Of a stretch of 64,000 nt of DNA, positions 1 to 64,000 are shown piece after piece. Every line of letters starts with the position of its first letter. The stretch's first letter is position 1. The notes beneath the pieces were generated by a model. It was not told where the DNA came from and did no database searches. It saw only the letters and a program-made list of their open reading frames with translations. The stretch comes from Planctomycetota bacterium (GTDB lineage Bacteria; Planctomycetota; SZUA-567; H5-PLA8): the NCBI GenBank assembly GCA_038227875.1, contig JBBRPR010000006.1:128001-192000 (forward strand), given 5' to 3'. Made by a program: the position numbers and the translations under genes.

Positions 1-794
1 AACGACTCACCGCTGGCCAATTCAACCCGGTTCGCGCGGCCGTCTTCGCAGCAAATGCTTTTCACGATCGCATTCAGGCGAATCTTGACGCCCGTCTTTG
101 CGGCGATACCCGACAAAACCCGAGGTACTTGGGCGATGCCACCCGCCGGGTAGAACGCTCCCGCGGTATGAATCAGCGCGGGCACGAACGCCAGAGGGCT
201 GGGAGCTTCGGCGATGCTCTGCCCGGCAACGTGAGTCCAGATTCCAATGGCATTCACCAGCGGGGCCGGAAGTCCCGTGGCCGCAAGTACGCTACTCAAG
301 GATCGGAGCAAAAATGGCGCGGCGAACACTGCGCGGGCTTTGACCAATTCCGCCAGGCCCGGCCGGGAAACATGCAGCATCGGTTCGAGTTGTCGATAGA
401 CGCGCGCGGTATGTTCGATGAAATCGAGGTAGCGTCTCGCGCTTCCGGGCCAGAGCGCCTCGAAGCCCGCAGCCGTCCGTTCCTTGTCTGCGAAAAACTG
501 GATCAGCTTTCCGTCCGCCGTGGCGACTTGATAGACGTTATCGATGCGGCGCAGTTCGATGAGCTTGTCCAGCTCGAGTCCGAGCTGTGTAAACGCCCAC
601 TCCAGGCCGGGCCGATCCAGAAGAATGTAAGGTCCCGCGTCGAATGCCATCCCATCGAAAATATGACCCGACGCCAGTCCGCCGGTATCGGCACGCGCTT
701 CAAGCACCTCTACATCGTAGCCGGTTTGAGCGAGCTTGATGGCCGCAGTGAGGCCGCCCATGCCAGCGCCGACAATGAGGACTCGCTTCATCAT
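1..794 (-). CDS. FAD-dependent oxidoreductase, phytoene desaturase (CrtI)-like; truncated by window edge
   Basis: Hand translation MMKRVLIVGAGMGGLTAAIKLAQTGYDVEVLEARADTGGLASG...FDAGPYILLD gives GxGxxG, the E-x5-GG motif and FDxGP. ATG overlaps the upstream TGA (ATGA). Absent from the ORF track because it runs off the window. Confidence 0.85.
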   Translation of the reverse strand, partial: MMKRVLIVGAGMGGLTAAIKLAQTGYDVEVLEARADTGGLASGHIFDGMAFDAGPYILLDRPGLEWAFTQLGLELDKLIELRRIDNVYQVATADGKLIQFFADKERTAAGFEALWPGSARRYLDFIEHTARVYRQLEPMLHVSRPGLAELVKARAVFAAPFLLRSLSSVLAATGLPAPLVNAIGIWTHVAGQSIAEAPSPLAFVPALIHTAGAFYPAGGIAQVPRVLSGIAAKTGVKIRLNAIVKSICCEDGRANRVELASGES

Positions 795-2650
795 TTGCTA
801 TGCCGCAGTCCCAGTAGAACCCGGATGCTCCAGCGGCTTATGCGCAGAGAAGCTTTTTCGCGTTGCAGCGGCGGGAACGCCTCTTCATCCATCTCCGGGA
901 CGAAGAGTGCGCCGCGGCCGCTGCCCAGGACGTACACCGGAAATGCAAACAGGCTGAGTAACGTCGAAAGTTCGCTGTAATAGGGGCCGCGCCAGCCGGT
1001 GACGGGTTCGTCAATCCCAACGACGTTGACTTCCCGGCTGAAGTCGCCGAACCAGTGACACGCCGCACGCAGCACGCTGGAATCGCGCGGATCTTTAATG
1101 CCCATGTGGCGGGCAGCGACCTGGTCGACAGCCAGCGCGTCGGCTCCCGCATAAATTCGCAAGGGGTGTTTCGGCCGTGGGCAGCCCATCACGCCGATCA
1201 GTCCGTCGGGCGCATTCTCGTAGGCGTCCAGCAGCGCGAAATGGGGCTGGAACTCATCGATCAGCATCATCACTGCCGTTTCGCGATGCGCTTGCCGCTC
1301 GACAAAGATGAACTCATCGCAGCGTGCGCCAATCCATTCCAGATTTCCCACCGTCAGCAGCGCAATCTCGATGGGATGGCTGCGCATTTTACTGAACGAA
1401 ATCCGGAAGTCGGCATCCTTCCACGTGCGCGCGACCGTGTACTGCCCCATGCCGCGAAAATACGAGTGTTCGACCTGCTCTTCAGAAGCGTCGACGATGC
1501 GAAAGTGCGGCGATTGTATGCCCAGATACCGGGCCACATTTCCCACCGAACGATTCGCGTAAAACCGATCGTAAATATTCCGCCCTTCAATGACCGCGAC
1601 GTCCGCGCAGCCGCGCTCCGCCAGAAACGCACCCAGTTCGTCCAGCAGATCCGGATCGGTCATGGTCGAGCGGTCTTTGCGATGATAGCCGAGCATGAAC
1701 GTCGCCTTGATCGCTACCCGGAGCCCGTTGATTTCCTTTCCGGTTTCCCGAGCGCGTTCGCGCAACTGTTCTTCAAAACCACACTCCTCCAGCAGTCTGC
1801 GAAAGACCACGCGTTTTTCGGAAGCCGTCTTCCCCGCGGCGACGTGAACGTCCCCACCGCTCCCGAGTTTGTTCAGAGAAGAGCGCATCTTGCGCCGGCT
1901 GCGCGGCAGGAAGTATTCACCCACCTCGCCAATCCTGGCCGCAAGCGAATCGGCACTTTCTCCAGGCGCCAGGCGATCCTGCGCATCGAGCGCATCGGCC
2001 AGGATCTGAAAAATCCGGCAGTGCCGGTCCTCATCGCTCTTCACCCGCCGAAAGTCATCGACCAGATTTGGCGGAAGGTCTTTCTGTGTTCCGGCCATTT
2101 CGATGATGCGGCCCCAGCAAAGTTCAGCCGTCTTTTCCGCATCGACGTTGAAAAGGCAGAACTCGCGAAAGGGTCGGTAGCGCAGATGTTCACGCACATC
2201 CTTGGGAATCTGTCCCGAAATAATTCCGGCCCACGTCACCAGAGTTGCGATGAAGCGCGAAAACGGAGCCTGCCGCCAATGGACATGCTGGCGAACCGAA
2301 CTGGCCCAGCCGCCGATCGCGCCGGCCATTTGCCGGACAAAGGCGCGGAATGAAAGCAGCGAGTCTCCCATTTTCAAAATCGCGCCGCGGATGTAAATGG
2401 CGTGCATCTCTTCATCCTTCCACGCCCAGACCAGAGCATGATGGATGAGTTCACGTACGGGCGCGTCGATGGGCATCCTGTCGAGACGCTGCACCATCAT
2501 GTCCTCACGGTATCCGACGGATACAAGCTCTTCGCGTTCAAGCGCCATAAGGTAAAGACTAAGCAGTTCGCGACGCGGATTGTCGGCGCACTTCAAAGCC
2601 AGACTCTTTAATTCGCGTTGGAACTCTTCGTAGACGCCGCCCATTAGCAT
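791..2650 (-). CDS. Ferritin-like (di-iron) domain fused to DUF362 domain
   Basis: N-half has E...DEEMH...E...DEDRH four-helix di-iron pattern. C-half has VAIK, TDPDLL, ADFRISFSKMRSH and P-FALLDA, typical of DUF362. Confidence 0.75.
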   Translation of the reverse strand: MLMGGVYEEFQRELKSLALKCADNPRRELLSLYLMALEREELVSVGYREDMMVQRLDRMPIDAPVRELIHHALVWAWKDEEMHAIYIRGAILKMGDSLLSFRAFVRQMAGAIGGWASSVRQHVHWRQAPFSRFIATLVTWAGIISGQIPKDVREHLRYRPFREFCLFNVDAEKTAELCWGRIIEMAGTQKDLPPNLVDDFRRVKSDEDRHCRIFQILADALDAQDRLAPGESADSLAARIGEVGEYFLPRSRRKMRSSLNKLGSGGDVHVAAGKTASEKRVVFRRLLEECGFEEQLRERARETGKEINGLRVAIKATFMLGYHRKDRSTMTDPDLLDELGAFLAERGCADVAVIEGRNIYDRFYANRSVGNVARYLGIQSPHFRIVDASEEQVEHSYFRGMGQYTVARTWKDADFRISFSKMRSHPIEIALLTVGNLEWIGARCDEFIFVERQAHRETAVMMLIDEFQPHFALLDAYENAPDGLIGVMGCPRPKHPLRIYAGADALAVDQVAARHMGIKDPRDSSVLRAACHWFGDFSREVNVVGIDEPVTGWRGPYYSELSTLLSLFAFPVYVLGSGRGALFVPEMDEEAFPPLQREKASLRISRWSIRVLLGLRHSK

Positions 2651-2842
2651 TCTCTATTGAGATAGATCGGCGATTGTGTCGGCAGCAGACGTATCCGTCA
2701 AAGCGATTGCAGGTTATTCCTCAACCGCATCAACTCCCCCGGCCGTTCTTTGCGTGCTTTGCGGCTTGGCGCCTTTGCGCGAGAAAACAAGAGTCCGCGC
2801 ACGCTCCACATTTCAAAACGCCCCACCATGTGCGCCCCATGC

Positions 2843-3253
2843 ACATCTTGTATTATAAAATCTTTTTTACTATTTTTACATAAAATACTTGACTTTTGCA
2901 TTTCTCAACCGCTTATATACTATAGAGAAATCCATATTCGCGGCTACCGTATCGATCGTCCCGAAACTCCAAGCGCACGACGCAGCCGCTTTCAGGCATG
3001 CCCCACATTCGCGTCCCAGCAGCCTATAAACGCCTCCAGGACCGCAAGCCGAGCAAAGACCCCGATGACAGCCCAGATCACCCACAGCCCCACAGAACGA
3101 AAATGCAGCGGCATGGACCCGCCCCCTGCAAATCCCTTGGGCCAGCCGCACCGAGTGCACTGCTGAACATCACGTGTTATAAAATCTTTTTTACTAAATT
3201 CGAAGAAAACACTTGACTTTTAGGTTCAACGACTGCTTAATACTATAGGAAAT
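2843..3253 (+). repeat. Two ~85-bp AT-rich direct repeats (2843-2931, 3167-3253), promoter-like
   Basis: Both contain TTATAAAATCTTTTTTACTA, ACTTGACTTTT, GCTTA and TACTATAG. Confidence 0.85.
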
Positions 3254-3500
3254 TATGCACCGCTCCGTTCGTTCAGTCCCAATCCTTCGTTCGCCCCACT
3301 CAAAGCTTAAACGCGTGACGTTCAATCCAGCCCATCCCCGTCATCTCGCAACCCGTGGAGACACACCCCCAATGAACCACTCCCGTCATCGCCTCAGCGC
3401 CCACCACTCCAATCCGCAATCCGAAATCCGCAATCCGCAATGCTGTTTGCAGTGCCGTTCCCCCGCGCATAGCAGGCCCCCATGAAGAAGCCCCCGCCCG

Positions 3501-3530
3501 TGTAACATTCTGTCGCATTCCGTAACATTC
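3501..3530 (+). repeat. 3 x 10-bp direct repeat (TGTAACATTC consensus)
   Basis: TGTAACATTC TGTCGCATTC CGTAACATTC. Confidence 0.7.
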
Positions 3531-3707
3531 CACCTAAGGAGGACGATCCCCCGAATCCCGATTCCCCAATCCCGATCCCGCCGTACAATCCGCAACGCCG
3601 TACCATTACCGGGACACCCGCAAACACTCCCGCACTTGTCCGCCTTGAGACGTATACGTACTAATTGCACGGCCTGTCCAGTTCGATCTATACAAGGAGC
3701 CCACCCC

Positions 3708-5960
3708 ATGAACCGACTCATCCTGATCGCCACTCTGGCCACGTGTTTCGCTGCCGCCGGACAGGATGCCGCTCCACTCGGCTCGACGACGTACGCGCCT
3801 TCGCCGGAGCACCCCGTCGGCTGGCGCGGCGATGGCACGGGCCGCTACCCCGCAGCGACGCCGCCGCTCACCTGGAGCCGCCGCGTGCAGGGCTTCACCT
3901 CAGAGCTGAAATACCAGGCCGCCAAGCCCGCGGCCGGAGCGCCCGGGCCCGACGCGAAGCCGCTGGAGTACTTCACACTCAAGGACTGGCTCATCGCCGG
4001 TCCCTTCAACGCGCCCGATCCGGCCAAGGACATCGAGACGGATTTTCTCAAAGGCGAAGCCGCCATCGAACCCAACACCGGCGACAAGGCCGGCGACGCC
4101 GCTTGGAAGATGATTCACCTCGGCATGGACAACCAGAGCAACCATGCGCACAACGGCGGCATCTGCCGGAATCTCAATCTCGACTTCGTCTCCTTCTTCG
4201 CGACGATCTCGCGCGTTAAAGACGCCAAAGACCCGACCAACATCCACACCAAGTACGAAGGCGATCTCGCCAACAAATGCGCGTACGCACACACGTACGT
4301 CTATTCCCCAGCCGCCGGAGACGCGATGCTGACCGTCGGCTACGCCGGCGCCGCCGCGAGGGCCTGGCTGAATGGCAAACCGCTGACGTTCGAGAACAAC
4401 AAGAGCGTCAAAGTCGATCTGGCTCAGGGCTGGAACCGCCTGCTGCTCAAACTCTCCAACAGCACCGCGCTGGTCAGTTCCAGCGGTGCGTCCAACATGA
4501 GCACCTGGCGCCTCTTCGCCTACATCACGCCCTCCAAACCGGCGACGTACGAATCCAAAAACATCGCCTGGATGACCCGCGTCACCGGGCGGAGCATGTC
4601 CAATCCGATCGTCGTCGGCGACAGGATCTTCTTCGGCTCCGGCGTCTCCGATCTCACCTGCGTCAACAAGGCCGACGGCAAAGTCCGCTGGCTGCACGCC
4701 TCAACGCCGTGGGACGCGATGACCGCCGAAGAAAAAGCACAGAACAAGGACAAGCTCGAATCGCAGATCTCGCAGCTCGAACAATTCGACACGGAACTCG
4801 TGGCGATGATCAACGCGGGCGTCTCCCCGCAAGGCTTGTCCCTCGCGCAGCAGACGGAACTCGACAAGAAGCTGAAAGCCAAAGCCGACTTCGAACGCAC
4901 GCTTCATAAGACGACGTTCTGGAGCATCGATCCGAAGCGCTACCCGCCGATGACCGGCAACGAAGTCAGCTCCAGCAACGCCACGCCCTGCTCCGACGGC
5001 GCGCGCGTCTACTGGGCTTCCGGCGGCGGAATGAAAGGCCCCGGCGCCAGCGTGGTCTGCTGCTTCGATCTAGACGGCAAGCGGCTCTGGACCTACCACG
5101 AAGCCTTCGGCGCCGCGGAACACGGCCTGCATACGTCGCCGATCCTCGTTGACGGCAAACTGATCTACGCCGCGTACAAGACGCTGATCGCCTTCGACCC
5201 GCCGACCGGCAAGATCCTCTGGCGCACCCCGACTCCCGAATCCGGCGGCGCGTCGCCCCAGGTCGTGAAAGTGGGCAACGAATCGGCCGTCTACGTCGCG
5301 CACATCGGCCGGGTCGTGGGGCTCTACCGCGTCAGCGACGGCGTCCGCATCGCGGCCAACGACATGGGCCTGTTCGGCGACTCCACGCCGATCACCGAAG
5401 GCGGCGTGATCTACGTCGCCGATAAATTCAAGCGCTGGGCCGACAACAATGTCGCTTTCGCAGCGCTCCAGATCCCGACCGCGCCCGGCGAGAAACTGGA
5501 ACTCAAGCAAACCTTCGAGCTGGATTCCGACCAGGTCTACGTGCCGATGCGCGGCATCGCCTACTTCGTCGCCTCATCGCTGTACGTCGACGGACTGGTC
5601 TACTCGCTGGACATGAGCGGGGGCTTGAGCGTCATCGACGTCGCCGCCAAGGCCGGCGTCTACCACCGCTGGCTCGATTGGTACGCGCGCTACGACCGCT
5701 ACCTGTACGGCGCCGTCGCCTGCCCCACCCTCGCCGGGAAGAACATTTTCCTCGTCGACGACGCGGGCTCCACAATCATCATGACGCCCGGCAAGGAGTA
5801 CAAAGAAGTCGCCCGCAACATCATCGAAAACACCTTCCCTGCCAGCGAGTCCGGAAACCCGTGCAGGCAGGAAGCGTTTTACTCATCGCCGGTCTTCGAA
5901 GGCTCGAGCATCTATCTGAAAGGAGAAGAATACCTCTATTGCATCCGCGAAACGAAATGA
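3708..5960 (+). CDS. Secreted PQQ-binding-like (BamB-type) beta-propeller protein with PA14-like insertion
   Basis: AAGGAG RBS; signal peptide MNRLILIATL; GWRGDGTG; repeated SxP(I/V)vxG..W blade motifs; C-terminal SSPVFEGSSIYLKGEEYLYCI. Confidence 0.8.
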   Translation: MNRLILIATLATCFAAAGQDAAPLGSTTYAPSPEHPVGWRGDGTGRYPAATPPLTWSRRVQGFTSELKYQAAKPAAGAPGPDAKPLEYFTLKDWLIAGPFNAPDPAKDIETDFLKGEAAIEPNTGDKAGDAAWKMIHLGMDNQSNHAHNGGICRNLNLDFVSFFATISRVKDAKDPTNIHTKYEGDLANKCAYAHTYVYSPAAGDAMLTVGYAGAAARAWLNGKPLTFENNKSVKVDLAQGWNRLLLKLSNSTALVSSSGASNMSTWRLFAYITPSKPATYESKNIAWMTRVTGRSMSNPIVVGDRIFFGSGVSDLTCVNKADGKVRWLHASTPWDAMTAEEKAQNKDKLESQISQLEQFDTELVAMINAGVSPQGLSLAQQTELDKKLKAKADFERTLHKTTFWSIDPKRYPPMTGNEVSSSNATPCSDGARVYWASGGGMKGPGASVVCCFDLDGKRLWTYHEAFGAAEHGLHTSPILVDGKLIYAAYKTLIAFDPPTGKILWRTPTPESGGASPQVVKVGNESAVYVAHIGRVVGLYRVSDGVRIAANDMGLFGDSTPITEGGVIYVADKFKRWADNNVAFAALQIPTAPGEKLELKQTFELDSDQVYVPMRGIAYFVASSLYVDGLVYSLDMSGGLSVIDVAAKAGVYHRWLDWYARYDRYLYGAVACPTLAGKNIFLVDDAGSTIIMTPGKEYKEVARNIIENTFPASESGNPCRQEAFYSSPVFEGSSIYLKGEEYLYCIRETK

Positions 5961-6025
5961 CGTACGCGGCATGCGCGAATCAAAGGCAGTTCTGGCGGCT
6001 TCGCGGCTTTGCGTGAGTATAAAAG

Positions 6026-6772
6026 CTACTTCACTTCTTCCTTAACAAGCGCCCCGCAGCAGCGGAACCCAATCTCGCGCCCAGTGACGGTGGTGGCAAA
6101 GCGCAGGCGGTACGTACAGCGCGAGGTCTTCTCCTCGGCATCCGTACTCATCCCACCGCGAACGATGCGCAGGCCCGACGTGTCCGGTCCGGTGGTTGTC
6201 GGAGGCGTGCTTGAAGTCCATTCGTAGACGCCGCCGCTCATGTCGTAAACGCCAAATCCCGAGACACAATTCGTGAACTGCCCCAAACCGTAGTCGTCGT
6301 TGGCGTTGGCACAGGCCTTGGCCGCAAAGCCGTCGCCGTAGGTGTAGTGCGTACCCGACGGACCGCGGCAGGCCTTCTCGAATTCGTATTCCGTGCAGAG
6401 ACGCTTGCCCTTGCTTGAACAGAGGGTGCTGGCTTCCAGCCATGAGACCAGCCGCGTCGGCGCCTCGCCGGGTTGATTCGGCCACTCGAATTTGTCGATG
6501 CAAAACGCCTTAACATTAATGCGCTGCGCTTCTTCCTTGGCGCCATGCTCGGCGTTCTTCTCGTCGGGCGGGCCGTAGAGCATTGGCCCGTTGGGCACCA
6601 GCACCATATTCGGAGGACAGTTGCTGAAGATCGACGACTGCTTCTCGTCATTCTCAGAGACGACAGCGCCACGGGAGCCGAGGTAATCGACTTTCCGCTT
6701 GGAATTCCCCGACGCCGCACAGCCAATCACGGCGCAAACAGACAGGATGGTCAGCACGCGAACTTTAATCAT
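6026..6772 (-). CDS. FGE-sulfatase (SUMF1/EgtB-like) domain lipoprotein
   Basis: Lipobox VIGC; motifs CPPNMVLV, VSWLEA..C..KGKRLCTEYEFEKACRG, GVYDMSGGVYEW, RGG, GFRCC. Confidence 0.85.
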   Translation of the reverse strand: MIKVRVLTILSVCAVIGCAASGNSKRKVDYLGSRGAVVSENDEKQSSIFSNCPPNMVLVPNGPMLYGPPDEKNAEHGAKEEAQRINVKAFCIDKFEWPNQPGEAPTRLVSWLEASTLCSSKGKRLCTEYEFEKACRGPSGTHYTYGDGFAAKACANANDDYGLGQFTNCVSGFGVYDMSGGVYEWTSSTPPTTTGPDTSGLRIVRGGMSTDAEEKTSRCTYRLRFATTVTGREIGFRCCGALVKEEVK

Positions 6773-6903
6773 GGAGAGAGATTGTAAGAAGGTCGAGGAA
6801 CACGGCAAGTGGAACGCCGTCCCCCTTATGAATGGGAGAAGGGAGGATTCCGAAAAACGCAATTTCCGATACCACTGGGCCCCCCGCTGGATATGCTTGG
6901 TCT

Positions 6904-6918
6904 TGGCACATGTGTTGC
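6904..6918 (+). promoter_or_regulatory. Putative sigma54 (-24/-12) promoter upstream of resB-ccsA
   Basis: TGGCAC-ATGTG-TTGC matches TGGCAC-N5-TTGC, ~100 bp before the ATG. Confidence 0.55.
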
Positions 6919-7021
6919 CCAAATGGAACGGACCCCCAGCGGCTGCGTCGTTTCGTTACACATTTAAGAGTCCCCGCGCGGGCGGTGTCTCTTTTTAAGG
7001 CATTGAACTGAAAGCGGATAC

Positions 7022-9187
7022 ATGTTCCGAGAGATTCTAAAACCGTTGGCGTCGTTGAAGCTCGCCTTGATCCTCCTGGCGGTCATCATCATCGCCTCCA
7101 TCGCCGGCACGTGGTACGAATCCAAGGTGAGCGCCGAGGTCGCCAAGCGCCTGATTTATGGCAACATCTGGTTCGACATCTGGCTGACCTTCCTGGCCAT
7201 CAATCTCTTCAGTGTCGCGGCCATCCGCTACCCGTGGAAGCCGCATCAGACCGGCTTCGTGATCACCCATGCCGGCATCATTGTGCTCCTGATCGGCTCG
7301 ATGATCGATCGCCATTTCGGCGTCGAAGGCTTCGTCCAGTTGCACCGCGGAGTGGAAGCCACCGACGTGATGGAACTGCGCGAGCAGGAACTGGTCGCCA
7401 CGGTCGACGGAGTTCAAGAAGCCGCACACACCCAGTTTAACGTGAAGTCGATGGACAAGGCGTTCAAGGTCAAGTCGCCCGACCCGGCGGTGAAGATCGA
7501 AGTCATCGACACCAAGGAAGTGGAAGTCTACAAGGACGTCAGCGACGCGCAGACCGGCCCGGCCGCGGTCCATCTCCACATGGAAGGCCCGATGATGGGC
7601 CAGCAGGACCGCTGGTTGTTCCTCGGCGACAATTTTGAAGAAGGTCCGGCCGTGCTTGCATTCCAGCCCGGCATGCCGCCCCCGGCCAATCCGGCCGGCA
7701 CGGGCACGCAGATCCTGCGCCCGAGGCAGGAGCGCTACTACGTCTTCACCAAGAACGCCACCGAACCGATGATCTCCGAACGCGTCGGCGAACCCACCCG
7801 CGCGGTGGTCAATCTGGTGATCGATCCCAAGACTGCCGTGCCGACGCTGAAAATGCAGCTCCTGGGCAAGAGCTTCGACATCCCCGTCAAGGGCAACGAA
7901 AAAACCGACTACCCGCTGATGGGGCTTGATGAGTGGAAGGTGTACATCTACGGCTACTTCCCGAACTTCCGCATGGAAGGCGGCAAGCCCGTCAATTTCA
8001 ACGACAACCCGGACAATCCCGCGATCTTCTTCGATCTGCTCGGACCGAAAGTCATGGCCGACGTCGAAAAGCCGCTGGCCAAGCATGGCGGCGGCAACAT
8101 GGCGCCGGGCACCGGCATGGGCGGGGAAAAGACCAACGCGCTCCAGGTTTACCTCGGTGATGACGGCAAGCTGCGCTACTTTTTGAAATCGCGCAAAGAC
8201 GGCGACTTCGCCGGCGAAGTGGTGCTCTCCGACAAGAAGGAACTGCACTGGGCGCCGGGCGCGACGTTCACCATCGACGAGTACCATGCGCACTCGTCGA
8301 CGAAGATGGCGTGGCGTCCGCTCGAAAATGTCTCAAAGGATAACGAGAACCAGGCGCCGGGCCTCTTCTGCCGCATTACCGTCGGCAACGACAAGAAGGA
8401 AGTCTGGCTTGGCCAGCGCATGCTCAAGCCGCACACCGATGACCACACCGGCAAGACCACCGTCGAACTGCCGCGCGAAATCTTCGAAGTCGGCGGAAAA
8501 AAAGTCGGCCTCTCCTTCGCCAACCAGTTCCAGATGCTGCCGTTCAAGGTCAGCCTGCTGAAGTTCTCCGCGCCGGCCAACGAAGGCATGGAAAACGAAA
8601 TGAGCTTCGCGTCGTTCGAAAGCACGCTGAGCTTCGATGGCCATCTCGACTGGGTGCTGCTCAAGCCCGACGCCAAGATCCTGGCCGAAGCGCGCAATCC
8701 GCAAACCAAGAGCGACATCCCCGACATCCTCGAGGGCGGAAAATCGCGCGACATGTACGGCGCGATCATCGCCGAAGACGAGACGCAGATCACGATGGAA
8801 TTCCTCAACCGCCAGACGGTCACCGTGCCGAAGACCGATATCGCAGCGTCCGTCCAGAAGACGCGCAAGATCTATATGAATTCGCCGACGACCTACCCGG
8901 AAGTCTGGTACGGTCCGTGGCTGGGCACGACCTACAAATTTTCGCAGGCTGAACACCGCATGCCGGTCGATCCGGATTACTCCGGCGTCCAGATCCTGCG
9001 CGATCCGGGTTGGATGCCCAAGTGGGTCGGCTGCCTGATGATCTGCTTCGGCATCTTCACCATGTTCTACCTGAAACCGTACTTCAACCGGCGCCCGGAA
9101 CCCGTGGCCAATGCGGGCGGGAAGCAAAAAAAGGGAAGTGAGAAGGATAAAGGCAAGTTGCGCGTCGCTGATTCGGTCAAGAGCTGA
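7022..9187 (+). CDS. Cytochrome c biogenesis protein ResB/CcsB-like
   Basis: LASLKLA..., IY..WF, GFVITHAGIIVLLIG at the N-terminus; YSGVQILRDPG..KWVG near the C-terminus; adjacent to ccsA. Confidence 0.85.
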   Translation: MFREILKPLASLKLALILLAVIIIASIAGTWYESKVSAEVAKRLIYGNIWFDIWLTFLAINLFSVAAIRYPWKPHQTGFVITHAGIIVLLIGSMIDRHFGVEGFVQLHRGVEATDVMELREQELVATVDGVQEAAHTQFNVKSMDKAFKVKSPDPAVKIEVIDTKEVEVYKDVSDAQTGPAAVHLHMEGPMMGQQDRWLFLGDNFEEGPAVLAFQPGMPPPANPAGTGTQILRPRQERYYVFTKNATEPMISERVGEPTRAVVNLVIDPKTAVPTLKMQLLGKSFDIPVKGNEKTDYPLMGLDEWKVYIYGYFPNFRMEGGKPVNFNDNPDNPAIFFDLLGPKVMADVEKPLAKHGGGNMAPGTGMGGEKTNALQVYLGDDGKLRYFLKSRKDGDFAGEVVLSDKKELHWAPGATFTIDEYHAHSSTKMAWRPLENVSKDNENQAPGLFCRITVGNDKKEVWLGQRMLKPHTDDHTGKTTVELPREIFEVGGKKVGLSFANQFQMLPFKVSLLKFSAPANEGMENEMSFASFESTLSFDGHLDWVLLKPDAKILAEARNPQTKSDIPDILEGGKSRDMYGAIIAEDETQITMEFLNRQTVTVPKTDIAASVQKTRKIYMNSPTTYPEVWYGPWLGTTYKFSQAEHRMPVDPDYSGVQILRDPGWMPKWVGCLMICFGIFTMFYLKPYFNRRPEPVANAGGKQKKGSEKDKGKLRVADSVKS

Positions 9188-9231
9188 CGAGATCCCTAAA
9201 ATTCATGCGGTACTTTTGAGGTAAGGTAACA

Positions 9232-11247
9232 ATGCGAATGCAACTCAATACGGTAGTGCGACTGGGAAGTGCGGCGCTTTTGGCGCTGCTGACGCTGGGT
9301 GTCCATGCCGCGGACGGCGGGATCGATACGCGCCCGGTGGATCCGCATGCTGCCCCCTCTGCGCCCGCTGCACCAGCCACCGATCCTCACGCGCTGGCCG
9401 CGGACCCGCACGCCCCGGCCGCACCGGCCGCTGCCGATCAGGGCAGCGACGAATCGGATCTGCCGCCGGCGATCTTGAAAGGGCCGATGGACTTTTCCGC
9501 CATCGAAATGCTCGCGATCCAGGAAGGCGGACGCAAGAAGCCGCTGCAGACATACGCCATCGAACACATTCAGCAGATCGTCGGCAAGCCGCTCTACCCG
9601 TTCGCCGGCATCACGCCGCACATCAAGGACAAGGAAACCGGCGAAACGCTTTACGCCATGGACATGTTCTGTTCGATGTGGTTTCAGACGCGCGATTGGA
9701 ACAAGTTTCCCTGCATCATGGTCTCCTACGGCCCGCTGCTCGACGAAATGAAACTGCCGCGAACGGAAAAATACGTCAGCCTGGAACAGCTGCAGGCCAG
9801 TGACGCGTTCCGGAAGATCTTCGAAAGCGCGCTCGATAAGCGCCACAAGAATCAGGAAAAGGCCGTCACCGCGCTGGAACAGGAAGCCGAACTGGTCAAG
9901 AAGCGCGCCGACTCCATGCTGGAAATCATCAACGGGTTTGCCGCGCTGAACATCATCCCGCATCCCTCCGACGCCCAGGGCACCTGGATCTCGATGGGCG
10001 CGTTGAAGGACAGTTTCGACGCCAGTTCGACCCGCCAATATTACACGGAAGCCCAGGCGCAGAAGGTGCTCTCCTCGCTCCGCTCCGTGGTCCTGGCCTA
10101 CCGCAAGCGCGAAGAAGGCGCGTTCAGCGCCGCATCGTCGGAGCTCCGCACCTCGCTGATCAATTTAAGCCCCGCGATCTACCCCAGCTACGACGCGCTC
10201 GATCGCGAAGTCAGCTACAACAAACTGCATCCCTTCGGCATCGCATGGCTCAGCTACCTGCTCGCGCTGACGCTGGGCACCGCCTTCTTCAAGTTCAAAG
10301 GCAAGCTCTCCTACCTTGCGCCCATGGGCATCTTCCTGATGGGGCTGACCTTTCACGTCTTCGGCTTTGTCTCGCGCTGTCTGATCGCCGGCCGGCCGCC
10401 GGTCTCTAATATGTACGAATCGGTGGTCTGGGTCGGCTTCGGCGCGGTTTTCTTCAGCATGGTCTTCGAACTGATCTACCGCAAACGCTACTTCATGATC
10501 TGCGGCGCGACGGCCGGATTCCTCTGCCTGGTGTTGATGGACATGCTGCCGGTCGTCACCGGCAACCCTGGCGAACCGGGTTTCAGCTCCGACATCAAGC
10601 CGCTCGTCCCGGTGCTGCGCAACAATTTCTGGCTGACGGTCCACGTGCTGACTATCACGCTCAGCTACGCCGCGTTCCTGCTCACCTGCGTGCTCGCGCA
10701 CGTCACACTCTACCGCCACTTCATGGACCCCGGCGCGAAGGACAACCAGCGCGAACTCCATCAGTACATCTACCGCGCGATGCAAGTCGGCGTGCTGCTG
10801 ATCGCCTGCGGCACGATCCTCGGCGGCGTCTGGGCCTACTATTCGTGGGGGCGCTTCTGGGGTTGGGACCCGAAGGAAACGTGGGCGTTCATCACGCTGA
10901 TGTGCTACCTCGTGGTGCTGCACGGACGCTTCAGCGGCCTGTGGAGCAACTTCGGCTTAAGCCTCGGCGCGGTCTTCTGCTTCAACTCCGTGGTGATGGC
11001 CTGGTACGGCGTGAACTTCGTCCTCGGCAGCGGTCTGCATGCCTACGGCGCGGGTGCCGGTGGGCAGGGCTGGGTGCTGAGCGCCGTGGTCCTCGACCTG
11101 ATCTTCGCAGTCTCCACGTGGATCCGCTACGCGTCCTACCACAGCGCGGTCAAGCAGACGGAAGAACTGAAACTCACAACCACCGATCCCATCGAGGAAG
11201 TCCGCTCGCTGGGTGACGACAGCGGCGAGTCCCTGGCCGCGAAGTAA
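9232..11247 (+). CDS. ccsA: Cytochrome c biogenesis protein CcsA/ResC (system II heme lyase)
   Basis: WWD motif WAYYSWGRFWGWDPKETW; RPPVSNMYES, WLTVHV, GLHAY. Confidence 0.92.
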   Translation: MRMQLNTVVRLGSAALLALLTLGVHAADGGIDTRPVDPHAAPSAPAAPATDPHALAADPHAPAAPAAADQGSDESDLPPAILKGPMDFSAIEMLAIQEGGRKKPLQTYAIEHIQQIVGKPLYPFAGITPHIKDKETGETLYAMDMFCSMWFQTRDWNKFPCIMVSYGPLLDEMKLPRTEKYVSLEQLQASDAFRKIFESALDKRHKNQEKAVTALEQEAELVKKRADSMLEIINGFAALNIIPHPSDAQGTWISMGALKDSFDASSTRQYYTEAQAQKVLSSLRSVVLAYRKREEGAFSAASSELRTSLINLSPAIYPSYDALDREVSYNKLHPFGIAWLSYLLALTLGTAFFKFKGKLSYLAPMGIFLMGLTFHVFGFVSRCLIAGRPPVSNMYESVVWVGFGAVFFSMVFELIYRKRYFMICGATAGFLCLVLMDMLPVVTGNPGEPGFSSDIKPLVPVLRNNFWLTVHVLTITLSYAAFLLTCVLAHVTLYRHFMDPGAKDNQRELHQYIYRAMQVGVLLIACGTILGGVWAYYSWGRFWGWDPKETWAFITLMCYLVVLHGRFSGLWSNFGLSLGAVFCFNSVVMAWYGVNFVLGSGLHAYGAGAGGQGWVLSAVVLDLIFAVSTWIRYASYHSAVKQTEELKLTTTDPIEEVRSLGDDSGESLAAK

Positions 11248-11249
11248 TC

Positions 11250-11424
11250 GTAGTCCGGGCGTCCCGCCCGGTCTAACTGTCCACGATGGAGTGAACGTCG
11301 ATATCTCGGTTCGGCAAATCTACCGCGAAGCAATATTGCGTTGCTTCGCAATAGATAACGTCCATCGAACGACTGATCGGTTTCACTTATGCTGTGGTCA
11401 GACCGGGCGGGACGCCGGGACTAC
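11250..11424. mobile_element. REP-doublet/MITE-like element, copy 1
   Basis: Terminal IRs GTAGTCCGGGCGTCCCGCCCGGTCTAAC ... GTCAGACCGGGCGGGACGCCGGGACTAC. Confidence 0.8.
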
Positions 11425-11889
11425 AAACAGCTCCGTGATCTTCGCCCGGCGGTAGTCAAAGATCTTCTCGACGTCGCGCCGCACGATCGGCAGCACGAAC
11501 CACCGGCCCAGAAATCCCAGCGGCACCACGTAGCGGACATGATCGATCACATTGGTGCCACCGCGGACGGATTCAAATAGATGCGTGTGGTGCCAGAGCG
11601 CGTAGGGACCGCGCACTTGCGTGTCGACGAAGCGTTCGTTGGGCCGCCACTCTTCAATCCGCGATTGCCAGCGCACCGGCACGCCGCGCAGGCGGAGTTT
11701 GTAGTCGATCAGCGTGCCTTCCGTAATCTCCGGCGTACTTTTGCCCAGCACGTGAAAATGCAGAAACGGCGGCGTGATGACTTCGAGGTTCTTCTCGTCG
11801 GCGAAGAACGGGAAAACCTTCTCAACGGGCAGTGGCAGCCACTGTTCGGTGTGCAGGACGCTGCCTGTTTCGGATTCAGATTTCGACAT
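11398..11889 (-). CDS. SRPBCC family (START-like) protein
   Basis: VFPFFADEKNLEVITPP, FVDTQVRGPY..WHHTH.F, DHVRY, IFDYR. Confidence 0.88.
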   Translation of the reverse strand: MSKSESETGSVLHTEQWLPLPVEKVFPFFADEKNLEVITPPFLHFHVLGKSTPEITEGTLIDYKLRLRGVPVRWQSRIEEWRPNERFVDTQVRGPYALWHHTHLFESVRGGTNVIDHVRYVVPLGFLGRWFVLPIVRRDVEKIFDYRRAKITELFVVPASRPV

Positions 11890-11957
11890 GAGTGTTTCTA
11901 GGCTGCTGGACTCCCGTTGCGGCTGTAAGTAGCATAGCGTTCAAGGGAGCGGATTGC

Positions 11958-12794
11958 ATGCTGACATTGACGCGCAAAGTCACGTTCACTGCCGGGCACA
12001 TCTACCGTGGCGGCGGACTTTCCACGGCGGAGCTGCAACAGGTCTTCGGCGTCGCTGCCGAGCCCAGCGGACACGGGCACAACTACGTGCTGGAAGTCAG
12101 CGTCGAAGGCCCGGTCAATCCGATCGACGGCATGGTCATCAACATCAAGGATGTCGACGCGAACTTAAAGCGGATTCTCTCCGACATCGACCACCGCCTG
12201 CTCAACACCGCGCTCCCCGAATTCGCCGACGCCGTGCCGACCACCGAAGTCCTCGCGCAGGTCCTCTGGAAACGCCTGCCGGCCGTGATGGGTTCGGCAC
12301 GCTGCACCTCCCTGCGCCTGGAAGAACATCCGGGCTTTCACATCGAACTATTCGGAGCCGAACCGAACATGGTCCACCTCACGCGCTCGATCGAATTCGC
12401 CGCCTCGCATCGGCTCCATTCCGAAAAACTCTCGGCGGAAGAGAACATCCGCATCTACGGCAAATGCAACAACCTCCACGGCCACGGCCACAACTACGTC
12501 GCGGAGATCACCGTCAAAGGCGAACCGGATGCGCGCACGGGCATCGTCATCGACGTCGGCAAGTTCGAGACGCTGCTTGAACAGGAAATCGAAACGCGCT
12601 TCGACCACAAGCATCTGAACTTCGACACGTCATTCTTCAAGGACCAGGTCGCCACCGCCGAGAACATCGCGATCGTGATCTGGAAGCTCCTCGACGGCAA
12701 AATCCAGTCCTGCCGCGACGGCGGCACCGTGAAGCTGCACCGCGTCCGCCTGATCGAAACGGCGCGGAGCTGGTTCGATTACTTCGGCTCTTAG
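11958..12794 (+). CDS. Tandem-domain 6-pyruvoyl-tetrahydropterin synthase / QueD family
   Basis: Two T-fold repeats, each with GHGHNY, D-G(M/I)VI, DH+xLN and TxExxA; second domain has GKCNNLHGHGHNY. Confidence 0.9.
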   Translation: MLTLTRKVTFTAGHIYRGGGLSTAELQQVFGVAAEPSGHGHNYVLEVSVEGPVNPIDGMVINIKDVDANLKRILSDIDHRLLNTALPEFADAVPTTEVLAQVLWKRLPAVMGSARCTSLRLEEHPGFHIELFGAEPNMVHLTRSIEFAASHRLHSEKLSAEENIRIYGKCNNLHGHGHNYVAEITVKGEPDARTGIVIDVGKFETLLEQEIETRFDHKHLNFDTSFFKDQVATAENIAIVIWKLLDGKIQSCRDGGTVKLHRVRLIETARSWFDYFGS

Positions 12795-12866
12795 ACAATT
12801 GCAGGTGGATGCAAACCGGAATTTTGCATTCGAAAAAGCGGGAAAACGGGTCAAACTAGGTGTTCT

Positions 12867-13298
12867 ATGGCTATCGAACTGCCCGATGACAAACCGCTGG
12901 TCGCACCCGGCGAGGCCGCCAAACCGGAAGACTCCATGCGCCTGATCGCGCAGGGCGGCACGGCCGTGACCAATGCCGTGAAGGTCACCGGCAAAGAGAA
13001 GTTTGAGTTCATGGTGCTCTACTGCCTGCGCCTGCTGAACCAGGCGCCCAAGGGCGAAATCTGCGGCTTCTACCAGACGGATTTCGACGACTGCGACGAG
13101 CACACGATGCGGGTGATCCAGAAGCTGATCGGCCGCAGCGGTTTCATCTGCAGCGACTTCATCGACCCCAACACAAAGAAGTACAACGGCTTCTGGGCCT
13201 GGCGCAAGAAGGACCCCGCCGCCGCTGCCCCCGCCCCCGCCGCGGGAAATCCTCCGCCTCAATCACCTCCGCAGCCTCCGAAGATTCGTGAGTTCTAA
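12867..13298 (+). CDS. Hypothetical protein with Pro-rich tail
   Basis: 143-aa ORF with host-like codon usage; no recognised motif. Confidence 0.7.
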   Translation: MAIELPDDKPLVAPGEAAKPEDSMRLIAQGGTAVTNAVKVTGKEKFEFMVLYCLRLLNQAPKGEICGFYQTDFDDCDEHTMRVIQKLIGRSGFICSDFIDPNTKKYNGFWAWRKKDPAAAAPAPAAGNPPPQSPPQPPKIREF

Positions 13299-13460
13299 GC
13301 GCATCGTTGCGCGTCACAATAAGGTGCGATTGTGTGTCCAGGAGCAAGCGCTGTATGCTTGCTCCTTGACGCACAGCCGCCCGCCTTGCCATTGACGTTC
13401 AATATTCTTCGAATACCGTCAAGACATTCCCAATTACAAATTCAACCACGGAGTCTTTTC

Positions 13461-14507
13461 ATGAAAAAGCTCGGAGCTGTGCTGGCGCTGGTTCTAGTGA
13501 GTGCGGTTGCACTGTTGGCCGGATGCGGCGCACCGAGTACGCCGACGACACCAACCACGGGCGGCGGAGACACCAAGCCGGTCGAGAAGGCCGGCGACTT
13601 TAAAGTCGCGCTGGTCACGCCGGGAGAAGTCACCGACGGCGGGTGGAGTCAGAGCGCTTACGACGGTCTCCAGAAAATTCACACCGAACTGAATGTGCCG
13701 GTCAATAACGCCGTCGCCGACGCGCCGGCCAAAGCCTTCGCGGCGTTCCGCGACTTTGCCGGGCAGGACTACAGCCTCGTCATCGGCCACGCCAGCGAAT
13801 GGTACGCGCCGGAAACCTTGAAGATCGCCGAGCAGCATCCCAAGACCACGTTCCTGATTTCCGGCGGCGAGAACGCGCAGGGCAACGTCGCCTGCATGCG
13901 CTTCCAGCTCGAAGACGCCTGCTACGTGCTCGGCCAGATCGCCGCGTCGATGAGCAAGTCCAACAAGATCGGCGTCGTCGGACCGGAGAAGGTCGCTGTG
14001 ATCGAAAGCACCTTCTTTGCGTTCGAACAGGGCGCGAAGTCGGTGAAGAAGGACATCGAAGTCACCATCGTCTGGACGCAGGACGGCAAGGACATCGCCC
14101 GCGCCAAGGAACGGACGCTGATCCTGATCGACCAGGGCTGCGACTTTATTTTTCACAACGCCAACAATGGCGCGGCCGGCGTCTTCCAGGCGGTGCAGGA
14201 GAAGAAGGACAAGGGCGTGCTCGCCTTTGGCGCCAACGCCGACCAGTCGTCGATGGCTCCCGATGTGATCCTGGCTTCGGCGGCAATCGATATCTCTGGC
14301 GCATTTGTCAGCCTCGCCAAGAGCGTCAAGGACGGCTCGTTCAAAAGCGAAGTGCAGTTCATCGGCATGAAACAGAACGGCGTCTCCGTGGTCTACAATC
14401 CCAAAATTGAGAGCAAGATTCCCGCGGACGTAAAAAAGCTGGCCGAAGAGACGATAAAGAAGATCAAGGCTGGCGACTTCAAGGTTCCCCGGCAGAATAT
14501 GAAGTAG
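13461..14507 (+). CDS. BMP/PnrA family substrate-binding lipoprotein
   Basis: Lipobox LAGC; KVALVTPG..DGGWSQSAYDGL, LVIGH, SKSNKIG, LIDQGCD, GVFQA. Confidence 0.9.
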   Translation: MKKLGAVLALVLVSAVALLAGCGAPSTPTTPTTGGGDTKPVEKAGDFKVALVTPGEVTDGGWSQSAYDGLQKIHTELNVPVNNAVADAPAKAFAAFRDFAGQDYSLVIGHASEWYAPETLKIAEQHPKTTFLISGGENAQGNVACMRFQLEDACYVLGQIAASMSKSNKIGVVGPEKVAVIESTFFAFEQGAKSVKKDIEVTIVWTQDGKDIARAKERTLILIDQGCDFIFHNANNGAAGVFQAVQEKKDKGVLAFGANADQSSMAPDVILASAAIDISGAFVSLAKSVKDGSFKSEVQFIGMKQNGVSVVYNPKIESKIPADVKKLAEETIKKIKAGDFKVPRQNMK

Positions 14508-14519
14508 CTGCCGATTTCG

Positions 14520-14535
14520 TGGCACGAAAATTGCA
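14520..14535 (+). promoter_or_regulatory. Putative sigma54 promoter
   Basis: TGGCAC-GAAAA-TTGCA is a full consensus match, ~60 bp before the ATG at 14594. Confidence 0.65.
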
Positions 14536-14593
14536 CCTTGAATCAGCAACGAATAGCTCTGTCTCAATTTGACACGTACGCAGGATCCCACCC

Positions 14594-15091
14594 ATGTCAC
14601 GCATCCCGATTTTCATCGAAGTTCCCGAAGCCACGAAGGACGCCAATATCTGCGTCAAGGCCGTGCAGGTGTTATTGGAGCAGAAAATCGAACCGGTGGG
14701 ATTGGCGACACATCTACCTGAACTCACGGATGTCCTGAAGCAGCTGCGCGAACACGGCCTGGAAGCCGCGGTCTTCATCATCAATACTTTCAAGGCCAAA
14801 GAGATCATCGCCCAGCTAGACCCGATGATGGGCGAAGTGCCCGCCGTCTTCCTCCGCCGCGCCATGTTCGCCGGCCAGAGCGGACTCATGGATCACATGC
14901 CCGACCCGAGCCGCCCTCTCGGCAGCACCATGACGACCTTAAAAAACATGACGCCGCGCCTCACGTCCATCTGGACCTACGGCGCGAAGAACGTCGACCA
15001 GGTCTCCCAGCGCATCGTTCGCTGCACGCAGAAATTCGTCGCCGACGGAAATTTCAAGCATTACGAGATTGAGAATAAGGCGGGCGGCTAG
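14594..15091 (+). CDS. Hypothetical protein, receiver-like alpha/beta pattern; paralog of 50803-51324
   Basis: Aligns by eye over its whole length with the 50803 ORF (FIEV, FI.NTF, LDP.MGE.P, RR, NMTPR, W..GAKN, DG.F). Confidence 0.85.
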   Translation: MSRIPIFIEVPEATKDANICVKAVQVLLEQKIEPVGLATHLPELTDVLKQLREHGLEAAVFIINTFKAKEIIAQLDPMMGEVPAVFLRRAMFAGQSGLMDHMPDPSRPLGSTMTTLKNMTPRLTSIWTYGAKNVDQVSQRIVRCTQKFVADGNFKHYEIENKAGG

Positions 15092-15102
15092 AACGGCGAA
15101 CG

Positions 15103-15180
15103 GCGGAAATCGGGATTAGGGAATCGGAATTCGCCGCGCATTGCGTTCGGCGAATTCCCATTCCCGAATTCAGATTCCGC
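15103..15180. repeat. Heptamer (GGGATTC-type) inverted-repeat hairpin between convergent genes
   Basis: Arms of degenerate CGGGATT repeats around TTCGCCG...CGGCGAA. Confidence 0.75.
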
Positions 15181-15183
15181 GTA

Positions 15184-17265
15184 TTACGGCTTCACTTCCC
15201 GCTCAACCTTGCCGTCCTGAACATGCACCGACGTCGTCCGGTTGATGCGGCGCTTGTCTTCGGAGACGAAGCGGGCTTCCAGCGAGTCGCGTTGCGGATG
15301 GAGGAGGAACGGGACGTTCTCTTCCTTCAGCACGAAGTCACCCTGCCCCATGCCCTTGCCGTATTGCCAGTTGCCCTTCAATTTCACGTCCCACAGCTGC
15401 GGCACGCCGGCGGTGACTTCGATCTGGGACTCAAACGGGTGCTGCGAATTCTGCGAGTGCGAGGCGTCGAGCTGCAGGCCGATGGCGCCCACGTCAGTGG
15501 TGCGGTTGGCGTGCTCGAGCGTGCCGGATTCGAGTTTGAAATTCTTCAGGCGCGTCGTCTTCCAGTGCAGCTTCGGTGAGAGCTCGAACTGCACGTCAGC
15601 TTCGCCGTGAAGTGAAAGATCGTGGAACTGCCAGGGCGTATCGGTGCCGAACATCGCCACCAGCGCGTCCCAGAACGGTCCGAAGTTCGAATGCGTGGCC
15701 GACACCGCGGGCTGCGACTTGGGATTGCCGTAGATTAGCCCGGCGCCGTCGTCGAGGTTCACGGTATCAAAATGGAGCAGCAAGTCGCGGCCGAAGCGGC
15801 CTTTCGCGTACATGTGACCGGAGACGTTCTGCATGCCGACGGGAAGCAGATCGGGCTTGGGGAAATGGCGTGCGTCAGCTTCGACTTCAAATTCCGCCCA
15901 GGGCAGCTTGCGGGCGGCGACGGTTGCATTGTCGACGACGAGATAATCTTTGACGATCGACTTGAAGCGCCAGAGCGACTGGCGGAACTCGAGCTTCGCG
16001 GAATCGCCGCCGCGCGGCTCGATCAGCATTTCATACGAGCGCATGCCGTCCTTTTCGCGCGCGGTACGGGTTTCGAAGCTGAGCTGATCGCCAAGGAATC
16101 CGCGGACCACGATCCGGCATGGGCGGCCCTGGGTATCGGTCTCGACGGCGCCTTTCAACGATTCCAGCGGCGGAAACTGCGCATCGCCGCGGCTGCCGGT
16201 GAACGCGCTGCCGGCGCCTTCGTCGCAGGCAAATTCCAGCTTGCCGTCGATCATGTGAAAGTGGACGCGGCCGTTGTGCCCGGTTTTGATGCGGTCGACC
16301 TGCATCCAGCGCGGCCAGATGCTTTCGTCTTTCTCCGCGCCCAGCAGCTGGTCGAGGAAATACGGCAGCGCCTGGCCTTCCACCTTTTCGGGAGACGGCA
16401 GGCGGAATTCCAGATCGCGGTATCCGACTTCGCCGTCGCATGCGAACGCTTTCGTCGCCGTCGCCGGCTGAATGGCGATGCGCAGCGAAGTTACGATGCC
16501 TTCCGCGCCCATCTCGCCGGAGAAGAGCGAACGGACGAGCAGGCCCACGGGATCGAGCTTGTCGCCGAAGGGCTTCTTGTCCATCGCGACGACATCGCGC
16601 GTGTTGAGCTGGATGTTTTCGCCGGTCAGCTGCCACTGCCCGTCTTCCAGCGTTTCGAGCTTCAAATTGAACGGCTTGCCGTTGAGTTCCCGCAAGCTGA
16701 ATGCGACGCGGACATCTTCCAGCGCACCGCTGCGGATTTCGCCGCTGCAGCCGGTCAGCTGCACGGGCGTGATGTCGCCGATGTTCAGTTTCAAATTGCA
16801 GTTCTGAAATTCGATCGGAAACGGCGGCCCCTTGGGCTGCCAGAGCTTGCCGTTCTGGAGAAAACCCTGCGAGACGGTCACTTCCGTATCCTTCATTCCA
16901 TCCACGGTCAGCTTGCGGACGTTTGGCGGCCACGGAAAAAGATCGACCTTCAGCGTGACATGATCGGCCGAGAGGCCTGAGATCTTGTCGTTGGGGTTGG
17001 CCGAATCGAGCGGGTAGATGTTCTCGCGGTGCAGATCGGAGACCACCAGCGCGCCTTCATGCCAGTCGAAGACGACGGATTTGAAGGTGTGCTGTCCCTG
17101 GCTGTCGAGATTGGAGAGCGCGCCGCGCAGCAGTTCTTCCTTGCCGCCGGCCTTCATGTACCCGGCAAACGCCGCCAGCACGCTGACCAGTCCTGCCAGA
17201 AACATCAGCAGTCCCTGCCAGGCGTGAACATAATACGCAACGCGAAGTCGAGGAGTCCATTCCAT
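15184..17265 (-). CDS. Large beta-rich hypothetical protein with N-terminal membrane anchor
   Basis: 693-aa ORF, one TM near the N-terminus, alternating beta-strand patterns; possibly AsmA-like (inference). Confidence 0.75.
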   Translation of the reverse strand: MEWTPRLRVAYYVHAWQGLLMFLAGLVSVLAAFAGYMKAGGKEELLRGALSNLDSQGQHTFKSVVFDWHEGALVVSDLHRENIYPLDSANPNDKISGLSADHVTLKVDLFPWPPNVRKLTVDGMKDTEVTVSQGFLQNGKLWQPKGPPFPIEFQNCNLKLNIGDITPVQLTGCSGEIRSGALEDVRVAFSLRELNGKPFNLKLETLEDGQWQLTGENIQLNTRDVVAMDKKPFGDKLDPVGLLVRSLFSGEMGAEGIVTSLRIAIQPATATKAFACDGEVGYRDLEFRLPSPEKVEGQALPYFLDQLLGAEKDESIWPRWMQVDRIKTGHNGRVHFHMIDGKLEFACDEGAGSAFTGSRGDAQFPPLESLKGAVETDTQGRPCRIVVRGFLGDQLSFETRTAREKDGMRSYEMLIEPRGGDSAKLEFRQSLWRFKSIVKDYLVVDNATVAARKLPWAEFEVEADARHFPKPDLLPVGMQNVSGHMYAKGRFGRDLLLHFDTVNLDDGAGLIYGNPKSQPAVSATHSNFGPFWDALVAMFGTDTPWQFHDLSLHGEADVQFELSPKLHWKTTRLKNFKLESGTLEHANRTTDVGAIGLQLDASHSQNSQHPFESQIEVTAGVPQLWDVKLKGNWQYGKGMGQGDFVLKEENVPFLLHPQRDSLEARFVSEDKRRINRTTSVHVQDGKVEREVKP

Positions 17266-17320
17266 TCGCGCGAGTATAAGCGGGGATGAAGTAACGGCAA
17301 GCTTCGTGGAGGAAGTGGAT

Positions 17321-17408
17321 CATTTTCCATTTTCCATTCGGTCATTTTTCATTTTCCAATAACGGGAGCGTGGGACGCGCGCTTTCGTAATGGGAAAATG
17401 GAAAATGA
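17321..17408. repeat. Heptamer (CATTTTC/GAAAATG) inverted repeat
   Basis: CATTTTCCATTTTCCATT ... TGGGAAAATGGAAAATGA. Confidence 0.7.
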
Positions 17409-17442
17409 TTCCCCTCTCCCTCTCCGTTACTCTCGTTCCGCA

Positions 17443-18171
17443 ATGGACGCGACTTCACTCTACTGGTTCGGGGCGCTCGGCTTCGTCGTGGCTTCGATTG
17501 TCATTGGCATGGCCACGGGAATCCTGCGCCGCCGCTCGCGGATGAAAACAATTCCAAGCAATGCGTCGGATGGGTGGCAACTCCTTCAAATTCAATCGCG
17601 TCGGCAAAGATATTTGGCCGGGCTTTACATATTCTGTACGACTGGCCTGCCTCTGATCGGGTTGTCGGCACATTGGTATTCGCGACAGGAGTTAAATGGC
17701 GGTGGTCGCGCTTTCGTAATACTCTCCGCCGTCCTTGCTTCGGCAGAAGTAATCTGGCTCATTCGATCTTTTCTCGACTACAGATATACCGGCGACGCGC
17801 GCGTTCAACTGAGTTGCGCGACGCCGCTCAAGCGCGACGACGACTTCACACTTCGCATCAACATCCCAGCTCGCGACGCCGCACCCGCGGAAATCGTCGG
17901 GCGCATCGTCTGCATCGAACACGCGGTCGTCCACTTTGGCCGCTTCACGCACATGAAACACACCACCGTCCGCGAGATTCCGCTGAATCTCGCCGCCGCG
18001 CGCTCGGCCGACGGGCGTCTCGCTGGAGAAATCCGCGTGCGCATCCCCGCCGAAAATTGCCCGCCGTCCGGACGCGGCAAATCGTTCAACCACACCTACG
18101 AGTGGCAGCTCCGCGTCGACCTCGCCGGCGGCAAGAACGCGCAGAGCGTCTTTCCGCTCGACGTTATGTAG
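17443..18171 (+). CDS. Hypothetical membrane protein (3 TM plus beta-sandwich C-domain)
   Basis: Three hydrophobic segments, then an arrestin-like beta pattern ending YEWQLRVDL...FPLDV. Confidence 0.7.
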   Translation: MDATSLYWFGALGFVVASIVIGMATGILRRRSRMKTIPSNASDGWQLLQIQSRRQRYLAGLYIFCTTGLPLIGLSAHWYSRQELNGGGRAFVILSAVLASAEVIWLIRSFLDYRYTGDARVQLSCATPLKRDDDFTLRINIPARDAAPAEIVGRIVCIEHAVVHFGRFTHMKHTTVREIPLNLAAARSADGRLAGEIRVRIPAENCPPSGRGKSFNHTYEWQLRVDLAGGKNAQSVFPLDVM

Positions 18172-18246
18172 GGTTGTTTACGCGTGATGAGTTTTAACCA
18201 CATGGACAATTGTCCATATGGTACAGACCTAGTACGCGATTTTTAC

Positions 18247-19233
18247 TCAGTCCTCCGCGAGCAATCTCCCCGGCACAAACACCTGCATCTCCTGCTGCCG
18301 CGGACGCATCAGAATGTGCTGCGCGGTGATCTCCTGAATCACGCCCGGGTCCGAGAGCATGCTCAAGAGTTCCTCGTCGTCGGCTTCCCGCGTGGCGTCG
18401 TACGAATTCAAGAATTCACAGAGCCGGTTAAAGCGCGTGCAGCCTTCCGGCTTGCTCTCTTCCGGCGCGTAAAGTTGGCGGTAGTGATTGGTCGTCATCA
18501 ACGGCCGGCCGGGTTCGCCCCAGCGCAACGCGTGGCGCGTCGGGGTGCGCTCGATCACCACCCGCTCATCGTTCTGCGTGCCGACCAGCGTGATCAGCGC
18601 GGACATCGCCAGCGTCTCGAGACTCAGCAGGTCCAGCGCGGCGCGGAAATTCGCGGCGTCCTCCAGAACTTTGCGCAGGAACAGCAATACCGGGTAGCCG
18701 CCGAGATTCACGCCCTCCGGCGATCGCACGGCGTTGACCACGACCGCGAATCCGCGCGCCGACATTCCCGTCACCGTGCCGATCGACGCCGGCCAGGCCG
18801 CGTGAGCAAAGGCGGGTTTGCCGCTGCGGTGATACCGGATCAGGTAACTGGCGCGAGCCAGCAGCGATTCGGGAAACCAATCCATGTTGCGCGCCACGAC
18901 CGGGCCCGACGGCGTCGGCAGCGCCAGCGTCGAACAACCCAGCGATGCGAGGAACAGATCGTACGAGACATTGGCCAGCATCATGTCGCGCCAGTCGCGC
19001 CCGTGCCGCGCGCCCAGCGCCAGCGCGGCGTCGTGAAAGCGGCCGCCGGTCTTCGCGCGGACGGCATCGGCCAGCGGCGCCGACGTCGGCGGAATCTGCG
19101 CCATGATCGCCGCCAGTAGCGTGTTGCAATGTCCAATCGCCTCCGGCGACAGCGCGGCGTAGCGCGCTTCGGCGGGGAGGTCGGCATCGAGATCAAATGA
19201 GGGGCGTTCTCGCCAGGATTTTTTCTTCAACAT
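18247..19233 (-). CDS. Ntn-hydrolase, peptidase C45 / acid ceramidase-like
   Basis: G|CSTLA nucleophile Cys, VVARNMDW, G..TGMS..GFAVVVN, TTNHY. Confidence 0.85.
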   Translation of the reverse strand: MLKKKSWRERPSFDLDADLPAEARYAALSPEAIGHCNTLLAAIMAQIPPTSAPLADAVRAKTGGRFHDAALALGARHGRDWRDMMLANVSYDLFLASLGCSTLALPTPSGPVVARNMDWFPESLLARASYLIRYHRSGKPAFAHAAWPASIGTVTGMSARGFAVVVNAVRSPEGVNLGGYPVLLFLRKVLEDAANFRAALDLLSLETLAMSALITLVGTQNDERVVIERTPTRHALRWGEPGRPLMTTNHYRQLYAPEESKPEGCTRFNRLCEFLNSYDATREADDEELLSMLSDPGVIQEITAQHILMRPRQQEMQVFVPGRLLAED

Positions 19234-19300
19234 AGTGCGTTTTAGTCTACTCCAAAATCACGCAATTGCACTCATCGCTGTCCGCGTTATCCTTTTATAG

Positions 19301-19687
19301 ATGTGGCCTCGAATTTCCACTGCTGCGCTGGTCTTCGCCGGGATCATGAGTCTCGTGCCATGCTGCTGCATCGGCGCGTTTTTCATCCCAGGTGGAAAGG
19401 TGGCGTCCGGCGGGTGCTGTGCCTGCGCCACATCCTCTACCTCTACCAAGACCAGCTCAGCTTCAAAAACGATCCGTCACGCCGATCGTGGCTGTGCCTG
19501 TTCCAACCAAGCCATGACGCGTGAACTTCCAGCCGTCACCTCCTTGCAAAACTTCGACGCCGCGCCGGCCGATTCCTTCTCGCCCGAACCGCTCTGGCGC
19601 GCCACAACTCTGCTGACCGGCCCGATCAACTATGCTCACGCACCGCCAGACCCGCTGCGCGTCGCCCGCACACCACTGCTGATTTGA
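19301..19687 (+). CDS. Cys-rich leader protein with HAPP motif (DUF2946/CutF/CruR-like)
   Basis: Signal-like N-terminus; CCC, CCAC and CAC clusters; C-terminal YAHAPP...LLI; directly upstream of copper oxidase. Confidence 0.7.
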   Translation: MWPRISTAALVFAGIMSLVPCCCIGAFFIPGGKVASGGCCACATSSTSTKTSSASKTIRHADRGCACSNQAMTRELPAVTSLQNFDAAPADSFSPEPLWRATTLLTGPINYAHAPPDPLRVARTPLLI

Positions 19688-19772
19688 ATTCCTTCGGGAG
19701 CGCTTTATAGGCGTTCCACTCCAAGCGTTTTTGAATTTCTTCGTACTCCGTCGAACCTTTTTGAGGTGAACT

Positions 19773-20999
19773 ATGCGCGTTGCTAAATCCATGCTGTTGT
19801 CACTGCTGCTCGTCGCCGTCGCCGCATTTTCCGTCCGCGCCGAAGACGACCCGAAGCCGCCCTACCTGCCCGTGATCACGCCCAACGGCTCGACGCTGCC
19901 GTACAAACTCGTCGACGGCGTGAAGGTGTTTCACCTCATCGCCGAACCGGTCAAACGCGAGTTTGCGCCGGGGCTGGTGGTCGAATGCTGGGGCTACAAC
20001 GGCCAGACGCCCGGGCCGACGATCGAAGTCGTCGAAGGCGACCGCATTCGCATTTATGTCACGAACAAACTCGAAGCGCCGACCAGCGTCCACTGGCACG
20101 GCATCCATCTGCCCAACGGCATGGACGGCGTGAGCGGCCTGACGCAGCGCCCGATCAAGCCGGGCGAAACGTTTAAATACGAATACACGCTGATCCAGAA
20201 CGGCACCTTCATGTACCACTCGCACTTCGACGAAATGGTGCAGATGGGCCTGGGCATGGTCGGCTTCCTCGTCGTTCACCCTAAAGGTCCTGAAGCGAAG
20301 CCCGTCGACCGGGATTTCGCCATCATGCTCGGCGAATGGTTCATCCCTGCCGGCGGCACACGGCCCGATCCGGCCGTGATGACCGACTTCAATTATTTCA
20401 CCTTTAATAGCCGCGTCTTCCCCGGCACGATGCCGCTGGTCGTGCGCAAAGGCCAGCGCGTCCGCATCCGGATTGGAAACTTAAGCATGGATAATCACCC
20501 GATCCATCTCCATGAATTTCCCTTCCGCGTCACGGGCATCGACGGGTCCAGCGTGCCGGAAGAAAAGCAACTCGCCAGCGGCGTCACCATCGACGTCCCG
20601 CCCGGCAGCACGCGCGACATTCAATTCACCGCCGACGAAGTCGGCGATTGGGCGCTGCACTGCCACAAGACGCATCACACCATGAGCGGCATGGCGCACG
20701 GCATGCCCAATCTCATCGCCGTCGATCAGGGCAAGGTGGAAGACAAAATCGCCAAGCTCGTCCCCGGCTACATGGCCATGGGCAAGACCGGCATGGGCGA
20801 CATGATGGATATGGGCCAGCCGAAAAATATTCTGCCGATGAACTACCCCGGTCCCTTCAGCGCCATCGAAATGGGCGGCATGTTCACCATCGTCAAAGTC
20901 CGCGAGAACATCACGACCTACGACGATCCGGGTTGGTACAAGCATCCAGAAGGCACCGTCGCCGGACCGGTTCCGGAATCGGAAGTGCCGAAGGAGTGA
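19773..20999 (+). CDS. Multicopper oxidase (cupredoxin domains)
   Basis: VHWHG, MYHSH, HPIHLH, HCHKTHH Cu motifs; Met-rich C-terminus. Confidence 0.93.
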   Translation: MRVAKSMLLSLLLVAVAAFSVRAEDDPKPPYLPVITPNGSTLPYKLVDGVKVFHLIAEPVKREFAPGLVVECWGYNGQTPGPTIEVVEGDRIRIYVTNKLEAPTSVHWHGIHLPNGMDGVSGLTQRPIKPGETFKYEYTLIQNGTFMYHSHFDEMVQMGLGMVGFLVVHPKGPEAKPVDRDFAIMLGEWFIPAGGTRPDPAVMTDFNYFTFNSRVFPGTMPLVVRKGQRVRIRIGNLSMDNHPIHLHEFPFRVTGIDGSSVPEEKQLASGVTIDVPPGSTRDIQFTADEVGDWALHCHKTHHTMSGMAHGMPNLIAVDQGKVEDKIAKLVPGYMAMGKTGMGDMMDMGQPKNILPMNYPGPFSAIEMGGMFTIVKVRENITTYDDPGWYKHPEGTVAGPVPESEVPKE

Positions 21000-21001
21000 C
21001 C

Positions 21002-21183
21002 TTTGTAGTCCGGGCGTCTCGCCCGGTCTAACAAAACCCAATTCATGTTTCGTATGAATACTCGGCAATGAAAATCTACCGCGAGAGCAAAGATGTGTTG
21101 CTCCGCAATCGACAAGTGAAACGAACGAATCAGTCACTGATGCAACGACGAAGTTAGACCGGGCGGGACGCCCGGACTACAAA
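21002..21183. mobile_element. REP-doublet/MITE-like element, copy 2
   Basis: TTTGTAGTCCGGGCGTCTCGCCCGGTCTAAC ... GTTAGACCGGGCGGGACGCCCGGACTACAAA. Confidence 0.85.
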
Positions 21184-21203
21184 TAAAGTGAGGGGAAAAA
21201 CCA

Positions 21204-22628
21204 ATGTCACGCCGTCGTTTGTTGCTCTACGCGCTCCCGGCCACGCTGCTGCTTTCCGGCTGCAGCAATCCGCCGGAACACCGCGGCTTCGAATCGGTGC
21301 AGGCGAAAGTCTCGACGCTGATCGACAAGGACGTCGAGTGGCGCGATCCGGACGACTCCACCACGTTGGCCAGCTTCGATGCGCGCACGCAGGAACTGCT
21401 GAAAACCGAACTAACTCCCGATGCGGCTGTGCAGATCGCGCTCTTGAACAACCGCACGCTCCAGGCCACGTATGAAGACCTCGGTATCGCCAGCGCGGAC
21501 TTGATGGAAGCGGGCATCATCAAAAATCCCGGCTTCAGCATGTACGCGCGCATCCCCGATGCCGCCAGCTCGACGCTGAACACCCAATTCTCCATCGCCA
21601 TGAATTTCATCGACATCCTCCTGCTGCCGCTGCGCAAAAAAGTGGAAGGCATGCGCTTCGAAGCGGCCAAGGCTCGCGTCACCATGGCCGTGCTGGAACT
21701 CGTCAGCGATGTACGCATGAATTACTACAAACTGCAGGGCGAAACCGCGCGCCTGAAACTTCGCAAGACCGCGTTGGAAGCCGCGCAGGCCGGCTCCGAA
21801 TTCGCGGAGAAGCTCGGCAAGGCCGGCAATATGTCCGAACTCACCGTGATTCCCCGCGTCGCGCTCTTCCACCAGGCCACGCTCGACGTCGCCAAGACCG
21901 AACTCGAACTGATCAGCCTTCGCGAAAAAATGAACCGCCTGATGGGCCTCTCCGCCGACCGAAAATGGACGATCGCCGCCGAACTACCCGCGCTGCCCGA
22001 AAAAGAAACGCTGCCAGCCGCCGACACGCTCGAAGCCATCGCCGTCGCGCAGCGCGTCGACCTGGACGTGCAGCGCCAGGACGTCGCGATTATCGACAAG
22101 GCCCGCGCCATGCACCACTGGGGCGTCTACACCGCCGTCGAACCCGGCGCCAACACCGAGAAGGAACCCGACCGCGTCCGCGTCACCGGCCCGCAGTTGA
22201 ATCTCGACATCCCCATTTTCAATCGCGGCCAGGCCGACCGCGCGCGCTTCCGGGCGCAACTGCGGCAGGCGCAGGACAAGCTCGAAGCACTGGAACAAAC
22301 CGTGCGCTCCGAAGTCCGCGAGGAATACGCGCACATCCTCGCCGCGCGCAACGCCGTCGAATACTACCGCGACAGCATTTTGCCGCTGCGCCTGCGCGCG
22401 CTCTCGCTGACGTCCGAGCATTACAATGCGATGACCGTCGGGCCGCTCGACCTGCTCTCGGCCAAGCAGGACCAGATTTCGTCGCAGCTCGAACAGACCG
22501 AAGCGCTCCGCGACTATTGGATCCATCGCACGGAGCTGGAACACGCGCTGGGCGGGAAGTTACCCGGGGCGGCTCCGGCGCCAATTTTCACGCCGCCACC
22601 GGCGCCAGCGGCATCTGTAAAGGAGTAG
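21204..22628 (+). CDS. TolC-family outer membrane lipoprotein (copper-resistance associated type)
   Basis: Lipobox LSGC; AVQIALLNNRTLQA.YEDLGIA.ADL, IPIFNRGQ, YW..RTELE.A.GG. Confidence 0.9.
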   Translation: MSRRRLLLYALPATLLLSGCSNPPEHRGFESVQAKVSTLIDKDVEWRDPDDSTTLASFDARTQELLKTELTPDAAVQIALLNNRTLQATYEDLGIASADLMEAGIIKNPGFSMYARIPDAASSTLNTQFSIAMNFIDILLLPLRKKVEGMRFEAAKARVTMAVLELVSDVRMNYYKLQGETARLKLRKTALEAAQAGSEFAEKLGKAGNMSELTVIPRVALFHQATLDVAKTELELISLREKMNRLMGLSADRKWTIAAELPALPEKETLPAADTLEAIAVAQRVDLDVQRQDVAIIDKARAMHHWGVYTAVEPGANTEKEPDRVRVTGPQLNLDIPIFNRGQADRARFRAQLRQAQDKLEALEQTVRSEVREEYAHILAARNAVEYYRDSILPLRLRALSLTSEHYNAMTVGPLDLLSAKQDQISSQLEQTEALRDYWIHRTELEHALGGKLPGAAPAPIFTPPPAPAASVKE

Positions 22629-22715
22629 CCAAAAAAACTCCACAACGCTCGCCACGCTTCGTTTCGTGGGGTATTATGCCCTGCACACGATTTTTACGGA
22701 GAGCGGCGCCGCGGT

Positions 22716-23744
22716 ATGAAACTGAGTTCGTTGGTATGGGTGTTGCCACTGGCACTGCTGGGGCTGGTGCTTTACGTCGGCATCTCCGCCTTGCGCGCCG
22801 CTCCCCAGGGGCCGGAGAAACCGCCTGCCGTTCAGACAAACACCAGCGAAAATGCATTCCCGCGTACGGTCGTCGAAAGCAACGGTCACGAAGTCGTCAT
22901 CAAATCCCGCCCGATGCGCATCGTCCCCAGCGATTGCGGCCCGGCCGACATGCTCGCCGCGGTCGTCGATCCCAAGCAGATCGCCGCGCTTCCTGACACC
23001 GTCGACACCTTCGGCGGAGCCACCGAATTCTACAAAGCCAACCCGCAGATTCCGCGCTTTCAAAAATTCGATACGGAAACCATCCTCTCGTTCAAACCCG
23101 ACATGGTGATCTTCACCACCTACCGCGACCCGTCCATCGCCAGCTATTTCGAAAGCCGCGGCATTACCGTCGTCCGCTTCGAGAACTTCCGCACGTTCGA
23201 AGGCATCCGCGGAGGGCTTGCCGCCGTCGGCCGCGCAGCGGGCGAAGACGCGAAGACCAAGATCGCTCTCGACGATTTCGACCGCCGCCTGAAGGCCATC
23301 GAGACCGCGTACTCCGGACGCCCGAAACCGCGCGTGATCAGCTACTCCAATTATGGCAGCGGCTTTGCCGTCGGCACCGGCGAGAGCGAGGACGAAGTGA
23401 TCCGCCGCGCCGGCGCGACCAACATCGCCGCGGAATTGAATCTCGCCGGACACGTCAACTTTTCCTTCGAACAGCTGCTCAAGGCCAATCCCGATTGGAT
23501 CATCACGTTCGGCGATCAGGAGCTCGACAGCCCGCAGGCCCGCTTTCTGCTCACCGAACCGACGCTTGCCAATCTCGCTGCGATCAAGAACCGCCACATT
23601 GCGGTGATTCCCGACCGCTATTACTCGTCGATCTCGCCCTCCATTCTCGATGCCGTTGAAATTCTCGCGCATCAGCTCCATGCCGACGCGTTTCCGAAAA
23701 AGGACACTGGCACGGGCGCAGTAGCCCCCGAGCCCAAGCCATGA
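22716..23744 (+). CDS. ABC substrate-binding protein (FeCT/BtuF-like helical backbone)
   Basis: PMRIV, ETILSFKPDMV, FEQLLKANPD, LAAIKN. Confidence 0.88.
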   Translation: MKLSSLVWVLPLALLGLVLYVGISALRAAPQGPEKPPAVQTNTSENAFPRTVVESNGHEVVIKSRPMRIVPSDCGPADMLAAVVDPKQIAALPDTVDTFGGATEFYKANPQIPRFQKFDTETILSFKPDMVIFTTYRDPSIASYFESRGITVVRFENFRTFEGIRGGLAAVGRAAGEDAKTKIALDDFDRRLKAIETAYSGRPKPRVISYSNYGSGFAVGTGESEDEVIRRAGATNIAAELNLAGHVNFSFEQLLKANPDWIITFGDQELDSPQARFLLTEPTLANLAAIKNRHIAVIPDRYYSSISPSILDAVEILAHQLHADAFPKKDTGTGAVAPEPKP

Positions 23745-24895
23745 ACAGCTCCGAACGCGCGCGCTTCCTCACCATACTTTTGCTGCTGGCCACTCCGGTG
23801 CTGGTCCTGTGCGCGACCGCCTACAGCGAAACCGCGTCGGGCACCCTGGTTGATGCGGCGCGCCTGATCGGCGCCAAGCTGCACCTGCTCTCCGTCACCG
23901 ACAACCTCGACAACGAGTTGCTCAAGCTCCGCCTTTTCCGCGCGCTCTGCGCCGCGGGCGTCGGCGGATCGCTGGCGCTGGCCGGGGCGATGGCGCAGGG
24001 ACTGTTCCGCAACCCAATGGCCGAGCCCGGTCTCCTCGGCATCGGCAGCGGCGCGACGCTCGGCGCGGTGCTCGGCATTGCTCTGCTCGGTGGTTACGGC
24101 GCGGCACTGGGACGTTTCGTCGGCGGAGCCGATACCGACAGTGTCACTCCGCCCGCGGGTTTCACGCTGGGCCTCGTGCCGATTCTCTCGCTCTTCGGCG
24201 CGCTCTCGATTGCGCTCACCGTCTACCGCCTCTCCACGCGCGGCGGACGGCTGTCGGTCTCGCTTCTGCTGCTGACAGGTCTGGCGATCAACGCCATCGC
24301 CAGTTCGCTCATGGCAATGATCCAGATGTTCCTGCTCAGCGACTGGCAGGTCTCGCAAGCGATCATGAGCTGGGGCTTCGGCACGCTGGATGACCGCAAC
24401 GCGTTTCAGCTGACGATCATCTGGAGCGGCGCGCTGCTGGCGCTCGCGGCGATTCCCTTCGTCGGCTTGGAACTCGATCTGCTCGCCGGCGGAGAACTCG
24501 ACGCCGCGGCGCTCGGTGCCGACCCCGCGCGCGTCAAGACCATCGTCCTCTCCTGCATCGCCATCGCGACGGCGGCGTCGGTCGCCTTCTGTGGCCAGAT
24601 TGCTTTCGTGGGACTGCTCGTGCCGCACATCGTCCGCATGCTCATTGGCCCCAAGCACCGCGTGCTGCTGCCGCTTTCGTTCCTCGCGGGTGCGACGCTG
24701 CTATTGAGCATGGTGGTGTTTCAGCACGGCGTTTGCCCGTGGTTTGCAGCGAGTTTCCGTGCCGCCAGCCACCCGAGCTGGGGCACCGCGTTCGATCGCA
24801 TCGGGGCGCTGCAGCCGGGAATTCTGACCTCGCTGATCGGCTCGCCGTTCTTCCTCTTCCTTTTATTGCGGCAAGGAAAGCGGGGCGAACTGTGA
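23741..24895 (+). CDS. FecCD/BtuC-family ABC permease
   Basis: LRL.R, QGLFRNPMAEPGLLGI, AAALG, GQIAFVGLLVPH, IG.PFFL. Confidence 0.93.
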   Translation: MNSSERARFLTILLLLATPVLVLCATAYSETASGTLVDAARLIGAKLHLLSVTDNLDNELLKLRLFRALCAAGVGGSLALAGAMAQGLFRNPMAEPGLLGIGSGATLGAVLGIALLGGYGAALGRFVGGADTDSVTPPAGFTLGLVPILSLFGALSIALTVYRLSTRGGRLSVSLLLLTGLAINAIASSLMAMIQMFLLSDWQVSQAIMSWGFGTLDDRNAFQLTIIWSGALLALAAIPFVGLELDLLAGGELDAAALGADPARVKTIVLSCIAIATAASVAFCGQIAFVGLLVPHIVRMLIGPKHRVLLPLSFLAGATLLLSMVVFQHGVCPWFAASFRAASHPSWGTAFDRIGALQPGILTSLIGSPFFLFLLLRQGKRGEL

Positions 24896-25749
24896 GCGGC
24901 GGCGAATCCAAGCGCCTCCTGCCGCCCGCGATCTCCGCGCAGAATGTGCGGCTGACGTACGCCAACGGCGTCCGCGCGATCGACGGACTTTCAATGAAGG
25001 TCGCGCACGGCGAATTCCTCGCGATCATCGGCCCCAACGGTTCGGGCAAGAGCAGCCTGTTGCGCGTGCTGACCGGACTGCAGCCGGCCGATTCGGGAGA
25101 AATTCTGATCGAAGGCGAACTGCTCGCGAATCTCGATACCCGCGAGCGTGCGCTGCGCGTGGCGCTGGTGCCGCAGAGCCTTGAGGTGCTTCCGGGCTAC
25201 AGCGTCGAGGATTTTGTGCTGATGGGCCGTTACGCGCACCTCACCGGCTGGCGCTTGTTCACGCCGCGCGACAAGGAAGTCGCGCGCGATTGCCTCGGCC
25301 GCGTCAATGCGTCGAGTTTCGCACACCGCGGCATGAATGAGATGTCCGGCGGCGAACGCCAGCGCGTGATGATCGCCCGCGCGCTCGCCCAGGAAGCGCG
25401 CACGGTACTCCTCGACGAGCCGACCAGCGCGCTGGACCTCGCGCACCAATTAATGGTCTACAAGCTGATTCACACCATGCACCGCGAGGCCGAGCGAACC
25501 ATCGTGGTGGTGACTCACGATCTGAATCTCGCTAGCCAATTCGCCGAGCGCCTGGTCCTGATGCAAAACGGCCGCATCGCCGCCGACGGTTCGCCGAACG
25601 AAGTGCTGAAACGCGAGATTCTCGAAGACGTCTACGGCCGCGACCTGGCCTACGGCATGTTCGACGAAACGATCAGCGGCAAGCCGCGCCCGTGGGTGCT
25701 GCCGCTGGCGAAAGCGCGCGGGAAAGAGACGAGCGAAGGGCTGTCGTGA
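24892..25749 (+). CDS. ABC ATPase (FecE/BtuD/HmuV-like)
   Basis: GPNGSGKS, MSGGERQR, LLDEPT, THDLNLA; GTG start overlaps the permease stop. Confidence 0.93.
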   Translation: MSGGESKRLLPPAISAQNVRLTYANGVRAIDGLSMKVAHGEFLAIIGPNGSGKSSLLRVLTGLQPADSGEILIEGELLANLDTRERALRVALVPQSLEVLPGYSVEDFVLMGRYAHLTGWRLFTPRDKEVARDCLGRVNASSFAHRGMNEMSGGERQRVMIARALAQEARTVLLDEPTSALDLAHQLMVYKLIHTMHREAERTIVVVTHDLNLASQFAERLVLMQNGRIAADGSPNEVLKREILEDVYGRDLAYGMFDETISGKPRPWVLPLAKARGKETSEGLS

Positions 25750-25758
25750 ACGGAGTTC

Positions 25759-25874
25759 CGTGGTCCGGGCATCTTGCCCGGTCCATCTTGAAATTGGGCT
25801 CAACTTCGATCGACACAGCATCTCTTGCAAGAGTACCGCGTCCGTCGCGGACCGGGCGGGACGCCCGGACCACG
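25759..25874. mobile_element. REP-doublet/MITE-like element, copy 3 (GTGG variant)
   Basis: CGTGGTCCGGGCATCTTGCCCGGTCC ... GGACCGGGCGGGACGCCCGGACCACG. Confidence 0.8.
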
Positions 25875-25903
25875 TTTGTTGAACGAACCGCGAATTGCCC
25901 GGG

Positions 25904-26299
25904 CTATTTCTTCACAAACTTTAACGCCACGGAATTAATGCAATACCGCACATGCGTCGGCGCCGGTCCGTCGGGGAAGACGTGGCCGAGGTGCCCGCCG
26001 CAGCGGCTGCAGAGCACTTCCGTTCGCTGCACGCCCAGCGATCCGTCCGTTTCCGTATCGACGTTGTCGTCCTTGACGGGCGCAAAGAAACTCGGCCAGC
26101 CGGTGCCGGAATCGAACTTGGTCTCCGACGAAAACAATTCGTTGCCGCACCCGGCGCAGAGATACGTACCCGCGTCGTGATTTTTCCAGTACGCGCCGGC
26201 GAACGATCGCTCCGTGCCCTTGCGGCGCAGAACGGTGTACTGTTCGGGCGTCAGTTCCTTGCGCCATTCGTCGTCGGTCTTTTCGATTTTTTCGCTCAT
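25904..26299 (-). CDS. msrB: Peptide-methionine (R)-S-oxide reductase
   Basis: [30 protein letters not shown]; two CxxC. Confidence 0.97.
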
Positions 26300-26317
26300 G
26301 GACTACTCCTCACTGTC

Positions 26318-26998
26318 TTAATCACAGCGTTGAATCCAAATCATGTACCCATGTGAGGCAACCAGTTGATCTGGAGGTCCTCGCTTAAAGTCGCCTTTTC
26401 GCACACGCAGTAATTCTACGGGTTCGTCGCCTGTTCCTTTCCAGATGAGCCCGGGCACCCAATTTCCCGAACTCATTGGGCTGTCGAATACCGTGAGATC
26501 ATAGCCGGTCTTTGAGACTTGAGTCAGCACTCTTCCGTTGGAATCCAACGCTTCAATTTTCAGCATGCCAGAACCGTCAGCAGTATTTTCCTTGACGCTT
26601 ATATGAATCAGAAACTCGCCTGGCGGGAGAGCAAGCTGATCGTTCGACACAGGAGACTTAGCATTCTGCCCGGCCCCTAAAATCCCCTCATTAGAAAAAA
26701 GGACTTCCGGATGGGAATAGCAGATACAAAACCGACGCTCCTTTGGTACGAAAACACGCCATTCGCCCGGCGTACGGAAACTGAATCTGGGAGAAGGTTC
26801 ATCGTGATTGTTATCTCGCACATATAGTAATGTCGAATCCGCGATCTCTAATTCCATCCCAAGTTTGATTCGATACTGATGGTTTTCTTCTTCTAGTCGC
26901 GAAACCTTGGTCTGCATTCCAATCAACATAATTGCCGCTCCTGCAAGCAGCGTGAGAACAATGAGCAACGAGAGTGAGAATCGCAATCGCGACGGCAT
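26318..26998 (-). CDS. Hypothetical membrane-anchored protein, lower GC
   Basis: N-terminus RLRFSLSLLIVLTLLAG; AT-richer codon usage than flanks. Confidence 0.75.
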   Translation of the reverse strand: MPSRLRFSLSLLIVLTLLAGAAIMLIGMQTKVSRLEEENHQYRIKLGMELEIADSTLLYVRDNNHDEPSPRFSFRTPGEWRVFVPKERRFCICYSHPEVLFSNEGILGAGQNAKSPVSNDQLALPPGEFLIHISVKENTADGSGMLKIEALDSNGRVLTQVSKTGYDLTVFDSPMSSGNWVPGLIWKGTGDEPVELLRVRKGDFKRGPPDQLVASHGYMIWIQRCD

Positions 26999-27043
26999 AG
27001 TGACAAGAAGTGTGACGAAGTTCGACCGAATTACAATCCGGGA

Positions 27044-28141
27044 TCACAGCCGCGCGTAGAACTCCGCCAACGCGTCCCCGCGAACTTTCAGGGCGTGGCT
27101 CTTTTCCGCGCGGGCGCGTGCGGCGGCGCGCATCTGGGTCAGGCGGTCAGGGGTTTTGAGCAGCGATTCGATCTGGCGCGCCCAGCCGCGCGGATCGTCG
27201 GGGAGCAGACGCGTCACGCAGGCGGGATCGTCGGCGAATTCGCGCAGGCCGGGAAGATCGGCGACCAACAGTGGCACGCCGCAGGCCAGCATCTCGGCGG
27301 CGGCGCGGGAGGTTCCGTCGCCGCCCGTGCGGAAGACCAACCCCAGTGCCAACGACGAGAGCACCGCCGCGAAATCGCGCGGCGATTGCACGGGGACGTG
27401 CTGAATCGTCACGCGCGACTCGGAAAGTTTGCGCTGCTCGTACGCTTCTTTGCGGAGCTCGTCGCCCAGTTCCCCGCGACCGATCAGCGCGCCTTCCCAA
27501 TTCAAGCCGCGATCCAGTTCAGAAAACACCGCCAGCGCCGCGTGCTGGCCGCGGTCGCGGCCGTCGCGGTCGCGCTTCCAGCGGCCGACCAGGCCAATGC
27601 GCGGCGCGGCGTTCGAGCCGGCGGCATTCGGCGAGAAAATCTCCGTGTCGACGCCCACAGGAATGAAGACGCTCTGCTTCGCGCCGTTTTTCGTCAGCGC
27701 GTCGGACGCTTCGCGGCTGACGCTGACACAGCCGTCTACTTGCCGCGCGATGCGGCGGAGCAGCAAACCCGGCACGCCCAGCGGATCGCGGTGCCACGTG
27801 CGGACCAGCCGCGCACTGATCGTTTTTCCGATCGCCACGGACGCCAGAAATTGATCGTCGCTGCGATGAACATGGACGGTGTCGATCGCCAATTCCCGCA
27901 GCAGCGCGCGCAGCACCCGCGTGTCGTGCGGCAGCCGCAGCAGGCGCATCGGACCCTTGCCGAGTTTCAAGCCGCCGGCGGCCGCAACGCCTTCCGCGAC
28001 GCACGCGTCCATCAGCCCCGTCGCGCTGCGCGTGGCGATGGTCGCGCGGTGGCCGGCGGCGCAGAGCGCCTTGACGTCGGCCATGGCGGCGGCGGCCGGA
28101 CCGGTCGGTCCGCGCCCGGAAATCAGATGGAGCACGTTCAT
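27044..28141 (-). CDS. Glycosyltransferase family 4
   Basis: VHVH, IPVGVD..F, GLVGR, EMLACGVP, DLPGLRE. Confidence 0.9.
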   Translation of the reverse strand: MNVLHLISGRGPTGPAAAAMADVKALCAAGHRATIATRSATGLMDACVAEGVAAAGGLKLGKGPMRLLRLPHDTRVLRALLRELAIDTVHVHRSDDQFLASVAIGKTISARLVRTWHRDPLGVPGLLLRRIARQVDGCVSVSREASDALTKNGAKQSVFIPVGVDTEIFSPNAAGSNAAPRIGLVGRWKRDRDGRDRGQHAALAVFSELDRGLNWEGALIGRGELGDELRKEAYEQRKLSESRVTIQHVPVQSPRDFAAVLSSLALGLVFRTGGDGTSRAAAEMLACGVPLLVADLPGLREFADDPACVTRLLPDDPRGWARQIESLLKTPDRLTQMRAAARARAEKSHALKVRGDALAEFYARL

Positions 28142-29298
28142 GCCGGTGGCGATACCTCGATGCCTGCGTTTTTCAGCGCCGTGCTGTAAACCGATTCGAG
28201 TTTCTCGATCATCTGCCGCTCGTCGTAAACTTCTTCCGCGCGGCGGCGCGCCGCCAGGCCCATTTCTCTCGCGCGCGGCCGGTCGTTGAGCAGCTTTGCC
28301 AGCGCATTCGCGAGCGCCACCGGATCTCCCGGCGGCACGATCGCTCCGGTTTTGCCGTCTTGAATCACTTCGGGAAGGCAGCCGACCGAACTGCCCACGA
28401 TCGGCCGACCCGCGGCCGCGCCTTCCAGACCCACGCGACTGGAACCTTCCGAACCCAGCGACGGCAGCGCGATGACATCGGCTGCCGCGTAGAATTTTTC
28501 GACGTCGTTGCGCATGCCCGTGAACTGAATCAGCGGCGCGGAAATTCCCAGCTCTTTCGCGCGCGCCACCGTGGCGTCAAACGCGCCGGGCGTGCGTTCG
28601 TCGCAGGCGCAGAGCGCCCGCAGGCCCGGGACGCTGCCGTCTTTCACCAGCTTGGCAATGGCACCGAAAAAGACCTCGTGGCCTTTCACTTTTTCCAGGC
28701 GCGCGACCATCAGCGCCAGCGGAGCCTCGGCCGGAATTCCAAACTCCTCGCGAATCGCCGCGCCATCGAGGTTCGGCGAAAAGCGCTGCACATCGACGCC
28801 ATCGGGAATGCAGATCACTTTTTCCGGATCGAATCCCGGCAGCGCGCAAAGGCGTTCGTAGATCACCTGCGAGGGCGTCACCACTTTCGCCGTGAGCTTG
28901 TTGTGCAGGTAGCGGTTGAAGGCGTGCGGCTTGATCGGCACCACGACGCCGCGGCTGCGGATCACGACCGGCTTGCGTTTGGCCAGGCGCGCGCCGAGGC
29001 ACGCGACCCAGGATTCCTGCGAGACATGCGCGTGGACGACGTCGACCTGATGTTCATTGCAGCGCCGCGCCAGTTTGCGGCAATCGGAGGCGTAGTCCAT
29101 CAGCCGGAAACCGCGCCGGAATTTGAAGTCCGGAAAGACCGTCAGGTTCAGCTCGCGCGCCCGCCGTTCGGCCCACGTATCCGGCAGGCAGCCGATCAGT
29201 ACGCGATGTCCCCGCGCCGCCAGCAGCCGCGCCTGACGCACCGCCGTGGCCGCGCGCCCGCCCATGCCGCGAAGCGAGATGAGGTGGAAAAGAGTCAT
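28138..29298 (-). CDS. Glycosyltransferase family 4
   Basis: DVVHAH, IPDGVD..RF, VARL..KGH, PS..EG.....EGAAAGRP; start may extend to TTG 29319. Confidence 0.92.
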   Translation of the reverse strand: MTLFHLISLRGMGGRAATAVRQARLLAARGHRVLIGCLPDTWAERRARELNLTVFPDFKFRRGFRLMDYASDCRKLARRCNEHQVDVVHAHVSQESWVACLGARLAKRKPVVIRSRGVVVPIKPHAFNRYLHNKLTAKVVTPSQVIYERLCALPGFDPEKVICIPDGVDVQRFSPNLDGAAIREEFGIPAEAPLALMVARLEKVKGHEVFFGAIAKLVKDGSVPGLRALCACDERTPGAFDATVARAKELGISAPLIQFTGMRNDVEKFYAAADVIALPSLGSEGSSRVGLEGAAAGRPIVGSSVGCLPEVIQDGKTGAIVPPGDPVALANALAKLLNDRPRAREMGLAARRRAEEVYDERQMIEKLESVYSTALKNAGIEVSPPA

Positions 29299-29332
29299 GC
29301 GCTCTTTTATCTCAGGCAAGGATGAAAAGAAG

Positions 29333-29417
29333 CGGGATTCGGGATTCGGGACTCGGGATTCGCCGAATGCGGACTGGCGACGATTCCCGATTCCCTAATC
29401 CCGAATCCCGAATCCCG
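29333..29417. repeat. Heptamer (CGGGATT/AATCCCG) inverted-repeat element
   Basis: ~4 CGGGATT units, core TTCGCCGAATGCGGAC, ~4 AATCCCG units. Confidence 0.85.
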
Positions 29418-29450
29418 TGGGCAATCCGTCTGCGCGAGATCAATCGCCGC

Positions 29451-30545
29451 TTACTTGAAATTCTGCAGACTCTTTGCCGCTTCGTTCGCGTACTGCGAAC
29501 CGCGGTAGCGGGAGTCGTTGGCCAGCTTGGTGTAGAGCGTCATGGCGCGGATCTTGTCGGGGCCGTGGTCGGGGAAGCCCTTGGCGATCGCTTCCAGGCA
29601 CTGCGCGGCGCGGAAGATCGACTCCGGTTCCGTGCGCATGTCGCCGGTGTACTGGACTTCGTTGCGCAGGTATTCCAGCAGCGCGTCCATCAGCTTGTCC
29701 AGTTTCTTCTGGCCGGAGAGCGCTTCGGCTTCGACCATGTTGACGTTGCCGGCGATCAGGTGCGCGAAGCCGGCGATGTTCGCCGAGGAGCTCTTGTCCA
29801 CGGCCTGCAGCGCCAGTTCCTTGGCCTTGGTCGGGTTCTTCAGTTCCAGCGCGCACTTGGCCTGGCCCATCAGGCAGACGGCCTTGGTTTCGGCCAGGTT
29901 GCTGGCGGAGGCGGCGGAGCTGTACTTGCGCTCGGCTTCAGCCGGCTTCTTCTGTGCCAGCAGCATCTGGCCTTCGTAGTAATCGGCCGTCGCTTTCTGT
30001 TCGGCGCCCTGCGAGCGGAGCTGCTCGAGCAGCTTGCCGACCTTGTTGTACTGGCCGAGCTGGATCACGGCGTCCACCATGCTCGCGATCGAGAGCGGCA
30101 CGTAATAGGACTTGGGCGACGTGGTGATGAACTTTTCGAACGAGGTCACGGCGTCGTCGAGCTTGCCGGTGCGGTACAGGCTCTCGGCCAGCGCGTACGT
30201 GATGAAGGTTTTCACTTCGTTGCGGAGCGGATCGAAGAATTCCGGGTTGCCCGCGATCGACTTAAAGGTACGCGCCGCGGAGGCATACTTGCCGGCCTTG
30301 AAATCCGCCGCGCCGCTGCGGAATTCCGAATCGCCGTCGTATTCGATGTCGGCGATTTCGTTGGCGCTGAAGGACGTCTGACCGTCCTTGCTCGTCACCG
30401 CGACATTGTCCCAATCGCATTGAGTGACGCGGCCACTGACGACCTGGCCCTTTTTAGTCGTGACTTTGTCATCCGCGGCGTGCGAAAGTTGAGCGACGCA
30501 CAACAAAAGAAGCACACCTGCACCGCGAGCAATTCGTCCCGTCAT
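29451..30545 (-). CDS. Secreted TPR protein with N-terminal Sm-like beta domain
   Basis: Signal ...LSHA; DKVTTKKGQVVSGRV; several TPR-like helical repeats (YALAESLY, FEKFI..P.S). Confidence 0.85.
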   Translation of the reverse strand: MTGRIARGAGVLLLLCVAQLSHAADDKVTTKKGQVVSGRVTQCDWDNVAVTSKDGQTSFSANEIADIEYDGDSEFRSGAADFKAGKYASAARTFKSIAGNPEFFDPLRNEVKTFITYALAESLYRTGKLDDAVTSFEKFITTSPKSYYVPLSIASMVDAVIQLGQYNKVGKLLEQLRSQGAEQKATADYYEGQMLLAQKKPAEAERKYSSAASASNLAETKAVCLMGQAKCALELKNPTKAKELALQAVDKSSSANIAGFAHLIAGNVNMVEAEALSGQKKLDKLMDALLEYLRNEVQYTGDMRTEPESIFRAAQCLEAIAKGFPDHGPDKIRAMTLYTKLANDSRYRGSQYANEAAKSLQNFK

Positions 30546-30766
30546 TCGCACAACCTCCCGAAAGCACACGACTTCGTGGAAACTCAAACTTACCGCAGAA
30601 TCTTGCCAAACCTAGTTAGGGGACGTGAGTCTATGCCCTGCCCGCTTTTCCCGCAAGCTCAGCCGACGCGGAATCGACAGACTTACCCATGTGGTGTAAC
30701 GGGCAACCGTGCCAGAACTTGCGGGCGAAACGATGAATTATGATTGTTGAATGATGAATCCGGGCC

Positions 30767-30842
30767 TAGCGCAAATTTGCGCTATGATAAATTATATCGT
30801 TTTGTTGTAGCGTGGAACCCTGTGGCAAATTTACCACAGGGT
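30767..30842. repeat. Pair of AAATTT-centred palindromes
   Basis: TAGCGCAAATTTGCGCTA (30767-30784) and ACCCTGTGGCAAATTTACCACAGGGT (30817-30842). Confidence 0.75.
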
Positions 30843-30926
30843 CGGTTCGGATAGGGGAATGGCGGCAGACGGGAGAAGACCTTTGTGCGTTTGGACACAA
30901 AGGTATCCCTGATCCCTGGCCCCTGC

Positions 30927-31973
30927 TTAACGTACGAGTATCGCGCGCGCTCCCTTCACCAGCTGCTCCCACTGAATCGCCGGCCCCGGATCGATCTTGT
31001 TGGTCTGGATATGGTAATGGCCGAGGATGCCGTGGTAGGCATTGAGTTCGGCGTCGGGAAGTTTGTGGTCGATCAGGTTTCCGGCGGCGTCGTGCGGGTA
31101 GTCGCAGGCCATTTTGGGAAAAACTTTGCAGAGCGCCGCGGTCAGCTTAATCAGTGAATCGTACTGCTGCGGCGTTAAATCGTATTGAAACAGATCCTGA
31201 CCCTGAATGTGGCCGGGAACCAGCTCGTCGCGGCTGGGTCGCGCGATGAAGTTCGGCGTGCGTTCGCCGGTGCCGCCCGCGTCGCCGGGAATTTTGATGC
31301 GCAGCCGTCCGTCGGCATCCTTCTCGTACCACTCGTTGAACGCGGCTTTCTGATCTTCCGGGAAGGCGCCGATATTTGAAATCTCGATGCCGACCGAGCG
31401 CGTGTTGGAGGTCGTGGCGTGCCACGCGCGCTCTTTCAGGTCGAGCGTCTGGTAGATCGTGCCGTCCAGGTCGAGCATGAAATGGACGCTGAGGCACCGG
31501 CCGTCGTGGAGCGTGCGGAAGCAGCGCCGGCTGGTGCCGCTGTGATCGTAATGGAGCACGAACTGATCGACGACCTGCTGCAGCAGCGGCAGATCCCACC
31601 CGCCGCCACGCACTTTTTCGATTTGCTCGGGTGTCAGCGCGTCCTTGCGCAGGCCGAAACGGTTGGGCGTTTTCAATTCCGCGTTCTCGTGAGACGCCTC
31701 CGCCCACGACGATTTCTCAAACGGAACGAAGCGCGATTCGACGCGGTAGGCATCGTAGCCGCCGGGGTCCATCCAGGTGACGACCGGCGCGCCGGTGTGA
31801 AAAAACTGTCCGCAGACGACGATCTCGTCGCCGCTGCGCACCAACCTTTCGCCGGGGAGCTGCGCGGCCGGATCCGGCGAGACAAGCGCCGGAGGTTCCA
31901 CGCGGATGCGATTGCCCGCGAATGCCGCGATCAGCAGACAGGCCGAACCGAGAATCAAAACGCGTTCTTTCAT
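30927..31973 (-). CDS. N-acetylmuramoyl-L-alanine amidase (Amidase_2)
   Basis: FVLHYD, SVHFMLD.DG.IYQ, RAWHA, N..SVGIE, ILGH, KIDPG. Confidence 0.92.
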   Translation of the reverse strand: MKERVLILGSACLLIAAFAGNRIRVEPPALVSPDPAAQLPGERLVRSGDEIVVCGQFFHTGAPVVTWMDPGGYDAYRVESRFVPFEKSSWAEASHENAELKTPNRFGLRKDALTPEQIEKVRGGGWDLPLLQQVVDQFVLHYDHSGTSRRCFRTLHDGRCLSVHFMLDLDGTIYQTLDLKERAWHATTSNTRSVGIEISNIGAFPEDQKAAFNEWYEKDADGRLRIKIPGDAGGTGERTPNFIARPSRDELVPGHIQGQDLFQYDLTPQQYDSLIKLTAALCKVFPKMACDYPHDAAGNLIDHKLPDAELNAYHGILGHYHIQTNKIDPGPAIQWEQLVKGARAILVR

Positions 31974-32917
31974 TTCAAAACCTGAGTGGGCACTGCCGGC
32001 GCAGGGACTGCTGTTGTATCGAGCTTCTGCTCAGCCGACACGAGCGATTTTGCCTCGATGACCTTGCCCCAGCGGTTGACCACGATGACGCCCAGGAGCG
32101 CGAGGGCTCCACCACCCAGCACCGTTGGGCCCAGCTTTTCTCCGAGGAAAAGCCAGCCGAAGAACGTCGCGAACGGCGGCACGAGGTACAGCATCGCCAC
32201 CGCGCGGGAGACGGGCATCACGGCCATCAGGTAGGTCCACGTCACGTACGCCACGGCCGCGGGAAAGACGCCGAGATAGACGATCAGCAGCGTCGGTTGC
32301 AGATCCGCGGCGCGCAACTGCTCGATCGCATGCGGCGCAAAGGGCAGCAGCGGCACCGTGCCGGCCCAGATCATGTACGTCATGAATTCGACCGCGCGGT
32401 ATTTTTTCAGATACGGTTTGTGCAGCACGATGTAGATGCTCGACGAAAACGCCGCGCCGATGATATACAGCGCGTCGGCGTGAAACGAGAAGCCCTTGTT
32501 GCGGCCTTTTACAATCAACAGTACGCCGGACAGACTGAGTGCGATCCCCACCCATCCCGCAGCTTTCAAACGTTCCTTCAATACCCAGCGCGCGATCAAC
32601 ACGGTGAAAACCGGCGACGTGTTGATCAAAAATGCCGTCGTGCCGGCTTCGACCGTGACTTCGCCGATGTTGAGCATCAAGTGGTAGCCGGCGACACCGA
32701 AAAGGCCGCAAACGAAAATCATGGGCACGTCTTTTCTGTCCGGAAGACGCATGCGCGTGATCAGCGCAAAAATGCCCAGCGCCAGCGACGCCGTGGTGAA
32801 GCGCAGCAACGCCAGCGATCCGGGATCGTACGCGTGCAACGCGCCGCGGATCGCGGCGAACGCGGAGCTCCACAGCACTAGCGTGATCAACAGTGCAACG
32901 ATAACGCGGGTGTTCAT
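31970..32917 (-). CDS. EamA/DMT family transporter
   Basis: LWSSAF, LRF, ~10 TM, two EamA repeats; ATG overlaps the upstream stop. Confidence 0.93.
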   Translation of the reverse strand: MNTRVIVALLITLVLWSSAFAAIRGALHAYDPGSLALLRFTTASLALGIFALITRMRLPDRKDVPMIFVCGLFGVAGYHLMLNIGEVTVEAGTTAFLINTSPVFTVLIARWVLKERLKAAGWVGIALSLSGVLLIVKGRNKGFSFHADALYIIGAAFSSSIYIVLHKPYLKKYRAVEFMTYMIWAGTVPLLPFAPHAIEQLRAADLQPTLLIVYLGVFPAAVAYVTWTYLMAVMPVSRAVAMLYLVPPFATFFGWLFLGEKLGPTVLGGGALALLGVIVVNRWGKVIEAKSLVSAEQKLDTTAVPAPAVPTQVLK

Positions 32918-34071
32918 TCGAGGCACAACGGGTGCGTGTCGGTCAGCACTCTGGCTTCCTGCGCCTTGTCGAGCAGCATCTGCGACAACTTCATCGCACC
33001 GGGCTCCAGCCATTCCGGATGCTGCGCCAGTTCGACCAGCAGGCGCACTTCGCCGAGGTAATCGTCGACGACGACATTTTCCGGGCCGATGGTTTTCGAG
33101 CCGTCGGCGCACTGGGCCTGATTGTGGTAATTCCCCAGCGGCAGCGCGACGCCCGAGGCGCGAAAGCCGTACGCGCAGAACGCCGTCGCTTCGCACGAAC
33201 CGCCGTCCATCAGCTTGCGCTGCCACTTGAACGCGGGATCGTCTTTGGCGATAAGCTCCGCCGATTTACAGAGCGCCGCCGTGAGCTGTGGATCGAAAAT
33301 GCTCGAGCGGTCGCCGACGCGCACGATCACTCCCCCACCCTGCGGCGCATGATCGAAGGCCTTCGAACATTCCAGCGAGAGCACGCACGCATCTTTGGGG
33401 ATACTACTGTGCCGGATCGCTTCCAGCGTGCCGAGAAAACCAATCTCTTCCGCGCGCGTGAACAGCCCCCAAACCGGCGCCGCGTCGGCATTCAATTTCA
33501 CCACCGCATCCAACGCGCTCAACGCTGCCGACGCGCCAAGCAGATCGTCGCAGCAGCGCGTCACGATCTTGCCGTCGACGATCGAAAACCCCGGGAAATC
33601 CCACATCGCGATCGCGCCTTCCGGCGCGCGGCCGTCGATCACGCGCGCCGTGGCCGCAACCAGCCGTCCCTTCTCATACGCCACGTCACTCAGTTCGCCG
33701 CTGCCGATCGGATCCGCGGAATCCGTGCTAAAAAAGCGCACACGCAATCCCGCGTGCGCATGCGGTTCGCCCACGTAGCCTTTGAACGCCAGCTTCGCGA
33801 CGCCGTCGGCACAGGACTCCACCCAGAAGCCCGGGTGATCGAGATGCGCGACCAGCACCAGCGGCGCTCTGCGCCTGGCAGCGTCGCTTTTCGGTTCGTA
33901 CCGAACGATCAAATTGCCAGCCGCGTCCTGCGAGAGCGTCAGCCCCGGCCGCGCCGCAACAAATTTCTGAATCATCCGCCGCGGCAACTGCTCCCGCATC
34001 GCCGCCGTCGGCTGCTCGAGGAGATCCTTGGCGATATGCAAGGCGGTTGCAGCGTCGGGGGTGAAAGTCAT
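32914..34071 (-). CDS. M20/M28/M42-type co-catalytic Zn peptidase
   Basis: DAAGNL, VAHLDH, CDDLLG, TRAEEIG, GGSCEA, NYHN. Confidence 0.85.
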   Translation of the reverse strand: MTFTPDAATALHIAKDLLEQPTAAMREQLPRRMIQKFVAARPGLTLSQDAAGNLIVRYEPKSDAARRRAPLVLVAHLDHPGFWVESCADGVAKLAFKGYVGEPHAHAGLRVRFFSTDSADPIGSGELSDVAYEKGRLVAATARVIDGRAPEGAIAMWDFPGFSIVDGKIVTRCCDDLLGASAALSALDAVVKLNADAAPVWGLFTRAEEIGFLGTLEAIRHSSIPKDACVLSLECSKAFDHAPQGGGVIVRVGDRSSIFDPQLTAALCKSAELIAKDDPAFKWQRKLMDGGSCEATAFCAYGFRASGVALPLGNYHNQAQCADGSKTIGPENVVVDDYLGEVRLLVELAQHPEWLEPGAMKLSQMLLDKAQEARVLTDTHPLCLE

Positions 34072-34091
34072 GCTCGGTCCTCTTAACGAAA

Positions 34092-34170
34092 GCGGGATTC
34101 GGGAATCGGGATTCGCCGTGGTCCGTACTCGGCGAATCCCGATTGCCGAATCCCGAATCCCGAATCCCGC
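34092..34170. repeat. Heptamer (CGGGATT/AATCCCG) inverted-repeat element
   Basis: Same family as 29333-29417, in opposite orientation (core reverse complement TTCGCCGAGTACGGAC). Confidence 0.85.
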
Positions 34171-34240
34171 CGTTTCGATGTCGAAGAAGTCTGCATCCAC
34201 GAATATCATTTTTCAAATCGTTCGCGTACAATTAACGCTT

Positions 34241-35410
34241 ATGCACCTGCTGTTCTCTAATCTTCGCCGCAAACCACTCCGTTCGCTGTTGACGATCTTC
34301 GGCATGTCCGTCGCGCTGTTTTTGTTCTGCTTCATCGAAGGCGTGATTGAAGCGTTCAACGCGGGCGTCAACATGGCTGATGCGTCGCGGCTGGTCGTCA
34401 GTCATCGCGAATCGCTGGGCTTTCAACTGCCCATTTCTTACGAGCAGGAAATCCGCCAGATCGAGGGCGTCAAGGCGGTCGCGGGGTTGGTCTGGTTTGG
34501 CGGCTTAAGTCACGAGCAGCTGCCGAACGGCGAGATCCGCGAGGAATTCTTCGCGCAGTTTGGCGGCGATCTCCAGAGTTATCTCTCGATGTATCCGGAA
34601 ATTCATATTCCGCCCGATGAGGCCCGCGCGCTGATGATGGACCGCGGCGGCTGCGTGATGGGCGACAAAATCGCCGCGCGCTTGAACAAGAAAGTCGGCG
34701 ACCGCATCACGCTGAAGAGCACCATCTGGACCAACGACAAGGGTGAATTGTGGGACTTCAATGTCCGCGCGATTTACACAACCGACAATTCGTCCTTCGA
34801 CCGCACCATGATGCTCTTCCACTACAAGTACCTCGACGAAGGCCGCAGCCTTTCGAAAGGTACCGCCGGCGTCTTCGCCGTGTCGATGGCCGATCCCAAC
34901 CGGTATCAGCAGATCAGTCGCGCCATCGACGCGCGTTTTGAGAACAGCCCCTTCGAGACGCGCACACAGACCGAACGCGCGTTCAACATGCAATTCGTCT
35001 CAATGATGGGAAATTTCAAACTGCTCTTCCGTTCGATTGGTTCGGCGGTGGTGCTGACGATGCTGCTGGTCTCCGCCAACACAATGATGATGAGCGCCCG
35101 CGAGCGCACGCGCGAGATGGGCATTTTAAAATCGATCGGCTTTTCCGACGCGCACGTTTTCTTTCTGCTGATCGGGGAAAGTCTGACGCTGGCCGCCATC
35201 GGCGCGTTCTTCGGCGCCTGCGGCTCGCTGCTGATTTTCAACGTCTTCGGCTTCAACCCCAAGCCCGATTTCTTCCCGATCTTTTATCTGCCGATGTCGT
35301 CTTTCTGGAACGCGCTCCTGATCGCCGCCGCCACCGGCCTGATCAGCGGCCTGGTGCCGGGGATCGCTGGCATGAGATTGAAGGCGACGGAAGCGCTGCG
35401 AAGCGTGTAG
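34241..35410 (+). CDS. FtsX/MacB-type ABC permease (start uncertain, possibly 34178)
   Basis: NLRRKPLRSLLT, NTMMMSARERTREMGILKSIGF, ALR C-terminus. Confidence 0.9.
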   Translation: MHLLFSNLRRKPLRSLLTIFGMSVALFLFCFIEGVIEAFNAGVNMADASRLVVSHRESLGFQLPISYEQEIRQIEGVKAVAGLVWFGGLSHEQLPNGEIREEFFAQFGGDLQSYLSMYPEIHIPPDEARALMMDRGGCVMGDKIAARLNKKVGDRITLKSTIWTNDKGELWDFNVRAIYTTDNSSFDRTMMLFHYKYLDEGRSLSKGTAGVFAVSMADPNRYQQISRAIDARFENSPFETRTQTERAFNMQFVSMMGNFKLLFRSIGSAVVLTMLLVSANTMMMSARERTREMGILKSIGFSDAHVFFLLIGESLTLAAIGAFFGACGSLLIFNVFGFNPKPDFFPIFYLPMSSFWNALLIAAATGLISGLVPGIAGMRLKATEALRSV

Positions 35411-35489
35411 GGCGGCTCTTCTGGCCTTCCGCGTGCTTTACGTCCTCCCGCGTATCAGGATCGTCTTCATCCTGTGGGAGTACCCGACA

Positions 35490-36269
35490 ATGAGCGGAAA
35501 ATCTATGCACGCGATGTTGAAGGTCGCCACAGTCGCGCTGCTGGCTGCAACGACTTTATGCCACGCCGGCGACGAGACACGGCAGTCGTTCGATTCCAAT
35601 GGCGTGAAGATCAGTTACCTCGTCGAGGGCAAGGGCGAGCCGGTGGTGTTGATTCACGGCCTCTATTCCAGCGCGGTGATGAATTGGCAGCTTCCCGGGA
35701 TCGTGGGCCTGCTCGCCAAGGATTATCAGGTCATCGCGCTCGACGTTCCCGGCCATGGCCAATCGGACAAACCCGAGACCGACGCGGCGTACGGACTCGA
35801 GATGGTCGAAGACGTGGTGCGCCTGCTGGACCATTTGAAGCTCAAGAAAGCTCACATCGTCGGCTATTCAATGGGCGGCATGATCGCCGCGAAACTCGTC
35901 GCGACGCATCCCGATCGGGTCAGTTCCGTGCTGCTCGGCGGCTGGGGCTGGATGCAGGACGGCTCGTTCCTGCAGAAGTTCTGGGGTGGCTGGAGCAGAA
36001 ACGGGGTGCTCAGCACACCGGGACAGTGCCCGCACAGTCTCGGCAAGCTTGCGCTGACCGAGTCGGAGCTCAAATCGATCACCGTTCCGCTGACCGTGGT
36101 GGTCGGCGAAAAAGATCCGTGCAGGCTGCTTTATGTCGCACCGCTGGAAAGAGCGCGCCCGGACTGCCCGGTCGTGGTCATCCCCGGCGCCGATCATTTT
36201 TCATGCGTGACCAAGCCGCAGTTTAAGGATGAGATTAGGAATTGGCTGAAGCTGCAAAATAAAAAGTAA
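35490..36269 (+). CDS. Alpha/beta hydrolase
   Basis: VLIHG, D.PGHG.S, GYSMGG, GEKD, GADH triad motifs. Confidence 0.92.
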   Translation: MSGKSMHAMLKVATVALLAATTLCHAGDETRQSFDSNGVKISYLVEGKGEPVVLIHGLYSSAVMNWQLPGIVGLLAKDYQVIALDVPGHGQSDKPETDAAYGLEMVEDVVRLLDHLKLKKAHIVGYSMGGMIAAKLVATHPDRVSSVLLGGWGWMQDGSFLQKFWGGWSRNGVLSTPGQCPHSLGKLALTESELKSITVPLTVVVGEKDPCRLLYVAPLERARPDCPVVVIPGADHFSCVTKPQFKDEIRNWLKLQNKK

Positions 36270-36281
36270 GAATCGCGGCGA

Positions 36282-36420
36282 TGGTGCCACGGATGCGTGA
36301 ATTTCAGAGCGCAGCGAAGAAATTCATTCATCCGTGCGTTACGTGTACCCATCAAGACGCGCCAGCACGGATGAACGGACACTTTCGCTACGCTCAAGTA
36401 TCCGCGCATCCGTAGCACCA
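36282..36420. repeat. Composite palindromic element (CACGGATG family) between convergent genes
   Basis: Outer IR TGGTGCCACGGATGCG ... CGCATCCGTAGCACCA with inner CATCCGTG / CACGGATG copies. Confidence 0.75.
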
Positions 36421-36439
36421 AATTGTCCGCACGCCTCGT

Positions 36440-38608
36440 TCAATTATCTTTTCCTTCAATATCGCACACGTCGTCGTCCGCGGTCCGCAAGTGCACGCCA
36501 CACTGCCACCAGCCCGTCGTCTGATCGCAATGCATCACCATCAGATGCTCGCCGGCAGTGAGGTGCTGCTGTGAGGTCCCGGGATAGCGGATCGGCGGGC
36601 CTTTGCGTTGGCTGCTGTAAATATGTTTACCGTCGATCCACACCATCACCACGTCGTCGCCCATGATCTTAAATAAGTAGTCGCCGTCTTTCGGCACATC
36701 CAGTTTCACCGCGACGTACGCGCGGGAAAAGAAAATGCCTTCGTACGCGCCGCCGCCGAAGGCGCGGTTTAGATCGTAGAGCCCATAATACGAAATCGCG
36801 TCCGACGGGAATGGCTTCCAGGCCAGGCCCTGCGGCGTCGTGCCGCTTTTGGGCGAAAGGTATTCGGCATCGGTAATCGACAGGTCCTTGTCGTGTGGCC
36901 GCTCGATGGGACCCAGGAATTCCGCGGGGAACGGTTTGACCACGGTGCTCTCGCGCACGACTTTCTGCTCTCCGCCGCGCGTCGTCAGCGTCACAGTCAC
37001 GCGCATCTCCCGCGCCGGCAGATTCGCGGGCACCGTCAGCGCGATGGGGAATTCCTGGATCGCCGCGTTCGGATCGAGCTGGATGTCGCGATGTACTTTC
37101 ACCAGCGCCCGGCCGCGGCCGGGATCGAGTTCCGCATCGAGGCTCGCCGGACTGTTCAGCTTGCCAAAGTTCTGCACCCACGCGCCGAAGTCGGCCGTCT
37201 CGTCTTTTAGAATTCCCATCGACCGTCGTGTCAGCAGCAGATTCAACGGCGGCCGTTCCGGAACGACGGCCGGCCCGCGATCGCCGCCGCTTCCACCCTC
37301 GTGTGATAGCCAGAACTGCGCGAGCGTCAAACCGTCCTGCATGAAATGGAGATGCAGCTGGTGCCAGCCTTTTCCCAACGCAACCGCACCGCCGCGCCAA
37401 TCGGCAGAGTACCACTCGAACGGCTCGCAGCCGTTGTGCCCCAGGTCGGCGTAGACACCGTCGTCGAGCGCCGCCTGCGGATAGTTGGAACACTTCGTCG
37501 CCTCGGGGAGAATCATCGCGTGCAGCGAGTAGTATCCGGGCCGCTCGACTTTGAAATCGTAGACGACTTCGCTTCGCTCATCGTTGCGGTGAAGTCCATG
37601 AAAATCGCCGACGCCCTCTTGCTGCCCTTCCAGATCGCCGGCGCCCTCGCGCGTATGCAGACCGATGCGCGGATGATTTTTCGACATCCACACCCACTCC
37701 CAGCCGTAGCTCATGCTGCGCAACGTGGCCGGATCGATCACGATCGCGCCGGGGTGTTGCAGCGCGCCGTCATCCAGTTCCGGCACCTCATGAGCGGGAT
37801 ACGAGAGCACCGAATTCGAACGCTCGGGAATCTCCAACGGCCCGGCGACGTTGTCCGGCGCAACGCGTTCGACTACGCGCGGAGGAGTCAGCAGCTCTTC
37901 AGTCGGCTGAATCGGTTCCAGCGTCGGACGCGGAGCGACTCTCGCTACTTGAGTGGCCGACGATGCTAGCTTCATGCTTTCCCGCACCACGGCTTCCAGA
38001 AATGGCTGCGGAGAGAGCCCCAGGCTCGCGATCGCGCTGGAAAATTTCTGCGCGCGATCCGTTTCGTTGGATGCTTTGAGCGTCAAGTACGCGCGCGCAA
38101 TTCCAAATCCGCGCGGCACGCCGGACATCGGCGCATAGGCCTGCGTGAGCAGCCAGCGCGGCCGGGTCTCGGTTGGACTGGCGGGAAGAATGCCGAGTTC
38201 CAATTCGTGAAATTCGTCGCTGCCGCCCTCGAAACAAAGTGAAAAGCGTGCGCGAAGTTCGTCGGCCGTGATCGCCTGAACGCCCGGCGGAATTGCCCCG
38301 GTCGCCATCGCCTGGCGCCGCGCCGATCGCGCGAAATGCTGCGCACCGCCGAAAATCAAGACGCTGATCAGCGCCACACCCGCCAGACCCGCGCCGCGAA
38401 TCCGCAGGCGGAACGCGAGACAACCGGCCGCGACCACGAGCATCCATGCGATTTCCAGCAGCATCGTCCCCCGCCAGATTCGCCCGAAGACCGCGCCGTC
38501 GACTTGACTCCCAAACCACAGATCGACCGCGCTCAATACCAGCAGCACCCCCGCCACTGATCGAGCCACGCTGGTTGGGGATGTTTTCGGCACAAGAACC
38601 TCGGGCAA
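36440..38608 (-). CDS. Membrane-anchored protein with CBM-like and PA14-like beta-sandwich domains
   Basis: 3 N-terminal TM; Y.F.V..PGYYSL and LGKGWHQL; C-terminal GDYLF..GDD...WIDGK...LTAGEH. Confidence 0.7.
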   Translation of the reverse strand: MPEVLVPKTSPTSVARSVAGVLLVLSAVDLWFGSQVDGAVFGRIWRGTMLLEIAWMLVVAAGCLAFRLRIRGAGLAGVALISVLIFGGAQHFARSARRQAMATGAIPPGVQAITADELRARFSLCFEGGSDEFHELELGILPASPTETRPRWLLTQAYAPMSGVPRGFGIARAYLTLKASNETDRAQKFSSAIASLGLSPQPFLEAVVRESMKLASSATQVARVAPRPTLEPIQPTEELLTPPRVVERVAPDNVAGPLEIPERSNSVLSYPAHEVPELDDGALQHPGAIVIDPATLRSMSYGWEWVWMSKNHPRIGLHTREGAGDLEGQQEGVGDFHGLHRNDERSEVVYDFKVERPGYYSLHAMILPEATKCSNYPQAALDDGVYADLGHNGCEPFEWYSADWRGGAVALGKGWHQLHLHFMQDGLTLAQFWLSHEGGSGGDRGPAVVPERPPLNLLLTRRSMGILKDETADFGAWVQNFGKLNSPASLDAELDPGRGRALVKVHRDIQLDPNAAIQEFPIALTVPANLPAREMRVTVTLTTRGGEQKVVRESTVVKPFPAEFLGPIERPHDKDLSITDAEYLSPKSGTTPQGLAWKPFPSDAISYYGLYDLNRAFGGGAYEGIFFSRAYVAVKLDVPKDGDYLFKIMGDDVVMVWIDGKHIYSSQRKGPPIRYPGTSQQHLTAGEHLMVMHCDQTTGWWQCGVHLRTADDDVCDIEGKDN

Positions 38609-38756
38609 CGCACGGTGGCGAATTCGAGCGCGATCAACTCTACCGCTTCCCTTTACAAATAAGTAATACGCCCCGTCACCGAATTTACGACATCCTAATG
38701 AGACAAAAGGTAGTGTTCAGTCAGGGCCTGGCTGTAGCGCCTGACTGGAGGAAATC

Positions 38757-39068
38757 ATGCAACTACTCGAGGGAGTCCTGAAGCGTTCTCTGGAGAATTT
38801 TCTGCGCGGCTTCGGCGCGCGTGATCCGAATCTTAACACCACGCCCCACATCAAACCTCATCCGGAAAAAACCAAGCGCATCAATCCCATCGGTTACTGG
38901 CGCGGCGTGCCTTTTGAGATCGTCGTCCGTGAACCCGACTCCGCTGCCGAACGCGAAGTCCATGTCGGCGTCTGGCGCGGCGTGCGCTGCGTCTTCACCA
39001 CCGCCAAACGCGCCACGGTGCTCGGCGACACGGGTTTTACGGAGATCCGGCCGACGGAGAACATTTAA
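38757..39068 (+). CDS. Small hypothetical protein
   Basis: GGAGG RBS 6 nt before the ATG; fills the intergenic gap. Confidence 0.55.
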   Translation: MQLLEGVLKRSLENFLRGFGARDPNLNTTPHIKPHPEKTKRINPIGYWRGVPFEIVVREPDSAAEREVHVGVWRGVRCVFTTAKRATVLGDTGFTEIRPTENI

Positions 39069-39070
39069 CG

Positions 39071-39212
39071 GAGTCATGGGTCATTGGGCATTGGTCATTG
39101 GTCATTGGTCATTTTTCATTTACGAGGAGCGTCCTGTTAAACGGTTTGTCCTGTCTGCCGCTCTCCGTAAATGACAAATGGAAAATGACCACTGACCGAT
39201 GACCGATGACTC
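39071..39212. repeat. Heptamer (GGTCATT/AATGACC) inverted-repeat element
   Basis: Tandem GGTCATT-type units on the left, ATGACC-type units on the right, between convergent genes. Confidence 0.8.
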
Positions 39213-39214
39213 TG

Positions 39215-41410
39215 TTAAACGCGTTGGGGTTGGGGCGCAGGGTCCGGCAACGGCGCGGGTTTCGTGGGCATCGGTACATCGCGTTCGAACCCGCGCATGA
39301 TCAGCAGCGACGTCGTCGCTTTTTGAATCAGGTCTTCCGACTTCAATCCAAATTGCCGCTGCTCCAGTCCCCACTCCGGGCCGGAGCCGATCACGATCAG
39401 GTCGTAGTTGTTTGCGGCTTCCGCCAGTGCGGCCTGGGCCGGCTCGAGATGCTCGACGACTTTCATCTTCACCGATTCGCCCTGAGTGGGGTCGTTGAAG
39501 ACCGAATTGAACTGCGCCTGCGCGCCGCGCTGCGGGCCGTCCTTATCGCGGTCGGGCGGTACGACGTGAAGGATCGTGATCTGCGCGCCCAACTGAGCGT
39601 TTAGACGCCGCGCCAGCTTGAACGCGCACTGGTCGTGAAACGTACCATTATAAGGGAGCAGCACGCGCTTGATGCTCGTCAGCCCGCGGTCGATCAGCAC
39701 GCCGACGTCGGCCTGCGCCTCGGCCATCACGTCGTAAACCACGCCGCCCAGCCGCGACTGGTTGATCAGCGGCTTGTGCCAACCCAGTAGAATCAGGTCG
39801 CTCTGCTTGGTCGCCGCGACCTGGCAGATGTCCGCGGCCGGCGCGTTCGAGACGAACGTCAGCGGGCTGACTTTCAGGCCCAGTTCCTCACTGCGCTCCA
39901 GCAGCGGAATCAGCGCGTTGCCTTCCTTGGTGTCGGCTTTCGGCATCCGCCCGGATTCTTTGGCCTCTTCGGCCAGGTAGGTCGACGTTCGTTCCGGCGG
40001 CGGGATCAGCCGCAGCGCCGTCACGCGGCTCTTGGTCGAATCCTTTCCCGTCAGCGCCGACGCCAGCACCGCCATCGCCGGTCCGGTGCGGTCGTGCGCC
40101 ACGCACAGCAGCAGGCGGAAGACTTTCCCCGGCAACTGCGTGCTGCTCTCGGACAATTCCATCGCCAGGCGCTGATCGGGGTAGAAGAAATGAAGCAGCG
40201 GCGTCGTCATGAAGGTGGTGATCAGCGCCATCAACACCATCATGGTAAAGAGCGCCGGAGAGAGTACGCCCAGATCCAGCCCGATGTTCAGCACGATCAA
40301 TTCCATCAATCCGCGCGTGTTCATCAGGATGCCGATGGCCGTTGAATCACGCCACGACAAGCCCGTCCACTTTGCAGCGAGGGAACTGCCGCCGAATTTT
40401 CCCAGGCAGGCGGCAAGCGTGATCAGCCCGCAGTAGATCCACGTGTCGGCCGAATTGAGCAGGTTGATCTGCGTGCGCAATCCGCTGAACGCAAAGAACA
40501 GCGGCAGCATGAAGACGACGACGAAATCTTCGAGTTTCTCGGCCAGCGCCGGAGCGTACCCGCCTTCGCGCGGCATAATCGCACCGAAAAGAAACGCGCC
40601 AAACAAGGCGTGAATGCCGATCAGTTCCGTCGCCATGCTGGAGAGCAACAGCAGCACGAACGTGACGGCGACGAGATTCTGATTGAGCACTTCCTTGCTG
40701 CTGGTTCGCGCGCCCAACTGCGCCAGGAACGGCCGCACCAGGAAAACCATGAAGCCGATGTAGCACAGCGCATAGCCGGTCGTCAGCGCCGCCGCCGCGA
40801 AGCCCGACGCGCGGACGATTGAGACGACAAACGCAAGCACACACCACGCCGTAACGTCGTCGACCGCCGCGCAGGCGATGGTGATCGCGCCAATGCGGGT
40901 GCGCATCAGCCGGCGTTCGGAGAGGATGCGCGCGAGCACCGGAAACGCCGTGATGCTCATCGCCACGCCCATGAACAGCGCAAACGAACTGAAACGCACG
41001 TATCCAGGAGCGTCGGGGTCCGGCTGCGAGAGCCGCGGATACAAAAAAGTCGCCAGCAACCCACCCAACGCAAACGGCACGATGATGCTGGAATGACTGA
41101 TGATCACCGACGTCCGGCCGCGCCCGTGCAGCAGCTTCGGGTCGAGTTCCAGGCCGATCAAGAACATGAAAAAGATCAGGCCGACTTCGCTCATCACCTT
41201 TAAGAGCGGCTGCGACGCCGCCGAAAAGAGGTGTGATTGAAATGTCGGAAAGAGAATGCCCAGCACCGAGGGTCCGAGCAGAATTCCCGCGAGGATTTCC
41301 GCGATGACCATCGGCTGCCCGAGCCGTCGCGCAAGCAATCCGATCAAACGCGCCAGCACGACGATGACAATCGCCTGCACGACAAACTGGGTAAGTGGAT
41401 GCTCTAGCAC
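39215..41410 (-). CDS. CPA2 cation:proton antiporter with C-terminal USP-like domains
   Basis: QP.VIAEI.AGILLGPS, SITAFPVLARIL, AAVDDV, MNTRGLMEL; C-terminal DLILLG and ILHVV; GTG start with AGGAAG. Confidence 0.92.
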   Translation of the reverse strand: MLEHPLTQFVVQAIVIVVLARLIGLLARRLGQPMVIAEILAGILLGPSVLGILFPTFQSHLFSAASQPLLKVMSEVGLIFFMFLIGLELDPKLLHGRGRTSVIISHSSIIVPFALGGLLATFLYPRLSQPDPDAPGYVRFSSFALFMGVAMSITAFPVLARILSERRLMRTRIGAITIACAAVDDVTAWCVLAFVVSIVRASGFAAAALTTGYALCYIGFMVFLVRPFLAQLGARTSSKEVLNQNLVAVTFVLLLLSSMATELIGIHALFGAFLFGAIMPREGGYAPALAEKLEDFVVVFMLPLFFAFSGLRTQINLLNSADTWIYCGLITLAACLGKFGGSSLAAKWTGLSWRDSTAIGILMNTRGLMELIVLNIGLDLGVLSPALFTMMVLMALITTFMTTPLLHFFYPDQRLAMELSESSTQLPGKVFRLLLCVAHDRTGPAMAVLASALTGKDSTKSRVTALRLIPPPERTSTYLAEEAKESGRMPKADTKEGNALIPLLERSEELGLKVSPLTFVSNAPAADICQVAATKQSDLILLGWHKPLINQSRLGGVVYDVMAEAQADVGVLIDRGLTSIKRVLLPYNGTFHDQCAFKLARRLNAQLGAQITILHVVPPDRDKDGPQRGAQAQFNSVFNDPTQGESVKMKVVEHLEPAQAALAEAANNYDLIVIGSGPEWGLEQRQFGLKSEDLIQKATTSLLIMRGFERDVPMPTKPAPLPDPAPQPQRV

Positions 41411-41595
41411 GCGGAAGCTTCCTGAATGGAACCGCCAGACGTCCTCGATAACCCAGAGACGCCCGCCGCGCAACGGCTACTCGCATAAAAAGGCGGAAAT
41501 ATGCTGATCGAAACAAATGTAGTGCGAATGCCTTCTCCGTCCCAGTGGAGGAGTGAGCGACGAGCGACTTTGGTTCGGGATATATCGTTTTGCGT

Positions 41596-42177
41596 TTACT
41601 GTCCGGCTTCGTCGAATTCCGAAAATCGCACGGGCAGGTCGCTGCGGTTAATGGCAATGCCGTCGGCGAAAACGCCGAGCACTGCTGGCCCCGCTGTATG
41701 GATCGTGTGCTTTACATAGACCACAATCTCGCTGCTGTTGCGGACCACAGAGTCAATTGTGTACCAGGGCGCAGCATCTCCCGTAGTGACCATCACCACC
41801 GCCATCTGCCTCTTGAAATCCACGTTGCTCCAGCGTGCGAAGCATTGGTTCTTTGATCCCAAATACGAGTTGAAGGCTTCGGCGTTGCGGAAGACGAACG
41901 TGCCGCGGGTCAGGTCGCTGCCGTTGGGCAGTTTCAGATTCCAGTGGATCTTCATGGGCACGGCGTTCGGAACGACTTCGCGCGGACGCAATGTTTTCTC
42001 GGCGGATGGTTGAGCAATTTGCGGCGGCGGCAAGGGCTGAGCCTGCTCGTGCGGCGCCACGGTGGCACTGTCGACTTCCGGATGCAGATCCGAGTAGGGC
42101 ACCGGCTCCTGATGCGCATACCAATACAGCGCCGCCGCGATGGCAAGCGTAACGATGACAACGTTGCGAATTTTCAT
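41596..42177 (-). CDS. Hypothetical exported protein, PrcB C-terminal-like
   Basis: N-terminal TM, Pro-rich linker, VDF...AVV...G....YTIDSV motif. Confidence 0.65.
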   Translation of the reverse strand: MKIRNVVIVTLAIAAALYWYAHQEPVPYSDLHPEVDSATVAPHEQAQPLPPPQIAQPSAEKTLRPREVVPNAVPMKIHWNLKLPNGSDLTRGTFVFRNAEAFNSYLGSKNQCFARWSNVDFKRQMAVVMVTTGDAAPWYTIDSVVRNSSEIVVYVKHTIHTAGPAVLGVFADGIAINRSDLPVRFSEFDEAGQ

Positions 42178-42312
42178 GTGCTGACCGCCAATAAAAAGAG
42201 TGCCGTAAAAGGGTCTTCTGATATCGGCACTCAGGCGGGGCGCGGCGGACTGCTTAGTTCAAATTTCATAGGAGTTTCAGCAGATATTTTTATCGGACAG
42301 TCGCGCGCTATT

Positions 42313-44028
42313 TTATTCGTAGCGGATCTTGAACACCACGCCCAATCCGCGGCAGTGGGGACAGCGGTAGGTGGTGTGCGTATCATCCTGCTCAACGCCG
42401 TACGTGCCTTTGCTGTCGCAATGTTCGCAGGGCACTTCCACCACGCTCTTCACGCGGAAAATGTGCTCTGCGGCAATCGCGCGCAGAATTCCAATCTGCG
42501 TCTCGGCACTCTGATGTTCCCACCACACGTTCGGATCGTCGCTGGTTTCCGCGAGCCAATCCTTATCCGGCTTGGACGGCTCCTGCGGTCGCGCACCGTC
42601 AATGAACAGCGGCTTGGATTTTGCGCCCGGACGCAGCCAGCTGCCTTTGCCGTAATTGGCTTCCTGAATGCTGCCGTAATTGGCTTCGACATTCAATTTT
42701 CCGTCTTCGTAATGGCCCCTGGCCCCGGTGATGCGGCTGTCGAAAATCTCGAGCGCCTTCTCGTCGCTGATGTTCATTTTCGTGGCCAGTGCCGAGATCA
42801 GTTCCGCCTTCAGTCCTGTCCGCTTTTTCGTGTTGGTGGCGTAGTCGAGTATCTGATCGTACGTCGGCCGGCGCACGTCGGACGTGTCGCCGGTTTCGAG
42901 CTGGATGTCGACCATCGCCAGAATGTCCTTCTGGGAAATGCTCAATTCCATGTCGCCGCACTTCAGGCCGACGTAGCCGGAGAATTCCGCCTTCGTCTGC
43001 GTGCCGCGGAAGATGTCGCCGTGCGTGGTCGTGATCTGCTTGCCGGGTATGGCGGGGACGAGATTGCCCTTGGCGTCGAGCTTGTAACTGCGCATCACTT
43101 CCTTGTCGCAGAGATTAAGGAAGATCTGATACGAGAGCGGAATGAGGTTGCGCTTGAGCTCCTGCCGCGCGCCGGCTTCAATTTTGGCGCGCATCGCATC
43201 CCAGCGGCTCTTGTACTCCGAGTTGGGAAAATTGCGGTCGAGCTTCGCGAGGATGTCGCTGGCCTCCAGCCAGTTTTCAGTCAGCTTCGCGTGCTCCAGT
43301 TCCTGAAACACACGCATGGCCGAGCGGCGCGCGTCCTCGTTGAGCACCATCATGCGGAATTCAGACTGTGTCTCGCGGGTGCGCGGATCGATGATCTCCG
43401 CGCACTTCAGGTTATCGAGCGCTTCGTGGTAGAGCTCAATCTCCGCGCAGCGCTTAGCCAGCGCCAGGTACGCGGCGGCGTCATTGGCGGCGGGTGGCTT
43501 CTGCGTCAGCCAGCGCTGGTAGACTTCCTGCGGCGTGTAGAAATCGCATTCGTACGCGTCGAGGGGTTCTTCGGTCTGAACGTCCTTCTCGGAAATCAGC
43601 AGCAGCGGTGCGCCGCAGGTTTTGAAGGCGCGATGACCGTAGGCATTGCGCTCGGGCATCGGCAGTGCGACCAGTTCTTTGCCGCTGGCCAGATGCACCC
43701 GCGCGCCGCGGACCTTCTCGCCCCAGACCGTCCGTCCGTCGTGCTCGTCGAGGCCGAAGTACTTCTTGACGCGGCGACGCTCGTTGGACTCCAGGTCCTT
43801 CCAGAACAGTTCCACCGTCTGCCCGGTGTCGCTGAGTTTCATGCGAAAACTCTTCTCGGTCGCCGGCAGCACCCGCGTCCCGGAAATCGGCAGCCCGCCG
43901 ATGACCACTGTCATCTCTTCGGCTTGAGGTGTGGACGTGGAATTCTGCGGGCTCGTCAGCGTTTCAGCCGACAACGCGCGTAAAGCCATTAAGGCCAGCA
44001 CGATAAGAATGGGACAGCGGTGATACAT
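42313..44028 (-). CDS. Secreted multidomain hypothetical (SHD1/Sm-like, TPR, C-terminal Zn-finger)
   Basis: Signal peptide; TPR-like helices; CEHCDSKG and CPHCRGLG. Confidence 0.8.
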   Translation of the reverse strand: MYHRCPILIVLALMALRALSAETLTSPQNSTSTPQAEEMTVVIGGLPISGTRVLPATEKSFRMKLSDTGQTVELFWKDLESNERRRVKKYFGLDEHDGRTVWGEKVRGARVHLASGKELVALPMPERNAYGHRAFKTCGAPLLLISEKDVQTEEPLDAYECDFYTPQEVYQRWLTQKPPAANDAAAYLALAKRCAEIELYHEALDNLKCAEIIDPRTRETQSEFRMMVLNEDARRSAMRVFQELEHAKLTENWLEASDILAKLDRNFPNSEYKSRWDAMRAKIEAGARQELKRNLIPLSYQIFLNLCDKEVMRSYKLDAKGNLVPAIPGKQITTTHGDIFRGTQTKAEFSGYVGLKCGDMELSISQKDILAMVDIQLETGDTSDVRRPTYDQILDYATNTKKRTGLKAELISALATKMNISDEKALEIFDSRITGARGHYEDGKLNVEANYGSIQEANYGKGSWLRPGAKSKPLFIDGARPQEPSKPDKDWLAETSDDPNVWWEHQSAETQIGILRAIAAEHIFRVKSVVEVPCEHCDSKGTYGVEQDDTHTTYRCPHCRGLGVVFKIRYE

Positions 44029-44405
44029 GCCGGATCAAATCCCTTTGGATAGTCTGACTGAACCGGACATTTGACGACACAATTCAATAATTGTTACGAA
44101 AGAACTACGGTGAATCAGCAATGGGACAATTCGCTTAATCGCGGAAATAATGACCGGCGAAGTCTCCCCTAAAATTCATGGCCATGGCGGGTCGTTGCCA
44201 GAGAAAAAGGTACTGCCCGCCGCCAAAAGATTCGATCACATACCGGGGGCTTTCTGTGCGGGCGACTGTGTCGTCGCGCATAAATGCGCATTTGCCTGTC
44301 GTCCCATGACCCCACGAAACTTGAATCGCATCCACGCTTTCCGTGAAGCGTCGGGCGCCAGCGTCGTCCTGCACTGTACACGGCACGCAGCGAGGATCCG
44401 GCATC

Positions 44406-45743
44406 ATGATCGTCCGAAAGTTCACCGCTTTGTTGGCACTGACAACACTGACGTTCTGTCTCCAAATCCGGGGTTCCGAACCGTACGAACCACCGCCGCA
44501 GTACAAAGTCACCGACGTGATCCCGCCCGACGTCACGCCGGGTGAGTTGTTCCAGATCGACGACACCGTAGTCGCGTCGAATTTCTACTATTATTTCCAC
44601 GTCGCCTCAAAATTTGGCAACTACGAGGTCGCATCCGTGAATTTGCTCCGCACGCGCGCGCATGAAATCGAAGTGCTCACGCAGAATCCCGACGACCCGG
44701 GCACCGGCGAGTTCGCCGATTCGGTCAAGACGGAACTGACTGCCAACGCCAAAGGCGTGGTCAAAGCCGTGGCCGCGCCGGTGAAGACCGTCAAGGCGGT
44801 GGCGACGGGCATCAAGCGCGACAGCCAGAACGCCATCGATATGCTCTTCCGCAAAAATCGCAATCAGCCCAAGGAAGCTTTTTTCATCGGCGAAGAACGC
44901 CGGAAGCTCGCCTGCGCGGTGGGGCTCGATCTGTACTCCACCAACCCGGCCGTGCAGGACTTCCTGACCGCTCACGCCAAGGCGCGTACGGCGGGGACCA
45001 CGTTCGTAAGCGTCAGCTTCAGCATCACGACCACGGTGGTGCCGGTGCTCTCCCCCGTCGGTTGGGCGATCTCTGCGGGGAAGTACCGCGACCAGGCCTA
45101 CGCCAAAGTCGACACGCTCTCCGCGATCGATCTCTACCGCTACAATGACGACCTGCTGAAGAGCATGGACGTCGATAAGGAACTGCGCGTCCGCTTCCTG
45201 GAATACCCCGACTTCACGCCGCGCCAGAAGACAGAGATCGTCGCGGCTTTGAAGTCGCTGGAGAAGCTCAGTGACAAGAACGATTTCATCGCCGCCGTGC
45301 AGGAATTTCATCCGGTCGAAGGCATCTGGCCGGTCGAATGCGCCGCAATGCTGGCCAAGTTCGACAACGTCGGTGATGCCGTCACCAGTGTGAGCGCCAG
45401 CGGCCCGGCGCTTTCGGCCCGGAGCGTCAGCGGCAAGGACGTGGTCGTCTTCCCCGCCGATGTGCTGTATTGGAACTACGACGCCGCGAAGGTCTTCGAG
45501 TCCTTCGCGCCCGGCAAGCCCGACGGCCAGCGCGTCTGCGTGGTCTCCGGTCAGATCACCTCCCGCGCACGCGCGGAACTCGAAAAGCGCGGCTTCGTGG
45601 TTCATGAGCGGTACTTGTTCGACGCCGCTCCGGCTGCTCCTATCACCCCGACTGCCTCCGTTGCCCCGGCCGCTGAGGCCACGAGCAACAAGATCCCCGA
45701 ATCCCGCGCTGAATTCCACGTTGCACATCAAGGAGTGGACTAA
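44406..45743 (+). CDS. Hypothetical exported protein
   Basis: Signal-like N-terminus; long ORF with GC3-rich codons. Confidence 0.8.
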   Translation: MIVRKFTALLALTTLTFCLQIRGSEPYEPPPQYKVTDVIPPDVTPGELFQIDDTVVASNFYYYFHVASKFGNYEVASVNLLRTRAHEIEVLTQNPDDPGTGEFADSVKTELTANAKGVVKAVAAPVKTVKAVATGIKRDSQNAIDMLFRKNRNQPKEAFFIGEERRKLACAVGLDLYSTNPAVQDFLTAHAKARTAGTTFVSVSFSITTTVVPVLSPVGWAISAGKYRDQAYAKVDTLSAIDLYRYNDDLLKSMDVDKELRVRFLEYPDFTPRQKTEIVAALKSLEKLSDKNDFIAAVQEFHPVEGIWPVECAAMLAKFDNVGDAVTSVSASGPALSARSVSGKDVVVFPADVLYWNYDAAKVFESFAPGKPDGQRVCVVSGQITSRARAELEKRGFVVHERYLFDAAPAAPITPTASVAPAAEATSNKIPESRAEFHVAHQGVD

Positions 45744-45844
45744 GCCGCCCCGAACTCGCTAAAGCACACCCCTCCTCCGGACGATGATAAGGAACCGCAT
45801 TCGATAGGTTCATCAGCGGCCAACAAAGTCCGGGGGGACTGACC

Positions 45845-46066
45845 TTGTTCTGCTACGCCTGCAACCAATCCACCATCGGCCATGCCGCTGACCAGACGCG
45901 CTGCGAACACTGCAGGCGGGTCCTGTGGGAAGCTCTCGCGCAGCCGTGTTCGACCAAGCCGATGCGCGACATTCCGTATAAAGCGCTGTGTAAGTTTGGA
46001 GCGGGAACGGTGAAGGGCGGACAGAAGCTGCTAGAGCTGGAATCCATACAGAATGATGGGAAGTAG
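45845..46066 (+). pseudogene. Possible Zn-ribbon gene fragment
   Basis: CYAC...CEHC pair; TTG start only. Confidence 0.25.
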
Positions 46067-46150
46067 AAGTACGGCAATTTTGAATTCTTAGTTGCTGCCG
46101 CGGCGAAGTGAGTTCAAAATTCAATTGCCATAGAAGGTCCAACTCGCGGC

Positions 46151-48163
46151 TTACTGTTTCTGCAGTGCATCCACTTCGCTTTCCAGCTTGAGCCGTTCGT
46201 TGAGCTTGTCGATGGCGATTGCGTTCGCCGCGTTGTATTTATTGAACGCCTCCATGTACTTCTTTTCAAGCTGCTGCACTTCCTCCTGACCGCGTAGCTC
46301 GGCCTCTTCCATTTTGTGCATCTGAGCTTCCAGGGCGTCCTTGCCGTCGTCCCGCGGCGGGGGCTTTCCGTTCGGGCGGCGTTGACCCGGCGGCGGAGGA
46401 GGCGGCGGCGGGCCAAGGGCGTCGCGGAATTCCTGAACTTTGATGTGCAGCTTGTTGAGATTGTTCACGGCTTCGTTGCGGGTCACCGTCAGCGCGTTGA
46501 CCTGGTCAGCCCATTTCTGCTGGTCGTCGATCGCTTTGTGGGCCGCGTCCACGGCTGCTTTCAAAGCGCGTTGCACCCTCTGGATTTTCTCGGCGCGCGC
46601 GTCGGACGTCCCGGGCCTCGCAGTGGGATCGATGTCTGCCGGCGTGATCACCACCACATGATTGTCAGCCTGCGGCTGAACCCGTTGGAACTTTGCAGCT
46701 TCGGCAGCCTGCTGAACTTTGAGGCGCGCGGCTTCAGCCTCCGCGGCTTTTGCGCGCTGCAACTGTTCTCCAGTGGCGAGGCGGAGTTTCTCTTCGTCGG
46801 CCTTGGCCTGAAGCGCGGCGCGGGCTTCCTCAGCGGCGCGGGCGTCTTCCACGAGTTGATGCTGGTGCGCAAGCCACAACCCGCCGCCGACCAGCAGCAG
46901 CGCGCCAAAAAGTAGCGCGATCACCGGGCTGCCTGAACTTCGCGTCGGTCGCGGCCGATAGGCCGGGTCGGGCGCCTCGAGAGCGGCGGCCGCGGCATAT
47001 GGATTGAGCTTCGTATTGGGATTGGCGTTGCCGGCTCCGACTCCGATGGCACCCATGGCCAGCGTTTCGTCGTCGGCCGGACGGACCAGGGTTGCGTTGG
47101 CTCCGGAGGCGCGTGCGCGAATCGGCTTGGTCAACCGATTTGTCAGCATCCCGCGGCAGGCCTGGAGCCCCTGCAGCAGAGCGACCGCGTCTTCAAAGCG
47201 GCGCTGTGGGCGCTTCGACAGGCAACGGTCGATCAGCGTCGAGACTTCCAGCGAGACATCGGGGCGATGAATGGTGATCGGGCGGTGCGACTTCTGGATC
47301 GTGTTGAGTACCGTTTCCAGCGTCGTGCTGCCAGTGAACGGCGCATGACCACAGAGCAGCGCGTAAAGCGTCGCGCCCATGCTGAAAACATCGGCGGGCT
47401 TGCCGGCGTTTTTGGCGTCGTTGGCCTGCTCCGGCGACATGAAGCCCGGCGTGCCCATCACGTTCTGCGCCGCCGTCAACGACTGCACGGTCTGATCGTT
47501 GCGCGCCAATCCCAGATCCGAAAGCTTGGCCTGCTTGAATTGGAAGGTACCGCTGACCCGGTCGCGTGGAATGAGAATGTTCTCCGGCTTGATGTCGCGG
47601 TGAATCACGCCCGCCGCATGCGCCGCGATCAGGCCTTCGGTGGCGGCGATGCAGATGTCGAGCGCGATGTCTTCGCTGAGGCCGGCCAGGTTTTCCTTGG
47701 CCATCGTTTCGCGGCAGTACTCACCGCCGGTGCGGCCGTCGACGAACTCCATGACCAGATAGAACAGCCCGGCCTCTTCGTTGACGTCCATCACGCTGAC
47801 CAGGTGTGGCGATTTCACTTTCGCGGCGATCTGCGCTTCGCGGAAGAAGCGTTGAACGAGTGTTGGATCCTGGTTGGCCATCTGGAACGGCAGGACCTTT
47901 ACGGCGACTTCGAGCATCAGGCGGGTGTGCACGCCGAAGTAGACGGCTCCCATGCCGCCCTGCCCCAGTTTGGCCAGCAGGGGGATGCCACCGAGCGACG
48001 GGACGGTTAGTTGATTGAACGAAACGCGCGGTGCCGGCTTGAGCAGGCCTTCGTCGCTGAGGTCCACTGCCGGTACGGAATAGCGGGTCGTGGCAACGGT
48101 CGGTGGCAGGCCTCCGGCCGTCATGGCGAGCGTCTTATCCTGGGCATCGGAGGTCGGTGTCAT
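46151..48163 (-). CDS. Membrane Ser/Thr protein kinase with coiled-coil C-terminus
   Basis: LGQGGMGAVY, VAVK, HRDIKPEN, DLGLA, GTPGFMSPEQ, DVFSMG; TM; coiled coil. Confidence 0.95.
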   Translation of the reverse strand: MTPTSDAQDKTLAMTAGGLPPTVATTRYSVPAVDLSDEGLLKPAPRVSFNQLTVPSLGGIPLLAKLGQGGMGAVYFGVHTRLMLEVAVKVLPFQMANQDPTLVQRFFREAQIAAKVKSPHLVSVMDVNEEAGLFYLVMEFVDGRTGGEYCRETMAKENLAGLSEDIALDICIAATEGLIAAHAAGVIHRDIKPENILIPRDRVSGTFQFKQAKLSDLGLARNDQTVQSLTAAQNVMGTPGFMSPEQANDAKNAGKPADVFSMGATLYALLCGHAPFTGSTTLETVLNTIQKSHRPITIHRPDVSLEVSTLIDRCLSKRPQRRFEDAVALLQGLQACRGMLTNRLTKPIRARASGANATLVRPADDETLAMGAIGVGAGNANPNTKLNPYAAAAALEAPDPAYRPRPTRSSGSPVIALLFGALLLVGGGLWLAHQHQLVEDARAAEEARAALQAKADEEKLRLATGEQLQRAKAAEAEAARLKVQQAAEAAKFQRVQPQADNHVVVITPADIDPTARPGTSDARAEKIQRVQRALKAAVDAAHKAIDDQQKWADQVNALTVTRNEAVNNLNKLHIKVQEFRDALGPPPPPPPPGQRRPNGKPPPRDDGKDALEAQMHKMEEAELRGQEEVQQLEKKYMEAFNKYNAANAIAIDKLNERLKLESEVDALQKQ

Positions 48164-48273
48164 AAGAGTTGTTTGCTTGCACCTCACTAGTGACCTGTTA
48201 ACTTTTGCACTCGTTCAACACCGCCAAAGTCGCTCCAGTCAGGCCTGAGCGCAAACGAGAGGGGACAGGCCTA

Positions 48274-50229
48274 ATGTCGCCGCACATCCAGGTTTTACAC
48301 GTCCGTAAATTCGCAACAGTCATGCTCCTGTGCGTCACCGCGCTTTTTGCATCGCCAAGTGTAGCAGAAGAGAAACAACCTCCCGTCCAAACGTCACCTA
48401 ATCCGACACCAAAGGCGGAATTGGTAACACAACCCGCCGATGGATCGAAAACCGAGCAACCCCGGAGCCAAGGCGGACAGAATCCGACGGAAACTAAAAC
48501 CGACGCTCAAAAGAAAATCGAAGCGTCGATGGACCACCTGTCACCTGTGCGCCCGAACGCCGTTTTTCTCGCGGTTGATGAATGTATTGAAATTGCCGTA
48601 CAGAACAATCTGGGGCTGCGCATCAACCGGCTCAGCGACCGTGAAGTGGACATCACTGTCCGCACGGCCTGGGCGCAATATTTTCCGGAATTCAGCACCG
48701 GAATTCTGCACTCCAACAATGCGCCGAAACCAAGCAACGTCCCCGGCCCGGAAGTCGCCGGCGTCTCGACGACAGACAACGCCGGAACCAACGAAATCAG
48801 CGGCGGATTGACGCAGAGATCGCCCTACGGCACGACGCTCGACTTCAGCATCAACGAAGCGCGCACCAGCTTCGACCGCCACGAATCGAACGGCAGCTAC
48901 GGCGTCAACATCACGCAGCCGCTGTGGAAAGGCGCGAGCCTCGACGTGGGCCTGAAGAACATCCGCCAGAGCCGCATCCGCCGCTTGATCTCCCGCGGCT
49001 CGCTGGAACTGGATACACAATCGCTGATCTTCCAAGTCCGGCAAGGCTACGCGAACATCATCCGCCAGAAGCAGAATCTCGATGTCGACAACCAAGCCGT
49101 CGTCACCGCCAAGACGTTTCTCGATCTCACCGCCGCGCGCGAAGCCGCCGGACAGGTGACGAAGCTCGACGTCTCCAACGCTGAAGTGCAGCTGCAAAAC
49201 CGCCGCTTGAGCGCCCTGCAGGACCGCCAGGCGCTGGAACTGGCGCTCGACCAGTTGAAGATCCTGATGGACGTCGACCTGGAAGAAAACATCGGCATCG
49301 ACGCGCCGGCGGTGGACTTTGGTGACAAGATCGAAGAAGGCGTCACCAAGGAACTGATCATGAACCGCGAAGAGGGCACCGTCGCGCTGGAAATTAAAAA
49401 GAACAACCAGGCGGTCGGCGCGCCTCGCGAACTGTTCCGCGCTCAGCGCTACGACGAAAGCGTAATCCTGGATGAAGCGCTGAAGAACCGCGTCGACCTG
49501 CTCAACTCCCGCCGCGCCGTGGCCGTCCAGAAGCTGGAGACCGCCGCCGCCAAGAACGGACTGGGCCACGAAATCGACCTGGTGGGCAGCTACGGCCGCT
49601 CGATGGCCGGGCATTCGGTCATCGAAAGCGACAACGGTTCGGAGGCGCATCACTGGTCCTATGGCGTGAACGCCAAGATCCCGTGGGGCAAGATTTCCGA
49701 CCGCGGCATCTACGAGAACGCGCTGCTGGAAGTCGAGAAGTCCGAGATCGCGCTGAAGGGTGCGCGTACGAGCGTTCAATCCGACGTCCGCAACATCCTG
49801 CGCAATATCCGCGTCGCCGAAGAAAGTTTGCTGATCCAGGGCCAGCAGGTGGAACAGGCCAAGCGCTCGGCGGAAGCCGCGCAGATCAGTTTCGAACGCG
49901 GACTGCAGAGCAGCTTCGACGTAATCAATGCTGAAAACGCGCTGCTCTCGGCCAAGCGCGGATTCATCAACAGCCGCCTCGACTACTTGATTTTCATCGC
50001 GCAACTGGAGCTGGTCGTCGGCAAGCCGACCGGCCGCGTGAATCTGGAAGGCCAGTCCGTCGGCGGCCTGATCGATTCGCACATCCCCGAAGAGCTGCGC
50101 GAGAAGGGCATGCCCAAGCGCGCCCCCGAGGCCGATGCAACCGATAACGAAAACCCGTGGAACAAGAGTCGGCAATACCGAAACGACTACAAGCCGGACC
50201 GGCGCAATCCGGTGTCGCCGGAGAAGTGA
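48274..50229 (+). CDS. TolC-family outer membrane protein
   Basis: ECIEIAVQNNL, ITQPLWKG, AL.NR.DL, FERGL...FDV. Confidence 0.88.
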   Translation: MSPHIQVLHVRKFATVMLLCVTALFASPSVAEEKQPPVQTSPNPTPKAELVTQPADGSKTEQPRSQGGQNPTETKTDAQKKIEASMDHLSPVRPNAVFLAVDECIEIAVQNNLGLRINRLSDREVDITVRTAWAQYFPEFSTGILHSNNAPKPSNVPGPEVAGVSTTDNAGTNEISGGLTQRSPYGTTLDFSINEARTSFDRHESNGSYGVNITQPLWKGASLDVGLKNIRQSRIRRLISRGSLELDTQSLIFQVRQGYANIIRQKQNLDVDNQAVVTAKTFLDLTAAREAAGQVTKLDVSNAEVQLQNRRLSALQDRQALELALDQLKILMDVDLEENIGIDAPAVDFGDKIEEGVTKELIMNREEGTVALEIKKNNQAVGAPRELFRAQRYDESVILDEALKNRVDLLNSRRAVAVQKLETAAAKNGLGHEIDLVGSYGRSMAGHSVIESDNGSEAHHWSYGVNAKIPWGKISDRGIYENALLEVEKSEIALKGARTSVQSDVRNILRNIRVAEESLLIQGQQVEQAKRSAEAAQISFERGLQSSFDVINAENALLSAKRGFINSRLDYLIFIAQLELVVGKPTGRVNLEGQSVGGLIDSHIPEELREKGMPKRAPEADATDNENPWNKSRQYRNDYKPDRRNPVSPEK

Positions 50230-50246
50230 CGCGGAATTCAAAATTC

Positions 50247-50273
50247 AAAAACGCACGCGGAAGTGAGCGTGCG
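50247..50273 (-). terminator. Intrinsic terminator on minus strand
   Basis: Minus strand CGCACGC-TCACTTCC-GCGTGCG-TTTTT. Confidence 0.65.
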
Positions 50274-50345
50274 ATGGGTGCGCAGGCGCTAGAGTAGTAG
50301 ACGTCCGCTCATCCGTGTTTTGCGCACCCCCTCGGGGAACCCCAC

Positions 50346-50373
50346 AACCCTGTCGTAAATTTACGACAGGGTT
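50346..50373. repeat. Perfect 28-bp palindrome
   Basis: AACCCTGTCGTAAATTTACGACAGGGTT; variant at 30817-30842. Confidence 0.85.
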
Positions 50374-50480
50374 AGCATCTGGTTTGCCGGGTTTTATCTT
50401 TTGACCACCGGTCCAAATTTGACACGTGTAACATTTGAAGCGTTTGCACGGGGTGAAGTACCACACTTACTTCATAGGTA

Positions 50481-50510
50481 AATGTGACCGAATGTTACAA
50501 AATGTTACAT
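50481..50510 (-). repeat. 3 x 10-bp direct repeat
   Basis: Plus strand AATGTGACCG AATGTTACAA AATGTTACAT, the reverse complement of the 3501-3530 motif. Confidence 0.75.
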
Positions 50511-50562
50511 GAAACGCGGGGTTTTCAATTTCCCGTACAACAGCGTTGTTGTACCTCGGATC

Positions 50563-50608
50563 GTATCGCGGGCGTTCCGGGTTGCTTTGGGCGGGACGCC
50601 CGCGATAC
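50563..50608. repeat. Short REP-like doublet
   Basis: GTATCGCGGGCGT ... GGGCGGGACGCCCGCGATAC; shares the GGGCGGGACGCCC core with the MITE family. Confidence 0.7.
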
Positions 50609-50667
50609 ACTCTCTGGGCACGACCGGGCTATTCAGTTTTCAGAGAACAGTGGTAGTTCAACTAATA

Positions 50668-50696
50668 ACTATAGACCGTGAAATGGGTGAAGTCAA
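50668..50696 (-). promoter_or_regulatory. Sigma70-type promoter with AT-rich UP element
   Basis: Minus strand TTGACT-N17-TATAGT, preceded by TAATATTTATTTAACATA. Confidence 0.7.
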
Positions 50697-50802
50697 GACA
50701 TATGTTAAATAAATATTAGGTATTCTCTCGGTCGATTTCCAAAATCACCTTGACCACGCACAATGCGATGCTACATTGTGCATGCGGTTTGAGGGCTGTC
50801 AC

Positions 50803-51324
50803 ATGAAACGACTACCTTTCTTCATCGAGGTCTGGGAGAGCGGCAACAATGCCGAGCTCCGGCTCTGCCAGAAAGTGATGACGCGGCTGTTCAAGCAGGG
50901 TATCGCCCCCCTCCCCTTTGCCACGACCCCGCGCGAAGTCGGCGATGTCGTTCAGGCGCTCCGCAAGCAGCGGATGGAGCCGGCGCTGTTCATCGTCAAC
51001 ACGTTCTGGGCCGAGACGACGCTGCCGGATCTCGACCCTTATATGGGCGAAACGCCGGTGCTGTTCTTCCGCCGCGAGCTTTTCACGCCGAAGGAAATTC
51101 TCGGCCAGGATCCCAACCGCGGCAACACCACCGCGACCATCCGCAACATGACCCCGCGCGAATGCTCCGTCTGGTGCTTCGGCGCGAAGAACACGGACAC
51201 CATCGCCGACCGCGCCGCCGGTGCCGTCGCCAAGTATTTGCAGGACGGCGTGTTCGCCAACATCGAACGCATGAATCCGACGCAGTCGGTCGGGATCGGT
51301 GCGAGTCGACGCGCGTTTGAGTGA
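50803..51324 (+). CDS. Hypothetical protein, paralog of 14594-15091
   Basis: Whole-length similarity to the 14594 ORF; upstream TTGACC-N16-TACATT with extended TG. Confidence 0.85.
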   Translation: MKRLPFFIEVWESGNNAELRLCQKVMTRLFKQGIAPLPFATTPREVGDVVQALRKQRMEPALFIVNTFWAETTLPDLDPYMGETPVLFFRRELFTPKEILGQDPNRGNTTATIRNMTPRECSVWCFGAKNTDTIADRAAGAVAKYLQDGVFANIERMNPTQSVGIGASRRAFE

Positions 51325-51413
51325 AATTTTGAATTTTGAGTTTTGAATTGAGAGCAACGGCAGGCGCTCTCGCGTCAGCACAACTCAAAACTACCAACTC
51401 AAAACTCAAAACT
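51325..51413. repeat. Heptamer (TTTTGAA/TCAAAAC) inverted repeat
   Basis: AATTTTGAATTTTGAGTTTTGAATT ... CTCAAAACTCAAAACT; weaker copy at 46076-46127. Confidence 0.7.
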
Positions 51414-51447
51414 ATCCCTGCTCCAAGCAACTCAAGGAGCGCATCGC

Positions 51448-53055
51448 TCAATAGCTTTGCGACATGATCACGCGCCTTGCACTTGGCTTTCCCGTGAGGA
51501 TGCACACGCCTGCGCCTTCTGCGCCCGGAGGAGCCTGGCCGTCGAGCGGGCAGTTGCGGATTGAGGTCTGGTACTTCTTCGCCATCGCTTCCTCTTCTTC
51601 CGTCGTGCCAGCCCAGTGGACCCACGCGAAACCGCCGCCTTCTTTCTCGAAGAACGCTTCGAATTCCGCGATTGTGTTGATCACGCGGGTGCGGCTGGCG
51701 CGGAAGGCCAGGGCGCGGTCGTAGAGTTCCTGCTGCATTTCGTCGAGGATCGGCTTGATGCGCGCGAGCGCTTCGGCACGCGGCAGGAACGACTTCTTCC
51801 GGGAACGTGCGGCCTTTTCGTCTTCGCCGGGAATCTCCTTCACGAACCGGCGGGCAATGCAGAGGCTGCCGTTGTCGAGATCCTTCGGACCGATTTCCAT
51901 GCGCAGCGGCACGCCCTTCATTTCCCATTCGTAGTACTTCGCGCCGGCGTGGAGTACTTCGCGCCGGTCGACGTGGACGCCCAACCCCATTGCCTTGATT
52001 TCGGCTTCGACCTTATCGGCCTCGGCGAAGACGCGTGCTTTTTCTTCATCGTTCTTGAAGATCGGCACCACCACCACATGCAGGCTGGCGAGCTTCGGCG
52101 GAATGATCAGGCCGGTGTCGTCGGAGTGCGTCATGATCAGCGCGCCGATCAAGCGCGTCGAGACACCCCAGCTCGTGGCATAGACGAGTTCGAGTTTGCC
52201 TTCCTTGTTCTGGAAGGTGACGTCGAACGCGCGCGCGAAATTCTGGCCGAGGTAATGGCTGGTTCCGGCCTGGAGCGCCTTGCCGTCCTGCATCATCGCT
52301 TCGATCGAATACGTTTCCAGCGCGCCGGCGAAGCGCTCGGCTTCCGACTTCGCGCCGCAGATCACCGGCATCGCCATCACGTTCTCGGCGAAGTCGCGGT
52401 AGACGTGGAGCATCTTTTTCGTCTCTTCCAGCGCTTCGGCTTCGCTGGCATGAGCGGTGTGGCCTTCCTGCCAGAGGAATTCAGCCGTGCGCAGGAACAA
52501 CCGCGTGCGCATTTCCCAGCGAACGACGTTGGCCCACTGGTTGATCAGCAGGGGCAGATCGCGGTAGCTCTGGATCCACTCCTTGTAGGTGCTCCAGATG
52601 ATCGTCTCGCTGGTTGGCCGGACGATCAGCGGCTCTTCGAGCTTGCTGGTCGGATCGATTTCAACGCCGGTCTTGTCGGCCGTCGCGCGGAGGCGGTGGT
52701 GCGTGATCACCGCGCATTCCTTGGCGAAGCCTTCGACATGCTTGGCTTCCTTGCTCAGGAAACTGACCGGAATGAAGAGCGGGAAATACGCGTTGACGTG
52801 ACCGGTGGCTTTGAAGCGGTCGTCGAGCTCGCGCTGCATCCGTTCCCAGATGGCGTAGCCGTTGGGGCGAATGACCATGCAGCCGCGCACGGCGCTGTGG
52901 TCGGCGAGCTGCGCTTCGCGGACGATGTCCAGGTACCAGCGCGAATAGTCTTCGGCTCGCGGCGTAATCTTGCTGGCGTCTTTGCCGCCGCCACCACCAC
53001 CGCCGCCCTTGCCGCCCTGCTGCTGCTGTTGCTTCTTCTGATTGCCGTCAGCCAT
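51448..53055 (-). CDS. proS: Proline--tRNA ligase (eukaryote/archaea type)
   Basis: [48 protein letters not shown], terminal Tyr. Confidence 0.97.
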
Positions 53056-53126
53056 TTCCGATTCCGTCTCCTTGTCGATTAAAGCCGTTTCCGGATTTTA
53101 GAGAGCCTGTCGCATTTGGATAGTTT

Positions 53127-53262
53127 TTTTGTAGTCCGGGCGTCTCGCCCGGAGTTCTCAAACCATCGGATCTTTGCTGTCGCGGTAGAGTTCTCGCTGT
53201 GACGATCGATATAAAATTGAGTTCGGTTGAGTTCCTCCGGGCGAGACGCCCGGACTACAAAA
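53127..53262. mobile_element. REP-doublet/MITE-like element, copy 4
   Basis: TTTTGTAGTCCGGGCGTCTCGCCCGGAG ... CTCCGGGCGAGACGCCCGGACTACAAAA. Confidence 0.85.
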
Positions 53263-53382
53263 TACCGCCTCCGTGCAACGCAACTCAAAACTGTCCGCGT
53301 GTTCATCTCATTGTCGCGCGGCTGCGATTCTGGTATTCAATAAACCTCACATCCTGCACTTCCGCAACTCGGAGAACTCCCC

Positions 53383-54309
53383 ATGACGCCCGTTTTTGTT
53401 GCCACCTGGCGCTTCGGTGAAGAAGCCTGCACTGTCGGCCTTAAGTTGCTGACCAGCGGCAGCTCGGCGCTCGACGCCATCGAAGCGGCGGGAAACGCGG
53501 TGGAGCTCAATCCCGCGGTCGATTCCGTCGGGTATGGCTCGCTGCCCAACGCGGACGGCATCGTGGAACTCGACGCCGCGATCATGGACGGACCGGAGCA
53601 CCGCGCGGGAGCCGTCGCGGCACTGACGGACATCCGCACGCCGATTTCCGTGGCGCGGCGAATCATGGAACGCACGCCGCACGTGATGCTCGCCGGGGAC
53701 AACGCGCGGCGATTCGCCGTCGCGCAGGGATTCAAAATCGAAGAGCTGCTGACCGATGCCGTTAAAGCGCGCTTTGAAGCGTGGAAGCAGAAGCCCGTCG
53801 CGCCGACCGTCGCGCATTTTGGACCGCCAACGACTCCTCCAAAAGATCCGTCGCACGACACGATCGGATTGCTGGCACTCGACGCGCAAGGCAATCTCGC
53901 CGCGGGATGCACGACGTCGGGACTCGCCTACAAAATTCCCGGCCGCGTCGGCGACTCACCGATCATCGGTTCGGGACTGTACGTGGACAATGCCGCCGGC
54001 GCCGCTTCCGCGACTGGTAACGGTGATGAGATGATGAAAGCGTGCTTGAGTTTCCAAGCCGTCGCTGCCATGGCGCGTGGCGTTGACCCGCAGGAAGCCT
54101 GCGAGCAGGCGCTGGCGTACCTGCTGCGCAAGCGGCCGAACCATCAAGGCCAGGGCGCGGCGATGATCGCGTTGCGCAAAGACGGCCGCATTGGATCGGC
54201 CGCGACGCGCGCCGGTTTCACGGCTCCGGGTCGCGCCTGGATCTACGCGCGCACCGACGGCGGAAAAGTGATCGTCGGCGAAGGCGCGTACGTCGAAACG
54301 AAAGCGTGA
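53383..54309 (+). CDS. N(4)-(beta-N-acetylglucosaminyl)-L-asparaginase (Ntn asparaginase 2)
   Basis: SVGYG.LP, LDAAIMDG, HD|TIG nucleophile, TTSG..KIPGRVGDSP, ATGNGD. Confidence 0.92.
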   Translation: MTPVFVATWRFGEEACTVGLKLLTSGSSALDAIEAAGNAVELNPAVDSVGYGSLPNADGIVELDAAIMDGPEHRAGAVAALTDIRTPISVARRIMERTPHVMLAGDNARRFAVAQGFKIEELLTDAVKARFEAWKQKPVAPTVAHFGPPTTPPKDPSHDTIGLLALDAQGNLAAGCTTSGLAYKIPGRVGDSPIIGSGLYVDNAAGAASATGNGDEMMKACLSFQAVAAMARGVDPQEACEQALAYLLRKRPNHQGQGAAMIALRKDGRIGSAATRAGFTAPGRAWIYARTDGGKVIVGEGAYVETKA

Positions 54310-54310
54310 A

Positions 54311-56335
54311 TCAGCCGAACAGTTCGACGTTGATCGTGCGCGAATCCGCCGCGCCAGATTTCTCGCCTTTGCGCAGCAGATTCACGCGGAGTTCTCCGAG
54401 TTGCACCGCATAGCCGCCTGCGTGAGCGACCAGCTTCGGAGCGGGAACCGCAATCTCTGCGGCGCGCGCGTCGGATGGAATCCACACGGTCAGGAACTCC
54501 GTGTCGAGTCCCGGCGTTTTCGGCGAGACTTCGACGCGCCATTCGCCCGGCGCGTGCCACTGGGCGCGCGTGCTTAAGTTCTCGTCGGCGTGCATGTCGA
54601 CGGGAAAATTCGTGCCGTCGACCCAGCACTCCTTGCCTTTGCCGCCTACTTTCTCGAGCTTGAACGCGGCAGGCTGGAGCACATGCATGTCGAGCTTCCC
54701 GCCGCCGTTGGCCGTGGAAACATGCGCGCCGTCGATGGCCGGTTCGTTGACCGTGTGCAACAGGATGCGCGGCGTCAGTCCGGCTTTCGCCAGCGTGACC
54801 TCATCGAGGACCACCAGCGTGACGGCCTTCGGATGCGGCCAATCGAGCACGAAGACCGTGTGCCGGACGAAGCGCTTCAGCTTGTCTTTGTTGTAGCAAT
54901 TCGACGCGTCGCCGCAGACGTAACTGAAGCGCGCGTCTTCGCGGTAGCCGAGGATCGTGCCGTCGCGGAAGCACTCTTTCGAGACGTCTTCGATACGGCG
55001 CGGCGTCCAGTCCGGGATGTTGACCTGCCGCTGCCCGCCGTCGTTGGCGAGCTTCCAGCCGCGCATCAGCAGAAATTCGTCGGGGTCGTGAACCACGAGC
55101 GTGTTGTGCGCGATGGTGCGCGTGTAGTAATTTTTCCAATGCGGCGATTCGTAGCCGTCGTAAGCGCCGCTGTCGATGGCCAGTTCGCCCTTGTGATAGA
55201 TCGTGATCTGGTTCTGGTCGCGATGGCAGTGGTTGTGCAGATACACCGGGCTGCATTTGAAGGCCGCGACAGTCCCCTGCTTAAAATCGCCGCGCGCGAT
55301 GGCCGTGCCCATCGTCGGGAAGAAATGCGTGCGCGGCAGCGTATCCGGCTCGACGGGCGCGACGCCGTCGCGATCGTGGAAGATAAACGTGTCAGGCTCG
55401 GCGCCGCTCACGTTAAACTTCTCAGTCCACCAGCGCGCAACGCCATTCTTGTAGCGTGCGGCGACGGCGGCCATGGCGCGATAGGGATAGCCGCTGCCAA
55501 AAATGCTGCCGCTGCAGAAGTAGTCGCCGAAGCGGATGAACGTCTCGTCCTGGCGTAGCGCGTACGTGTACCATTCGACGATGTGTTCGAACCATGAATT
55601 CTGCCGGAACGCATCCTGACCGAGCCCCGCTTCAAGCAGTTGCAGCAGATACGGAATCTCGCCGATGTACGCCAGAGAATACGCGTAGCTCTGCGAAAAC
55701 GAGTGGCCGTCCATGAAATGCTTGTAGCAGGCAAACTTGTTTTCCAGCCGGTAGAGGATCGCGTTGATGTACTCCGGCGCCAGATGCGTGTGCGTGCCGA
55801 CGGTCAGCGGGCGAGGCTCGTGCGCGACGCCGCCGCCCATCTCTTCGCCGATCGCAAGGCCGGCCATCAAGACGTACGGCACCTGGTTGATGCCATGCCC
55901 GGCCAGGAACGTCGCGTAGTGAATTTCTTCGGAATTGAAGAGCGCCTGCGACTGATCGAGCGCGCGCTGGCCGACTCGAACGCGCAGGTCGTCGGAGAGC
56001 GCGCCATGCAGCCAGTCGTAGCAGCAAGCCACCGTCTTCAGGCGGAACGATCCCGCGCCGTAATTGGGATCAACGCCGAGCTTCAGCGCTTCCTCAAGGC
56101 AACGTGTGGCTTGCGCGGAATGATTTTTATCATTCGTGATCTGATACAAAAAGGCGAGCCTAAAGGCGAGGGTGTTGCACGCCGCCGGATCGGGAAGCCG
56201 ATCGAGTTCCCGGGCGGACTTGAGCAGTTCCTTCAGCTCGCGCTGATGCGTGGTCTCCGCCCGTTTGCGGATGACGCGAAGATCGTCCGTGTTGATCAGC
56301 ACGCGGGGATGTTGGTCGGCAAGTTTCCAAGGCAT
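54311..56335 (-). CDS. Heparinase II/III-like protein (DUF4962-type N-terminus)
   Basis: HPRVL, YDW, HCHRDQN.I.IY, LAIDSG.Y, Y..TIAHNTL. Confidence 0.85.
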   Translation of the reverse strand: MPWKLADQHPRVLINTDDLRVIRKRAETTHQRELKELLKSARELDRLPDPAACNTLAFRLAFLYQITNDKNHSAQATRCLEEALKLGVDPNYGAGSFRLKTVACCYDWLHGALSDDLRVRVGQRALDQSQALFNSEEIHYATFLAGHGINQVPYVLMAGLAIGEEMGGGVAHEPRPLTVGTHTHLAPEYINAILYRLENKFACYKHFMDGHSFSQSYAYSLAYIGEIPYLLQLLEAGLGQDAFRQNSWFEHIVEWYTYALRQDETFIRFGDYFCSGSIFGSGYPYRAMAAVAARYKNGVARWWTEKFNVSGAEPDTFIFHDRDGVAPVEPDTLPRTHFFPTMGTAIARGDFKQGTVAAFKCSPVYLHNHCHRDQNQITIYHKGELAIDSGAYDGYESPHWKNYYTRTIAHNTLVVHDPDEFLLMRGWKLANDGGQRQVNIPDWTPRRIEDVSKECFRDGTILGYREDARFSYVCGDASNCYNKDKLKRFVRHTVFVLDWPHPKAVTLVVLDEVTLAKAGLTPRILLHTVNEPAIDGAHVSTANGGGKLDMHVLQPAAFKLEKVGGKGKECWVDGTNFPVDMHADENLSTRAQWHAPGEWRVEVSPKTPGLDTEFLTVWIPSDARAAEIAVPAPKLVAHAGGYAVQLGELRVNLLRKGEKSGAADSRTINVELFG

Positions 56336-56502
56336 GGTGGGATCCTCAAGGGCGCCATCAGTTGTATAGATGACCTTCATATAATATGGGCGAATTAGAC
56401 GTCCTAATTGCGCTTTACATCCGCGAACACCAAGGCAACATAAGCCTCGTACTACCTTTGGAGATCGCGCGGTGTTATGGCGACAATTGCATAGCAGCCC
56501 AG

Positions 56503-56602
56503 GCACTAGGGGTGGCCCAGTCAACGAATTGGCGCGAAAGCGCCGGGCCTGAGATTCAAACCCTTTGAACCTGCTTCAGATAGCACTGGCGAAGGTAAGT
56601 GC
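56503..56602 (+). promoter_or_regulatory. TPP riboswitch
   Basis: GCACTAGGGGTG...CTGAGA...CCCTTTGAACCTG...GCGAAGGTAAGTGC immediately upstream of thiC. Confidence 0.92.
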
Positions 56603-56765
56603 GGGCACCCACGACTCTCCGGCGCGAAGCGCTTTCGGGTGGATCGTGTGTGATCTCCGTATCGGTCTCTTCTCCTTTATAATTTGTGCTCTTCTGATTC
56701 GCTGCGAGCAGTCGCGCCGTAAGACCGTGTCGCAAGCCCGGACCCCATTCAGGACAGGAGAGTGA

Positions 56766-58724
<1,959 letters not shown>

Positions 58725-58806
58725 CGGACGGTTGGGATCGGGGATCAGGCATCGGGCGGTAAGTGGACGCCCGAGGCTCGGCCCGGTCGAGTCGTCATTG
58801 GTCGTC

Positions 58807-59358
58807 CTATTTCCATATTTCAGTAAAGACTAAGCCGCGAAGCGCGGCCACCTTTGCGAACTCTACAAAATCCGCTGAAACAATTATTTTTGTCTGTAAG
58901 AGTTGCGGCACGATAAAAATCGAGTGTGCTTCAATTCGCTGATCCAAAAAAGTGAACTTCTTAACGGTTATTAGTCGACCATCATCGAACCGCGGCCCCA
59001 CGCAACTGTCTACATCCAAACAATCCACAACACGCGTACAGTTGAAGACGAAATAGGAACCGTCGGAGCACTGTACTGGGAGAATTTCACCGTTTGAAGT
59101 GAGATGGTTTCCTAGCGCTGTTGTTGCTCGTTCCGAGAAAATGGGAAACCCGATAAAGGACGTTGGATAGTCAAGCGAGTGCTTGCTCTTCTTGGTGCCA
59201 CGCGCGTTTTTAACGACGCGCTTGATCTCTAGTCCATTCCACCCTTCCGCAATCGGCTTTCCATTGAGCAATTCCAATACCCACGAAGCATCCTCCTCTT
59301 TTGCAAATACGATGCTTGTCGAGTTTGAGTGGTCTGGCTCAAGCAGGAATAGTTTCAT
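58807..59358 (-). CDS. Imm11 (DUF1629)-like immunity protein, low GC
   Basis: PIFSERA, GEILPV, YFVFN....DCLD, IF.VP, IVS..FVE......L.GL.F pattern. Confidence 0.75.
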   Translation of the reverse strand: MKLFLLEPDHSNSTSIVFAKEEDASWVLELLNGKPIAEGWNGLEIKRVVKNARGTKKSKHSLDYPTSFIGFPIFSERATTALGNHLTSNGEILPVQCSDGSYFVFNCTRVVDCLDVDSCVGPRFDDGRLITVKKFTFLDQRIEAHSIFIVPQLLQTKIIVSADFVEFAKVAALRGLVFTEIWK

Positions 59359-59384
59359 GATGAGCAGGCCTTGCTTTCAAACGT

Positions 59385-60200
59385 TCAAGTCGCCGCCTCA
59401 AATAGCAGCACACTCGCCGCTACCGCCGCATTCAAACTCTCCGCATTCCCCTTGAGCGGAATCGTCACACGTTCCGTACAGGTTTTCTCCACGTCTTCAG
59501 GAAGCCCATCTCCTTCGCTGCCAATGCACAGCGCCAGTGGGCGCGTTTTGAAATCAAACTTCTTGTACGGCGTACCATCGCGCGCGACTGTCGCCACAAG
59601 GCGGATTTTGCGGATGTCGGCCTGGTTGAGAAGTTCGTCGGTCTTCAGGCGCAGAATCGGCAGCGAGAGCAGCCCCGACGCCGTGGCGCGGACGACTTTC
59701 TGATTGAACGCGTCGACCGTGCCTTCCAGCGAAACTAGCGCCGTCGCGCCGGCCGCTTCGCAGGAGCGGATCAGCGCGCCGATGTTTCCTGGGTCCTGCA
59801 AGCCGCAGGCGACAACGATCAGCGCGTCCTTCGCCGCAAAAACGTCAGCGGCTTTCCATTCCGGAATGCGCACAATCGCGGCGATGCCCTGCGGCGTAAC
59901 GACGTCGGTGATCTTCTTGAAGACGTCTTTGCTCACGCGGACCAGCGGGATGTTCTTCGCCTGCGCCTGCTCGACCAGGCTCAAATCGCTGCCCAGAATA
60001 TGATCGGAGAAAATGATTTCGTGCACGACGATGTGCGGCAGCGCCAGCGCGGCTTCCACCGAACGCGTGCCTTCCAGCATGAACCGCTTGCGTTCGCGGC
60101 GGACGTTGCCGTCGGTGCGGAGGTCGACGTAGTCCTTCACGCGTTGATTCTGAGCGGACGAGAGCATGGTGAGTTCGGTGAGCGGCTGGGATTGGGCCAT
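59385..60200 (-). CDS. SpoU/TrmH family RNA methyltransferase
   Basis: LQDPGNIGALIRS, GSEGDGL, IPLKG.AESLNAAVA. Confidence 0.93.
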   Translation of the reverse strand: MAQSQPLTELTMLSSAQNQRVKDYVDLRTDGNVRRERKRFMLEGTRSVEAALALPHIVVHEIIFSDHILGSDLSLVEQAQAKNIPLVRVSKDVFKKITDVVTPQGIAAIVRIPEWKAADVFAAKDALIVVACGLQDPGNIGALIRSCEAAGATALVSLEGTVDAFNQKVVRATASGLLSLPILRLKTDELLNQADIRKIRLVATVARDGTPYKKFDFKTRPLALCIGSEGDGLPEDVEKTCTERVTIPLKGNAESLNAAVAASVLLFEAAT

Positions 60201-60432
60201 GGGTGGCGGTGCTGCTTTCTTAGAAAAGAGGTTGGCGGTTGAATCGTGCTCTATAAGGTAGCGCAAATGCGCAAGTGCGCCACGCACTGGCGCACTATTT
60301 CGCAGGTCAGAGTCCGGAATATTCCGCCGAGGTAGCCTGTTGAGCATAATGCCAACGGTCGCCGCGCGGCTATTAAACCGCGCCGGCGTTTTCGGAGGGG
60401 TCGGGCCAGATCAGGAGAGTTCAGGAGAAATC

Positions 60433-62820
60433 ATGAAACAGCTCGCTCTGTTGTGCGTGCTTGCGCTATTAAGCGCCGCCGCGTGGGCAGAAACAATCAA
60501 TGTGGACGCCGGAGCCAACCGCCGGCCGATCGATCCCCGCATCTACGGCGTCAACAACGCCGCGCAGTCGCAAGTCAGTGATTTAAATGTCACAATCAAC
60601 CGCCAGGGCGGCAACAACACCAGCCGTTACAACTGGCTGCTCAACGCCGACAACCGCGCCAAGGATTACTTTTTCGAAAGCATCGGTTATCCCAGCACCG
60701 TGGCCGGCGAACACGGCGACACACACATTTCCGGAACAAAGGCCGCCGGCGCGGAACCGATGGTCACGATCCCGATGCTCGACTGGGTCGCCAAGCTGAC
60801 TCCCGCGCGCGATATTCTGCCGAGCTTCTCCGTCGCCAAGTACGGCGCGCAGCAGTACACCGATCCGTTCAACGCGGACTACGGCAACGGCGTGAAACCC
60901 AATGGCTCGTTCATTGCCGGCAACGATCCCAACGACGCGAACGTGGCGTCTGACGTGAATTTTCAAGCCAATTGGATCAACCACATCATCGGAAAATTCA
61001 ACCCCGCGGCCAACGGCGGCCTGCGCTACTACATGCTCGACAATGAACCGGGCCTCTGGCACTCCGACCACCGCGATGTCCATCCCATCGGCGCGACGAT
61101 GGTGGAAGTGCGCGACCGCATGATCAACTTCGCCACGAAGATCAAAGCACTCGACGCCAACGCGACGGTGATCGGTCCGGAAGAGTGGAATTACGAAGGC
61201 TACTTCTTCAGCGGATACGACGAACAGTACCGCGCTGCCAACGGCTTCAACAACGCGCCGGACAAGATGTCGCACGGCAACATGGATTGGCTGCCGTGGC
61301 TGCTCGATCAGCTTCATCAGAAGGACATGATGAGCGGCCAGCGGCTGCTGGACATCTTCAGCGTGCATTACTATCCACAGGACCGCGGCGACAACGGCGT
61401 GCTCTTCAGCGACGATGTCACGCCCGCAGTCCAGGCGCGCCGCAACCGCGCCACGCGTTCGCTCTGGGATCCCACTTACCTCGACGAATCGTACCTCGGC
61501 GACAATGGCGAAAAGATCAATCTGATTCCGCGGCTGAAGGGCTGGGTCAACCAGTACTATCCCGGCACGCTGGTCGCCGTGAACGAGTACAGCTTCGGCG
61601 CGGAGGGCGACATCAACGGCGCCACCGCGCAGGCCGATGCCATGGGCATCTTTGGTCGCGAAGGCCTCGACATGGCCTGCCGCTGGGAAGTACCCGGCAC
61701 CGGCACGCCGGCCTACAACGCAATCAAAATGTACCGCAACTACGACGGCGCGAAGTCCACGTTCGGCGAGATCAGCATCAAAGCCGACGTGACGCAGCCC
61801 GACAACCTCGCCGCATTTGCCGCGGTACGTACCAGCACCGGCGAGCTGACGGTAATGGTGATCAATAAGATCGCCGCGGATACCCCGGTCGCAATCAATC
61901 TGGCCAATTTCACGCCCGGCATCTCGGCGCAGGCCTGGCAATTGACGGCTGCGAACACGATTTCCCGATTGGCCGACGTCAACATGGCCGGCACGACGCT
62001 GAGCACCACGGTGCCCATGCAGAGCATCACGCTCTTCATCATTCCGACGTCGTCGGGAACGCCGGGAAACAATCCGCCGGTGATTCAGTCGACCGCAACC
62101 GCGCAGCCCAACCCCGCGATCACCGGTCAGTCGATCAGCTTCAACGTGGCCGCCACCGACGCGGACGGCGATGCGCTGACTTACGCTTGGAATTTCGGCG
62201 ACGGCACTCACGCTGCGACGGCGCAGGCCACTCACAGTTACAGCGCCGCCGGCAATTACGCAGCGACCGTGACGGTGATGGATACGCACAGCGGCGTGGT
62301 CATCAGTTCCGTGAATGTCACGGTCACTGCGATGGGATCGGGGGGAAACGGCGGCGGCACGTCCGACCCCACTATCCTCCAGGTGAACAAGCTGAACATT
62401 GGGCTCGCGTTCACATCTCAGAGCAAGGATACGCTGCAACTTTCCGCGTCGCTGCCGAGCCTGCCGGCGGGATTCACGGCCACTGGAAAAATGTTGATCT
62501 TGAATCTTAACGGAATGCCGTTCCCCTACGTTCTCGACGCGAAGGGAAAAGGAAGCGCCAACGGCGGTTCGGCCATGCTGCAGTTGAAAGGCAAACGCGA
62601 TCCGAAAACGAAACTGACGCTCTTCCCCGGCGGGAGCGCGCCGCTGAGCATCCGGCTGAAAGGCGCGAACCTGGCGGACACGCTGGATGTCGACGCCACA
62701 ACGGAAAGCGGCCCAATCACCGAGCATCTCGAGATCATCCTCGATGGCGTGACGTACGCGGCGGACGTTCAGGCTGGCTACATCGCCAAGAGCGGCAAGA
62801 GCGGAAAGCTAACCAAATGA
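60433..62820 (+). CDS. Secreted glycoside hydrolase family 44 with PKD domain and unknown C-terminal domain
   Basis: IYGVN, R.GGN..SRYNW, LDNEPGLW...HRDVHP, GPEEW, HYYPQ, QADAMGIFGREG; PKD WNFGDG. Confidence 0.9.
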   Translation: MKQLALLCVLALLSAAAWAETINVDAGANRRPIDPRIYGVNNAAQSQVSDLNVTINRQGGNNTSRYNWLLNADNRAKDYFFESIGYPSTVAGEHGDTHISGTKAAGAEPMVTIPMLDWVAKLTPARDILPSFSVAKYGAQQYTDPFNADYGNGVKPNGSFIAGNDPNDANVASDVNFQANWINHIIGKFNPAANGGLRYYMLDNEPGLWHSDHRDVHPIGATMVEVRDRMINFATKIKALDANATVIGPEEWNYEGYFFSGYDEQYRAANGFNNAPDKMSHGNMDWLPWLLDQLHQKDMMSGQRLLDIFSVHYYPQDRGDNGVLFSDDVTPAVQARRNRATRSLWDPTYLDESYLGDNGEKINLIPRLKGWVNQYYPGTLVAVNEYSFGAEGDINGATAQADAMGIFGREGLDMACRWEVPGTGTPAYNAIKMYRNYDGAKSTFGEISIKADVTQPDNLAAFAAVRTSTGELTVMVINKIAADTPVAINLANFTPGISAQAWQLTAANTISRLADVNMAGTTLSTTVPMQSITLFIIPTSSGTPGNNPPVIQSTATAQPNPAITGQSISFNVAATDADGDALTYAWNFGDGTHAATAQATHSYSAAGNYAATVTVMDTHSGVVISSVNVTVTAMGSGGNGGGTSDPTILQVNKLNIGLAFTSQSKDTLQLSASLPSLPAGFTATGKMLILNLNGMPFPYVLDAKGKGSANGGSAMLQLKGKRDPKTKLTLFPGGSAPLSIRLKGANLADTLDVDATTESGPITEHLEIILDGVTYAADVQAGYIAKSGKSGKLTK

Positions 62821-62879
62821 GCGGAATCGCTGCGCGGCTGCGCCGTTAGGCGCCGCCGCGACGCGCCAAGCCGCTTAAG

Positions 62880-62909
62880 AACCGCCGCGACTGCGGCGGT
62901 TTTCATTTT
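62880..62909 (+). terminator. Intrinsic terminator after GH44
   Basis: AACCGCCGC-GACT-GCGGCGGTT-TTCATTTT. Confidence 0.75.
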
Positions 62910-62931
62910 ACGATTTTTCAAAACTTAAGAA

Positions 62932-62960
62932 TTGACAGCTTCATGAGCTGGCGGTATGAA
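62932..62960 (+). promoter_or_regulatory. Sigma70 promoter with overlapping palindromic operator candidate
   Basis: TTGACA-N17-TATGAA; CAGCT-TCATG-AGCTG in the spacer. Confidence 0.55.
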
Positions 62961-62987
62961 CACCGGTGGCTTAGCCACAGGATGACC

Positions 62988-63800
62988 ATGAACCAGCAGC
63001 TCGTCAAAGACCCGATCTACTTCCAGCTCAACGGGCTGCTCCGCGACCTCATCCGCACGGGGCAGTTCCGCAAGGGCGACCAGTTTCTGACCGAACGCGA
63101 AATCGCGACGCGCTTTGGCATCAGCCGCGCCACCGCCAACAAGGCGCTCTCGTCGCTCGTCGCCGAGGGCATCGTCAGCTTCAAAAAAGGCGTCGGCACA
63201 TTTGTCCAGAGCGACCTGCTAGACTACGACCTGCGCACGCTCCAGAGCTTCACCGAGAAGGCCCGTGCGGCCGGACGCGTGCCCAGCACCCGGGTGCTGG
63301 CTTTTTCGACCGCCATCGCCGGCAATATGCCTGCTGAAATCGTCGAAGCGCTGAAGCTGCTCTCCAACGAGCAGGCGTACTATCTCGAACGCCTGCGCCT
63401 GGCGGACAAAGCCCCGGTGATCCTCGAGCGGCGCTACATCGCGGCGCGCCATTGCCCGAACCTATCGCGTGCGGCGATTGAAGGCTCGCTCTACGAAGTA
63501 CTGACGGAGCAATTCCATCTCGACATCACGGGCGCCGACGAGACCATCCGCGCGGTGCTGATCACCGGCGCGCACGCCGATGCGCTGAAAGTGCCGCAGA
63601 ATTCCGCGGGCCTGCTCGTCGAAGCGGTCGGGTTCGCCAATGGTTCCGATCCGGTCTGGCACGAACAGACGTTGTACCGCGGCGACGCTTACGAATTCCG
63701 CAATCACCTCGGACCGATCCGCACCGGCCGCCCCGCGTCTGGAGCATTGATTTCGATGAAGAGCACGACCAAAAATAAGTCCACGAAGGAGAAACTATGA
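62988..63800 (+). CDS. GntR (HutC/UTRA) transcriptional regulator
   Basis: PIYFQL, TEREIA..FGISRAT..KAL, G.GTFV, UTRA ERLR..D..P..LE. Confidence 0.93.
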
Positions 63801-64000
63801 AACTCGGTTTTGTCAGCGCGATTCTGCCCGAATTGAATCTGACCGAAGTCCTGCAGTTCGCGTCCACGGAAAAGTTTGATTGCGTCGAGTTGATGTGCTG
63901 GCCGACGGGCAAGGCGGAGCGCCGCTACGCCGGCGTCACCCACATCGATGCCGCCACGCTGGATGCCGGTGAAGCACGCAAGATTAACGAACTCTGTGCC
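63797..64000 (+). CDS. Sugar phosphate isomerase/epimerase (TIM-barrel), partial
   Basis: [53 protein letters not shown] overlap with GntR; GGAG RBS. Confidence 0.85.

Follow-up and report, generated by a model that had tools for sequence, protein, structure and literature searches.

The gene-less stretch at 50718-50247 on the minus strand of the window (the whole 64,000-nucleotide stretch of Planctomycetota DNA analysed here, contig JBBRPR010000006.1, positions 128,001 to 192,000) is one copy of a dispersed family of non-coding units. The genome holds 25 full copies of this unit plus 2 copies split by insertions, each made up of an AT-rich tract with a sigma-70 promoter, a leader motif, a spacer and a 128-nt core. 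The initial annotation had proposed the locus as a candidate novel ncRNA; it is not a single such gene but a member of a repeated family. This anatomy and the copy family are near certain. But what would such a unit do? Its role is probably regulatory, and our preferred reading, held at a probability of roughly 45%, is that the sequence of the window unit specifies a stand-alone regulatory or decoy RNA of about 415 nt, which would be Nus-antiterminated and bounded by a terminator.

Every element listed in the initial annotation is found in its place, in a gap between an OEP/TolC-like gene (48205-50229) on one side and a 173-aa ORF (50803-51324) on the other, both on the plus strand and opposite to the unit. 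The unit begins with an AT-rich, UP-element-like tract (50699-50718, minus strand) upstream of the -35 box; this is the first conserved block of what is called here module A, it lies within the nhmmer profile and it aligns in about 20 copies. The sigma-70-type promoter that follows, TTGACT-N17-TATAGT (50668-50696, minus strand), agrees with the consensus at 10 of 12 positions; a 2-kb scan returned three promoter-like sites against 0.7 +/- 0.8 in shuffles. Transcription would start near 50661, placing the leader motif GTTCTCTGAAAACTGAATAG (50629-50648, minus strand) about 13-32 nt after the inferred start. The variable spacer between motif and core holds a long hairpin (50563-50608, minus strand) whose perfect 13-bp stem pairs 50608-50596 with 50575-50563; the sequence previously called a REP-like doublet is present, and is better described as this one hairpin. 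The core itself (50427-50554, minus strand) opens with the palindrome GTACAACA/TGTTGTAC, N4 between its arms (50535-50554), and carries on the same strand three 10-nt direct repeats, GTAACATT TT GTAACATT CG GTCACATT (50481-50508), and a TGAAGTA/TACTTCA hairpin (50474-50468 paired with 50460-50454).

Several repeat modules are combined, mosaic-fashion, in the window copy. The minus-strand segment after the core (50374-50426) is common only to the two closest paralogues, C78 and C7, and is the extra downstream module of the C6/C78/C7 subfamily. Next comes a perfect, strand-neutral 28-bp palindrome with an AAATTT centre (50346-50373), a separate small repeat family found also on C78 and C10, and then a minus-strand long-range inverted repeat, GGGTGCGCA ... 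TGCGCACCC (50329-50321 paired with 50284-50276), which is part of a further separate repeat, module D. An intrinsic terminator was called by the scan at 50247-50273 on the minus strand, with a 7-bp stem (six G-C pairs), an 8-nt loop and a T5 run. Its repeat family has about 10-30 copies and occurs elsewhere without the unit. The 28-bp palindrome and the terminator, which had been counted as parts of the unit, both come from other repeat families unlinked to it. Given its membership of an unrelated repeat family, and its position only 18 nt after the convergent TolC-like gene's stop codon, the terminator may chiefly be that of tolC.

The family is well delimited. A BLAST self-search gave 54 matches, 25 copies measure 80 nt or more, and a profile search gave 25 full-length matches (E <= 1e-19) and four half-copies. 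As the same arrangement is met some 25 times over in this genome, the locus is more than a chance assembly. Identity between copies is 71-89%, the blocks being invariant and the spacers scrambled. The core reads, in order, GTACAACA-N4-TGTTGTAC, GGAAA, some 18 variable nucleotides, three GTAACATT-type repeats at a 10-nt period, CCTATGA, GTGGTACTTCACCCCGTGCAA and AAATGTTACA, the last being an inverse copy of the triplet repeat 54 bp further on; 68 of the 152 columns of the core alignment are at least 93% conserved. Spacing between the invariant blocks is nearly invariant, although the sequence of the spacers is scrambled. The spacer between leader motif and core varies from 35 to 141 nt, is unalignable and forms hairpins in other copies too, while the promoter spacer is conserved among copies like the promoter itself. 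This block-wise conservation, together with the orthologous copies described below, suggests that the copies are old and kept by selection and not by recent spread. The family offers about 30 natural variants for probing the function of leader motif and core.

How tightly are promoter and core bound together? All 22 nhmmer hits of module A (promoter and leader motif) sit 60-230 nt upstream of a class-1 core, 20 of them before full cores and two before left halves. Three cores lacking a module-A hit (C23, C9, C2:140753) nevertheless have the leader motif, which is kept even in copies whose promoter type differs. Three cores without module A lie 550-1150 nt behind other conserved promoters of the same orientation (C14 and C2:140753 by regular expression, C9 by reading), which suggests long multi-promoter leaders in these cases.

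The leader motif was proposed from the start to be a boxA, and comparison with ribosomal leaders bears this out. It is identical at 14 of 19 positions to the motif in the genome's own 16S leader (C38:677), located some 260 nt before the 5' end of the 16S, and three same-family genomes (G006, G014 and G001) have a matching motif in their own 16S leaders. A probe taken from a relative's leader finds 23 sites genome-wide at up to 4 mismatches, 8 of which are upstream of cores. In the window, the motif is on the strand of the promoter and downstream of it, before an RNA without a conserved ORF. These observations support its assignment as an rrn-type boxA and thus as a putative NusB-NusE site. NusB-NusE binding and resistance to Rho are described as the functions of boxA (PMC3177189, PMC4807359). 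Papers also connect boxA, CRISPR arrays and Rho, and none describing units of this kind turned up among those listed. The unit resembles an rRNA operon leader in its AT-rich tract, strong sigma-70 promoter, boxA matching that of the 16S leader and untranslated RNA. Unlike such a leader, its boxA lies close to the inferred start, whereas that of the genome's own 16S leader is several hundred nucleotides from a promoter-like site, and no rRNA or tRNA follows; the payload is instead the repeat-bearing core, in about 25 copies. CRISPR array leaders and the suhB leader likewise have boxA on a non-ribosomal, poorly translated or untranslated RNA, but the unit has neither a repeat-spacer array nor a cas or suhB context, and is short, dispersed and multi-copy. 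Stringer et al. 2020 and Baniulyte et al. 2017 reportedly describe such uses of boxA outside rRNA, in which it controls termination by Rho on RNAs with little or no translation.

According to the preferred reading of the unit as a stand-alone RNA, RNA polymerase would start near 50661 and the nascent boxA would recruit NusB-NusE(S10) and partners, so that elongation over the untranslated RNA would resist Rho. Transcription would then end at the intrinsic terminator, giving an untranslated RNA of about 415 nt that is antisense to no gene body. The core may act through sequence-specific recognition by some factor and not through a conserved fold. If this is true, boxA/Nus antitermination would be used by a family of short non-ribosomal, non-coding units, widening the known range of the mechanism. 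Expression data offer a hint, and not proof, of transcription: a 151-nt metatranscriptome contig covers 50448-50586 with 3 differences, at a depth of 2, strandless and with DNA carry-over possible, and strandless contigs also cover 50141-50277; stretches lacking such cover are uninformative.

Neither coding nor known RNA families explain the locus, in line with the initial annotation. Pfam gave no family for the four short ORFs of the region; 1-nt indels in several copies throw the sole frame running through the core blocks (GTG TGG TAC ...) out of register, and in the window copy ATG AAG TAA stops at once. Rfam 15 at the gathering score matched only a TPP riboswitch elsewhere in the window; at E <= 10 it gave nothing meaningful on 50100-50900, where the best sub-threshold matches are spurious, and 20 related loci had no match. 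The RNA from 50661 to 50247 does fold strongly (-153.8 kcal/mol, z = -5.62, with 0 of 100 shuffles folding as well). Against the stand-alone RNA, however, stands the fact that no base pair covaries: compensatory double changes are found in 0 of 26 RNAalifold pairs and the covariation term is +0.1 (14 sequences), a test with little power for many pairs because those pairs never vary. Among 30 sequences, deviations from the palindrome stem comprise 14 mismatches and 2 wobbles, and most copies do not keep the TGAAGTA/TACTTCA stem. The 'stacked hairpins' seen initially are thus not conserved as an RNA structure. Downstream of the cores, hairpins within 110 nt average -19.1 kcal/mol, versus -16.6 in 100 random genome windows; a terminator-like hairpin after every core was considered and dropped, as these hairpins are not clearly stronger than random, which also counts against a stand-alone RNA.

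Could the units work instead in cis, for the gene behind them? The core would then be the regulatory part of a portable promoter-leader cassette, with a strong promoter and a Rho-protecting boxA serving the downstream gene, and the window copy, facing tolC, would be an orphan making a functionless RNA. The downstream gene is co-oriented in 16 of the 25 units, at a distance of 177-1448 nt from the start of the core, and a good many copies may hence be no more than long leaders; the three cores far behind other promoters fit this too, as do the orthologous copies in related contigs, which still precede the same genes. Lone triplets, discussed below, are similarly gene-proximal and oriented. The 16:9 split, however, is indistinguishable from chance orientation, and promoter, boxA and core are all preserved in the nine convergent copies, in two of which the gene ends within about 10 nt of the core. 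The window copy and its two closest paralogues are among these convergent units (3/3 of the C6/C78/C7 subfamily), and retain their extra downstream module. No conserved neighbouring protein emerges from the flanks of the copies, where clusters come only from overlapping loci or chance pairs, and no tRNA or tmRNA lies near any of the 25 units. On balance a cassette acting in cis is unlikely, if a serious contender; even if the units are merely that, they would give useful annotation for long gene-less spacers in these genomes.

The repeat triplet offers a possible lead to function in trans. Of 37 GTAACATT triplets outside the cores, 33 are followed within 500 nt by the start of a gene in the same orientation, at distances of 4-316 nt. 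The genes behind them are diverse and unrelated, with housekeeping functions including parB, tig, dnaG, rtcB and asd, and a boxA-like motif occurs in the 1 kb before just one of the 37. At least 33 unrelated genes have the triplet close ahead of them, in a single orientation and with no boxA, and for this reason the roughly 25 strongly promoted boxA-led units would most likely, if tentatively, be regulatory or decoy RNAs for a factor working at the gene-proximal sites. The triplet is also many-copy in Dehalococcoidia and Phycisphaerae MAGs. Its presence both in the units and before more than 30 unrelated housekeeping genes, and its recurrence in these MAGs, suggest a sequence-specific factor, so far undescribed, that governs a large regulon. 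CCTATG was considered as a second block conserved across phyla and rejected, since just 4 of 35 Dehalococcoidia loci, and none of 27 Phycisphaerae-type loci, have it beside the triplet. Nor does the triplet read well as a promoter: spacings do not suit sigma-54 or ECF types (compared by eye with consensus spacings), and a sigma-70 promoter with repeat 1 as -35 and repeat 3 as -10 reaches only about 8 of 12 positions by eye. The sigma-70 reading was rejected because it leaves the conserved middle repeat unexplained and because it fails for the other repeat words of a Tepidisphaeraceae MAG.

A specific form of the decoy idea is a new Csr-like global circuit in a planctomycete, in which about 25 strongly promoted and boxA-antiterminated decoy RNAs, each with three GUAACAUU sites at a 10-nt period plus one inverse, would titrate a factor acting at the leaders of at least 33 genes. 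Like CsrB/RsmZ, the units combine a strong promoter and no ORF with several copies of a short motif also found before many unrelated genes. Unlike them, each unit has only three direct copies and one inverse copy of the 8-mer, at a strict 10-nt period, and about 25 gene copies far exceeds any protein-titrating sRNA system known to us. A PUF-type RNA-binding protein was looked for as well, with no PF00806 match at E <= 1. Such a full titration circuit is rather improbable; it would share the logic of Csr but use another motif, another protein and rRNA-type transcription control.

The same core can be read at the DNA level, as an array of protein sites (operator, decoy or architectural) with transcription secondary. 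Such a nucleoprotein platform would consist of the palindrome, the three direct repeats, spaced by one helical turn, and the inverted copy 54 bp further on. The near-invariant spacing despite scrambled spacers, the 10-nt period and the near-palindromic word suit this at least as well as an RNA, and the lack of covariation and half-site-like degeneracy of the palindrome agree with it. In Dehalococcoidia and Tepidisphaeraceae MAGs, by our own reading by eye, the triplet and the promoter-like site nearest to it are on opposite strands, which speaks for DNA and against the RNA. A similar layout precedes the genome's mraZ, where three direct repeats, TAGTGA/TAGTGG, recur every 10 bp in the interval from a promoter-like site to the start codon. 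The MraZ operator itself was rejected as an identity for the triplet, as this mraZ-proximal word, the canonical MraZ box of the genome, differs from GTAACATT; the genome has only one MraZ-domain gene and dozens of triplet sites. Arrays of 12-16 GCTCATT repeats, also at a 10-bp period, occur directly upstream of another conserved promoter, and could be taken as a further instance of such platforms. A DNA site, however, needs neither promoter nor boxA, yet every promoter/boxA module is bound to a core, and boxA, which outlasts changes of promoter type, is an RNA signal. A DNA platform seems to us quite improbable.

The initial annotation also offered a non-coding mobile unit as an alternative. 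The family is indeed dispersed, with promoter, boxA and core staying joined, and its copy number, intergenic position, palindromic parts and lineage restriction recall REP/BIME and MITE elements. A selfish repeat of this sort would have no host function, with promoter and boxA as passengers, and the mosaic make-up of the window copy would fit, as would the genome's wealth of other short intergenic repeat families. A profile search found the unit in 0 of 16 same-family genomes, BLAST in 30 relatives gave nothing but 25 nt matching the spacer hairpin, in a single genome, and the exact core pattern had 0 matches in the species collection. Seven metagenome contigs do contain it, some at orthologous sites (L025 with C37, L020 with C14, and L024 with the C12+C52 pair). 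On these searches, the unit is restricted to one lineage. Other features speak against the mobile reading: no terminal inverted repeats or target duplications were seen by eye at the aligned boundaries, and the copies are not near-identical or of variable occupancy but old, at orthologous positions, with their own promoter and boxA, block-wise conservation and fixed spacing that neutral decay would not yield. We consider it very improbable.

Hardly credible at all is an ordinary intergenic region made of a tolC terminator, the plus-strand promoter-like site of the 173-aa ORF (50750-50777) and chance palindromes, since, despite the closeness of the terminator to tolC, its T-run is on the minus strand and the 25-fold recurrence of conserved promoter, boxA and core already contradicts it.

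A last observation concerns a copy other than that of the window. One split copy has its left half (C12:2497-2573) adjoining a PF00589 integrase and its right half at C52:37536-37627. By count, 2 of 27 integrase matches have a repeat pair within 2.5 kb, where about 1.4 would be expected; for the integrase link only the junction analysis is informative, not this simple count. An integrase element at the site plus an intact empty site, as expected of an attB, is found for this C12/C52 copy, the intact orthologue lying in metagenome contig L024. The family marks a conserved target of at least one integrase-bearing element.

Is the unit at 50718-50247 (minus strand) a solitary locus? Its 573-nt spacer, searched against its own assembly, gave 54 matches, and coverage along the query shows the window copy to be a mosaic of repeat modules; because that assembly (9.3 Mb, 176 contigs) is an incomplete MAG, 88% complete, the copy numbers are lower bounds. 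Every element listed in the initial annotation is present. A consensus scan called both the promoter (TTGACT-N17-TATAGT, 50696-50668, matching the consensus at 10 of 12 positions) and, on the minus strand, the terminator (stem plus T5, 50273-50247); over 2 kb it found three promoter-like sites, where shuffled sequence gave 0.7 +/- 0.8. The other parts were read in the sequence. An AT-rich tract starts the unit, and the promoter is followed by a 20-nt boxA-like motif (50648-50629), a perfect 13-bp stem (50608-50596 paired with 50575-50563), the GTACAACA/TGTTGTAC palindrome (50554-50535), three 10-nt repeats (50508-50481), a TGAAGTA/TACTTCA inverted repeat, a perfect 28-bp palindrome (50373-50346) and, between this and the terminator, the GGGTGCGCA/TGCGCACCC inverted pair. 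By BLAST the promoter/boxA part has six to eight copies in the assembly, by self-search coverage the 128-nt core (50554-50427) has 23-42, and the terminator part has about 10-30. The 28-bp palindrome is a further module of the mosaic; it and the terminator module are found elsewhere without the core and are separate families. Core copies of at least 80 nt number 25, with 71-89% identity, and a sequence-only profile built from 14 aligned copies recovers 25 full copies (E <= 1e-19) and four half copies, two left and two right. As had been noted, the unit lacks a convincing ORF, and it belongs to no known RNA family: a search of the window and the unit region against Rfam gave no match to the unit, ruling out membership of an Rfam family, and the short ORFs of the unit region have no Pfam family. 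The window's only Rfam match is a TPP riboswitch at 56498-56614 (plus strand, 55.8 bits, gathering score met).

What do the copies have in common? In the promoter module an AT-rich tract is joined to TTGAC-N17-TATAGT or TATTAT, whose spacer is conserved, and the boxA-like motif comes about 20 nt further on. An nhmmer profile of this module has 22 matches in the genome, and 22/22 lie on the same strand as a core and 60-230 nt upstream of it (20 full cores, two left halves); promoter, boxA and core are inherited together. The boxA-to-core interval, 35-141 nt, is unalignable between copies and contains strong hairpins. The core itself has GTACAACA-N4-TGTTGTAC and GGAAA first; some 18 variable nt separate these from three GTAACATT-type repeats with a 10-nt period. 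CCTATGA comes next, then, after roughly 7 variable nt, GTGGTACTTCACCCCGTGCAA and, after roughly 8 more, AAATGTTACA, the inverse of the GTAACATT-type repeat.

The proposed boxA likeness is backed by an independent comparison with 16S leaders of the own genome and of relatives. Rfam (RF00177) gave no 16S match across the whole own genome, and a 19-nt boxA probe was taken from the 16S leader of G006, a genome of the same family. It matches contig C38 of the own assembly at position 677 with two mismatches, and the own 16S 5' end lies about 260 nt downstream on that contig end; C38:1-1100 (minus strand) holds the 16S 5' end (~417 nt), its leader, a promoter-like TTGACA-N17-TAAGTT and boxA. The window motif is identical to this own leader motif at 14/19 positions. 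The family consensus, CTCTGACAAC..CATAG, is like the G006 and G014 leaders; the window copy has a variant, ..GAAAAC.., that is like those of G001 and C38 (G014 and G001 being of the same family too). Within four mismatches of the probe there are 23 sites genome-wide, eight of them upstream of cores; boxA stands before 14/25 cores by a strict regular expression and before about 21/25 when the alignment is read by eye, and three cores without a promoter-module match (C23, C9 and C2:140753) have it as well. In sequence and in position the unit's motif agrees with a boxA, and at that level it is the rRNA-leader signal. NusB-NusE is described as binding boxA RNA and nucleating a Rho-resistant elongation complex (PMC3177189, PMC4807359), and the unit's 5' end would work as an rRNA leader does. 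Untranslated transcription led by boxA is a known kind, of which this dispersed multi-copy unit would be a new form; the listings returned by a literature search held no description of such boxA-core units. A further boxA-like motif, four mismatches from a relative's rrn boxA, lies in a two-gene spacer at C59:18411 (minus strand), with no 128-nt core after it.

The repeats also occur outside cores. The own genome holds 81 GTAACATT pairs at the 10-nt period and 37 non-core triplets; a co-oriented gene starts 4-316 nt downstream of 33 of these, and a divergent one within 500 nt of only six. The genes behind them are diverse, encoding ParB (triplet at C3:120113), trigger factor (C24:63597), DnaG (C70:41728), RtcB, Asd, IspF, an ECF sigma factor, kinases, HtrA and ExbB. 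A GTGCACC..AAGGAG..CCCC block precedes many non-core GTAACATT triplets. Arrays of 12-16 GCTCATTnnn repeats, also with a 10-bp period, stand directly upstream of another conserved promoter (outside the window, for example at C14:135094-135260, C21:117160-117340 and C27:10895-11010); its TTGATT ... TATATA signature has 21 sites in the own genome, at nine of which a co-oriented GTAACATT triplet follows after 300-1150 nt. Could the triplet be an MraZ operator? Between a promoter-like site and the start of the own mraZ (C12:140626-143790, ~1165-1200 within) stand three direct repeats, TAGTGA/TAGTGG, spaced with a period of 10 bp; they are probably this organism's MraZ operator. With mraZ preceded by three repeats of the same period, the triplet architecture is MraZ-operator-like, but its word differs from the MraZ box, which rules out an MraZ operator as such. 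No PUF domain was found in the own genome.

A boxA-like motif lies within 1 kb upstream of only 1/37 non-core triplets. BoxA is an RNA signal; since it is tied to the core and, with that one exception, absent at gene-proximal triplets, a function of the transcribed core is favoured. Transcription would start near 50661 and run to the terminator at 50273-50247, yielding an untranslated RNA of about 415 nt (50661-50247) with a predicted folding energy of -153.8 kcal/mol (z = -5.62). A factor would act at the gene-proximal triplets, and the core RNA would be its regulator or decoy. To this reading, a transcribed core serving as regulatory or decoy RNA for a putative factor, we give a probability of roughly 45%. 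In one metatranscriptome, kept as contigs, a 151-nt contig covers 50448-50586 with three differences and has an unmatched 12-letter end, another contig covers 50141-50277, and a 37-nt piece falls on the repeats; this is a hint only, because the contigs are strandless and of depth 2 and DNA carry-over is possible.

Is the unit instead a cis-acting promoter-leader cassette, with the window copy as an orphan? Gene calls came from a codon-usage model for which 837 long ORFs served as the training set; by these calls the next downstream gene is co-oriented in 16 of the 25 units, as a cassette would have it, and convergent in nine, its end falling within ~10 nt of the core in two cases. The window copy and its two closest paralogues (on C78 and C7) are all convergent and have an extra post-core segment in common. 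The window copy is flanked by two plus-strand genes: on one side an OEP/TolC-like gene, whose end is at 50229, and on the other an ORF of 173 aa (50803-51324) that has no Pfam family. No protein family common to the flanks and no tRNA near the units was found. The unit is independent of any downstream gene, and we regard the cassette as unlikely. On the side of the 173-aa ORF, a plus-strand promoter-like site (50750-50777) stands back to back with the unit's promoter.

How, then, is the core conserved? In a 30-sequence alignment 68/152 columns are at least 93% conserved and the spacers are scrambled. The palindrome centre lies 56-57 nt from the third repeat in 24/25 copies, the odd one being short by exactly 10 nt, and the third repeat 54 nt from the inverse copy in 23/25. 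The core blocks are under selection and their spacing is rigid. The stacked hairpins of the initial annotation do not hold up as conserved structure: none of the 26 RNAalifold pairs has a double change, the consensus energy is only -10.6 kcal/mol, departures in the palindrome stem comprise 14 mismatches versus two wobbles, and the TGAAGTA/TACTTCA hairpin is not preserved in most copies. What is conserved is thus the sequence of the blocks and their fixed distances, not helices, and with no covarying pair a structured RNA is not demonstrable. Rigid spacing and the lack of covariation would both suit a protein platform at the DNA level, as would the orientation of the triplet in other phyla. The triplet GTAACATTnnGTAACATTnnGnnACAT has at least 72 loci in the species collection, many per genome and, among the matches listed, mostly in Dehalococcoidia and in Tepidisphaeraceae, Humisphaera and Phycisphaerales MAGs; at many of these loci a promoter-like site 40-90 nt off reads toward the triplet on the other strand and, in Dehalococcoidia, an ORF follows (both read by eye). 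With boxA speaking for the regulatory or decoy RNA, such a platform appears distinctly improbable. In one Tepidisphaeraceae MAG other words (GTTGCATT, GTTCCATT) make up tandem modules, each following a poly-G run, and longer 10-bp arrays of the GTAACATTnnGTAACATTnnGnnACAT-type repeat occur in Bacteroidota, Omnitrophota and others among the matches listed.

The suggestion of a novel ncRNA or non-coding mobile unit stands in so far as this is a dispersed family without an Rfam match; it is not a unique locus, nor, by the features checked, a MITE. Copies are many in the source genome and missing from the relatives' genomes examined: BLAST found none in 30 relatives, a profile search none in 16 other genomes of the family, and the exact core pattern had 0 matches with one genome per species. 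Among metagenome contigs the pattern has 16 loci, of which seven are true homologues (L018, L020, L022, L024, L025, L027 and L030) and nine unrelated AT-rich sequence. L025 has its downstream flank in common with the C37 copy and L020 with the C14 copy, so orthologous sites retain their copies even as the spacers diverge. L027 and L030 are different units cut at different internal points by one IS-like end, which comes after a transposase-like ORF end. In the own genome an inserted element divides one unit, the break falling in the second and third repeats; the unit's left half (within C12:1-2800) adjoins a 392-aa tyrosine integrase (PF00589, E = 2.7e-21), its right half (within C52:37300-41700) has another integrase match 3.3 kb away, and L024 is the intact orthologue. 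The second left half (C26) is near a weak integrase-like ORF, and the second right half (C16) adjoins AT-rich DNA. A selfish repeat would account for the dispersal, and beside copies held at orthologous sites under selection it is a remote prospect; that such recurring, ordered blocks are ordinary spacer is scarcely credible. A perfect-palindrome family with variable arms and a constant AAATTT centre is represented at 50346-50373, on C78, C10 and C53, in the C2:15406 region and at C4:94145.
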